From: Trichosphaerium sp. ATCC 40318
Taxonomy: Eukaryota > Protista > Tubulinea
Length of the DNA: 64,000 nt
Direction: 5' to 3'
Assembly (NCBI GenBank): GCA_038496445.1
Contig: JALMLS010000344.1
Location: 1 to 64,000 of the forward strand
Shown here: piece after piece, positions 1-64,000 of the stretch
Position numbering within the stretch: the first letter of the stretch is position 1
How the letters are laid out: every line of letters begins with the position of its first letter
The notes under the pieces: model-generated
The model's input: the letters and a program-made list of their open reading frames with translations, nothing else
Database searches by the model: none
Told to the model about the DNA's origin: nothing
Translations under genes and position numbers: made by a program

Positions 1-959
1 TATCAACACAGAAAAGAAATGCTCTGTCGAGGACCTCAAGATAAAAAAATGAGCTTGGTTTTTATGCATGTTGGATGGAGTTTTCACACTTACTAGGTAC
101 AAACTCCGGATCTCACAGTGATACCTATTGGTCGTTCAACTACGAAAATGTACATGCTATAGCTTTGAGTAGTGAACAAATATCTTATGGGTACCCACAG
201 CAAATATAGAACTAAATATTTACTTTCTACATAAAATGCCAAAACTTCCTTCTTCTGTTCATTTGGATCAAATTATTTATTCTTCTAGACACTGGACGGA
301 TCAATACACATGGTTAGAGAAGGACTTACAAAGTATTGATCGTAAAGTAACACCTTGGGTTATACTAAGTTGGCATAGTCCTTGGTATACTAGCAACAAA
401 GGTACAAAGAAACTAGAGGTTTGATAAAAAAGCCGAAACTTAAGTTTTCTTGACTCAATTTGATCATCTTCTTAACGATTATTATCAGTACATACCCATG
501 ATGGTGACTCTATGCGTGAAGAATTTGAAGATTTACTTTATAAATATAAAGTCGATTTGGTTCTTGTTGGTCACGTGCACGCTTACGGTAACGTTCTTTT
601 CAAAATATTTATCAATCCCATTTTGCAGTGTTTTTTCTTTAAAACTCATTTCTGCCCCAGAGCGTACCACTACTGTCTACAACGGTACAGTCACTGCTGA
701 TGCCCCTGCATACATACTAAATGGTAATGGTGGCAACGGTGAGGGCTTATACAATAGCTGGATAGATCCTCAACCTGCATGGTCTGTAAAACGGTATGCC
801 TTAGCTTTGTTATTTTGCTTTAGTGATTTATTTTCTAGTGATGCCTACTATGGCTACGGAAGTTTGACAGTGTATAACTCTACGCACATGTATTGGCAAG
901 CATTTAATGTTATCACTGATACTGTTACTGACGATTGGTGGTTTGTAAGACAGCATTAA
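1..959 (+). CDS. Purple acid phosphatase / metallophosphoesterase, 3' part (5' end outside window), multi-exon
   Basis: Joined exons give YWSFNYENVHAIALSSE, QYTWLEKDLQSIDRKVTPWVILSWHSPWY, VDLVLVGHVHAY|ER, YILNGNGGN and YGYGSLTVYNSTHMYW. These are the GHxH and C-terminal motifs of PAPs. Stop at 957-959. Confidence 0.92.
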
Positions 960-1169
960 TAAACATAAACTTTATTATCAGCGTCGGGACTAATAAGTCT
1001 TGGGTTAATCTTCAATCAAGATCTTTTTCTCTGTTGGCTTTTCTTAGCACTTCTTATCTTAATACACTATTTAAAGCATGTACAATATAATTTTATTGCT
1101 CATTAATAAATACAAGGTAGAAGGAAGGACTTAAGTCCAAATAATTGAAGGGTTCACCAAAAAAAAACA

Positions 1170-4100
1170 AACTAATGTTTGCTTCGTGCTGATTTTTTAG
1201 GCGACTTTGGTGACTTTTTATGTCCAGTCTCTTGCTCTTTGATGCATCCTTTTCATTAACAGGTCTTGGTGTTTGAGGTAACTTGACAGGATAACTTCGC
1301 TACAGAAGTGAAGATGTCAGCAAGCAATTGAAACATTGAAAAACTCTTCAAAGACTGACTTGAAGTACCTTTTTGTTACAGGTTCAGATGGTTTTTATGG
1401 ACCTTTGGCTTTTTGACATGTAAAATTGCTGCTAGATACTAGAAAACAATATAAGTCAAAAAAGAAGTTCAACAAGACCACAACAACAAGAAACTCGCGA
1501 AAAAAAAGGTTGCAATGACTTAAAACGTACATCAACTATATCTTCATGACCAAGCTTTGCAGCTAGTTCCAAAGGAGATAATCCACCTGCAAATGTCTTT
1601 AAAGTCAAATCAGCACCCTCACGTACTAACTCCTAAAAGCAGTATTTAGTAAATGTTGATTTCTTTGTGGTTGTAGATGTACCTTTATAATAGAGTTTCT
1701 TTTAAAGTATAGCAAGATGTAAAGGTGTATAACCCTTTCCTTTTGTTTGTACATTAATATCAGCATGGAAGTCTATGAGCTGTTTTATAAAGCTCTTCTG
1801 ATGAGATCTCGGTGTATGTGTCAAACTGACAACTATATGAAGAGGAGTATAACCTAAAAAATACTTAACCAAACTTATAAATTTTTAAGGGAAAAAGCAA
1901 GCTCAAGAACAACTAAAATGTACCTTTGATGTATAGATTTCTAGCACTTGGGTGTGCTCTAAACTTTAGTAGTACTATAGCACACTCAAGACGCGCTTTA
2001 GAGCATGCACCATGTAGAGGTTTCCAACCGCCCTAAAAATGTGTTTGTTAAGTTTTGTACTCGGGTCTTCACTTGAATGAAGGGTGGAGTTACCTTTTGC
2101 CTTTGTTTGGATCTGCACCTTTACGTAGTAAATATTTTACAACATCTACTCTTCCTATGTTTGAACATCAGCAAGCAAAAAAGAAAACAAACGAGTCTTG
2201 AAGATTCTTTGCTTAATTTGAAGTAAAACCTTCAACCTTTAGCGTTCTACTGTACCTTGTGTTGCAGCATAATAAAGGGGTGTAATGCCCTTATTTGACA
2301 TGGCATTAATACTAGCTTTACACTCTACTAGGACTCTAAAAACCTCTGTTAGTATGAAAGGAAAAAGGATACATTTACGTACTTTGCAATGTTTATGTGG
2401 CCTTTGCAAGATGCTGCGTGTAATGCTGTCCAACCATTTTCTTCTTTAGCGTCAACATCGACATAAGAACCAAGGCCATTAAGTAGATGCAATACTTTAT
2501 CATAAGTGCCAGCGTAAGCCGCCATAAAAAGAGGTGCCTAAGAGGTCCAGTGTTAGTAAAAACTCATTCATTAGTTTTTTTTGTTCCAAATTTTTTTAGC
2601 GTACACCGTGCTCTCCGTTTGCTTCTATTTTGTTGAATGTATCGAGTCCATCATCACCTTTTCTTGATTTTTTCTTTACACGCACCGTTTTTTGTGCAAG
2701 AACCGTTTCATTGGTGCTAATTGTGATGGAATGATCACCACTTTCAAGCGGTATATAAGTAACCTCAAATTTACCATTCTCTAATGATTAATGTCATAAG
2801 TAAATATTTTATTAGAGTATCTAATGTACCTCCAGGGACTTCTGCTATCTTAGATTCAGGAGTAATACTTTGTGGACCTTCAATGACGACCTAAAGACGA
2901 ACGAATTAGAATTCTTACTTTTTTCCGACGACAAAGAAAGGAAGGTACTTTGATATCTGGTACACCTGTGAATTCTGCATCGTCTTTTGCTTTTAACTGC
3001 ATAACAAATTTTGCAATATCACCTTTACTCTTTAATTCGAAGATATCAGCGGAAACAACTAGAGATACAAGCCAACATTAGCGAGGTAAAAAAAGCAAAC
3101 ATAAAAAGATCTGTTGAAAGTTTTTTACCTTCTGGTTCTCTATACTCGTCTTGAGAATCCTCAGATGCTTCTGTATCATTAGATACCTTATTTTTCTTGT
3201 GCTTTTCAGGTTTAACTACATACAGGGATGAGATAGAGCAATTATGCTGAGAACTTACCTTTGACATCTTCTCCTGACTCTACTGCACGTTCCAAGTGCG
3301 GAGAAGTCATACGGAACCTTGGAGACTCATCTGAAGTACCATCGTACCGACTAGACATTAAAAGTTCAGGAATATTTTCCACATTATCAACTACATCATC
3401 GTCATCTTCTTTTTTATCTTCTTCTTTGTTAATAGCTATTTCTGGGACTTTAACTTCTTTTTTATCGTTCGTTGTAGCATTCTCGTCTATGCTAGCAGTA
3501 TCACTATCACTGTCGATACTAGATTTATCACTCCAGTCGTAGTTATCGCCTTCTTTAGCTCGTTTAGCGAGCAGCTTCCTTAAGGACGAATCAATCCTTG
3601 GTTTTGCTTCGGATTCATCGTATACCCATTCCTCCTTGAACCCTTCTGATATCACAAGCTTTAGAATAGCAATGTCAGTGAGGATAGTCATTGTTGTTTC
3701 TTTGACAAAAAACTGTTTTTTTCTCTTTTTCAAGAATTTGTTGCCTTGAGTTTCGGTACTTTCCAAGGTTGGAAAGCGATCGCAAACGTACCTGAGATAG
3801 CCTGTGAATAGTGTGTACTATACGCTTTATGTTTTTCTCGTTAACGCAATCGTTAACGTCGAAGAGATCTACGCAAGCGTCAGTACGCGTAAAGCGTTTA
3901 AAAAACTGGCGTGTTTGGAGTTTGTGTTGTTACCTGGCTCTTTGAAACCGATTAGTTTGCAAGACTCTATGAAGAGTACTACGTTTTCTCGCAATAGCAT
4001 CGTCTTACTAGACGCTGGACGTATTTTTTTAATAGCATGTTTGTTTGGGGAAATTGAGCGAACTAGCTTGCACAGTATAATGCCGTCCTTGAGAACAGAC

Positions 4101-4328
4101 GATAGCGAGACATTTTGCTAAATTGACGGATTAGTACATAACATCACCAACGTCAAAAAAGAATTACAGCAATGCGTTCGCTTACGCTGTTGACTAGCGA
4201 AAACGAGCCCAGTTCTTATTAAGAAAGCGTACCTCAAATTCTGTTTGTAGAACTCTCTGTAACCAGTCTAGAGCTTGTTTACAGCGTAAGTCTGTATTTT
4301 GTTGTTTATTACTCGAGTGTTTACTCAT
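1170..4328 (-). CDS. Calponin-homology + filamin-type Ig repeat + ankyrin-repeat protein, multi-exon (3' end approximate)
   Basis: ATG at 4328. CH domain: ALDWLQRVL, LKDGIILCKLV, RENVVLFIESCK, DLFDVND. Then an acidic linker and a filamin-like VVIEGP..NGKFEVTYIPLESGDHSITI. Ankyrin repeats: PLFMAAYAG, GWTALHAAS, GITPLYYAA, GWKPLHGAC, GYTPLHLAI. Confidence 0.8.
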
Positions 4329-4634
4329 AATGCTATACTTACGTTAGCTACACGTTAGCTACAGCCGCGTTATACAACGCTGCGGTAAACTAGTGCGAGT
4401 AATTCGCATACCTGTAATGCAATGACCCTCTGTGCAATGTTGGCACTCGGCCGTAGCGTAAGGTTGTGATAGAAGAGTATTTGGCTAGTAAAAAGACAAT
4501 TTCGGAATTTCAAAATACTTTCAAAAACGGCAAGACCTTTTAAGTACGTCCTTTCTTAGCAGTAATTTATAAATGTCTTTGTACAAATGGGTTTTTATTG
4601 TCAATGTTAAGCGGTGGGGAGAATTACAAGACAA

Positions 4635-6603
4635 TCACAGTATTAAAAATAGTTCGGATTCGCAGGACTCGTAACCTTCCTCATCTACTTCATTCCTTTC
4701 ATCTTCTGTTTTGTCTTCTATTGGCTTCTTTATTGTAACAACTTCTGCTGTTGTAACAGAAGTAGGTTCATCATTATCCTCACTGGCTTTAGGTGATTTG
4801 AAAGATATAAAATGCTCTGATGACTCCTCGGAGCCTTCTTCATCTGTATCATTGTCTGAGGGTTTAGGATCATTACTCTACAGCTTTAGTTAGTGATAAC
4901 TGACTAACTGATTGCATACCTCAACTGCAACTTCATAGGGACTAGCTGAAGTTAAATCTTCAGCTTGTTTTTCAATGTTTTCTTCTTCGTCATTTCGTGA
5001 TTTGACATTAAATGTCATAAACAATTCAGAATCATGGCTATCTTCAATTAAAGTAATTTCTTCACTTGACTCTTCTTTAGAAGTTTTTTCTTTTGATTGA
5101 CGCTTTGTTTCTTCTCCAGGACCTTCTTGTTCATCAGCTCGTGTCAAAATATCATCAATAGCGATTTTATTGACTAAATCTTCTTCGCTTGTAACTCTAG
5201 GTTTCTTTACTTCTTTGTCACCTGCGCCCGTGACTACTAATTTAACTCCATGAGACTTTTTCTTCTTTAGTCTCTTGGTTTTCTTCTTTTTACTCTAGAA
5301 ACAAGAATCAAAAACAGAGCAGTTGAACGTCCATTTGAAGAAAACAGAATTTTTTTCACATACACTATCTTTTTGTGAACTAGTCACAGACTCTTCCTCG
5401 GCCTTCTTTGCGGCTTCAATAAATTCTCTAGTTTTTATCCTACCGCCACCTGTCCTATCTGTAATAGAACGTGTCTTTTTACCAACAACACGTTTCTTTT
5501 TTCCTGAAAACAAAACTGTTACAAACTTGCAAAAAAAAAAAAGTAATAGAAACCACTAACGCATTCGAACTGTAACTGCTGATGCAACTGGTTTAGAATT
5601 AGTCTTCTCTCCTATTTCCAATGATAATCGACGAACTTTTTTAACGCCTTCAGTATCTGTACTGCCATCAACAGACATTTTAATAGGCGATGAGTGTCCA
5701 AAATGTATTGAGCGTCTTTGTCCTTTAAAAACAAAAAGTCAGTCTTTAGCTGAAACCCCTCCATTCTCTAAACAACGCTAACAACAATGCTTACTTTTTT
5801 TTTGCGCTGCTGTCAATTTAATGCCAAGATCAGGGGCAGATTTAACAGGCTTTCTGATTACATCTTCAATGAATACAGTGCGTTCCTGTGTAACACTGTT
5901 AGTGACTGTACGATACTTTATTAAGTTTATGAGATGGTACCTCTGCTGCTGATTGGTTGTCTTCGCTGGTGAGATCCTCTGTATCAACTGTACTAAAAGC
6001 AGTATTAGAAAGACTGTACATAGTTAAAGGCGTACCGAAGAAACACTGATTTTTCCGGCTTTTCCGCTTCTGCGACAGTGTAAAAGCAACGCTTTAGCTG
6101 CGTTTCCCACTTGTCACGCTCTAATGTTGTTGATGCAGCGAATACATACGATTTTGTGCCATCACGTTGTCTATTACAGTAATTGGTACAATATAGTGGG
6201 TAAAAATGTGCGTAGTAAGCCAGCGAAGTGGCTTATTTTTAGTTAAATTGATAGTGCAACTTACCCATTAATTTTAAAGCCATGAGTCCCTTTTTTGCCT
6301 TTCCAGTGTTCAAATAAATCGTATACGTGCAGTCTAACCAGAGATGATGGCTCTTCGACCTAAACCAATCAATAAATTACCAATCAAGCGTCTATCTGCG
6401 CCTGAAAGGCATTGATAGCGTCGGTGCAGGTTTAGTTTGAAATTTCTATTACTTACAGTATTATTTCGGTAAATGTACAAAGCGCCACCGTGAAGGATGC
6501 AATAGCGTCTTTTCCATGATCTACCAGCTTTACAGAATAAAAACCCAGTGTGCTGCGGATCCACTTCAAGATTGGACCGGAGGATGTTAAAGTTCCAAGA
6601 CAT
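4635..6603 (-). CDS. N-terminal PH-domain protein with long low-complexity Lys/Glu/Ser-rich tail
   Basis: HTGFLFCKAGRSWKRRYCILHGGALYIY and KSYVFAASTTLERDKWETQL are PH signature strands and the C-terminal Trp helix. Downstream exons are acidic and disordered. Confidence 0.75.
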
Positions 6604-6801
6604 TGTACCCTTTTGTTTATTGTAGTAATTCTACTCAAATCAAGACTGTAGGACTTTATTTTTTTGCCACAAAATAACGCCCAAAACAAGAAAGTCTTCT
6701 TTTGTTTGTTTTATTGTTTTTACTTTATTTTTATACATTTGAAACGAGTCTAAGCAAAATCCAACTACGCTTCACTAATCTACACAATGTTGTATTTGAG
6801 T

Positions 6802-8488
6802 TTACGCCTGAAATGCCCGCAACTCCACGCAATTCATATGAATGGTGTTGCGTCCATCATCCGAGCCTTCAAGAAGACGTTGACTCCTAGTGAGAGGTGC
6901 ATCCAACATGAAGTGCTTTTTGCTAGAAACTGTAAAGACGAGATTCGGTATTCTGAAAAAGAAAAAAATAACAGTAAAAACTGACAAACCTTTGGTTCTC
7001 GATTGAGGCGATAATGGACTCCTTATCTCCTGGTTTCCACCAGTATGGTATTACAACTATTGATATACCTTGTGCATTGTTAGAATAAGAAAATACGTCA
7101 GTCTTTGTTAATCACCTAGAGAGCTGCATAATTGAACTTTTTCGGCATCTCTCTTTTCTTGTATTGAAACTGGATCAAATCGTTGTATTACATCTTTGTA
7201 ATGTTGTTCACCGTGATACTCCAAACCGATACTGAGATGTGGTATAAATACATCAATAGTAATCCACTCCTCAAGGGTATCACGTTTGACACCTGGTCGA
7301 TATTCTTCAAAAATATCATGTGTTGGGTATATCTCACAAACACAATTGAATAGCGACCTAAAAGATTATTACATCAGCGACACAATAGTAAAATAGAGTG
7401 AGTACCTTTGTATGGCTTTTTTATCAGTCATGAAAAACGAGCTAACGTTCCAAGAACTTTCAGGGTAAAACGACATTAAAGTTTGAGGCCAAGATGATAG
7501 CAGACCTCCACCTCCTAAAGCTTGGATTTGAGGCCTAGAAATGCGATACCAATCTGAGTATTTTTTGATATTTAGTTTGCGTTCTACTTGATCTACAAAG
7601 CATGATACATTATCCCTCTTTGACCAATAATATGGTGGTTTTCTGTCTATTGCTTGTTGCCTTTTTTATTAGCGTTAACAACGTTTCTTACTGTTGTTGT
7701 ATTTCTAGTTACCTGAACTTATCCTTGTTCCACCTATAGTATGGAAACACATTCTTAAATAGTATATGTGGTTGACGAAATCTAATAAAGTTAACACAAA
7801 GCAAAATCAATCAGCCAAACAAAAAAAATCGGCTTTTTCTAGAAAAAGTAAGTACTTTTTGAGAATGAAGGTGACACCTTCATTTGCCAGTGCTGTATTA
7901 CCAATATCGTAGAACTGATCCAATGTCTTAATACCCTTACGTTCAGCAATCCTCTCAAAGTGAGTGCGATAATACGAGTTGGCTCTAAATACTCGTATAA
8001 GGTTACAGTTGTTTTTCTTGGTTCTTGGAACGTACTTGTCTTTGATTGGGTCGATTAGCTTTGAGAATCTATGCCATTCTTTTTGTTTAAATTTCTTCTT
8101 TTCCCAGTGGGTTTCTGGATATATCTTCTTTAATGCGCTTTGTACACTGTTGTTGTACCTTTCAGCTGGTGAGTTTTTGACGTATTTTTTTGTCTGATTG
8201 TATTTGACACGTACTGCAAAAGTGCGCTGGACCCATTTTTGGACAGAACATCTCTAGATGTAACATTGTACCAATCTTGAGCATTTTTAATATTTAATTG
8301 GGGACCAACAAGCTTGTCAAATAAACGACGCTGGTTTTCAATAGATTTCCAGTATCTAGGAGCTTTCTTGGGTGTTTTTTGTCTTTGTTCTGAATTAAAA
8401 GTCGTTAAACAGCTATTGACACTACATTGTATTATATACCTCCAGGTGGCCTCGATTTAATAATTCTCGCGTATCTACTGAGGCTCAT
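6802..8488 (-). CDS. Helical-repeat protein with C-terminal PD-(D/E)XK / Vsr / DUF559 / RAP-like nuclease domain; possibly mitochondrial
   Basis: Repeats YWKSIENQRRLFDKL..LNIKNAQDWYNVT and YWSKRDNVSCFVDQVERKLNIKKYSDWYRIS. C-terminus IDVFIPHLSIGLEYHGEQHY..KRDAEKVQLC..GISIVVIPYWW. Arg/Ser-rich N-terminus MSLSRYARIIKSR. Confidence 0.72.
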
Positions 8489-8604
8489 CGGTATAATCTA
8501 TACTTAACACGCGTATGCATCGCGCATTGGATGGCCAGAAGCATAAGCGACGTTTTAAAGAGCGTATAAGCCAATTCCGCTTAAGGCCAGTCAAAACAAG
8601 CCAA

Positions 8605-9703
8605 ATGGCAAAACCACTACTAGAAATTTGCCATAAAGTACTTGGGCCATCGCAAAAGCTTATATTTGCTCAATATAGTAACAAAAAGCAATATAATGTG
8701 CTGTGCGCTTACAATAAGGTTCATATCATCGGTGTATTCGCAGCAGATATAAAACAAGGCATGTGAAAAAGAAAACCAGTTTAAAATCCCATCACAAGCT
8801 CTAAACCAAACCAACAGAGCTCGGACTATTTCCAACTGACGATAGAACGAATACACTCTATGGGTAAGCTCAATATCAACGCCCAAACGTCACATTTACA
8901 ACATAAAGGAGTTAACAATCTTTAGAGAGCATGAGGGTATCAAAATACAGCTGCACGAATGTAAAAAATTCTGTAAACTCCTACATCGAGGAGGTCCTGG
9001 CTACGTCGAGGTCTGTCATTCCTTTATCATAGCCTCACATACTGATGCATCAATACATTGTAGATGCTCTATGCCTCAGAAGATATTTACTCAACACCAG
9101 AATGGCAAGATATTGTTAAAAGCAGAAAGCAATACATAACACCAACTTTTATGGAACAAGTATGACGTCTTTAGTAGTTTACAAGATTCTGCTTCTTTAC
9201 CTACTTGAACCATTCAAAGTGTAACATCATTGTAGCTATTACAAGTAGGTAAAGCCAACTTGAAATTCTTACAACAGCTTCATTCAAAGAAGAAGAAAAA
9301 GAAGCCTGTAGAAATATCACCAGAAATTATTAGAGATAAGTTTGCACGTGGTTTATTAGCTTTTGAAAAAACAGATTATATGGCAAAGGCACGTGATCAA
9401 TAAGGCCCTCTGTAGCATAACACAACTATTCACTTCCAAAACCCTTACACTTTAAAATAGCACATGGACATCATGTTGTGTTCTTCAAACGAAAAAACTT
9501 TAAAAGCTCTTTCAACTGAAAGTTTAAGCAAGATGGAGACTTCGGAGATGCAAAAGATTTTAGAAGAGCAATATACACTATTAGAGAAATACTCACATAA
9601 CTGGACATTCCTTGATAAATCTGTTGATACCAGAGCAATATCAGCAGCATGGTTACAAGAAGTGCGCGAAAGTCATCTCCAAAAAATAATACAACAAGGT
9701 TGA
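8605..9703 (+). CDS. RlaP / PF10127-like Pol-beta nucleotidyltransferase homologue, catalytic motif degenerate (3' end approximate)
   Basis: Joined exons: KLIFAQYSNKKQYNVLCAYNKVHIIGVFAADIKQ|ELGLFP, IQLHECKKFCKLLHRGGPGYVE|MLY..STPEWQDIVKSRKQYIT, and LDKSVDTRAISAAWLQEVR. Needs two GC-AG introns (8759, 9389). Confidence 0.6.
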
Positions 9704-10106
9704 TTTTCTACTTGGCTTGTTTTGTTTTAATTCAAATACCTTCATGTGACCAGGTTTGTACTATGTTAGATGCTAGTTTGACGAATACGTCACTACCACT
9801 CTTTTTTCCTCTGTGATTATAGTGGTAGGTAAGCAGCACAAGATATTCAATATTATCTTCTGTATAAAGTTGCAACTAGGCACTCAACAAAACAACATTT
9901 CCGAGCATTGTTCCTCAAATGACAACCAGCAGAGTAAACGTTTTATGTTCTCGCAGAGCCGTTTTGAGGAATGCACGTGATCACACCATTTAGCTGACAC
10001 TGCTTTTGGGATAAAAATACGCTTGACAACCGTTCCAAAGTTATAAAACAAATTCAAGACGAAAACTAACAAAAAAATAGTGTCTATCGATCTAACACTG
10101 TATTTA

Positions 10107-10968
10107 TTAGCCAATGACAGCCTCAACATCGGCTCGAGTCTTATCTGCAGACTCTACTAGACCATCCAAGTGATTCGAAATCAATTTTGTCAGTTGTTTG
10201 ACCTTGTTTTTAGATTCAGCCAGTTCCTGACGCAAGCTCTCAACCACTAGGTTGTCCTCCTCCAAGGTAGCGTTTGTGTCTTTTAACGTTTCATTCTCCA
10301 CCTTTAGCGTCTTAATCTCAATCTGGAGCTCCGCTACCAAACCCACCAAGTCATTAATGCCATTTTGAATTTGTTTCATGTTCGTCTTGTTTTCATCAAG
10401 CCGCTGCAAGTTTTGCGTCGTTAAACTCGTCAGGTCATGAGCACCATCGCTCGCCTAATAGTGTCAGAAGGATATCAAACAAGGCACCAAGCAACAAAAA
10501 AATCAAAAACGGGTCGATAACGGCGTGTATGATCAAGGTTGCATCGCGCAACCATAGGCGGAAACCTCGATAATACCATACCTAATCGTACATACGCTGG
10601 TTATTAAGCAGCGCGCCGCTCAGTATGTGCTGTTGTCTGTAACAATGTGGCCACAAAGTTAGTACCAAACAGAAAAGGCGCGAACATTTTTAAAGCGAGT
10701 TTTTCAAACAAAAAAAAAATTGTGGTTATTCAAGAAGCGCCTTTTGAATCAATTTTAGCACGGTTTACAAAGAACCGGCGAATGCTAAGCGTGTTTGCTC
10801 TATAAGGGTACAACTAAGCACGTTACACTTTTAAAACAACAAAAGCCGCTACATTACGGCCAGGTAACGTTAAAGCCACTTCTAGCACTTAAAAACAACT
10901 TGGATATACAAAATAACGTTACCTGACTAATTCTTCTCTTCTTTGCTGCACGAGTGGTGGTTGCCATT
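10107..10968 (-). CDS. Coiled-coil protein of unknown function; 5' exons unresolved
   Basis: Heptad-rich last exon 10107-~10455 (INDLVGLVAELQIEIKTLKVENETLK). Candidate first exon MATTTRAAKRRRISQ|gtaacg at ~10968. Confidence 0.45.
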
Positions 10969-11069
10969 GTAGGATAGATTATTCAACGCTAACGTCAACT
11001 AAATTCGTTTTGTCAGTCTGACAGAATTGTATTGGAACTTTTCCCATCTTATTGTGTCTTACATTGTAA

Positions 11070-13850
11070 TTAGGTTCTAGTAGCACCCGTGCTCGGGTGG
11101 TGTGGTGTCTGTTCATAGCGGACCTGCGTTTTGAAAGTCAACCCAGACAATAAACTGCCCAGATAAACTACTAAGTCATTTGCAAAATCGGTATCAACCA
11201 ATCAATAACAGACGAAGACATCAAGGTGTTATCGATTTGTGTCTTAGATTTACAAACACTTCCATTTAGCTAAAAGCCTCCAAAAACTTACGTACACATA
11301 CTACATTATAACACGTGTACAACTTTAATTTTATTTTTGGGGAACTCAATCCAATTCTACAATTGGCGCTTGTCCAACATTCACTGCGATATTCAACGCA
11401 GCACTTGCAGCCGCGTTTAATGATAAATGAGAACACGCACTACAAACTGACTTTAGCGAACACAAACTATAAGAATAACGTACTCAACAGGATGTAGACT
11501 TGCATTCCACTTTGTATTATCACGCCCAGGCGCATGTGTAAAAGACTCCAATCCTAAACAATCATTTAAAAACCTGATTCACATAAAATACTCGTACCAC
11601 AGCACAACAGGCGTCCAAAGGTAGATACTACGACCAACTGAAACCTTCATAAAACAATTAAAACAAACAAAAACTAAGAAAAAAACAAGGAAAAACAATG
11701 CCTCATGACATCCTCAACATTCAACGATCCTACAGCAATAAAAAACAAAAATATGACGTACGCAGCAAAATGTGCCTCTTTTACCTTTTCATTAGGCATA
11801 AAGAACTCTGTACAAACAGGTTGTGGAGACCACGAATTTGAGATTTTTTTACCATTTCCAAGGTGAAGATATTTTCCATTACCACAAGTATAAAGCGTCT
11901 GTGATTCAGTAATAAACAACGACGCATAACGTCCAGCTTCTATATAAATAACACGTTCATTGGAAGGTATCTTAACTCTCGTCGGTGTTTGTACTACAAG
12001 ACCTGAAGCAATGTTTTAATAAACAATTGAGCGAACAAGAAACGCACCAGACTCAAATGAATTATTAGCAATATCTCTTAACTCAAACTCTTCACCCAAG
12101 CCAAGTCTGCCTATAGTAAAATATTAAATCGTCAATATCCATAAAAAGTAGCAAGGTCACAAACATGCAACATAGAAAAAGACAGAAACTTGCAGTTCTT
12201 TGTATAAAAAAAAACCTTTCAAAAAAAAAACCTGAAGTCCGTTTTTACATTCTCATAGTGACCTTGAAACTGATAAAACTAATCCGCACATACCACTTTC
12301 AGCCAATCCCCAAGAGTAAACTGTACCATCCCTTGCTAGTGCTACAGCGTGGTCATCACTACAACTTATACGCACTATTTCTTTGCCATCACATTCTATT
12401 TCTGTCCAATAATTTCCAGATAAAGGAAATAAGAGTGTATTGTCACCTTTTCCATATATTTTATGATTTGCAGTGATACCCATCATAGCCTATTAGCAAG
12501 AACAATACATCAGTATAAATATCTTAATGACACCAAATAGACTAAGGTACTAACATTGCCACATTTACAAACTTGTAAAAATCCTCTGACGTTATCATTC
12601 AACATCACACCATCATCTCTTTATATAACAAATTATTAGAAAATATTTTGACAAAGCTTCCTTTCTCTCTTCGTACACTACGCTTACTTGGCATGCGCCA
12701 TCCTTGAAAGAATCTCTATCTATTACATTTACCATAACAGCCCTTCCAGATGCCGTAGTAGTCACTAAGTAGTGATCTAGAAATCAACTTTGTCAACATC
12801 ATTTAAAAAAAAATAAGAAAAAGATAAGATAAAAATCATTTACCTGTCAAGGCTACTGTTTTAATTTTATGGTTAGTCAAGCACTCCATTCGTCTTGCAA
12901 CAATTTTTTTTTCTTCTAAATTAGCTTGAAATACTTCCCCACTAGCACGAAGCATTAGAACGACCTCGAAGACACATACACAAGAATCTACCTTGAAAAT
13001 AGCAAGACTAGAACAGGTTTAAGTGGCATAGCAGCCATCGCCACGATAGGGTACTACAAGTGTCAATAAGATACAATAACGCCTTGCTAACAATGTCGTA
13101 CTTTACATGAGTAATTTACTTTCTTCATTAATCCAGATTCTAAGTTTACTACCCAAACTGAACCAGGAAGAGGCTGAGCTGTCTGCAATTGTACTGTTAA
13201 CAAGTATCCAAAAAAACCAAACACAACAACAGACCTTGCGGCTCGGTGACTGTATTGATACTTCTGTAAAGCCAAGATACGCCTCCGCCGATACCTAAAC
13301 TTTTTGTTAACACTTGAAGTTCAAAGCATGGACGTACTTGTTTGACAGATCTAGATTGTCGTCGTACAACATCCTATGGTAGAAAGAGAGTAAACAACAA
13401 GTCCGTCTGTGACCACGTGCGGTGCATACTCTAGGTATTGGAAGTGCTTCTGAGGTATCCATATCCATTTCTATAGGCTCTATAGAGAACTCTGGTTCTT
13501 CTATTGCGTTTTAACGAATTTATACTGAACTGCCTTTGGCGTACTCTCAATGGGTCTGCGACGCTTTGTAGGTGTTGAATTCAGCATATTTTCTCGCTGA
13601 AGAGCCCTACGAAGGCGTCTATTATCTCTGCTCAAATTTTGTCGTTGTCTGCTAATTTGACGTTGTACAAGCGCCTTTTCAAAATGCATGAGCAGTGTAA
13701 CCGTCAAATGCCATTATTTACCTTTTTTTTCGCTGTTAGATATTTAGACGTCCTCCTACTCGTCTTGGAGCGGCGACTCTTTGTTTTCACAGGTTTAGCT
13801 TGGCTCACACGCCGTTTGGATGCTTTGTGATTTAGAGAGCGCCTACCCAT
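11070..13850 (-). CDS. RCC1-repeat protein with basic (NLS-like) N-terminus (3' end approximate)
   Basis: ATG at 13850, MGRRSLNHKASKRR. RCC1 motifs: IVRISCSDDHAVALARDGTVYSWG..GRLGLG and IEAGRYASLFITESQTLYTCGNGKYLHLGNG..SPQPV. Confidence 0.8.
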
Positions 13851-14225
13851 TCTTCTATATTACGTTACTCTTCTATCACTAACTATGAAGTGTTTTGACT
13901 ATTAATAGTGGCCGTATTGATTTGCAGATAATCAAAACTTGACTAGCTATCCAAAAACATACATAAGACAATATACGTCCAAACATAGACCACAACTGTC
14001 CAGAATTCGCAGTGAACTTTGTCGTAAACCATACTAACTTTGGATCCATTACGATGTAGTTTGATCAAAACTAAGAAAATGTGAGAAAAGAGGGGAGCTA
14101 GTTTTAACTGACAATTAAGTATTTTGGGACTAGCTTTCAAGACAGAAATAAGAGGTTGGCACAATAAAAATTTTATTACATGGATTTCAAACAGAGTTTT
14201 CTTTCTTCTTTTGTTTGTTTCATTG

Positions 14226-14805
14226 TTATGACTTATTACAATGCACCCAAACGAGGTCGGTCATCATCAAGAAGTATAAGACTATCACCTTCTTCAATCT
14301 CAGCTTGAGCAGCGGTAAGGATATCTTCGAAAGGTATAACAGGGAATCGAATAGATTCAGGACGCCTAGGAAACGAATAAAGTAAGTACGAATGAAATCT
14401 GTTAACAACAAAAAACTCAAAAAAAAAAAAAGATGAAAAACGTACTTTTTGTACTCCATGCCAGCAGTCTTGATAGTTTTCTGTTCTTCAAGGTCATCAA
14501 CAATTTCACCAAACTCTTCCATCCACCAATCAGGAGGATTCTCAGCCCAGCGCAAGTCCTAGTTTACATTATAAATCAAAGAAACAAAAAAAAAAGATTA
14601 AATGTGGGAAGGTAGAAAAACGTACGCGAATAATTTTAACGACAGTTTTTGCTTTTTGTCTTGGTGACATTGTGCAATTATTCTGCATACCAGTCATTGC
14701 ATTATAAACGACTGGATTTTTCAAATTATCTTTGTGAATCCAAAAGCTCCAATCGTTATGCCACATCCAATTAGGGTCGTTTTTACGCTAATAAAAATGA
14801 GATTT

Positions 14806-14847
<42 letters not shown>

Positions 14848-16769
14848 CCAACCTCTTCATGCCACTGTCTTTTTCTCTCACGAAATTTCTTTTTATTAGC
14901 ATTAACCTTTGCAACTAAATAAACATAAATACATGCCCAAAATAGAGTAAATACTGCAACAACGATAGCACGTTAATAAATTAACAATGAAACCAAAACA
15001 AAAAAAAAATTCCAAAATTAAGTGAAATAAAATCATACTCTTCTGTTTATATTTATCACTTGCTTTGTACTTCTTTCTGTCCTTATCTATTTTCGCAAAA
15101 TATTTATCTTTCCTTTTTTGCATATCCTGAAATTTTCCCATTGTCTCAAACAATAGAGGCATAAGCTCTTTAGATGGCTTATCGGCAATACCTATAAATC
15201 AAAAAAAAATTAGTTTTGGCCAAATAAAATCGTCAAACGATAAAAAACTGCCAAAATTAGGCGTTTAGGCAAAAGCTTACGCTCTGATTTAACCCATAAA
15301 TCAATATCCAACTTATTGTCTTCGTCCAAATCTCGCTATGTAAAGCATTAAAACAACTAATTTCAAGCAGATTAAATAAAACTAAGCGTACCGTGCTGTC
15401 GATACCATGATGTTCCATGTATGCGTCCGCCTTACGCTTAACGTCAGGATCAGTGAGGTCTAACTCTACTCGTTTCGTAGTTGTCTCTTCTTCGATTTGT
15501 CCAGTATCTAAAAATCCGAGATTGTCAGAAATACAAATGAAATACTTTTTTATTATAACGTACGACGTTCCATATCTTCAGGAGCACCGACCTCCCATTG
15601 AACAGCACTCTTTCTAGTAGATGTTATGGTAACACCACGTTCTTTGGCAATTCTTTCGACCACTTCATCAATATGTTTGTTGCTACAGAAAGAGGTCAAC
15701 ACCAATTTTGTTGAAGAGATCACGCACTCGTCATCATCATCCCAATCAACTTCTCCTCCTCCATCATCTCTTCCTGAGGTACCCTTTCTACGTCCTTTAG
15801 CAGCTCTACCACGTGGTGACTCGTCAAAATCTCTCTTTTCTTTGCCTTTTTCGCGGCGCCTAGCTAATCTAGCAGCACGCGTATTCCCTAATGGATGCTG
15901 CTCGTGATCTGTTTTTATTTATTGTTAATTGCATGTCAAATGAATAAAAATAAGGAAAATCGTACGTGAATCATCATCATCCGGTTGCGTTGGTGGTGCA
16001 TCTAAATAGAAATACTGTGAGCAGAGGATATAATTACACGGTTAATAAAAAATGACGAAAGAATTAAAAAACAATCTGCAACTTGCCATCTGCTGACCAA
16101 AATTGCTGACCTAGACGCTTACATTAGTTAAAAAAAATAAAGATTTTGAGTGGTACCAGGCATAGCTCGGGCTTCACCTTTTTTTGGGCCCTAATACGCG
16201 ATGAGAAACACGCAATTATATTTTTTTCAACAAACAAAAAAGGTGTAGTTACCCCAAAGTCTGGGCTTCCTTGAGGCTCTGCAGTTTGGCTAAATGCACC
16301 TCCTGCTGGTTTAATTTCTCCTAGATCTTTTGTTTCACTAAATGCAGTTCTGATGGTTGTCTTCTTTTTTTTAGGCACTGCTACGTCGAAATCATCTGTT
16401 GTTTCGCTTCAAACTAGTGAGAACTTGTATTGTGGCTTACAAGCCGCGTATTACGCACCTGAAGCTTAATTTTGGCTTCTCAGCTTTGCCAGTATCACTA
16501 AAGGACTCTACTCCACTGAATGGTTTGGAAGCACCTCGCCATTTAGGATTCCCTGGTATTGCGTCGTCCATTTTCGTGCTTGAAAACGACGATTCAGCCT
16601 TTGGTGGTTCTTTATCTTCTACGCCTTCTGCAGAAAATGCGCTTGGCTTCTCTGAGCTTGTATCGTCGGATTTTTTAACGCAATAGTGGCGTTTGCTCGT
16701 TACACGGCCCCTACTACTATTCGTAGTGGTATTGGCCAAATGACGCGCTACTACGAGGCGCGAGAACAT
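14226..16769 (-). CDS. Unknown protein with mitochondrial-presequence-like N-terminus, multi-exon
   Basis: MFSRLVVARHLANTTTNSSRGRVTSKRHYC is Arg/Ser/Thr-rich with no acidic residues. Consistent GT-AG exons continue through WMWHNDWSFWIH and LRWAENPPDWWMEEF. No family recognised. Confidence 0.6.
14807..14845. repeat. 39-nt poly(A) tract (poly-T in an intron of the minus-strand gene)
   Basis: Seen directly. Lies between the donor GTTGGT and the acceptor TTAG of the minus-strand gene. Confidence 0.9.
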
Positions 16770-16793
16770 GCTGGTGTCACTTGGCTATGATCT

Positions 16794-18419
16794 ATGCAGT
16801 GGCGCCTGAATGACGAAGACTTTTCCTCAGAAAACGAGTGTCAAAATGAGTTTATTGTATTTAAAGTTCTCAACTACGCTACACGTAGGTTACCGGCTGT
16901 ACTAGAACACTCAAAGAGCTGCATTTGTACCATACTCCTCAAATATTTACACCAAACACTGTGACGATGATTCTAAGTCGTTCTTGCATTTTTTCAGCCC
17001 GGATTACGTCCAATTCTCGCAATACACGTACAGTGCAAATTCGTGCCTACAGTGCAGACCATGGTACATAGTGACACTCAAGTCGCATAGATAATTGACA
17101 AGAGTAGATTTAAAAGAAGTTACGCCACAAATTACACCAGATGATCCTGATATGGTTCACGCAATCCTCAAGCAACACAGCAAACCATCTATAACAATTA
17201 CAGTGCGTAATAAACATTTGTAACTAAACTAACAACTTGAAGGCAAAACCTGTCAAAGAAACCACCCAAACGCCTTGGCAGAGTAAATTTGGTGGCATTG
17301 TACGCTAACAATGAATACTATCTTCCTTTAATTAACTATTTTAGCCTTATTTGCCAAAAGAAAGGTCTATTCCTCTCAATTCAGAAGGGAACCAACTTAC
17401 AATGATTGCACAACTCAATCTCGATGATATAAACGCCTTACAACAAACTGTCAGCGAAGAGGATCGCGTACAAAGCTTACCAGAAAGTGGTCTATTGCAA
17501 TTTTTCATAGACATGTCAAGTCCACACCGCGGCTCTAAAAACGTTATGGGTAGCAAAATAGTGTTTCACGATGAAGTTGTTAGAGATATGGGAGCATTAG
17601 AGACGGGAGTACGGCAAAACCCTTTATGATGATGCAAGACTAACTGCCTATAGAGAAACTTACCACCTCAGATAATAAAAACTTGGCCATTGGCTTTCGC
17701 TTCAGGAATAGCTTGTGACTTGGACTTCGAGATTGCCAAGAGTTACCCCAATAACACCAATTACTTAACCAGATACATAGCCGACAGCAGACTGGACTAC
17801 CTTTCGCCTGAGGCCTTGGATCCACCTAGACATATTCCATTCCAAATTGGTGGTTTCCCATGGTACGTTGCGGCACTTTTCAGCTGTTTGCTTTTGCAAT
17901 CTTGTTCTCTTTGTTTTTCTTTGTAATCGTTTACGATGAAACTTATACGTTCTAGGTTCGAAGCAAAAGACCCAAGAGATCCACTAGCGCTTATGGAATT
18001 GTACGATTTTCTTTACAAGGCTCTTAGTAATCCTGTATCTTAGACTAGGTCAAAAAGTACCAAAAGCACTCAAAGAGAGACCCAAAACAAAATTTCCAGC
18101 TTTGGAACTAGCTTCTGAATGTTTATTGCAAATGAACAGTTTTAAAATAAGCGACGATGCCATAGTTGATTGGGATAGTAATGGCTCTGCACACTTCTTC
18201 GTTGCTCCCAAACTTATCAAGAAACGCAGTTTTACTGATGCACTATTCCACTGGGATAACAATAAGAGCCCTATGTGGAGCAACCTTGCAAACGAATTTG
18301 AAAAAGCACAAGAGGAGGCTAGGCAGGAACTAAGTGAAGAAGCAGCGGAAAAACTAAAACAACAGAAAAGCCTCCCAAAGAAAAAAAGTAAAAAAGGAAA
18401 GAAAAAATCTAAACAATAA
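16794..18419 (+). CDS. DUF1963 / YwqG-family protein, intron-containing (start uncertain)
   Basis: SKFGGI|PYLPKERSIPLNSEGNQLTMIAQLNL..LPESGLLQFFID, QIGGFPW, and LLQMNS..DWDSNGSAHFFVAPKLIKKRSFTDALFHWD match the YwqG/DUF1963 pattern as I recall it. Confidence 0.8.
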
Positions 18420-18675
18420 AACAAGTGTCAAAGCATTGTTTTTCTTTTAAATGGTGCAACGCTTGTTTAGCACTACGAAAGATAAGTACGGTAGAACATG
18501 TACAAAAAAAAAAAAAAATAGCAGTTGCAATGGCAAAACAAAGTTTACATAAAACTTCTACAACAGTGTGCGAAGTGACCGTTTATTAAATTTGTCAGCG
18601 TAAAGATTCACTAAATAGCGTGTTGTTGTATTGACAATGGTTTCTTCGGACAAATAAAGAGCTTGTGTTGATCAG

Positions 18676-19218
18676 CTAGTGATGTGCTGGTACAGCGGCT
18701 GCAGGAGCGCCAGCAGCGTTGATAGGTACAAAAACTTTAATTTCACTCGAATCTGGGAGCGTGCGCGTCTGTAGGGTGCCTTTTACCTTCTTGTCAATGC
18801 CAAGGTAGGAATCCAAGTGTGCCCAGTTGGATTTGTTTGTAATAAACTCAAGTGGAGGTATTTTTGATAGTTCCTCTGAAGCAGCTGGTTGTTGTGCTGG
18901 AAAACCTGGGATCTTGTTGGCTAGCTCGTGAATGGCACTTTCGATTCTGTCGATTTGCTTCTGTTGTTTTACGACGTAATCGCGAACATCTTCTAATTTC
19001 ATTCGTTCGCACTCGCGTTGTTGATTAGCGAGTTGAGTACTCCTGACGAAACCAATGAGTGCGCCAAGTGGCATACCAATGAATAGCATAGAACCGCCCA
19101 TGAAACGCCATGAAAACAAACCGCGACCCCATAAACCACCTCGTTCGGTCTGGAATAGTGGGCGAAATGTAAGAGCGCGTCTACGTGGGCGCACAGGGCG
19201 TTGAGGGTTACTGGACAT
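18676..19218 (-). CDS. Intronless protein with one Gly-rich TM segment and a coiled coil; unknown function
   Basis: Open frame from ATG 19218 (MSSNPQRPVRPRRR). Hydrophobic FMGGSMLFIGMPLGALIGFV is followed by the heptad QQKQIDRIESAIHELANK. Confidence 0.7.
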   Translation of the reverse strand: MSSNPQRPVRPRRRALTFRPLFQTERGGLWGRGLFSWRFMGGSMLFIGMPLGALIGFVRSTQLANQQRECERMKLEDVRDYVVKQQKQIDRIESAIHELANKIPGFPAQQPAASEELSKIPPLEFITNKSNWAHLDSYLGIDKKVKGTLQTRTLPDSSEIKVFVPINAAGAPAAAVPAHH

Positions 19219-19624
19219 CTTTTGAGTAATATTTTTCTCTTCGAAACACCGTGACTTTAGTGCGGTAAAATTCTTGAGTAATATATTTTTTGGTTGGAAG
19301 CCAGGCGTTTTTTTTTTCTTCAACTCACGCCACACTTTTTGACACGTTACTTAAACCTGTTATACAACGCAGTGAACCAACTGCAGTTTGGTTGTAATTC
19401 AACGACTTGCAATGAGTTTTTCTTACTTGTGCAATTTGTAGCAACAAAAAAGTTTTTACAAACCCAAGCATTTGCTCGTCTCCCCGTAGAATGTTCCGGG
19501 AACAACGAGTTGGATCGATCAAGCGCTTGATTGACAATAGACCTGTTGAGACTTTTTTTTTTTTTGCAACAAATTTTTTTCCCGCCTTTTAGCCAAAATC
19601 ACAACATCTCATAACACTTACACC

Positions 19625-21939
19625 ATGTCTTCGCGTGATAAGCAAAGTCAGCGACACCGTAGTTTCAAGCAAGGTATCGACTATGAGCATACCAGAAGAG
19701 GAAGAGAGGACAGCGCTGTTCGAATTAGTAAGGACAAACGTGCGCAAAGCATTATGAAGAGAAGAAATATTCTTCGTACTGCCGACGCTATTCCAGAGCA
19801 CCAATTGTCCCAAAAGGTACTTAGTACTGCTCGCGCCTTTTTTTTTGTTTTGTAGAGCGTTTCAGCTGATAGAGTTTAGTTGGCAGACCTCCCTAACCTC
19901 GTACTTGGCGTAAAAAATGGAAATCAACAGCAACAGCTCGAATGTACAACCAAGTTCAGAAAGCTCCTCTCTATTGGTACGTTATTTGTTCTAATTCACC
20001 ACATTAATTGTACCTCTCGTAGAGAGTAACCCTCCAATACAAAAAGTCATTGACGCGGGAATTGTACCAAGATTTGTCGAATTTCTCGGAGCGCAATCAA
20101 ACCCTCAATTACAGGTTCGTAGTATTACCTATGTCATCAACTAGGTGTCTTTTATAATTTTTGGGCGTTATAAAGCTTTTTAAACTAATTTATGGCTAGT
20201 TCGAAGCTGCTTGGGCACTCACAAACATTGCCTCTGGTTCTTCGGATCAAACTCGTATTGTACGTAATACACGCAAACAATTCAACGCGTAGGACAGCTC
20301 AAACACACTGTGCTTTGATAAACCGCATTTTTTACGAAACTTTTGGCATTGAGGTTTCCCATTCAACTAATTTTTGTCCCCCAGGTAATCGAAGCCAATG
20401 CTGTACCTGTTTTCGTGCAACTGTTGACTTCACCAAACGAGGACGTTAAAGAACAAGCTGTTTGGGCTTTGGGTAACATTGCAGGAGACTCACCAACGTG
20501 CAGAGATTTTGTTCTATCACACGCTGCTATGCAACCGCTTCTATCAATCTTGTCAGGTAATTTTTTTGAATGATTTTCGCGCTGTTTTTTTTTTTCATTA
20601 TTTTGTCTGTTTGCACGCTAAGCGTTATCGTAGAAACCTCAAAATTGTCAATGCTCCGTAACTCTACATGGACACTTTCCAACTTTTGCAGAGGCAAACC
20701 ACAACCTCCATGGGAACTCGTAGAACCTGCTCTCCCTACATTAGCAAAATCAATCTACGCTACTGTACGTTTTTTCAAAAACTTTTCCTTGTAGTTTCCA
20801 TTTTTGTTTGAATCGAGGGCTTACGTTTTGTGATAGGATGAAGAAGTATTGACAGATGCCTGCTGGGCGCTTTCGTATTTATCTGACGGAACTAATGACC
20901 GCATTCAAGCTGTAATTGAGGCTGGCGTTAGCAGACGTATGGTCGAATTGCTCATGTACGTATTTTTTTCTTACGGTTATTTTCAGAAACCTTTGTGTTG
21001 ATTTGCGTTTTAGGCATCAATCTTTCGCTGTACAAACACCAGCTCTTAGAACAGTTGGTAACATTGTCACTGGTGACGATTTACAAACACAGATTATAAT
21101 TAATTGCTCAGCTCTACCTTGTCTATTGTCTCTTCTTTCGAGCCCAAAGAAGGTACTTTATTTTGATTTTCAATTTTTACCTTTGTTTAGTTTTCTGGCT
21201 ATTTTTTGCTTACGTCTTTTTAGGGTATCCGAAAGGAAGCTTGCTGGACAATCTCTAATATCACTGCTGGAAACAGAGCTCAAATTCAAGCTATCATTGA
21301 TGCTTCTATAATTCCACCTCTTATCCAACTTCTCGATAAATCAGAATTTGATATCAAAAAAGAAGCCGCTTGGGCAATCTCCAATGCAACTTCTGGCGGT
21401 TCCGCTGATCAAATTCAGTACGTACCCTACACATTGTGGATTGTATTTTTTGTCAAGTCTAACCGTTTTTTTAGCTACTTGGCGCACCAAGGTGCTATTC
21501 AACCTTTGTGTCAATTGTTGCGTTGCCCAGATGCACGTATCATTCTTGTTGCTTTGGAAGGTTTAGAAAATATTCTTAAGGTTGGCCAAGCTGAGGCCAG
21601 AGACGGTGTAAATGTACGTTATTCTTGCTATAATACGCGCACCCGTACTTATACGTTGTGTTTAGGATTACACGATCACTGTAGAGTCTGCTGGAGGTGT
21701 TGAAAAGATTGAAGCCCTTCAACAACATTTGAACCCAGATATTTACGATAAAGCATTTAAAATTGTTGAGATCTACTTCAATGGTGAAGAAGAGGTATGT
21801 CCTTTTGAACGAAAAAAAAAAGTGTTTATGTTCCCAATTAATGGTTGTTTAGGACCAAAACACTGTACCAAATGTTGGCGCTGATGGTTCTTATCAATTT
21901 AATGGTAACAACATGAACTCTGACTTCAACTTCGGTTAA
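19625..21939 (+). CDS. KPNA: Importin subunit alpha (karyopherin alpha)
   Basis: IBB domain [27 protein letters not shown] repeats [52 protein letters not shown] and [14 protein letters not shown]. All introns are canonical. Stop at 21937-21939. Confidence 0.97.
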
Positions 21940-22062
21940 GTAAAACATTTTTCCTGTATAATTAAACTTTTTTGTCCTGTCTTGTACAAATCCCGACCTC
22001 AGAATAAAAGTTATGAATTATCTATTTGGTTGTTTGGGTTTTTTTATCGTTGTGGTAGAGTT

Positions 22063-24049
22063 TTAAGTTTGCGTGGTGTTGTAGAATGTATCTTCCAACT
22101 CACAAAGTTCTTGAAATGACCAATCAATGCCATTGGCTAATCCCTTTTGGATGGATGTATAAATAATGCCTCCTATCCCCAATATTATTATCGTCCCCAA
22201 GAGGAATACTAGGCTTGCTGTTAAATGATTAATGTGCTAAAAAAACAAACCTATGATTGATTGCTTTTTGTATCGTTTTACCAAATACCCCACAACTAGA
22301 TGACCGACAATGCCTGAACAACATCCCAATGCGAAATACCAACCACCAAAATCCAACGGCAAGCGCTCAAGAAGAATGAACTGGGCCATAGTGGCAGAAG
22401 AGGTGAAAATCTGACGTGTCAAGAAATTTAAAAATTGAAAGGAACAATGCGAAAAAAGCCGTTTTGGATACTACCATAAACACTGATGTTGCACTTACAA
22501 CTTGTGGGAGAATTCCCATCTCTAGCATTAGTGGTGCTTGTATAATGCCGCCTCCTATGCCTATAAAGGCAGCAACCATGCCGACAACTATAGAAAGTCC
22601 AGCAACGATAGTTGTATTTAATATATTCCAGTGCATATCTCCGTTCTATTACGTAAGAAAAAAGTTAAACACATGACACGGAAGAAAACTGTACAGTCTC
22701 AAAAAACGTACCGCAAATGGAAACTTGTTTAATCTCTTCTTTTTCTGCACGTGCACCAGATAAATGCCCACTACAAGGCTCACACTCATCAATGAAATAA
22801 ACAATATAGATATTACACCCCAATATATTGCTGAACCACATACCACACCAGCAAATGATACTTGAATATTGTCATTACTATTAGTAAAAAGGTATGTTGA
22901 AGTTAGGATTTACCTGTATTTCCACCAGCGACAATACGCAAGCAAAAGATTGATACCATTATGACTAAAATTATTGTGTATTTTTCAAAAGGAAACATCC
23001 TGCTCTCTCGTTTGAGTAGTTTTTCTGTACTCGGTAATAATGCTATTTCGTCACTACTATCAGTTTCGTCTTCTTTCATTACATTCTTTTCATTGACACC
23101 AATAATTACTTCTTCTGCGTTTGCGTGCTTCTCCAACTTACGTATAAAAAACCCCTAGATTTTCTTTAAATAACAGTAATTGTTCTTCGCTGTTTTGTAC
23201 TTTTCTGAATGTCTTATAACAAGCTACTACAAGGACTAAACTGAGTACAATCATTGTTATTAGATCAGGAAACATGACATTACATGTCACACCAATTATT
23301 GTCCCTGTTATTGCACATACGTGTTAGTTGTTTTACTTGCACTTAACTTTTAATCAGTACCTGCTAGAATCATTGGCTCCATTAAGATAGCAACATCATA
23401 ATATATAATAGGTCTTTTTGCTGTTGGGTGTTTTCTCCAGACGTTGATGACGTAACTAAAAATAAATACTTGGTTGCCATTCACGTGTCATTTTTATTTT
23501 TTTGTACTGAGGCAGTACACAATGTACCTTCCTACGGCAACTCCAAAAACTGAAGCCTACATTTTTGTTTGAAAAAAGTTTGACACGTGAAATCAATCAA
23601 TGGGTATACAACTTACCTGAGATAAAGCAGGACCTGCAGTTGCATCAAGACCAAGCACAACAAGGTATATTGGTAAGTATAAGGAGCCTCCACCAACGCC
23701 TATATGAGAAATAAAGAACTTTCAGAAATGAGCGTGATAAAAAAAAAGTGACGCGAAAGTTCGTCAAATGAAATGGGTACACCACGGCGCATAGCGATTG
23801 GGTTTTGCTGGGCACTGTTACCAAAAGGAATGTGACATGAAAAGACTTCAATATTTGCCTGCACGTGTTTACTGACCTGCTCCTGCGCTCAAAGAACCCG
23901 CAACAAGGGCTAAGATAGATGTATAAAGTAATTGTATGGTGAATAACTCTTCTGGAAACTACAAGCGATATTAGCTCCAATAAACTACGTCATGCGCCAC
24001 TACGTACATCCCCTACAACAGGTGGCATTGTGTCGTTTGAAAAGAGCAT
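22063..24049 (-). CDS. Sulfite exporter TauE/SafE family membrane protein
   Basis: Two GxGGG motifs (AGVGGGSLYLP, FIGIGGGIIQAPLMLEMGILPQVVSATS), plus HPTAKRPIIYYDVAILMEP and many TM segments. Confidence 0.9.
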
Positions 24050-24179
24050 TATTTGCAAAAAAAGAAAGTACTGATTGATGCTCTTGGAGTTTAACAAAGT
24101 ATTCTTTATGTTCTCTAAGTGTGGAAGGCTTTTGTTGACTTTTCGTTTACAATAAGCACGACGACAGTTGCAACACAGC

Positions 24180-27100
24180 ATGGAAGTTGATAACATTTCT
24201 GGTAATAAACGTAAGGCAGAGGACACGGGTGAACCCACAGAAAGCGAAGTCCCTGCCAAAAAGCAGAAAACAGAGGGATCAGACGAAGAGGCACCGAAAG
24301 TAGAGGAAAAAGTGCGAGATGAGGCGGACATTGGTATACAATTGTTTAGATCGCCTGGGCCTGAAGTGCATTCAGTTTTGAAGCACCTGTACGTTTTTGA
24401 CATTACTATGCATTGTAACTAGTATTCTAGGTACCATGACTTTATTGTACACGAGATTGACCCAGAAGGTAATATTGTGCGGTTAACAGACCAAGAAACT
24501 CTACCACCGAGCCCGTATGAAGTTCCAAGTGCGTAAATACGGCCTATATTCTGGCTACGCGATTTTCTAACGTTATTTTTTAGGAAGGAAGGGTCTTACG
24601 CCTGATGAGGCCGTTAATGAAGCCTTTGGGGACAAAGCAGCCGAAGTAATGAAGTTTCTACGATGCCAAAAGCCAGCACCTCGCTCCATGAATGGTATTT
24701 CATTTGACCTTTACTTCTTTGTTATACTTACACAGCTGTATTAGTTCCAGCGCCGGTAGATAAGGAAAAGCGAAAACAAATGCATCTTTGTGTAAAAGCG
24801 TTCTTTAAGAACTATGCGTACGTGTAACCTCTATATTACTTTTATTTGCAAAGTTAAAACACCTTTTTTCAAGAAATCGCTTGTCCATCTCAGAGAGAAA
24901 GACCCGACTTTTTGTCAACTTTTCGAATTTTTTTTTTCAGTGAGTTTCACATTAACATAAATTTCTCAGAACCATCACAAAAGGGACACCAGAGAGTCCT
25001 GTAATAAAAATATGGCTTGTATTACCAAAACACAGAGCAAAGTCTATTCAACATAGATGGCCTAAGAAGCATCCGCAACACCTTAAGTTTGTTTTGTACA
25101 AGGAAAACACAGATACTGGTTCTGCTGTTGCCACTCTATGTAGAGCTGTTGGGTACGTATAACACATATTTTTGTAAACATATTTCAGAGCTGTGGTTAG
25201 TTAGCAGTCTGCTAGGATTTCATTCTTTTTTTTTTATTTTTGGTTTTTGTTTTTCGGGTTTTCTTGCGTTGATTATTGTTAATTGTGGTGTAGTATTAAA
25301 CCAAAGATTATCGATTACGCTGGTAATAAGGATAAAAGAGGTGTTACTGTACGTATAAATTATATCTGTGCTTTACATCAAAATACTAAGTTACTTGTTT
25401 AGACTCAATACATGACAGCTCACAGAGTAACTGCAGAGAAACTCAGAAGAGCAGGATTACCTCAAAGCATGAGGTATGTGCATCATGTAATTAGTAAGTT
25501 CAGTATCTAACTGATATTTGTTTGTAGAGTCGGTAATTTCAGTTACACCAATGACAAGGTCACAATGGGAAAACTTAATGGTAATCTCTTTACTATTGTA
25601 TTAAGGTACATATGAACACCGTTTATTATTTGCTTTTTTACTTTTGTACCCCTTACCAGGCAGAATTTTTGAACATTGAACTTTTTTCATGCGTTTTTAT
25701 GTACTCACTTTTCTTGATTGTAGAGAAATCAATATTGATAAAGAAACAATCGGAACCACTGTGGATAACTTGGCAAAACGTGGATTTATCAATTACTTCG
25801 GTAACCAGCGTTTTGGTACAGGTATGCAGATCTATTTATTTGTATTCTGTGTTTCTAAAGTAAATTTAAGGCGAGGTTGGTACTCATGAGATCGGACTGG
25901 CCATGATTCAAGAAGAATACGAGAAAGCTTTCAAAATGATATTAGCACCACGTGCTGGAGGTACAATCGTCATTATCTAAGTTTAAAGCTAAACTGTTCT
26001 CTTTTTAGAGACTGGAAGAGGAAAAAGAGCAAAGGACTTGTATCTTTACATGAATGATATTGAAGCAGCAATACAAGTAATGCCATACGGTTACGTCATT
26101 GAAAAGAGACTCCTTCAAGGTACTTTGGGATTTTTATCATGTGTACGCTTAGTTTAATCGTTTAACTAGGTCTTGAGAAGAGCAGAGTGTACAACTACCT
26201 CGAAGCAATTACAAGTACGAATTTTTTTCTTGATTTTTTTTCTCTTTATTTTTTTTTTGACACAAGGTGAGTTACATTACTTACTAATCTTAAGGTCTAC
26301 CTAAATACACTTACTTGACTTACTTGCATGCTTACCAAAGTTACATTTGGAATCACATGGCTACTGAGAGACTTAGAAGTACGTAGATTGGAGAAAACAC
26401 CAAAAAAAGTATTAATTTTTTTTTCATCTTAGCTTTCGGAGAGGAAGTATTGGTTGGTGATCTCGTAACCAAAGAAGAAAAGTACAACCCTGATGTACCT
26501 CCAATATACGTCACCGAAGCAAATAAAGGCGAATACACATTGAATGATGTAATACTGCCAATCCCTGGGTACGTCCCACTATTCTCAGCAAACTGCTTTT
26601 TTTTCTATTGAGCTTGTTATTTGCTTATTGTTATGCTTAGGTTCAACTCGAAGTATCCAAAGAACGAGATGGGTACAAAGTATTCAGAGTTCATGGCAAA
26701 AGATAATATAAAGAAGGAAAGTTTCAATCCTAAATCTAAGACTATGCAACTTCGTGGTAGTTACCGTAAATTATTATGTGTTCCACAAAAAGTTTCTTGG
26801 TGAGTATTTATGAACAGCTTTTTTTTTTTTTGACTTTTTGTGCTTTTGTTCTTTCTTTTTTCTTTCTGTTCGTTTGTTGGTAATCCTGATATTTTTAATA
26901 GGGAATATGTTGCTTACAATGATCCTGGAAAGCACTTGGCTTTAACTGACGCTGATGCACTTGAGAAACGAGATTTAAGAGGCATTGTAGCTGATGGTAT
27001 GTTACTTGTTGTTTTATCTTTTTTTTCTTTTCTTACTCTCTGTAGGTAAGTTCAAGGCGCTTGTGATCACCTTCCAATTAAGTAGTGGTTGTTATGCAAC

Positions 27101-27391
27101 ACAATGTCTTCGCGAGCTAACTCATAGACCAATGCATAGGTACGTGCAGACATGAAACTTCGAAGCTTTTTTTTTGATCAATCGGTTTTTGTACCTTGGC
27201 TAACTTTTTCTTTCAGAGGATTCCAAAAGCAGTTGTCTGCTTTAACTAATGAGGCTTTGAAAGAAGCAGCTGATAAGCCTAACATAAGGGAGGATAAGAT
27301 TAAAAAGGACCCTCCATTATCAAAGGCAGAGAAGAAGAGACTTGCTGATGCTGAGAAGGCTAGAAGATACGTAGGACCAATCGTATTGTGA
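24180..27391 (+). CDS. PUS7: Pseudouridine synthase PUS7 (TruD family)
   Basis: LKHLYHDFIVHEI, FVLYKENTDT, catalytic YAGNKDKRGVT, GKLNGNLFTIVLR, GFINYFGNQRFGT, YLHAYQSYIWN and FQLSSGCYATQCLREL. Confidence 0.95.
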
Positions 27392-27692
27392 TTTAAATAC
27401 AAATTATATGATTTCTTGTTAATAAATCAATCGCTTTTATGCAAAAGGCTTTTGCGTTTGCAACGTTAAAGCCTTTACTGCTTTGAAATGCCATTAATAA
27501 ACTAATTGTAAACACTTGCAAGTTTTTTTTGACACTTTTTTTGTAAAATCACGTGTCTGAGCACAATATTAGTGCACTAGTTGACGAGCGTCACATTCCA
27601 TTCAGGGCAACTTGTAATGTCTGTCTTAAGCTTTCTTGGCCTTGACTTAAAGAATCGTTGACTTCTAGTTCCACTACGCACCTTATAATAAC

Positions 27693-28744
27693 ATGACAGA
27701 GTTTAGTTGCGAACCTACATCGTTTGCTAAAGGCGATTACGTTTCTCCGAACTTTAAAGCAATTAACGTTGGTGCGAGAGATGTAGAAAAGCGCTCATCT
27801 AATGCAATAAGACTCTTGTTTCCCAAACAAATCGCTTGGTAACGTAGAAGACATTAAAAACCCTTTATTCCGCAAACAAATAACGCATAACTGGTACATT
27901 GATGAGAGTTACCCTCAGTGCGGCTTCCTTACACGAGATGAAGCACATATTCTTGTATGAGCTTTAACTTGTCAATTAACTAACCCTTGAGCAATAGTAT
28001 AATGCTGGTCTTGTTGTTAAAGGCAAGAACGCTCTTGAAATTGGCTCACACGTGGGATGGTCTACAATACACCTTGGACTGTCTGGTACGCGTACAATAG
28101 AGTTCTAGGTGCTAATGACGATGTTTTGGTGTTATTTTGGACGTTGTTGAACCAATGCTTACCCACGATCCTCGCATCCTTCTAAGCGTGGTTTCTGCCC
28201 TTCGAAAAGCTAAAATACACGACAACGTCAACTTAGCTCCCGGATTTAGCCCTGCCAAAGGTAAGCAGAAAGTGTAATCGTTCCGAATTTAAAGCTCGCA
28301 GTTGAGGAACTAGTGGCCACTAAGAAGGATCTTAAATGGTCTCTCATCTTTATTGATGGTAATCACAATGGAGACTACCCATTACATGACGCACAGGCAC
28401 GTTTAAATTGGATAGAGTCCTCATCCAAAAAAAAACTAATTTTGTGGCAGGTCTGTTCAAAGTACGCTGCTGCTGACTCTATGATATTGTTTCATGACCT
28501 CGTCTTCCCAGTAAGTCAAGCTATTAGTCGTACTAACTTGCTGTACTAATACACAAGAAAGGACGTAGCCAAGGGATTCGCATACTTGCATGAGAAAGGA
28601 TGGAATACGATGATTTACAACACTCAACAGATAATGGGTGTAGCTTGGAGAGGTAATATTACACCTCCAAAGCATACTCCAGATCCAAAGTACAGCCCTT
28701 GGCCAGTACCAGATCACCTCAAGCATTATAAACAAAGCACATAA
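27693..28744 (+). CDS. Class I SAM-dependent methyltransferase (Methyltransf_24-like), bacterial type, 5 introns
   Basis: HNWYIDESYPQCGFLTRDEAHILYN..ALEIGSHVGWST, WSLIFIDGNH, ILFHDL, and GWNTMIYNTQQIMGVAWRGN. Confidence 0.85.
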
Positions 28745-28909
28745 TGTAAGATATTTCATTGTACAAGAACCGAACATACGAATTAAATTTAAACGTATAT
28801 CCGGTAAAATTTTTCTTTCTTTTTTTTTTTTGGCTTTCCAAAAGAAACCAACCAACTGATTGAAAGAAAAATAATAATAAAACAAGTTGTTGATACTGTT
28901 CTTTTTGTT

Positions 28910-31167
28910 TTACTGGCTTCTGATTGTTTTAAAGTGACTCCATACTCTAAAATGAAAAAAAAATGATTAGGTGCACATTTCTTTGTAAAAATAAGTGAAA
29001 TGGATTACTAACCTTGAAACAAGTACAGTTTTTTTACCGACTGTTGAGAGTTTATTACTTTTTAAGTAGTGTCGAAGTTCTGTGACTAAAGAAGAAAAAA
29101 ATCAGAAAAACAAGTAGCGCAAACGCAAAAGAGTTGCCAGAGAAACGAGGGTTAAAAAAAAAAGGCGTTCGTACCTAGTGCGAGGCTAATATTTTGTTGC
29201 GTCATTGACATAGCTCCTTTCTTAAGATCAGTATGCTTAGGCCTATTCTTAACAGACCATTGCTTCTTTATCTAGAAACATGTCAAAAAAAATCTACCAA
29301 CTTGTGAGAAAACATACCGTAACTTGGGTTCTCTTTACGTTCATATCAACTGCTCTCAAGGCATGTCTCGTTACTTTTCTAGGTGGTGTATTGGCTTCAA
29401 CAGCTTCTACTGAATCTTCTTCAATGTCACTCTCAACTTGGCTATCAACTTCACTTTCAGAGTCGCTTTCGACTTCGCTCTCTTGAATAGAGTCAAAAAA
29501 AATTTGCAACAAGAAAAAATACAAACCTTGAGATGTGACTTCATCGTCGCTATTTTCTTCATCACTGTCAACCTCTTCGCCTTGGGCAATTTCTGTTTGT
29601 CGGGTGAATAGGATTTGATACATGAGGTTGGGAGTACCTGAATCAGCTACGCTAATATCTTGTTCCACAATCTCTTCTTCGCTCATGGCTTCTTCTTCAC
29701 TCTCCTCTAGAGGATCGTTGTCCTCCAATGAGACCTTTGCGAATTCAGCAGTGAGGTTAGGTAATGTATCCATAGCAGGAGATTGAGCCTAAGGCTAGTG
29801 TTAGACGAGTTGTTATTTGTTTACTTGCCTCTTTTTTCGATGAAGAATCTTGAACTGGGGTTTGATAGCTCATATCGTCGTCAGCGAGGTCATCTACATT
29901 GATTTTAGTACGTTACAAGCGACTAGAAGAACAAAAAAAGCAAAGTCTTACCATCCATGCCAGGTGGCAAATCTAAAGCGCCCTGAGGCGACTTTGTGTA
30001 TGTAGGAGATCTACGAGAGCCTTGGGCGTGCATCATGTGAGAAAAGTGTCCGTGGCAGCCGGATTGAGGTGTTTTTGGTCTTTTCTTTTTGGAAGCTGGT
30101 GAAAAGAATGTTGCGATTCTATCAAAGCTGAATGACTTTATAGGTGTAGGAGTACTTGAAGATACTCTTCTCCTCTGTGCTGATCTCGCGGAAGATGATT
30201 TTGGAGATTTTAGAGGAGTGCAATAGTCGATTACGCGCTTCATCATTGGAGATTTCTAAAAAGCGTTAACACGAGTTCTGATACACTACGATACGAAAAA
30301 AAACCCGCGTAGTGCAACTCTACAAAAACTCGTTCATTCTTTTTTTGAAATTGAGCGGTTGGCGAAGACGTTAAAACGTACTATGCTATCTGATACATCA
30401 GTGGATGATCTAGATATTGCTTTGGTTTTCAAAGCTATTTCTTGAAGAAGGGGCTGGTTCAGGTATTGGTCAAATAGAACTTCGATACCTGTTCATAATG
30501 TTACTATATGCACTTTGCGGGTACAAAATACTTTGCGTTAACGCAAAAAAAATAAAACAAAAAAGTGCCACGTACCAGACAAAGCCACTTCTTCACATAA
30601 AATGTTGCCAATCAAATCATCAGCATTTTCAGGGACAACGATATTTAGGTCTTCTGCTATCTCGGCGGCAAAACCATATTCGCATAATTCCTGTATCCAA
30701 GCCTGTATGATGTATTTAGTGGATAGTACTACTTTTGTTTGTAAAAAAAGGTTTTTGAAGGATTAGTTGTTTGAACTTTTCAAAAAAATTTGGCGCGAAC
30801 GTTATTTGGTAATACGTTGTATACACGTTTGTGTGGTGAATGTCGGTCTAGTGAAGGTCTAATGAAGTACCTGTATTCCTGGGTTTTGTACAGCAGTCAT
30901 GCGAAATTCTATGATTGCCTCTTCATCTGCAGGTTGTACGTGGTACTTTTCGAGCACCTTCGCTAGCAAAGGGACGGAAAGACGCGCAAAAAAAACTTCC
31001 AAACCGATATCAACTACACATAGCGCTATGTAAGCCATATTTTCGCTCTTGTTGTGTTTCATCGGATCATATTCAGTTTCAAGTGCTGACACGATCATAC
31101 AGATGGTCTTTTGATCCAAATAGGTATCAAGGAGATTGGTGAATTTATTCAACAAGTGTTGTGCCAT
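28910..31167 (-). CDS. Protein with helical N-terminus, S/T-P-rich and acidic middle, and C-terminal SAP domain
   Basis: Exons join from MAQHLLNKF (31167) to VTELRHYLKSNKLSTVGKKTVLVSR|VWSHF, a SAP helix-loop-helix pattern. Many SP/TP sites. Confidence 0.65.
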
Positions 31168-31353
31168 TTGGAGCGTTTAGGTGTTTGTAACGGCTATTAG
31201 AAAGTTAAGTGAGACACAAACTTGGCAAAACTATTTTGACCTTGTTTGAAAATAGTTTTCCATTAATTACTCATAAAGTACCGAGGTTATACTACTCCTA
31301 TACGTATACGTGAAGTTATTGCCATGGAACATTATAAATAAAAACGTTTAAAG

Positions 31354-34300
31354 ATGGCTACAGACTTGGATAAAGTAGATAAAATCATCAGCCTACAGGG
31401 CCCGCACCTGTCTATAGTTTCACAGAGCTTGACTGAATTTCCGTGCTTCGCGAACAAAACTATTCGTGGGCGATCTGTAACCGATGTAGTTACATCAATA
31501 GACTTGTCTGTAAACAAACTAAGGTATTTAGCAACGCAAATGCTTTTCGTGAACTACAAATATCGATTGAAACACTAACACTACGTTATCAGGGACCTCA
31601 ACCAGTTAGCAGCATTCCCTAACTTGAAGAATTTAATTCTGGACCACAACCTGCTAGAAGCCTCTGATTTTACAGACCTTGAGCCTATTCTCACACTACA
31701 AACGCTATGGATAAATCATAACAACGTATCCTAACCGTAACTGCTTCCTTTAATCTTCACCCAAGTTTCGGCTTTTTAGAAACACAATACTGTGTTAAAG
31801 TATAGGCCTGTCGCCGATGGTGATTTTCCTTAACTAAGCGATAGATCACAAACCTCGTTTTGCTCATGGAGAACTTTAAAACTACGTTCCCTAACCTCAC
31901 CTATCTCAGTATGGTAAACAATCCTTGCACACCCAATACGTTCATTGAAGAGATGAGAGACTCCTATCAAACGTTTAGAACATACGTCATTTCAATGTTA
32001 CCTAAACTACAAACGTTAGACGCCACAGTTGTACGTTTAAATGATTACACAAGCCAATTAATAATTATTGAACGTTTGCTTTTCTAAAAAACGCCAACGG
32101 GTTTCTATTTACATCATTAATCAGGTGAGTGCACAAGAGAGGCATGACGCTGAAGGTGAGGTGGAATTACCACCACCTTCCGGAGCTTACAATATTATTT
32201 CACCTCTAGCAGTACGTTACTTATGTTTTATTTGCTGTAGTATCGTCTAACACTTAGAATAGCGTGCTGATGTTGGTTTTACGTTACATAAACAAGGATC
32301 GCTCATGTTGGTGGAACCTAACGCTAAATCATTGCAGACTTATCGCGATTATTGGCTTGTTTTAGGAGAATGTAAATTGCTTGTATTCCAGAACCCAGAG
32401 CACGCTCAGCCATTGCAAGTAATAAACTTGAACGGTCGTGCAGTTGAAGAAAAGGTTAGAGATGTTGATATACTGACCAAGGTGCGCCAAGGGCTCATTT
32501 TGGCCAAGTTTTAGCTTTTATTTAATTTTTTCTCTTTCTTTCGTACTTATGAGGTTATAGATTGACCCATGTCTTTATACGTTCGCTCTTGAAGACTCTA
32601 CTGAAGGCTTTGCGCCTACAGTATACTTTGCAGCACAAACCCAAGAAGTTATAGAGAGCTGGATGGACGCTATTCAAAAAGAGATTGACGGTCCTGATGC
32701 CCCCGGGAATGGTAAGCCTCCAAAAGTACTTATTGGAAGCACTGGAAATAAGCGTCGTATAAAGCGGGTACGCTCGCAGGAATCAAAGCAACTATTTTAT
32801 GTGAAAATAACTTTTTTGTTGTTTTGTTTTTATCTTCTTTCTGTTAAGCCTCTAATACTTTAAAACTAGCTTTCGAGCCAACTCTCATCATTTTTAATAA
32901 ATCCAGAGGAGATTAAGCTCTCCAGAGGTGCGTTAACGTGCCCTACACGCTTTGCGAAAACTAATTTATTTTCTCTTAAGTTTTGGGTAATGGAGAGTTT
33001 GGAACTGTCTACAAGGGTTATTGTAGGACTAAAACAGTTGCTGTAAAGGTTTTACATAACCAAAACCTTGGAGAGGACGAAATAGATGAATTTCTCAATG
33101 AGATTGAGATTATGAGTAAAGTTCATCATTCTAATGTAGTCATGTTTATGGGTGTTTGCGTAAAAGGTTAGTTTTACAGTCCAGGCTTGGTTTAAAATCC
33201 AGACTTTGAAGTTTTTTTAAGTTTTTTGTTTAAGCTCTTTTGTTTACCGTCTCTATAGGTCCTTTGATGATTATTACAGAACTTATGAAGACAGACCTAT
33301 CAAAACTATTGTTAGATCGTCATTTACCATTACCATTGGCAACACGACTAAAGTACGTGTTACAAAACAAATTCTGACAGACAATCTTTTTTTTTGCTTT
33401 GTTTTGAAAGTGTTTTATTCGTTTTTAAGTACTCACAATGTTTATCTATAGAATGGCTAAAGACTGTGCCATGGGACTTAGCTGGCTTCACGGATGTGAT
33501 CCAATGATTTTACATCGTGATATTGTATGCCACATTTCGTAGATGTGAACTTGTTTAAAGCGTTGTTTTGACTTTGCTTTTGTTTAGAAACCCACTAATT
33601 TTTTGGTTGATGACTCTTATCGAGTCGTTGTATCTGATTTTGGATTTGCAGAGATTTTAGGACGTGGTTCATGGACCACAGATGACAGAGGGAGCTTTAA
33701 AGGCTCTCTTTACTACATGGCACCAGAAATTCTACGAGGAGGCAATTTTAATGAAAAATCTGATGTATACTCCTTTGGTATCGTATTGTGGTGTATTATT
33801 GAACGTGATGAACCTTATGAGGAATTATCATCACTTGATGTACCTCAAGCAATCCGTAAAGTGCGTAGAAATGTCAAACTCTGAAAAACAAAACAACAGT
33901 TTTGGTCATGTGCAGTTTTTGCTTATTTCTTCTTTTTTTTGTAGTTGCTTTGGGAAGAACATAGGCCACAGTTTTCTGCTGATATACCAAAGGAGCTTGA
34001 AGAGCTCACAAAGTCATGCTGGGATGAAGATGCTGAGAAACGTCCTTCTTTTGAAGAACTTGTTAGTAAGATAAAACAAATGATTGTTCATGTAGCTATA
34101 AGAGACAAAGACGCACAGGACTTTTGGCTTGAGGTACACCAACACGAATAAAAAAAAACACAGTTTAAAAACTCTGTCACGTGACACGTGACAGAGGTTG
34201 TGAGGTTGTTTTGTTAACATTTTTTTTAGAATTTTGGAGGAAAACGTAAGGTTGAGTGGAGTACCTTCTGGGAAAAGCTTACAAGCAAACGTGTTCATTT

Positions 34301-35257
34301 ATCAAAGCCAGATGAAGACGAAATAGTATTTAAAGCATTATGCTATGATAAACCTGAAGTGTCTCTTGGTAGCACTTTGAATCAACTAATGGATCCTAAT
34401 GTTAAGCTGTATATAACAGTTGAACAGTTTGGTAAATTGATGACATGGTTTGGTCCTCTAGGTACTTATTTTTAAACCTAAGTATCAGCTATTGTTAGTG
34501 TTACTTCTCTAGTTTGAAGCAATACAAAACTCGATAGTTGTAGGAACTGCAGGAGAGTCCTCTCTCAAGTTTTGGCAGTTTGCTTCTTCCTTCTTTGTTT
34601 TTTTTTGATTCAAACTAATTTGTTGCTTTAGTCAAAGATCGTGCCATTCTTAACTCTATGCGTCACTTGGCGCGTCAAAAATGGTTTTACGGATCATTAT
34701 CAGTAACAGATGCAATTGCACGACTGGCAGAGAATGCAGAAGGTATAGTTGGATAAACGTTTCTACAAGAAACAAAGATTAACACTTTCTTTAGGAAGTT
34801 TTCTTATTCGTTTCTCAAACTCTCGACCTGGTAGATATGCTCTTGGATATATTGACTCTAGTGGTGAAGTCACCCATGTAGCCATTCAAAAGAGTGTTTA
34901 CAAAGACAAAGATGGTCGATACAAGACAAAATTTAGTGCTAAATTCAAAGGAGAAAAAAGACAATCACATAATTCCCTTGGTCTTCTTGTGTCTTCTAGT
35001 AAGCACCTAATACAACCTTGCTCAGGATCTACATATAATATATTGGGCCACCTCATGAGAGCAAATTTGAAGACCTCAGAAGCTCGTGAAATAGGTGGTC
35101 GTAGAGCAACCCATTATACACCAGGACCTAGGTATGTTTGATTGTTTTTTTTTTCTTCTTTGCCTTTTTTGTTCATTCTATTGTTAGGAGCGCTGAATCT
35201 TCACCTGGAGCAAATAGTTTTCGTGCTCTTGATACTGTACCATACTGTAATTATTAA
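31354..35257 (+). CDS. LRR-PH-TKL kinase-SH2 protein (Shk-like)
   Basis: LRRs with cap (LKNLILDHN, LSMVNNP..FRTYVISMLPKLQTLD). PH domain (YWLVLGECKLLVF..FAAQTQEVIESWMDAI). Kinase motifs GNGEFG, VAVK, HRDIKPTN, DFG, MAPE. SH2 WFYG..GSFLIRFS. Confidence 0.92.
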
Positions 35258-36168
35258 AACGGCCTTTCTCCATCTCATTTTTTGTACAATGAATGAAAAG
35301 ACTGACATTGTAGGATAGTCCCTTCCCTTTTAGTTGTCTACTCAGACGTGCGCGGATCCTAACCGGCGCTGTATGCTATATTAGGCTAGAAAAAAGAGTG
35401 TAACCAATTGTTGGCATGTGCTTGGTCTGAGGACGAAAAGCCATGTCGGAACATCTACGCACAGATAACATTGGGTAATAGAATTGCAGACTAGAAATAA
35501 AGTTCACTACAATCGTACACAGCACAAAGAAAATAATAAGAATATGTACTATTTGTTGAAAAAATGTTTATTTCTGATACTATCTCTTCGGCCCTGGCCC
35601 AACTACAACACTATAGGCGTTGCCAGGCCGGATATTTTAAATTACTCATACGTGTAAGAGTTCGTAACCATGCGCTTTGCCAGTTACAAGCACGTACAAG
35701 GGACTGTACCAAAGTTGTTTCGTGCCACTTGCTACCTGTTAGGGCTTTGTAAAGTACCAGTGCTTGAAAATCGCTTTCCAAGACCATCAGTGTCATATGA
35801 TTGATTTAAGCAGATCAACTTGGTTTTGTACAGGTACACTGATCGTGTAGGTAAAAGGGTCGGATATGAAGGAACAGAACTGTTGTACTCGAGTTATTTG
35901 GTCAATGTGATTATAATCTCCAATTGTAGCTTTACCAGTTACACCCTAAAAGATGTTAGGACGTACGTTAAACAAAGAAAATAAGAGTGTAACTGATATG
36001 CGCTCTTTAGGATTTATTACGGTTTCCGTACATCCTAGGATGTACAAAAGCTTTAGCATACCCAAAACAGCGATGCGACAATCACATTACAAGCAAGCAA
36101 AAAGAGAGACTGAAATACTGCCATTGCGTGGCTCACCACATTGCAGCTATGTACATACCTCAAGGACG

Positions 36169-37384
36169 ATGCGGTTGCGCTCCCCACTGCGAGTTTACTC
36201 GACTGACCACCGTGCCACTGGTAGTCATTTTGTACCAGACATAGAAGAGGTACAATTTTGTTGTGTCAATTTTTAGTAAAACGTCACATGTAAATGTTTA
36301 GTCACGTGTTTTTTTAACTGAATAGTGTTGTTTTACAAGTCACGTGTTTTTTCAACTGAACGTTTTTGTAAAGGAGCTTTTCGAAAACAGCCAAACCGTT
36401 AAATCACGCAGATACTTGAGTGGAACAAAAAAAGGCTTAGATGAAGTCTTTTATGAGAATGGTCAATTGTTTGCTACATGCTACTTTGACGATCAAGGAA
36501 GAGAACAAGGGGACTTCAAGATGTGGCACAAAAATGGTGTTCCGTTTTCAAGAGCATATTTTAAAGACGGGAAGAAACAAGGGGTAGACGAAACTTGGTA
36601 TGAGAGTGGTAAAATACAACAGCAAACTGTATTCAAAGATGACAAGAAAGAAGGCCAACAGAAAGAGTGGCATGATAATGGCCAATTAAGCTCACAATGT
36701 CATTTCAAAGATGATAAGAAAGAAGGCGAACAGAAAGAGTGGTATGAGAATGGCCAAATAAGTTTCCATATCTTTTACAAGCAAGGAAACTGTGAAGGCG
36801 AAGCTAGAACATGGTACGAAAGCGGACAACAAAAGACCCAGTTATTCTACAAAGAAGGACTTGTACTTCAAGGTAAAATGTGGTATGAAAATGGAAATTT
36901 GAGGTATCACCAGCACTACAAGAATAAATTGTGCCATGGTGAAGGAAAAGACTATTATGAGAATGGACAATTGAAAGCGCTAGCTTCCTTCAGAGAAGGA
37001 TTAAAAGAAGGTGAATTCAAGCAGTGGCATGAAAACAGAAGCTTATGTATACATTGCTATTTCAAAGGTGGCTACAAAGATGGTGTATACAAACAATGGC
37101 ATGATAATGGTCAATTCTGGTTACTATGTAGTTTCAAAGATGGCAATAAAGAAGGTGAAGCAAACGAGTGGTACGCAAATGGTCAATTATATTGGAGAAC
37201 ATTCTTCAAAGATGATAAGCAAAATGGGAAAAAAATAAAATGGCATAAAAATGGGCAAATGAAATTGCTTGAGTATTTTAAAGATGGCAAGAAGGTAGGT
37301 GATTCAAAAGAGTGGTATGAAGATGGTCAATTAAAGGAGAAAAGTGCCACTAGAGATGGTGAAGAAAAAGGTTCACAAGATTGA
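36169..37384 (+). CDS. MORN-variant repeat protein (YwqK-like), one 5' intron (36250-36373)
   Basis: About 13 repeats of W(Y/H)ENGQ..(Y/F)KDGKKEG in a single 1-kb exon. A 27-codon first exon from ATG 36169 joins in frame via GTACAA..AAG. Confidence 0.85.
36301..36360. repeat. Two ~22-bp direct repeats GTCACGTGTTTTT(T/C)AACTGAA in the MORN-gene intron
   Basis: Copies at 36301-36322 and 36339-36360. Confidence 0.8.
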
Positions 37385-37571
37385 TAAAACTGATAGTGAA
37401 ATTATGGACCATTTTACACATTAGCTAGCGTTCCTTGTAGATGAACTGAAAAATAAAAAGTACATTTTGGATTACAAAGTCAATGAGAATACTGCAAATA
37501 CACCTTTCAATTGAGACACTCTAGACACCTAGTAAACTACAAAGGAGACCATGTTCTATAATTTTAAATGA

Positions 37572-37740
37572 AATCAAAGTACTGTTTTCACGGTGTGCGC
37601 ACACCATCAAAATTTACAACGAAAAACATGTTTTTTAACAATCAAAAGTGCTATGTTTTCACGGTGTGCACACCTTCCAAAACATAAACATAAACTGAAA
37701 TATAGCGCCTTTTTTTTAGTCATGCGCTGTTGTGCACATT
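37572..37740. repeat. Degenerate ~70-bp-period direct repeats with palindromic cores
   Basis: AATCAAA..TGTTTTCACGGTGTG(CG)CACACC starting at 37572 and 37640. Perfect palindromes GGTGTGCGCACACC (37592-37605) and GGTGTGCACACC (37663-37674); remnant TGTGCACA at 37731-37738. Confidence 0.75.
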
Positions 37741-38107
37741 CTCAATACCTCATTTTTGTCACCTTTTGGCGAATAAAAGCAGTTAATGTTCTCCAATTGA
37801 ATCATCATTAGTTTTTTTCTCAAGAGGCACATGTTAAACAGTTCAATTCATGAACAGCTGCCACCCTCAATGTTAAATTGATCCTTATCAAAAGAACCAA
37901 ACACATAACTATTCCACGTGATCGCTACAAACATAGGCGTTCTTGACATAAATTCATTGCCAAGTAATTCGGCAAGAAACGCTTTAATTAAAGCTGCTCA
38001 GCTCTAAACGACTATGACTATTCTATAAAACAACCTCAGTTTATTTCACATTTCAAAAGACGCCAAATCTTCAGTTTTAGTATGACTGGCCATAGACATT
38101 TTGTGTA

Positions 38108-38794
38108 TTATCTATACTTCTTCCGCTTGTCAGCGGCTGTTTTGTCAAAGTGACAGCTTCTGCAAAGAAATTGAATGTTGTTGCCGAAAAGATCTTCCTG
38201 ATAGTCTTTCATGTGTGGAGAAAGCCACGTCAGTATCTTCTTCAGTCCTGGAGGTGCGGTTTCTTTTTTTCTTAGACAGTAGTATTTAAAAGCCCCTTTT
38301 TGGCCAAGAGTTGCCTTGTAGGTTCCTATAGTTTTAGTATTTGGGTCACGCTTCAGTAATTCTCTAGGTAGGTGAGTTAGGAAAAACAAAGTTGGACTAC
38401 AAGGTCAAGTACCTGAGTCTATCTCCGATTTCCTGATAAATTATTGTTTGAGGCTTCTTATGATCAAACTCGAGTTCCCTAAAGGAACCAAACACAGTAC
38501 CGCACGTGGCGCAAACGGGATTTTCGTTTACACGGTCAGCCATCTCTTTCGCGAAATCACAGTGTTCAGCCTTGTAGTGTATGTGATAGCATGCTTTCTT
38601 GTAGTTATTGAAGCGGGATGCGACTTGTGCTCTCTTTACGTCCAAACGTTTTGGCAACGAGTCGTTTTTAAGTTCCTGTGAGGAGTTACTGTTTAGCGAA
38701 CACGCCGTTTAAATACGTACTTGTAAAAGTTTGAGGCGCTCATCTGATGTAAGGTATCTAAATAGTCTTTAAATTGATCGACAACATGACCCAT
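38108..38794 (-). CDS. Zn-binding HNH endonuclease-family protein (5' structure unresolved)
   Basis: CATCG..ELEFDHKKP followed, after a ~70-aa insert and an in-frame GTACTT..CTAAC..TAG intron, by NNIQFLCRSCHFDKT. This is the CxxC..DH..N..CxxCH..KT HNH signature. Confidence 0.78.
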
Positions 38795-39150
38795 TGTGTC
38801 TACAGACACAGTTTGTATGTATTTTAAACACTAGTTTTTTCTTACACGTCATAGTAAAATCACATTTCTGACATACTACCACTTTCCTTTTTTTGACTGA
38901 TGTCGGGTTCTTGACCCGAGCGAAGTGACAGACATGCGAAAGAGACCACTGCGCTCTAATTGTTTGTACTTGCTGTCCCACTCCCGGATCTTTTCGGCAG
39001 ATGCGAACAAACCCGAACAATTACCGGCGGAAGACCTGTTGGGAAAGTAATAAAAAACGCTTACAGGTTGTAGCTGGAGAGCATTTTATTTCGTCACGTG
39101 ATACATTACACATGACGTGACATTACAACGGTTCGTCGTTCGCAGTTTTG

Positions 39151-39400
39151 AAGTGGTACTACCTCAATGCAGCAGAGCACTCTAATCCTAAGCTTAAACC
39201 GCTTGCCTCATCTTGGCAGCAAGCACTAAAAATAAAGTACGTGTCCTCTATCACAAAGAGAGATGACCTTGGTTTTGGATAAAAAAGATTCTTCGAATTT
39301 TTATGTTTGTTGCGTGGTGACAGCTGCCAAGATGAGGCAAGCGGTTTTCTGTTGTATGATTAGGGATACTCCGCTGCATTGGTGTAGTTGTAGTACTTTT
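39151..39400. repeat. Long inverted repeat (~70-bp arms, perfect 25-bp core)
   Basis: AAACCGCTTGCCTCATCTTGGCAGC (39196-39220) is the exact reverse complement of 39323-39347. Imperfect pairing extends outward (CAATGCAGC/GCTGCATTG, CTAATC/GATTAG). Confidence 0.93.
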
Positions 39401-39738
39401 ACATATTTTTTTTGTTGATTTTAAAACCTTACAATATGCTGTTTCTATTTGTAATATTAGAATGCCAAACGTAATGGATGGACCACGAACTACTTCTGAA
39501 CGAACTCGAACAATACTATTTACGAATTATTTTCAGAAAAGTACTGCAAAGACGCTACACTCCCAAAAGGTTATTAACTTGTAAATGGTGACTTGTAAGC
39601 TGTAGCTACAACCAACTTGAATAAAATACTTTTTGTGTAGAATTTTTATTGTTTATATTAAAGTACAAGTGAAGTGAGTAAGGGTGATTGTAGAATCACT
39701 TTTGTGAGTAGCTTTTAAAAGCGTATTATTATGGTTTC

Positions 39739-42700
39739 TTAGTCTGTGATATTCATTTTTCTTGATGGAGCGTTGGTTCGACTCATAGGTCGTATTGGGC
39801 TCTCTACTGTGTCCATGTTACGTATAGGCTTTTCTTTACCATCGAAGCCCTCTTTAGGCCCTTGGCTACCTCCTCGAGGACCAGGGGTAACACTCTCCAC
39901 TAAGCTAGCAGGGATTGTACGAAGAGTTGGCAAAGTACCTTCAAACTTTGGCTCCTTTGGATCTTCGTTAACATAAACCTTTTTCGTTGCTCTTATTGGT
40001 ACTGTTGAAGCTGCTCTACGAGGTTTCTGCATGGCTAAACAACGACATTAATTTAATAAACAAAGAGAGACAGAAGAGCAAAGAATTGAGCTTAAAACAA
40101 AAAACAAAACCCAGAATAAGTGTTGTTTACCTTTTTGTTTTGCGCTTTTTTGACGTTGAGGATTTTGAGATTGTTTAACTGGTGTAGCACTTGATGGAAG
40201 TGAAAGAAGGTTTGGATCAATAGAAACTAAACATAGGGTAAGAGCCAAAGTACTTTGGAACAACAGAATAAAAAAAAGAAAAAAAAGTTCAGAGTAGCGG
40301 CTGCTTCTCTAGTGTCCAACTTTCAGATGCTTGTCGTGATGCAAGCACCCGCTAGTGTCAAATGATTTCGAGAAAAATAAATAAAAGACGTACTACTTTG
40401 ATTAGGTGGTAAGAAATTATTCAATCGTCCTACAATATGTGCATTATACTCTACCAAAGCTTTGAATTTTTTTCTCATTTCTCGATTTTCATCTTGCCTA
40501 AAAAAGGTCACGTGAGAATCAAGGTTTGTTTGGGTATCTATAGTATAGTATACTAGTAATACGTACAACTCATCTACATCAGTATCATAGATATAGTCAG
40601 GTCCATATGACAACTCTTTGATAACTGTATCAAGACGATTTCGTGTTTCTTCTGTAAGAATCCTTTTGTTTGCACTTTGCTTTTGATCTTTAAGCTTCTG
40701 TACATATGCCTTATACTGTTTAAGATGCTCTTGTTGCTTCTTTACATAAACATCAAACTGTTGCAACTTATCACGCTGTGTATGAATAAAAGCATTAAGT
40801 TGTGTGCACTTTTCGGTGACTTTTACAGTTTGATCTCTCAAAGCGCTGTTTTCTATGTTTAATGCTTGTATGTCTTGCTCTGCGCGTTGATGACGAACAG
40901 CAAGGTCGTATTTGATATTTTCAAGTTCATCAATACGTTCTAGCAACTGAATATTCTGATTTCTTAGAGCTTGCATATCTCCTGTCAATATCTTGTTTTT
41001 TGTTTCTAACTCGGCGTTTTGTCTGGCTAGGTTCTGCTTTTCATTTGGAGGTGATTCATTCAACTGCTCATCTAACATACGAACAACTGTCTCACCGAAA
41101 GCTTTACGCTCGGACAACGGCGTAATATTACCATTACGGTTCTAGAGAAACAAGTTAATTCACTTCCCAGTAACAAAGAGAAAAGTTCGAAGGATAAGCT
41201 TACGCTACTGCCTTGGTACCCAGCGTCAAATTTAAGTGTTCGTGATTGCTACAGTATGCACGTTAGTATATATTTGGCATTCATAAGTACAAAAATAAAA
41301 GAAGATTCACGTGTTTGTACTCACCTTTACTTTTTTCTCTGATTCTATCTCTATGTGTAAGTCTGATGCTGAACCTGATCTTGCAGGTAGATTGCCAAAA
41401 GTCTTTGTTTGTCTTATCTTCATAGTAGCAGCGCCTCTATTAGGTTCAATACCAGCTTTACTACCAAAAGCGGCTGGAGGACTCTTTGATCGTGCAGGCA
41501 ACGTGGCTGTAAGGTCACCTGCAAAAGGGGAAGCAGACGTTGAAGATGCTGAGCGTGGTAACGGAACCTTAGGGCCTATAACAGGTTAGAACCAACAACC
41601 GTATAATAGAATAATTAGTACGTGGTCTACGATTTGCACCTCCAGTTGCGGCAGCTAAATTTTTGAGTTAACAACGATACAAATTAATCAAAAAACTATA
41701 GTACAAGGTGATCCACTGCGAGCTAGACTTGATACAAATGTTGGAGAAGTAACCCGTTTAGGTAATTCTGGAGGTGGTGATGTACTAGGAGGTCTTGTAT
41801 CGCGAACAGGCATAGTACTAGCCCTTGTCATATCCTTAATAGACCATCAATAAAGAAAAAAAAATTCTGTCTAAAAATATACCATTGTTAGTGGCATGCG
41901 GATTACGCTTGAACTAGGAGCTGTAATTCTATGTGGAACTTGAATATTATTATTCCCAGCATTAGCTAGGAACGATTGTGATCTCCCAGTACGAGGTGAG
42001 GTAGCTTGAGCCTGCTGTCGGCCTATCTTGCCTGAAAAGAAATGTTTGTTTTGGTAATGCTTAGTAAGTAAACTGATTACCTTGAATAAACTGGCAGATT
42101 TTCTCGTTGTTCACAGATTGTGCAACGGCCATACAAGTACCAGAGTCGCCAGGATGCATCAATAAAGCTATACGGTTTTTCTTACCAGCTATATTCTTAC
42201 AGAGTAGTTTAAACACCTCTAATCTGTCTAATGGAGACCTAGCACAAAAATGCAGCGGTGTTTCACCACGACTAGAGTTTCCAAATAAGTCACAGTATCA
42301 GCAAGCACGACTTACCGTGTCTTTTTATCGATGATTGCACCGTTCTTTAATAATGTGTTTACAATAGACTTTGAAGATCTGAATGCAGCACGGTGGAGTG
42401 GAGACTCAGCTTTTTTATTACACCTATTGACATCCACACCTTTTAAATAAAGTGAGTACAAAACAAAAAAGTAAAAACGTGCTAACCTTTATCAAGTAGA
42501 GTAACTAGTAGTTTTTCTATACGTGCGGCATCCTTACTATCCTTTGGTCGATACTGTATGAGGTAATGCAGTATAGAGTTTTCTTTCTCTTTTGACACTA
42601 CATGAGGACTAACTTTAGGATGACGCAACAATAGATGTGCTGCATCAATCTGACCTGTGTAAAAAAGAAGTTAAGTCACTTTCAAAAAGGAGAAACAAAT

Positions 42701-43815
42701 GTACCTAAAGTACAACAATACGCTACAGCAGATAAACCATCATGAGCAGCACGTTGATTTATAAGTTCTGGTTCCAATACGCTTAGGAAGAACTCTAACT
42801 GATGCATGTAACCTAAAGAGGACATTAAATAAAAAATCTCTTTTTTGTTTTTTGCTGTAGCATCAATTACCTTTCTTGGCTGCATTCAGCCAGACATCAA
42901 CAAGTTTAGACTCTTTTATTAGTTTATTATCCATAAGAAATTGTAACATATCATTTGTTGGGTGTGAAGTAGTAGGACAACTATGCTTTTTAAGCAATAA
43001 CGTTGCCATATCAACTTTGTCCAATAAAGTGCAAAGTACATAACAATTATCGTTAACACTAGACATAAATCAGTACGTTAAATAAATAATACGTAACACA
43101 ACTCGTAATAAAGTGTAAACAAGAGATAACACAAAAAAAAAATTCATTCAAAAATTTTGTACTCGTTTTCTAGTAGTGGGTTGCATCCAGATTCAAGGAG
43201 AAGCTCTACCATGCGCATATTATCGCTCATTAGAGCCCTATGCAATGGGGTCTCAAAACGGACATCTTGGACGTTTACATCCACACCTAGTTTGCTTAGC
43301 TTAAAAGGTATTGGTAACTCTTTGCATCTACCTCTCTCTTTTAGTAATTTGACGCAGCTCATTAGAGTTTGTTCGTGCTCGTTTGGTTTGTTGAAATTTG
43401 GAAGCGCTGCAAGCGAGTGAAATACGTTACGCCCTTTTGTAGATAGTCAGAGCAATTGCAGAGCGGAACTTACCTTTTTTGTCTATTACTGTCACATCAA
43501 CGTCGTGTTTGGACGACAAGAAAAGTAGCAAGCTCAAATGACCTTTTATGGTTAAGCAATAAATGCAATGCTCCTAGCGTACCATGCTGCCCTGCTAGAA
43601 GTAGTGGAGTCTTTCCGGTGTCGTTTCTCACGTTAATATCACTCCCCTTTGCACGGTGAACAATTTTCAAAAACAAAATTATGTACCTGCGTCCAAACCT
43701 CGCTAACGCCACTAATACTGCCGACGCATGCAGCTTCTAGTAGCTTCTAAATTCATAATTATAACTAAGGCTTTAACGATAGGCTTACATTTTGAATTAC
43801 AGAGCGCTGATTCAT
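39739..43815 (-). CDS. Ankyrin-repeat protein with Pro/Ser-rich linker and C-terminal coiled coil
   Basis: GKTPLLLAGQHG, FETPLHRALMSDN, AESPLHRAAF and GETPLHFCARS. Long coiled-coil exon at 40323-41117. Probable start MNQRSVIQN at 43815. Confidence 0.82.
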
Positions 43816-44412
43816 AGGCTGTCAGTCATTAAACTCTTATTTGTTTGATTTTCTGTTGTGCGTTAGCACCTCTTTTTATAGTACAATCGGTATTAATGTA
43901 GCGAGTTTGATGCACTACATACACAGATGAAAAAGTTAATTTGTTGCCCAATTAAGCTAACGCCTATACTTAATCAATCCATTCATTGCGAGTAGTGGCG
44001 AATACACGGCGTGTAGTGTGTGGCGCCAACTAACTAGGCTTGTAAGTTTGATTATAATGGCGTTTGGCAATAACTAATTTCATCAACAAAAAACACTACA
44101 ACTCAGTACGTAAAAACTACCGCGTCTTTATGCGCAAACGGTTAAAAAAAACCTAAGTTTAACTCTATTTACAATTTTTTTTGAATGGTGTGCTTTGAAA
44201 ATACACGCACATTAACCCACGGACTTGAACTGTTATTGTAATCAATCTCCTGAATTACTTGGTTGCAATTCGTCCGCTGGTGAAGATCTGTGTTGAATCT
44301 TCTTGTACATACAACCAATCCACGGATTTCATTGTATTCGAGCAAAATTGAAATTTCAGGTTTATTTGAAAGCGTAGAGGAGCTAACTTGCTTTTGTAGA
44401 GCACTTTTAAAC

Positions 44413-46780
44413 ATGGGCAACCGAAATTCATCTCGTAATGCCACTAGCACGCGAGACGCGTCGATGAGAGCAGCAGTGGAGGTAAACGCAACCACGCCTA
44501 GTTTGTCTCAGTTTTTTTTTTTTTCGGCCGGGTTATTAAACACATTCGGTGCACTATGATTACCATAGCGGTATACACCAGGAAGTGGAATTCGCTGCTT
44601 TTATGTATTTGTAAATTTTTTGGTTTATTTTTTTTTTCGGTTTTCTTTTTATCCTTGGCACTAAATGGTACTAGGCTTCATTGTCTGATGCACCATTACC
44701 AATGGGCTGGGAAGAAGCTGTGTCACCAAAAGGTACACCAAAGCCAATCGTTTATTATCTCAACCGCCTGGGTGACCATATTTCACATGAGTTAACTTGT
44801 TTATAAGGGGTGACGTATTATATTGATCATGCATCGAAATCTACAACTTTTACAGACCCACGCCAACCACTAACTGGGTACAATTGACCTAACAGTAGAA
44901 TAAACGTTGCTGATTTAAAAGTAGGCGAAGTAGACGAAATAGACGAAACAAGAGGCGTGGGCGACCTCCAAAGTATGTTCTAACGTTCTACGCTAAAGTT
45001 CAGCATACTCGAGCTGTGTGTCACCAAATCATGCAAGATGACGTACTAACTCCGTAATTTTCATTGCAAAGCTAACTCCCTTTTATAGGGCACTCTACAA
45101 ATAAGCGTAAACCGTGCAAGCCTCTTTCAGGACTCCTTTGACTTCATACGGAACCTAGATGCGCTAACTTTAACTCGGTACAACATGGAAAAAAAAGTTT
45201 TTTTTTCTTTAAATAGTTGGCTAACCAACCGTCTGTAGGACCTTACGTATAAAATTTGAAGGTGAAAAAGGTCTTGATTATGGCGGAATGAGTCGTGAAT
45301 GGTTTTTAAAAATAAGCGAGGCTATAATTGATCCAAAGTTTGGATTGTTTAAAAAAGTTGGAAGATATGAATATCAGATTGACCCAAATTCGTGTATGTT
45401 TATATCAAGCATTACAAAAAAAAATTTCTCTTTTGTAATCTGTGTGTACTCACCGTTGGTTAGACAAGGTTGATGGGTCGTTAGAATTGTTCAACTTTAT
45501 TGGTACAATCATGGGAATGGCTTTATATCATGGACATTTGTTTCAGGGTTACTTCAGCCATTCTTTTTATAAAGGTAATTGTTTTTTTGGGGTTTTTTTT
45601 ACCAATTGCTGAGGTCTCTCCCTTACCTCATGTTTTTGTCGAAATAAACCGAGAGTCAACCAAAAAGGAAGAGTGATTTTGTTGAGTTATTCTTCCGGTT
45701 CTAAATGATTTTCTTAGCTTTCTTGGGAAAGAAATTAACAATGGATGATTTGGCACTTGTTGATGAAGCTTTGCATAAAAGCATGAGTTATATACTTGCA
45801 TGTGATGATATTGAGGATCTTGATCTTACGTTTGCATTGTCAGAAAAGTATAATGGCGAAGATGTTGAGTGTACGTACACGTGATCTTGAATTAAATCAG
45901 CATCGAATCAAAATTCTTTTCATTTTTTTTTTCGTAGTGCCACACGTGCTTATTACTATTAGTTGAGCTCAAGAAGGGTGGTGCAAAGATCGAAGTAACC
46001 AAAAAAAATAAAGATGAATTCGTCAGATTGGCTGTCAATCACTACGTGTTTGGTGCCGAACAACAAATGGCGATGATTCGCGAAGGCTTCATACGTTTTG
46101 TTCCTGACCACTTGCTTGAAAGTTTTAGTCCCGAGGTACATTTATTATTTGGTTATTTTTTTATATGCGCACAATCTCATCTCGTATTTAGGATTTAATT
46201 GAGGTGTTTGGAGGTAGAGCCGACATTGATCTTGCTGACTTAAAGTATGTTCTACTTAGACTTAAATTTTTTTTATTAATTATTTGTGTAGAGCGCATAC
46301 AATCTATGATGGTGGTTACGATACTGATTCAAGTGCAATAAAATGGTTTTGGGAGGTACTAGACGGGATGTCTCAGGACGAATTAAGAAAACTACTTCAA
46401 TTCACAACAGGTACACAAATAATTTCCCATACACATAGTCTTGCCAATGGAGTTATAAATAGTAACTAACTAACTATGTGTAATAGGTACAACAAAAGTA
46501 CCTGTTGGAGGATTCGAACATTTATATGGGTCTAATGGACCTCAGAAATTTACAATTTTACTCAAAGAACAACATGGTTTGCCATCAGCTCATTCATGGT
46601 ACGCTCACGCTTTTTTCTTTTTTTTTTTTGAGTTGTTTGTTGTGATCCTCGAATATCCCCGATTAACTCCGGTGTAGCTTTAACAGGTTGGAATTACCTG
46701 AGTATGCATCACTTGAAGAGGTTAAGGACAATTTATTGTTGGCTATATCTGAAGGTTCAGAAGGGTTCAGTTTGGAGTAG
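44413..46780 (+). CDS. NEDD4/Rsp5-like HECT E3 ubiquitin ligase with a single WW domain and an N-myristoylation motif
   Basis: Starts MGNRNSS. WW domain [13 protein letters not shown]|[18 protein letters not shown] motifs [31 protein letters not shown] and PSAHS|CFNRLELP. Confidence 0.93.
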
Positions 46781-47044
46781 TTTAGTGTTATAATAAAGCT
46801 GTACATTTGTAAATACTTGTATTGCACGTGCGGTTAACACAATTTATACAAGTGAAAACCAAACAAGGTATATGTGCGATAAGTTGCTCGTATTTAATAG
46901 TGATAAGGTGCGAGAACACTTTGTACATAGATACACATTTTATGATTACAATCTCTTCTCTAATAATCAAGACGTCTTAAGTACGTTCCTTTGATGAAAC
47001 TGATAGTAGTGTTGGTGGCTTTTGTTTGCTTTTCATAACAATAT

Positions 47045-48658
47045 CACCACAGGTTCTCTAATTCCTTTGCAAATTTTTTACCATAGCCACCTCCCCAATT
47101 ATTATCCTTGCCTCTACCAATATACTCACTTAAAAATCTATAAAAACTATCTAATTCTGTTTCTTCATCTTCAAATACACACGTGACAGGTGTAAACGAT
47201 ACTTTGTCAGAATCACCAGAAAAATATGCTGTAACTAGTTTTACACGTCAGAAAGGTCCATCACATGATGTCGTTTTGTGATAACGCACGTGGTTTCCAT
47301 ACAAACTCGTGGTAGATAGAATTTTCAATTGGAATAGGACAAATAGTGTATCCATATTTATAATAAAACGAAAGCTTTCCTTCCTAGATACTTCCCTGTC
47401 AGTTTTGTTTTGTTTCGTTTTCATTCTTTTCATTATTTTCATTGCAAACAATCATTACGTACAATGTTGTGTAGTAGTTCATCAGGATATACAATGACAC
47501 CCTTAAAATGACCAATATGATCCTTTAAATACTCTATTCGAGAATATTGACAAACTTTGTTTACCCCAGGCATAACAAGTGTTGAACCTACTTTATGTTA
47601 AAGTGCGAGAACAAAAAGTTAGCTTACTGGCTGCTCCAAACAAACTACTATCTCCTCTTGCTTCAAAATACAGTAGAAACTAATGATAGCAATGAGTATG
47701 ATAATATTTTAGTCTTACTGATGGATGTACAAGCTTTCAATTTGGTTTTCAAAAAAAAAAAACAGAACTGAAAAAAAAAAGGGTGAATATCTTCGTTTTC
47801 TACTCTCTCAAGTTCAAGTACTGACATGACATAGTTTACTATGTCTTATTTTAAATGTTATTCATGTATTTTAGCTTGTTAGAAAGAAAATGAATACGTT
47901 AGGGAGGTTTTTTCTCTTATTTTTGAAAAATAATTTTGTACTGAATTTTCTCTCTTCAAATGAGCTATCTTGTATAGCTTTGATACGAAGTAAGCACCTA
48001 ATCCACTACGAGGCCATAGAGAATCTTCATCAATATACTTAACAGGACATACCTACAGCACAAGATGAATAAAAAACACAATCTGTCAAAAGGAAAAAAA
48101 TAATTACGCACGTTGCTTCTATTTGCGTCTAGGAACATATGCTTGTACGATACGTAATCTGGTTCAAGTATTGCGTGCTTAGACCATATTTTAACGCAAT
48201 GAGCCTGGTAAGGTCAGCGTTAACGCAATTTTGGAAGATCATAGTGTAATTCCATTGTTGAGTGTCTCAATACACGGTATGGATAGATAACACATGCATT
48301 AAGCGATAATTGCTGTTTTGACGTACATTAAAAAGATCTCCACATATTTTATGCCAGCGTTTGCAAACCTAGAAGCGAAGGGTTAGGTTGTAGATGTGAA
48401 TTTGTACTTTTTTGTAGATTTTGGTGTTTTACAGCTACAAACATCGATTTTTAAAGCTCTGCCACATCGCGGGTGCGTACCAAGCCAAAATCACAGTACT
48501 CAAAGGGTGAAAACTAAGTTTAACGTTTTAGTATGTTGCCAGTGAGTTATAGAGGCTCTAACCATCCCAAAACACTCTTTCCATATCTCAGAAGGTAACC
48601 AAAGAACGGGTGGTGTTGACATCTCATCAACAGATTCAAATGGAGACCGTCTATTCAT
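47045..48658 (-). CDS. F-box protein with unrecognised C-terminal domain (3' end approximate)
   Basis: N-terminal LWLPSEIWKECF..VCKRWHKIC F-box pattern. Downstream GT-AG exons on the same strand. Confidence 0.6.
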
Positions 48659-48985
48659 GTAGGCTTTCAAAAAAAAAAGACAGAAAAAAAATAAAGCTTG
48701 ACCATTTTTTTGCTATTCAAATTATTCCATTCTTACTCAAAGAGTTGTAAAGTAAACGGCTATGATTGGCATCAAGTGTATGAGACTTCGCCGAATAAGC
48801 ACTCAATCACGTGTTTTTAGTGAATGAAGAGGAGAAAATAAATGCAAAAGTGAGTTGATTTTCTACTCTGGGTTTTTTTTATTACTGCAATAAAATACAT
48901 CACTCAAAAGTAATGTCATGGCGTAACTAAAAAAGGGGGGAGTGTTGCAAATGGCAAACAAGAGAGTGGTAAGACATGCATGTCC

Positions 48986-51323
48986 TTACTCAGCCCATCC
49001 TTCGACAACACCTTCGTAGTTTTCATCTACCTTTGTATAGCTCATACTCTGTCCAGTGTACTCGTTAAAAACAAAATCATCACCAAATAGATCGTTTCCA
49101 GTTATTTGATAGTCTGTCCATTCTCCCTGAAAAGAGTCAGGTTAGTATCTGTAGGTACAAGTGTAAAAGTTAAGTACTTCAATAAGACCAGCTCCTTGAT
49201 CACCTTCTCCAACTAAGAAAGCAGTTTCTGGGTCAGCTGTTTGGCCAAGTACACCGTGCATATGACTTGCAGTCTTTGATATTAGCTTAGAGCGCAAGTT
49301 AATATGACAACTCGAGTATGTGGACGCAGAGAATCTCATTGATAATTCAATAGCTGGAGTAGATAAAACAGTTCTAAATGAAAAAGTTAGTGACTCAAAA
49401 AAGGCGCCACGGATAAGTGTTACCTGTCATTTTCTGCCGAAGATCGCTTTATAGTAACTGCAATCAATGAATCAGTACTTAAAAGATTCGTTTCACAACA
49501 CGTGGTCGGTGAAATAGTTTGTTGAAAAAAAAAAGACAAAACACGAAACATTTTGTACAGTAAAAACGCGTGCCTTGACCGAAAGTCAACTTTTCGCCTG
49601 CTCTCATGATTTCGTCATTCACAATCACAAAACGAGACGCCTACATTAATACAATTACATATTGATACAACATAACTAATAAGTAAAAAAACGTGCCTCA
49701 GTCCTATTACAACCTATTTTAAGGCGTAACTTGGAAGTCTTTATGGCAATAGTGCCAATATAAGTACGCAGCTTCTCGCGTTTAATCAAATCAGAATCAA
49801 GAAACAATGCATTTACTTGTATATCAGAGGCTGTAATTAAATTGAAAACCTTATCTGGTCGACCATCTACACATCAAGTTTAGAAAACAAACAATAAAAA
49901 AACACGTGATGAATAGTTAGATTGTAGAGAAATAGTATCAATCAATAACGATGGCACCAGTACGTACGGAAATCATATCTAGAAAAGAAAACAAAATCAG
50001 TATATTTTGTAGAAATAGTAAAAGGAGTGTACTATCTCCTGTAAAAAGACAAAAAGTCAAAATCAAGTATAAAAAAACCTTAAATTACAATTGAGCAGGT
50101 AATGTAGATCCTTTTTAGAAAAATCACAATATAAATACGTACTTTTGAGCCAAGAAACCGATGAAATGAGGATCGCCTGATATCTCCGGAGCAACATTGA
50201 GTAAAATAAACTGAAAACCAGTGCCATTATTCCCACATTCGTCCATACACGTGAAAGATCTTTGCACAGTAACTATATTCGTACTAGTCATATTGAAGAC
50301 AGTATCAACATGCGGAAGCATTATAAGGTCTCCTGGGCATCCATCAGTGCAGTTTGCTTGACCAAGTACACTAGGACCAGGAAGATTATCTGGATCACGA
50401 CCAGGCGCCATAATAGTTGGAGGAGCTGTAACTATTGGTGGAGAATCGTCGACGCGGATGTACAAAAGTTGCCAAACAGAGGTTGTTCTATTACATTGTG
50501 TGGTGGCCTCAAATGTACGATTTATACGTTGTGTGCAGTTATCCACATTTTCTTGCACAGAGAATTCCGCGCCTTGTAGGACACCTTCGCAAAGATCGAA
50601 AAACTAAATTTTGAGTAAATTGTACAATTCCCTATGTAAATCTTTTTTTGTGCTTTGACTCTGATTGAGGCGCTTACCGTTGGTCGTCCGTGTAGATTAG
50701 AACCTGTACCGGCACCACAAGGAAGTACGCTACCGGGATCAGTTGGTACTCTTAGTGAAAGACCAAGCGCCTGGATGATAGGATCTCCTGGTGGCATATT
50801 GCGGTCAACTTGGAAAGTACAGTTTGCACTCAAGCCATTACATGGATCTAATACTTCAAAATCAAACTCGTCCACGCGATTGCATCCGCCGACGATGGTC
50901 CTAGGCTAATGTATTTTAATACCAGAGTAACGCATCAACAATTAAAAAAAAAAAGGTCCAAAGAACGAGGTAAATATTTTGTTTTATCACGTGAGAAATT
51001 ATACGCGAAACGAAGAATAAATACAAAAAACGTGCGTACAAGGGACAACATTTCAACCTTTTGTGACTGCGGACATCCAGAGTTTAATTGATTCTCTGGG
51101 TTCGCTACTTGCTCGCAACTTGCCTGAGCGCTGTAAGTAATGCAAATATAACAATAAGAAGTATTGATTTTCAATTTTGTGTAATTAAATGGCGTATATT
51201 ATAGCTTACCGTGCTAAGACGTGGACAGCTAGTAATAGTAGGTGGGTCCATTGTTATTTGTGACTGTATCCTCACCACGAAGGACAAGAATACAAGCAAA
51301 GCGAGACAAAAACTCGTTGTCAT
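48986..51323 (-). CDS. Secreted Cys-rich protein with HYR-like beta repeats and a C-terminal GDPH 'root cap'-like domain
   Basis: Signal peptide MTTSFCLALLVFLSFVVRIQS. Repeats RVDDSPPIVTAPP..RSFTCMDECGN. C-terminal SGDPHFIGFLAQKYDFHGRPDKVFNLI..IQVNALF, MHGVLGQT and IEGEWTDY. Includes an 11-nt micro-exon at 49968-49978. Confidence 0.78.
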
Positions 51324-52004
51324 CACACCAAGCACCTTTCGTTGATTGTAGTCTTTTTTGCAGCAAGGCGCGGAGATTTTACAATGTGATTTCGTACGAA
51401 GCAAAAAGAGGTTCTACGCTTGTACGCTTTGATGACGTAGTGCCACTTTAACATGCAAACTTGTTGATATGTTTCCATTCTACAAGTTTTTCTACTCGAG
51501 CGAATAATAATACTCTTGCACTGGTGTGCCAACGCATTGTTCGTTGATAATCAAAACCTGTTCGTTTAAAGAACTATACCTAATTGAGCGCTCACTTAGA
51601 GTATTGTTTTCGCACGTAATAGGGTAAAATGAAAGCGACTATTTGCAACCTAGTTGCAATTGACTAAATTTGTGCTTATCCTGGCTTTTCTTGCGCGATT
51701 ATTGTTTGAAACCGTTTGGTAAAACGGTCTAATTGGTAATAGAGGGAATACTACCAAATTCTGATTGTAAGAAAACAGTCTTTTTTGGGCTTGCAAAAGT
51801 CAGAATCTCCGCTCTGTGCAGTATCCAATAAGCTCAATATTAGTGTTTTATACGCCTTCTATTTTCTTCCTTTTGTTTGCACGAAAATAAAGGCGAGTGC
51901 TTGTTCCAAAAACACACGTGAGGAAGCCGTGTCAAAAAAAGTCAAAAAATATTTGCGTAACTTGAGTACTTTTAAAGGGGTAAAAGAAAGGCTGAAGAGG
52001 TAAA

Positions 52005-53932
52005 ATGGGGTGTGCTCATAGTAACACCAAGGACGTTGAAACAAAAAGGATCGACGATGAGTTAAAAGCGGAGCGCAAAAAGGTCAAAATAAAGATGCTC
52101 CTGCTAGGTACGCACGATTATAATTAAACGAGAACATTGCTTTGGCTTTTTGCTCGCTTTCAATTTGGCTATTTTGTTTTTGTTTAATACGAACAGCTGG
52201 CTCTTTTTATAGACGGCCTATAGCAGCCTCCTTTTTAGTCCTGTATACTATGGTGTATTACAGTGGTTAATTTGGAGGGTTTCCGCCTCCGTCGTACTTT
52301 TGTAATCGCTCATAAAACAAAAACAGGAGCTGGTGATTCTGGAAAATCAACATTTGCAAAGCAAATGAAGGTGCTCAAGAAGGGCGGTTTTACAGCAACC
52401 GAAACACAGAAATTTGCAGAAGTCCTAAGAGATAATGCTTTAAGCTCTATAAAACACGTCATATTCGTAGCGAGGGATAAGGGTATCAAAGTAGGGCGTG
52501 GTGATGTACGTTGAGCAACCTTCGGTTGTTTTTGATTTTTTTCTCCCACAAGCGGGTTTTTTTTTTTGTTTGTTAAAATAGAGCGGGTTTACGTAATATA
52601 TCAATGCTTACGCTTGAGTAGAAGAGTGTTATAAAGCAAATTTTGGAAGCTTCAACTTTGACAAAAGAGCTGGCTGAACACATTCAAGATTTACATCAAA
52701 ACGACAAGGGCGTTCAACGTGTACTGAAAAATAGACACGATACACAATTACCCAGCTCGGTTGAATAGTACGTTGGTTTTTACGCCCCCAGACCGTATTT
52801 GGCGACCCAAAAAACCGCCCTAAAGCCAAAATTGCGCGTTTGCGCTTTTGTCAAGTGGCATTCCTTTTTTTTTTGGATTCTGAAAAGGGACCTTGTTTTA
52901 AAATGTCTGTAACTCACAAAACTGCTGTAGTTATTTCAAAAATGTAATGAGGATATACGAGGAGGATTTTAAGCCTACTAACGACGATATTTTTCGGGCT
53001 AAGTTAAAAACCACGGGTATTGTTGAGACAAACTTTGAGTCCAAAGGAGTGTTTTTCAAAATGGTAGATGTCGGTGGTACGTGTACACGCGTGTACTGAT
53101 AGTTGTGAGAAAAAAAGTACTATTTCAGCAAGTGGTGAATTGCCACTATTTTTGTACATTTTTTGGTTATATAGCGCGGCTTCTAATTATGTTTTAATAT
53201 TTTCTGGCTCGCGCTACCTTTTTTGTTTAGTTTGGTTTTTTCACTCGTAAAAAAATTAGGTACTCACTCCTTTTTTAGGCCAACGTAATGAACGCCGTAA
53301 ATGGCTTCACTGTTTCGAGGATGTAACGTCTGTTATCTACTTGGCTGCTTTAGATGAATACGATATGCAATTATTCGAGGATAGACATACAAATCGTATG
53401 GCTGAATCGTTAAACTTGTTCGGTGAGGTATCCGGAAGTAAATATTTCGCGGATACGAGCTGGATCTTATTTTTAAACAAACACGATATTTTTCGATCAA
53501 AGTTTCCTGGATCCCACGAGAGATTAAAAGCACTCTTTCCGGGTTATACAGGTACGGTTTTTTGTCGTTTTTACTTTATTTTGTTGTCCGAATTTTTGAG
53601 TTGTGATTAAAAATCAACACTCCTCTTTGTCCGGAAAACAAGTTAACACGTGCCTACTAGGCGAAGGAAACGCAGATCAAGGCTTGGAATTTATCAAACA
53701 AAAATACAAGACCATGTTCGAAGGTGGCGCTTTGTATATCTTTGTTACTTGCGCTGTTGGTACGTAATTAAAACAGGAGCTCGGGCTTTATTTTTTTGTT
53801 GTTTTATTCATCCGAAATTGTTTTTATTTGCTTACTAAACTACTTGTAGATACCGACAACATCAAGGAGGTATTTCACGTTGTGGAGGACACTATTTTAA
53901 TGAAGAACCTTGGTCAAATGTATTTTAGCTAA
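52005..53932 (+). CDS. Heterotrimeric G-protein alpha subunit
   Basis: MGC lipidation motif; [12 protein letters not shown]; KTTGIVE; [12 protein letters not shown]; LFLNKHD; TCAVDT. Confidence 0.97.
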
Positions 53933-54203
53933 CTGTGTAAATAACCGCCGTTGTAGCGTATTGCGCTGCTTTTTGTACTTTACTAACAACAATAAACAAC
54001 GACATACTATTACTGCTTTTTGCTTTCCCAAACAAAAACCGCTTGTGCACTGTGTGTGAGTGAGAAGGACTGTGCGCTTCAACCGCTTTAGAGGTGTCGA
54101 TTGGTTTGTGAACTTTTGGCACCTAACCAGTAGGTCAGCTTTAGTATTCGTTAAGTCCAATCAGAGCAGTTATTTGGTTTATCTTTGTACTTGGCACGCC
54201 ACA

Positions 54204-57200
54204 ATGACTGACGCTACTTCGACCCGCAATAATACAGATGAGTTCTATGCGAAGTTTAGGCCAATCAAGAAATTGCTTTTAGACGAGTTTGGCGTGTTTT
54301 ATGAGGTGTCGAACAAAGAATTGGCAGAGCTTACTTCACAGTTAGTTTTGTTTCAGGAGCAATGTCTGAATAGCAAGGTAGCATATATTTAGCGCGTATA
54401 GACGCTTGTTCAACGATTTTTTTATTTAATTAATACAAATGGGCCTAAAGCCTCGCTGATCACCGCTTTGATGATCATGAGTAACCGTTACGCGTAGGTA
54501 ATGAGCTCTAGAGGCGAGCATTTTACAAAACTCCCACACAGCGTCATGAGCACTGACACTAACGGCAGTGTTCCTCTAGCGAATGTATTGATTGCCTGCC
54601 ACAAATACAGGTACAATACTACTTTACGGGTAGTAAACAGTCACAAACACGTTGTAGAGATAAAAACGGCGCCAATTCTTTTGATTTAGTTGATACCAAG
54701 CGGTTAAATGACAATTTAACGCTATTTAAGAATATACAAACACACCTGACGGTAGGACATCACAGAAGCTTTCTACATACTCACTTACAATAGGAGTTAA
54801 ACATATTAAAGCGTCCATGCGTATTTTTTGAAGATTCAGTTGTAAACATTCCAGAACTCTCTTTGCTTGTTGAAAAGCATGGAGGATCAGTTACAAAAGA
54901 TCGTAGCAGTGCTTCTCACATAATAATCAAAGATGTGACATCAAATGCAATGGACACAAGGTTCATTTATTGTCAGCTTAATTTCTCTTTTCATTTATGA
55001 TTTATTAGTGCTGGCACTGAAATAAGAGCGTTAAAGAGAAGCAGTGGTACGATATTTTGACAAAACACGTTTTTGTTATCACTTGATGGCATTGTTGAAT
55101 AATTTGTTTCAAGGCAAGACATTTATTCATTGGTGGTTCAAACCTGATTCGATGGATTGTTGGGTTGATACTGATCAAGTGGACAATGATCCAGTGCTCA
55201 TCAAACAATCTAAAGGACCTCAAGTAGTAGTATGCTTTACCTAACAAAAATACTGATTGTTGTGGGTGTTAATGTTTATGTTGTTTAGACAAGCCGATTT
55301 ATTACAGATACAGATGTCTTTAATGAGTGGATGAATCCTCTTGATTATTCCTTGGATAGTCAAATGCTCGCTCATAAACAAAGTCTAAGGATAGTAAACA
55401 AAGATAAAGTTGATGCTGATGCTTCATTCTCAACACAAACTGTACAGCTACCATAAAGTTTCTTCTAAGCTTTTTATTGTGACTAACTTCTTTTTTATTA
55501 AGGAACCTAAAATGTCTGGTGCACAACGTATTCAAAGGCCTACAGCAGCACGTGTACGTTACTACTAAATTTTAATCATGTATGTGGGCTTAGTTTTTTG
55601 ATTGATGTTATAGGGTACAACTGATATTAAGATAGTATCAAAGAAAGATGACTTTGTTAGTCAAACACGTTATGTAAGTTTTTTTTTTTTCTGATTGATT
55701 TGAAACAGCTCCTCAAAGGAACGAATTATTACCTTTTATGTTCCATCATAATCACTAAACTACCGCCATTAAAAACCAGCGTACAATCGCATGTAGTTTT
55801 ATTCATGTGGGAGCGAAAAAGCGAAAAGAGCTTTAGTGCTAGAACGAGTTGAGTTTTGAAAAACTTTGTTTTATTTTATGTTCACAGCGCTCTATACCAG
55901 TTTTCTTTCTTTCATTTAACACTCTTATTTCAGGCAAATATCGTTGTTAGTCCTATTAACAATGATATCCTTCCAAAATATTGTAAATGGTTTAACTCCC
56001 AGTCCATTGACAAACGAGAGGAGAGACTTGTTCCAAAGTTCTTCCAACCGCAACCAACACCTGCAACACCTATAAAAGTAAATGGAGTGCCATTCGTAAA
56101 GGCAGTAATTCCAACAAGAGAGGTGTAAGTACTATAATAACAGTGATAATCCTTGTATAACACCAACAAAAAAAAATAGATATAAACAGTACAGAGACTG
56201 GATGGTTTCTGCTTATCACGCTTTCCCTGATGAACAACTTACATTTGCTTCTTGTAGAAGGTACTTAAGACAACTGGTTTCCCTTGTATTCTGTTGTTTG
56301 TTTAACCGTTTAATTCAAAGGAACTTATCAGGAGATTGCGCTGATTTGATGGCTATATACAACGCATTAGAGTACTGGGGTCTGATAAACTATAATGCTA
56401 AAATTTCTGCAACAACATTCTTGGATAAAGGTGAACAAGGTCAACCTACTTCCGAAATAGAAAAGGTGAGTGATTCAAACATAACGAACGACAAGCAATA
56501 ACTAAACAAAATAAGGTGTTTTTGGCACAAAACAATGTTCGTAATCCTAGACCAGTAGAAATGGTCTTTTCAGATGCTACACCAACCCATAAGAGAAGTT
56601 ACGATAGACATGAACGTAGTCCTGCAAGTGAGAGTACTTGGACGGATCAAGAAACGTTGAAATTGCTTGAAGTACGAATACTTTTTTTTTATTTCTGCAA
56701 ATATTTTTTGCTCTTCTGGTTGCTGTTTCATCGACCTTGTCAAACAAGGCACATTCGTTATACACGATGTTGATGTAAAGGATTCTCACGTTTTTTGTTT
56801 AATTGTAGGGCATAGAGAAGTTGTCATTTAACTGGGACCAACTCGCTGAGCATGTTGAGACTAAAACACGTGAAGAGTGTTTTTTACACTTTTTAAGACT
56901 ACCTATTGAGGATGAGTTCCTTCAAGAAGACTTATATGATGTGTCAGACTCTAAAACGATAGCTAAAGGTACAAACTACCCCACTACAACAATACAATAT
57001 AGACGAATTGCTTACACAAAAAACAGCATTGGAAGAAGGAAGAAAGGTTCCTTTTGTTGAGACAGCAAACCCCGTCATGACACTTGTCACTTTTTTATCA
57101 TCTACAGTTTCGTCTTCAGTTGCAGCAGCTGCTGCACAAGGGGCACTTGGTATGTTTCACAATGATGTACACACGGCTTACGACATATAGAATCCTACAT

Positions 57201-57714
57201 GGGAAGTACGAGTGCTGGCGGTAACACAATGGAAATAGACAGTAAAAAGGATGAGTATGCCACTTTATTTAGTGCCACTTTTTCCACCTTCTAATAACAT
57301 ACCCAAAAGGCAAAATGTAGAAGTTAGCTTGAATGCTCAGGATAGAGAGGCTTTTGCTAATGCTATAGCACACGCATCCATAAAAGCAAAGGTGAGTTAA
57401 AAAAACTTGAAGGTTTTTTTTTTTGTAAAGTCGTTTACTTGATGTAGGAACTAAGCCTTGGCGTTGAAGCCTCCATGGCAAAAATCATGGCAGAAGTTAT
57501 TGAACTGAAAATAGAAAAGGTCAACTTGAAGATGGAACAGTTTGAAACAATGACAAGTTTGCTAAGAGATGAACAAACAAAGGTACGTGTTTATTTTGTC
57601 TATCACTTGAAGAGGTTTTTTTTGACGTTGATTTTTCTTTCCTATTAGGTTGATCGTGCAAAAGAGCAATTGTATAAAGACCAAGCCACTTTTGAAGAGG
57701 AAATAAAAACATAA
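54204..57714 (+). CDS. SMARCC: SWI/SNF core subunit SMARCC/SWI3 (N-terminal BRCT/chromo module, SWIRM, SANT, coiled coil)
   Basis: IHWWFKPDSMDCWV and DVFNEWMNPLDY. SWIRM: LPKYCKWF..LTFASCRRNLSGD..LEYWGLINY. SANT: WTDQETLKLLE..KTREECFLHFLRLPIED. Also PFVETANPVMTLVTFL. Confidence 0.93.
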
Positions 57715-58171
57715 CCCTTTTAAAATTAAGACAACAAATAAAATAATAAAATCTGTACAGACGCAGCCACTCAGTGTGCTTGCCATTAACAACAAAGCCT
57801 ATTTTTCAATTTAGCCATTGCTGATTAGGATCTATGGCTGTTTTGCGTTTAAATTACTGTTAACAGAATGGTAATTTTTCTAAAACTTACTGTGAAAAGT
57901 ACACTGCCAATCGAAAATAAGAAAATTAGAGGACTGTGCCCCTTAAACTGTGTACGCAAAAGGGTACATTGCAATAGGAGCATAAAATAACAGCTGTTAG
58001 CTTGTTCAGCAATGAGGACGTGGTAAGCAGTGTTCTCAATAATGAGTGGTTTGATTTCTTTGCACAAAAAAATTAGCAGAATTTTGTGGCAAACAAAATG
58101 TAGTGATACGAGAGGGATGTGGGTAATTATGAGATTCAAGTACATTCTTTTTATTGTAATTGTTACAATAA

Positions 58172-61081
58172 TTAACGGAAGGAATCAGGTACAGAAAAAA
58201 CTTGCACATTGTCCAACTAAGGGCAAAGTTTTAGTAAAAAAGAAGAAAAAAAAAAAGAGATTTTAAAAGTAAACTTAACAAAGCTGTTTGTAACGTACCC
58301 CTGTCTCTTTCATTATGACGTATTTACCATCAGGTAATTTCATACACTTATCAAAGAATTGTTTGGCATTACCCCACATTATATCCATCCTGAACTTCAT
58401 TGTCTTAACCAAGTCTCTAGGTGTCATCATATTCACTTGCAAAATTTGGTGATTGTAGTTATCCTTTGGTGTCAAACGGCACACATAACTAAAATTTTAT
58501 ATTAGAACAAGAGATAATAAATAATAACAAGTTGATAAAAAGAAAAAAAGAAAGAAAAAAGACGACAAAGTCGTTGAACTGCAGTTGAGTTCTATTGACG
58601 TTCAAATCCTACTTTTTTTTTCCACCTCACAAAAACGTTTACGTTATATTTCCCTCATAAAAACAGTGTTTACAAGGAGTATGGAAAAAAGAAAGCTAAG
58701 AATTTGAAGTATAAAGTGAACTGCAATTTTTTTGGTTTTTTTTTGCTTTCAAGTGTTCACGTGTTCATAAGATGTTGGTTCGTGGTTTGGTTTTTGGTTT
58801 TAGAAGTTAAAAATATCAAGCAATATTTTTATGAATACGTACCCAAGACAAATTTGGTCTACACCAGCGATAAGAGCAGAAGCAAGCCATTTTGTCATTT
58901 TAAAGTTATTGTTGTTAGTCTCAGATGCGAGTACACTTCCTCTTTGGTTCTCCAGTTGTTTTCTCCAGTCACCAGTTACTTTAGGATCATATTCATTCAA
59001 AGCACGAATCATCTATAAGAGAAAAATCCATTAGTCTCAGATGAACATAAAATTGTTTCTCAATAGATTTTTTTTTGTTTTTTTTTTCCGTTTTCTTTGA
59101 CATAGTTTTTCTTGTATCAAAAAATAGTCTGAAGGATAGAAAAACTCTCAGCAATCGTATGAATAATCAGTAATCAGGGGATCGGACGAAAAATAATCAT
59201 AGAGTTTGATAAAAAATAGTTGAAATTAAAAAAAGAAGTTGAAAAAACAAAACGTACGACAAAGGCAGGTTTTTTGCTGTCCTTGACTCTTGCTACAGAA
59301 TCAATTTCTGATCTACAATAAACAGTGTAGTTTTCAACACCCCATTTTTGGTACCTGTAACATCAAAATTAGTCATACAAATCGAGTAACAAACAAAGAA
59401 AGCTTTCTCTTGTTCTTGCTTTCATGTTTTTTTCAAAATTCATTCATTTTTTTCCTTAATTCTTTGTGAAGCGTACTTGTATCCTACAGAAGCTACCCTT
59501 TCGGATCCTGTCTGGAATGGATTTCTAGTTTTGAACTTGTACTTGCTTTGATGAGCTAGAACTTGTTGGGAGAAGTTCTGGTTGATAAAAGTAGCTTCTT
59601 GGCGTAAAGCCTTTGGTCCATTAACACCAACAGCATCATCAAATGGAGGATCGTGAGAGTTCTCATTGACAGTAAAGTAATCTATTAAAAATAAAATCAA
59701 CAAAACATAACAAACGTCAAACGAGCAATAGCATCAAAAAATTCAACGAAAAAAAAAAACGTACCAAAGGCAGATTTCTCGCGCTTGTCGAAGAACATTT
59801 TACCGTTTTTCTTTACTAGTACGATATCCCAAGGGTATACAGCCTAATATACAATCAAAACAAAGAGATTTCAAAAAAATCGCTTGCACGACTTTCAAAG
59901 CACGTGCTTTAATCAAAAAGGATTTTGTTTGTTGGGTTGTCTTGTACGCACCTTAGACATTGCCATTAAGTGTACGAGAACAGAATCAATGATGAAAATA
60001 GAGTTTTCATTAAGTTCTTTCTTGTTAAGAGATTGCAATACTGGATCGTCGCTTGATGATACTTTAAAGAATGTACGTTGGCTAACCCATATTTTTTCGA
60101 GTGCTTTTGGTTGTTTTGGCTGAATAGTGGTGTATTGAGAGTTGAATGTCTCCAAAATACCTTATAATATTAGTACATATATTAACAAACACTGTGGACA
60201 TATTATAAATGAAATAGAGCGACCAGTATTGGAGGTGTAAGTTTTTTTGTAAAATCGAAAAAAATTTCTTTGACGATGCAGGAATGATGCATACCACACT
60301 TGAAGAGTACGGCAGGTGCCTTGACTTGAATATACTCGCGTTGTAAATCCTTGGCGGCAAATTGCAAAATAGCATCTCCCCAGTTTTCTTGAATTTCGAT
60401 GGATGCTTCGTAATTGCGCTTGGATTGATCGCGGGCCCAGTTCCAGCGTCTGAATTGCCACCTACGATTTTTTAGCTACGTTCTCAAGGCTCTAAAGTCG
60501 TTTTTTATTAACTTACGACTTTTTCTTTGGTCCACGAGCGCGACCGAGTCCTTTCTTGCTCTTGGATGCCCAGTTGCCAGTGTCGCGATTTCTACGAGTG
60601 TTTTAGAGAAAACCGTTGCGGTTATAACGTACTGTCGCCTGTTGTTGTAGAAGAAGTTTCTCTTTGGGTAGCGATATCTAAGCGTAGAGTAAGCTTCACA
60701 GCACCTAATTTTTACATACGTTTGTTTTGTCGGGCGAGAGTCGACGAGATGGAAATTCTCTTCATTAACCTCTTCGTGTACGCCAAACGGGCTCAAAAAA
60801 CCGGTTCGCGACTTGTCTAGTAAAGTTAATTTTTTAAGCTTGAGTTTTGATCGCAGTTCGCTAAACATACATGTACTGTTCTGTTTACCGCCAGTGTTAG
60901 TCCATTCGGCAATTTTTCCAAGCTTATCGCTTTTTGAGTACGGGGTGTATGGTGTAGTCTTAAAACGCTCAGGTACGGATGTTGGGCCCCATCCTGTTGG
61001 GTTATCCTATTTACTGTTACATTATTATTGTACGCTCGCGGTTACCTCAATACAAGGGAAAAATGCCAATTCAGTTGCCAT
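58172..61081 (-). CDS. EIF3D: Eukaryotic translation initiation factor 3 subunit D
   Basis: DNPTGWGP..PYSKSDKLGKIAEW, FFKVSSSDDPVL, VYPWDIV..MFFDKR, YFTVNEN, LRQEATFINQNFSQQVL, ALNEYD..DWRKQLENQRGSVLASE and LPDGKYVIMK. Confidence 0.96.
59142..59207 (-). ncRNA. Candidate intronic box C/D snoRNA in an eIF3d intron
   Basis: Minus strand reads AAACTC-T-ATGATTA(C)-tttttcgtccgatccc-CTGA(D')-ttac-TGATTA(C')-ttcatacgattg-CTGA(D)-GAGTTT. It has a 6-bp terminal stem and is sense to the host gene. Confidence 0.65.
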
Positions 61082-61193
61082 CACAATGAGTATTGGTAAA
61101 ATCGACACCAATAAGACGAGAAAAAACTGCGTAAAAAACCTCCAGCTTATTGACTTTCAATAAATCGTGTTTCATCAGGAAACAATACACCTG

Positions 61194-61761
61194 ATGTCGT
61201 TAAAACGAAAGCTCACCAATGACGGTGGCCAATATCCCAACAAACATTATAAAACTGAAAGTGACACGGAAGATGGCCAACTTGTAGAACAATACGCAAC
61301 TAACATCAATGAAGGTCTTATCAAGCTCGGTAATCGCGAAAGGCACAAGTTATTGTGGAATTTCGACAAATTAACTTGAACAAGGCTAAAAGAGTATGCT
61401 CGAGCGCGTTTAAATGAGTGTGGGTGGCGAGAGTCGATGAGACAGGCTTGCATTGGTAAATAAAAATTATTTTATCTATTATTCTCTTATCTACCAATAG
61501 AAACGATGAACAGCAAAGGGGGTAATTGTACGACTAAATTATGCAATTTAGATTATATTTACACTACCTAGGTACACTTGATGAGCTAGTACACTCCACT
61601 ACGCACAAGGGCATCGGTGAGCACTTCTAAACGACTTTATTTAACACTTTGTAGATCAAATGCCTCAATCTGTAAAAGTAGACCTCCTTATTCATCTAGT
61701 AAACCTGGTACCAAACAAAAAGGAGCCAAAGCCAAAACTAAGAGTCAAAACTGTATCATAA
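61194..61761 (+). CDS. ENY2: ENY2/Sus1 (SAGA DUB module / TREX-2 subunit)
   Basis: INEGLIKLGNRER|LKEYARARLNECGWRESMRQAC..TLDELV..MPQSVKVDLL. First intron is GC-AG at 61343. Confidence 0.85.
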
Positions 61762-61984
61762 CTTTCAAAAAACAAAAAAAGAAGTGTTCAATGTGATGCT
61801 TCTCCAATTGACACTAATAGCTGTAACATTAAAATAATCTTTGTTCAAAAAAGCACCAGTAGAGTTATCAATTCACTAAGGAATTCTTTTTGATTGTTTG
61901 TGTCGTCTTATGAAACACGTGTTTGTACTAGAAGACACCTGTTCAATCTACCTTGTTTTTATTTACATGTGCTTTTCTGGAGTC

Positions 61985-64000
61985 TTATTTATAACCCCTT
62001 GGCGGCCTTTTCACTATTATCATTGCAGTATCTAGATTACTGGTTGCTCGTACACCAGCATTTGATGGAGCGAAACGATTGGACCATATTTTTCGACGTA
62101 TGGATGGTACACTCGCAGTAACTGTTATTATAATTGCAATTACTATAACACAAACAATAATAATGACAACAGTTGTGATGAGTATGATGTGGTTACCTTC
62201 TTTGCATGTGGACGTCAATAAGACATAAAACATTGAGTTTCGTGATCCTCAAGAAAAAAATAAGAAAACAGTGCGGCATGTCTTTTTGAGTACGTTGTAG
62301 GAGTTGTAGTTCTGTACATTTATCTGGTGGAATTGCAGTGGCCGTTACATCACATTCTTCTTCCCAGTTCCAAAAGTTATAGCCTTCGAATGGAGGCAGG
62401 AACGATGTTGGTCTTATACTTAAATCTGTTACATCTGGGCACTTAAACATTGTAATATTCGTAGTTGTATCAACTTCAAAAGTGACGGTATTGATTGTGA
62501 CATTATCTATAAGTATTTAGCAACAATGAAAGTTGTATTCTGATAAACATAAGAAGAGGAAGCGCACTGATGAATATAACAGGCCCAATAACAATCACCG
62601 TTTCATTTGCGAGTGTCACTGGGTCAGGAAATACAATAACACCATTATCACAAATCGCTTTTGGGTGAATAGGCTCAGGGCAGGGTTTAGAAGGAGCTTA
62701 AGATGGTTAGCAAGTCTTTAAGGTTGGTATTGGTACCATTGCTTGCAGGTATTATCAATTCAGAAGGTCCACTGCCTTGTGACTGTTGTGTGGGAGGTAT
62801 GGGATTAGCTGTTGTTGGTGCTATGGTTGTAGGCTCGTCTGTGGAGTTTGATGGAGGAAGTGACGGTGTAGAAACAGCTTCTGTTGGAATCATCGTTGGT
62901 TCTGAAGGAGCTTCCGTTGGCGCAACAGTAGTTGGCGCTTCAGTAGGATCAATTGGGGTGAGAGTAGGCGAGGTGGTTGTCGGCGTTGGTGATAGTGTAG
63001 TTGGTTGTAAGGTTGTCGGAAGTATTGTCGGTGACAGTGTCGTTGGAGGCAACGTAGATGGAGGTGGTTCCGTAGGTGATAGCGTAGTTGGCTGTAAGGT
63101 CGTAGGGTGTATAGTTGGTGATAGTGTAGTTGGTTGTAAGGTAGTCGGATGTATTGTCGGTGACAGTGTCGTTGGAGGCAACGTGGTTGGATGAGGTTCT
63201 GTAGGTGCAACTGTGGGTGATGCAGTTGGAGGAAAATCAGGTTGACCTGATAAGAAACATTAGGTTAAAAATAGAACAATCAATTGTCTCAACAGAGTTC
63301 CAAGAAAATGTTGATTGTGGAGCTGTTCCAGTGCATACCCGGGTTTAGCATACAAAGTGATTTCATTGTTAGTTCTCCCCAATCGCTTGCATCATTGTTA
63401 TCTGTCAGGGTAGTTCTCATAGCACCAGTGGCTGTTGGAAAGTTATATCCTGATCCTGTCCATTCAGCTTCATCTGTGAACCTACCAACTTTATTTTAAT
63501 GAGTATCACGCTGAAGTAATGAAGTGTATTCGGGAAAAAAAACGTACAAAATGGCCCTAAAAGGGCATAGTCAACCTGTGTACCTGTGTCATCTCTTAGC
63601 ATGATTTCTAAACCTTCTGTTGTCGCAAAGTCTTCTATTGTGATGTCTAATTCAATCATTGGGCAATCAACACTGACGTCTACACGTCATTAGTCTACAA
63701 AAAAACAAACGAGACCGTACTTACCTTTCCTGGTTACTACCAGTAGAGAGCTTGGATAATACGTAATATCTGGAAAGGTTATCCTTGGCTGAAGTCTTGT
63801 ACCAACAGGTGTTGTTAACACAATGTCTAGAGTCCAACCACCGACATTAACGACTTCAGGGCCTGTATTGGCTAGTTCAATAGCATTTTGGTCCGTAGAT
63901 GATAAAACTCGATGTACTTCGTTTATAAGTATCTACAATAGCAAAATTTAGGATAGAGTAGCGTTTACTTGCACGTGCAGCGGTAAATACTGGATTAGTA
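61985..64000 (-). CDS. Single-pass membrane protein with mucin-like Pro/Thr stalk, 3' part (start outside window)
   Basis: Pro/Thr tandem-repeat exon at ~62690-63245. C-terminal TM IILITTVVIIIVCVIVIAIIITVTA followed by a basic stop-transfer IRRK. Confidence 0.8.
62985..63200 (-). repeat. Coding tandem repeat (PTTLSPTIHPTTLQ-type, ~42-bp units)
   Basis: Near-identical DNA units, e.g. TATTGTCGGTGACAGTGTCGTTGGAGGCAACGT near 63023 and 63153. Confidence 0.9.

Follow-up and report, generated by a model that had tools for sequence, protein, structure and literature searches.

The locus analysed here, from the amoeba Trichosphaerium sp. ATCC 40318, raises the question of whether a gene for a small HNH protein and the long inverted repeat next to it form one module, in which a nuclease works with a structured RNA, or are two separate genes. 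A sequence-only reading had leaned to the former, proposing either a eukaryotic unit comparable to the IscB/IshB loci or a mobile element, and had allowed that the adjacency could be coincidental. The window, i.e. the whole stretch of 64,000 nucleotides that was analysed, has a G+C content of 37% and short introns and is eukaryotic in character; within it, the HNH gene has a MORN-repeat gene and a coiled-coil gene as neighbours. The preferred reading is of two units that are independent of each other and divergently transcribed, with the 5′ ends of the HNH mRNA and of the hairpin RNA lying 369 bp apart and pointing in opposite directions. The whole reading, a domesticated phage-type HNH gene beside a separate hairpin RNA, is probable.

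Transcript data were taken from four public runs (X1-X4) that hold the locus. The SMART template-switch sequence ...GTATCAACGCAGAGTACGGGG is found on loose contig ends of these runs, which identifies them as cDNA. In all searches and folds the 5′ exon and the 3′ exon of the HNH gene were taken separately. The features of the locus are listed in Table 1.

Table 1. Features of the HNH gene and of the neighbouring hairpin, in window coordinates.
Feature	Position	Strand	Evidence or remark
TATA-like box GTATTTAAAC	38707..38716	-	read from sequence; putative promoter role
5′ exon of HNH mRNA	38413..38690	-	X1 cDNA contig and adapter
5′ UTR of HNH mRNA	38690-38544	-	
8-codon uORF in HNH 5′ UTR	38592-38566	-	
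HNH N-half: C-x2-C, 12 residues, D-H, 2 residues, P (CATCG...ELEFDHKKP)	38451..38513	-	
49-nt GT-AG intron, phase 2	38364..38412	-	cDNA contigs X1, X3, X4
3′ exon	38040..38363	-	cDNA contigs down to 38049 and sequence
Coding part of 3′ exon; stop codon	38363-38111; 38110-38108	-	
T-W dipeptide in the invariant D-H columns	38225..38230	-	profile alignments; M-W in second haplotype
HNH core, P-H turn through N-x4-C-x2-C-H-x2-K	38141..38218	-	T of K-T at 38140-38138
C-half motif NNIQFLCRSCHFDK	38182-38141	-	14-aa regex match
AATAAA in HNH 3′ UTR	38045-38040	-	sequence; candidate poly(A) signal
Hairpin transcript, probably non-coding	39059..39506	+	X1 contigs; full extent and contig join presumed
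Hairpin (long inverted repeat)	39150-39395	.	sequence and fold
Left arm of inverted repeat	39150..39220	.	perfect core 39196-39220
Spacer (loop), 102 nt	39221..39322	.	
Right arm of inverted repeat	39323..39395	.	perfect core 39323-39347

The pair of HNH reading frames is a genuine spliced and expressed amoeba gene with one 49-nt intron, and its description as eukaryotic and intron-containing was borne out by spliced cDNA from three runs, a TATA-like box, an adapter-marked 5′ end and a poly(A) signal. The segment 38364-38412, which reads CT..AC on the plus strand, is skipped exactly in contigs of X1, X3 and X4 and is retained in one X2 contig; at the splice joint an Arg codon is split and both frames are fused in frame. 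A 599-nt X1 contig (record 3) stops at 38690, and the 5′ end of the mRNA can be placed there, on the minus strand, because the reverse complement of the template-switch oligo directly adjoins the contig end. This position falls on a C/A initiator-like dinucleotide, and the T at 38715 of the TATA-like box is located 25 nt upstream of it.

The first in-frame ATG of the mRNA, at 38543, has G at both -3 and +4 and opens a CDS of 128 codons (38543-38413 joined to 38363-38108), coding a basic protein. Upstream of this ATG, the frame is free of stops throughout the 49 codons contained in the transcript, and for 55 codons in all, as far as the stop at 38711-38709 (P 0.027 for the stretch of 55), so that a longer N-terminus is possible, either at an earlier time, from a non-AUG start or from an unseen upstream start. 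A first exon beginning at the ATG at 38794 was considered and rejected: it lies outside the transcript, splicing to 38675 would be out of frame and an in-frame acceptor would need a 32-nt intron; such an exon is also unnecessary, since the 5′ end of the cDNA lies just below the TATA-like box.

The minus-strand HNH motifs noted in the sequence-only reading (CxxC, EFDH and the C-terminal half) were confirmed, as a six-frame translation of the window yielded a single match to the regular expression for the N-half and a single one to that for the C-half, and 50 shuffles yielded none. Neither exon ORF gave a match in word-index protein searches, with a length window that admitted relatives of 128 aa; phmmer against 1.84 billion protein representatives returned six matches at E<=1e-3, all to internally repetitive proteins on short stretches. 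At the sequence level the protein is thus an orphan, with no relative found among those representatives. No match was obtained with NCBIfam and PADLOC, and no relative emerged when viral contigs were scanned with the 3′ exon.

Profile and structure comparisons place the HNH signal in the 3′ exon. Pfam HNH (PF01844) scores 17.1 bits on it, below the gathering cut-off of 21.4, with NNIQFLCRSCHFDKT, the C-terminal HNH half (Asn, then C-x2-C-H on a helix), on Pfam HNH positions 30-45; the Pfam scan of the 5′ exon gave no HNH match. PHROG HNH families match the 3′ exon at sub-threshold values down to E 3e-4, the phage GVE2 HNH structure (PDB 5h0m) aligns to its residues 17-81 (E 2e-5), and the ten best language-model neighbours in the Atlas all belong to the HNH family, with a score of 0.92. 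Weak matches were found by tblastn against GenBank phages; among the matches listed, most coincide with genes annotated as HNH endonuclease or HNHc, and several with no annotation or with "holin". The one tblastn match of the 5′ exon to phages was judged to be due to chance, and its PDB matches to TPR proteins (LGN/Pins) were set aside as repeat-driven noise.

Judged by these alignments, the closest kin are the HNH endonucleases found on the terminase side of phage genomes, of the PDB 5H0M and HK97 gp74 type. This terminase-side group was described by Xu and Gupta as "Group 3" HNHE, in which the general base is the first His (PMC3592412). The amoeba protein resembles HK97 gp74 and GVE2 5H0M in size (about 110-130 aa) and shares the core C-x2-C ... 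V-D-H-I-x-P-H-x-G-D-x2-L-F ... N-x-Q-x-L-C-x-x-C-H-x2-K-T; unlike the phage genes, it is encoded by a spliced, nuclear gene with no terminase nearby, its motif halves are 62 residues apart, and it has T-W for D-H and K for the first Cys. Identity to the phage proteins is about 25-30%, and no match holds up in a search of the full protein library. The gene would descend from small HNH nicking endonucleases located beside the terminase genes of tailed phages, most likely through an acquisition from a bacterium or a phage that took place long ago and was followed by domestication.

The sequence-only reading had also described a basic insertion of about 70 aa splitting the motif. The additional stretch is real, as 77 residues lie between D-H and N against about 16 usually found; however, it is not a simple insertion, its C-terminal part continuing the phage core in register. 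Two phage profiles were used for this comparison: A2, from four GenBank phages, and A4, from 46 IMG/VR loci, in whose 46 sequences the invariant columns are C, C, V-D-H, N, Q, L-C, H and K, with D86 and H87 included. On A2, hhalign placed residues 26-81 of the 3′ exon (E 2.2e-7), K26 falling in the column of the first Cys and T45-W46 in those of D-H; on A4, it placed residues 42-79 (E 7.6e-7), with KILTWLSPH opposite TvVDHI.PH. In hmmsearch with the phage profile, the C-half alone scored 21.5 bits and its extension back to the P49-H50 turn 24.2 bits; shuffling of residues 26-59 or 47-59 attained the real score in 17/1000 and 45/1000 trials, respectively (p 0.017-0.045), so that collinearity with the phage core back to at least P49-H50 is modestly supported. 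Residues 1-58 of the 3′ exon alone scored no better than shuffles, the segment before P49-H50 not being HNH-like by itself. In the 5′ exon, NPVCATC, 12 residues and DHKKP are aligned by hhalign in register with hPLCxEC...VDHIxP (P 0.028 with A2 and 0.0087 with A4), and the N-half scored 7.6 bits in hmmsearch, a value attained by 0/1000 shuffles.

In this arrangement, only three Cys of the four-Cys zinc site are found in register (K-Y-Y-C ... C-R-S-C), the full C-A-T-C being in the 5′ exon, and the general-base D-H columns are occupied by T-W, with the D-H in proper context 62 residues further upstream. The P column of the family is present twice, and x4-YQE, a motif that does not characterise the family, comes after each copy. 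The 77-residue stretch looks like a partial tandem duplication of the N-half, in which C-x2-C and D-H survive in the outer copy and have been lost from the inner one; this would be the simplest origin of the split motif. The 5′ exon would then keep a complete N-half, with the zinc-knuckle CxxC, the D-H general base and P, and the 3′ exon the remainder of the core, with the P-H turn, Asn, CxxCH and KT, while the inner copy of the N-half would have decayed to T-W for D-H, four residues before its own P, and to K for the first Cys. A tandem array of whole domains was also considered; it is unsupported, because the expected Smith-Waterman pairing of N-half with N-half between the exons is not significant, and the best pairing (p 0.02) is between the C-half of the 3′ exon and a part of the 5′ exon that lies upstream of the start codon and is not translated.

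An AF2 model of the 3′ exon built with the phage alignment (pLDDT 68) comprises strands at residues 42-46 and 63-67 and a helix at 68-82, the first strand being formed by KILTW. Compared with the PDB, the model matched HNH nucleases almost exclusively, but the scores were weak (Foldseek E > 1; VIA Z <= 3.9); as an HNH alignment went into its construction, it does not represent independent evidence. Modelling of the 3′ exon without the alignment gave a pLDDT of 40 and an unusable model.

Expression of a divergent sequence in X1, a second haplotype or a close paralogue, made it possible to estimate selection. Compared with the window, the X1 contig has 11 coding differences in the 3′-exon part and is identical in the 5′-exon part; seven nucleotide changes are synonymous and four non-synonymous (pN/pS 0.15, Fisher p 0.002), the latter accounting for T14R, by two changes, for T45M and for a stop that comes one codon earlier. 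The D column is occupied by T in one haplotype and by M in the other, and the W and all motif residues are kept in both. The pN/pS value indicates that the protein is under purifying selection and hence does something; the predicted function is most likely DNA binding, with or without residual nicking. As the complete catalytic set is obtained only by combining the halves from the 5′ and 3′ exons, nicking would be possible only if the D-H strand of the 5′ exon and the helix of the 3′ exon pack together. In a bolder reading, the protein would be a "split" HNH, its single active site being made, after partial duplication and complementary decay, of the outer N-half and the inner C-half.

The second unit is the hairpin. 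The inverted repeat with a perfect 25-bp core, which had been noted from the sequence, was found as described: its arms of about 66 nt have 80% identity, its total length is about 245 bp and its stem about 70 bp, and it folds stably on both strands, at -102.4 kcal/mol on the minus strand (z -10) and -106.6 kcal/mol on the plus strand (z -7.3), with no shuffle as stable. It had been placed on the strand of the HNH gene, and this assignment was reversed by cDNA: X1 record 4 (depth 8.5) begins with the template-switch oligo in plus orientation and continues through 39059-39187 into the left arm, so that the hairpin RNA, on the basis of this adapter in one contig of one run, is read from the plus strand, divergently from the HNH gene. 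Record 5 of the same run covers 39291-39506, including the right arm; 39188-39290, with the stem core and the loop, is outside both contigs. Plus-strand ORFs over the hairpin are all short, and a plus-strand AATAAA at 39620-39625 may mark the end of the transcript, which is probably a polyadenylated non-coding RNA.

A scan of 37500-40500 with Rfam (E <= 1) found no HEARO, omega-RNA or other family above noise, the sole match being a weak one to the generic long hairpin MIR6224 (31.6 bits, where the gathering score is 171). Between hairpin and HNH mRNA there is no sequence match or complementarity, no target of the hairpin was found in the window, and the exact 25-nt core was not found in metagenome contigs. 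By analogy, the hairpin is most likely a Dicer substrate, i.e. the precursor of small RNAs of the hairpin-RNA or miRNA-like kind; the plus-strand RNA, with its stem of about 70 bp closed by the 102-nt loop, would be passed to Dicer for processing. Strict-criteria miRNAs have been reported in all amoebozoans examined, with fast turnover (Edelbroek et al. 2024, PMC11014262), and for this reason a species-specific small-RNA precursor fits the hairpin. The amoebozoan miRNA and hpRNA precursors (PMC11014262) are likewise intergenic, independently transcribed long stem-loops, and the perfect 25-bp core approximates a small-RNA duplex in length; compared with a typical miRNA precursor, however, both stem and loop of the hairpin are larger, and it is put forward as a candidate precursor only.

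Other explanations can be given for each of the units. The D-H to Asn stretch could be a true inserted subdomain, in which case the protein would be an active HNH nuclease with one site and the 5′ exon would supply beta-strand 1; this is somewhat unlikely. It would agree with the full set of CxxC, D-H, N and CxxCH being recovered only from both exons together, and with the inner T-W segment alone not being significantly HNH-like; indeed, because the decayed inner N-half gives little signal by itself, a plain insertion of uncertain origin is possible. P-H..D..LF, which continues in register without gaps and brings T-W exactly onto the D-H columns, speaks instead for the duplication, as do the repeated P-x4-YQE motif and the AF2 model, in which the 3′ exon alone is predicted to form the strand-strand-helix unit with KILTW in first position. 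It is less likely still that the gene is a decaying relic of a selfish or homing endonuclease, transcribed and functionless; such a reading, which is improbable, would account for an orphan with no orthologue detectable in protein searches, for the loss in register of the general base and one zinc ligand, and for the uORF before the start and the open, apparently once-coding frame in the 5′ UTR. Against it, the pN/pS ratio between the two expressed haplotypes is low, the intron is spliced correctly and leaves the frame intact, the main ATG is in good context and the remaining motif residues are all intact.

As to the hairpin, it may be a foldback element or MITE, or a relic between two genes, that is passively transcribed and has no RNA function, and its arm length, non-coding spacer, overall size and intergenic position would suit a MITE. 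This is unlikely, since no second copy or partial match occurs in the 64-kb window, no target-site duplication is seen in the sequence at the arm ends, and the RNA begins 90 nt upstream of the element; moreover, the arms agree best over their innermost 25 bp and not, as in MITEs, at the termini (p ~0.012 for a perfect run of 25 with the 13 mismatched columns spread evenly). The two units might also belong together, as an RNA-guided or RNA-regulated nuclease pair of the IshB/omega-RNA kind, which is extremely improbable, or as a eukaryotic pair in which the protein binds or processes the hairpin or is directed by its small RNAs, which is very improbable. The short distance between the 5′ ends would suit such a pair, as would the finding of hairpin contigs in no run but X1, in which the HNH contig is deepest. 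The sequence-only reading had seen no RuvC or PLMP, and this holds: Pfam and NCBIfam scans of the 43- and 84-aa pieces revealed no PLMP, RuvC or bridge helix, and the translations contain no PLMP motif. With a protein of only 128 aa, its kinship to terminase-side phage enzymes, the lack of a HEARO or omega-RNA match and an RNA read from the opposite strand, away from the gene, the comparison with IscB/IshB is not supported; in addition, the simple, long perfect stem is a Dicer-type substrate and not a scaffold fold. The proposal of a mobile element fares no better, as a repeat scan of 33-44 kb found no transposon ends or terminal repeats around the gene, and the window contains no further copies. 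A module of HNH protein and hairpin is poorly backed, because adjacency alone ties the two units, and coincidental adjacency, which had been allowed for from the beginning, is the better reading.

With respect to known systems, the locus is like the IscB/IshB OMEGA loci in that a small HNH-bearing protein adjoins a structured RNA locus. IshB proteins average about 180 aa, and IscB family proteins are carried with omega-RNA on IS200/605 transposons (PMC11610941). The amoeba locus differs from these in the features already given and in its HNH lineage, which is another one. Repeated or swapped nuclease units, whose halves need not stay equivalent, are represented by the single-chain LAGLIDADG enzymes and by the domain-swapped dimer of T4 endonuclease VII; by comparison, the amoeba protein apparently duplicates a half-domain only.

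The locus opens no route to a eukaryotic RNA-guided nuclease. The hairpin would be one more candidate for the small-RNA loci of Amoebozoa, which turn over fast. If the anatomy proposed for the HNH gene holds, the gene would be a domesticated, intron-bearing amoeba descendant of a phage nuclease of the packaging type, and would represent a natural test of the rearrangement that the beta-beta-alpha-metal fold tolerates, as well as a further example of gene capture from phage to protist.

The reading frame of the HNH protein extends as an open frame 5′ of its ATG (Table), and 49 of these 55 codons fall inside the 5′ UTR. This stretch contains C-Y-H-I-H...H-C, which resembles the N-terminal zinc-ribbon region of phage HNH enzymes, and it aligns weakly to an HNH family of the phage protein set PHROG (E 0.034). 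The HNH contig from X1, one of the public cDNA runs, spans 38049-38690 and falls into two parts: it has no differences from the window over the 278 nt of the 5′ exon, and 18 differing positions plus a 7-nt deletion in the 3′ exon and 3′ UTR. Such a split could mean that two haplotypes meet at the intron or that gene conversion took place there; alternatively, the contig could be a chimera assembled from two copies.

The neighbouring MORN_2 ORF carries at the DNA level a repeat with a 72-nt period. Some cDNA contigs match this ORF just in part, with numerous loose ends and odd joints, and thus show that several diverged paralogues are expressed.

The other neighbour, upstream of the HNH gene, appears to encode a coiled-coil protein. 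Its AATAAA lies at 39650-39645 on the minus strand; therefore, its 3′ end would converge on that of the plus-strand hairpin RNA, and the two 3′ ends perhaps overlap.

Features in the HNH region of the window
Feature	Position	Strand	Details
Second inverted repeat, weaker	33835-34142		arms of 32 nt, 75% complementary, separated by 244 nt
Direct repeat AGTCACGTGTTTTTT(T/C)AACTGAA	36300-36369		spacing 38 nt; upstream of the MORN gene
MORN_2 repeat ORF	36344-37384	+	long, without introns; Pfam E 2e-41
TGTTTTCACGGTGTGC(G/A)CAC	37583-37681		two copies 71 nt apart; downstream of the HNH gene 3′ end
Open frame 5′ of the HNH ATG	38544-38708	-	55 codons, no in-frame ATG
Inverted pair GTCACGTGAT...ATGACGTGAC	39093-39122		just inside the plus-strand hairpin transcript
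Upstream neighbour (putative coiled-coil) gene	39739-41117	-	264-aa ORF and 97-aa terminal ORF ending at 39739

Both copies of TGTTTTCACGGTGTGC(G/A)CAC contain a GTGTGCGCACAC-type palindrome, and palindromes of the GTCACGTG type are found at two sites, within the inverted pair of the hairpin transcript and in the direct repeat at the MORN gene; the latter type may represent an E-box-like regulatory element common to the two sites.
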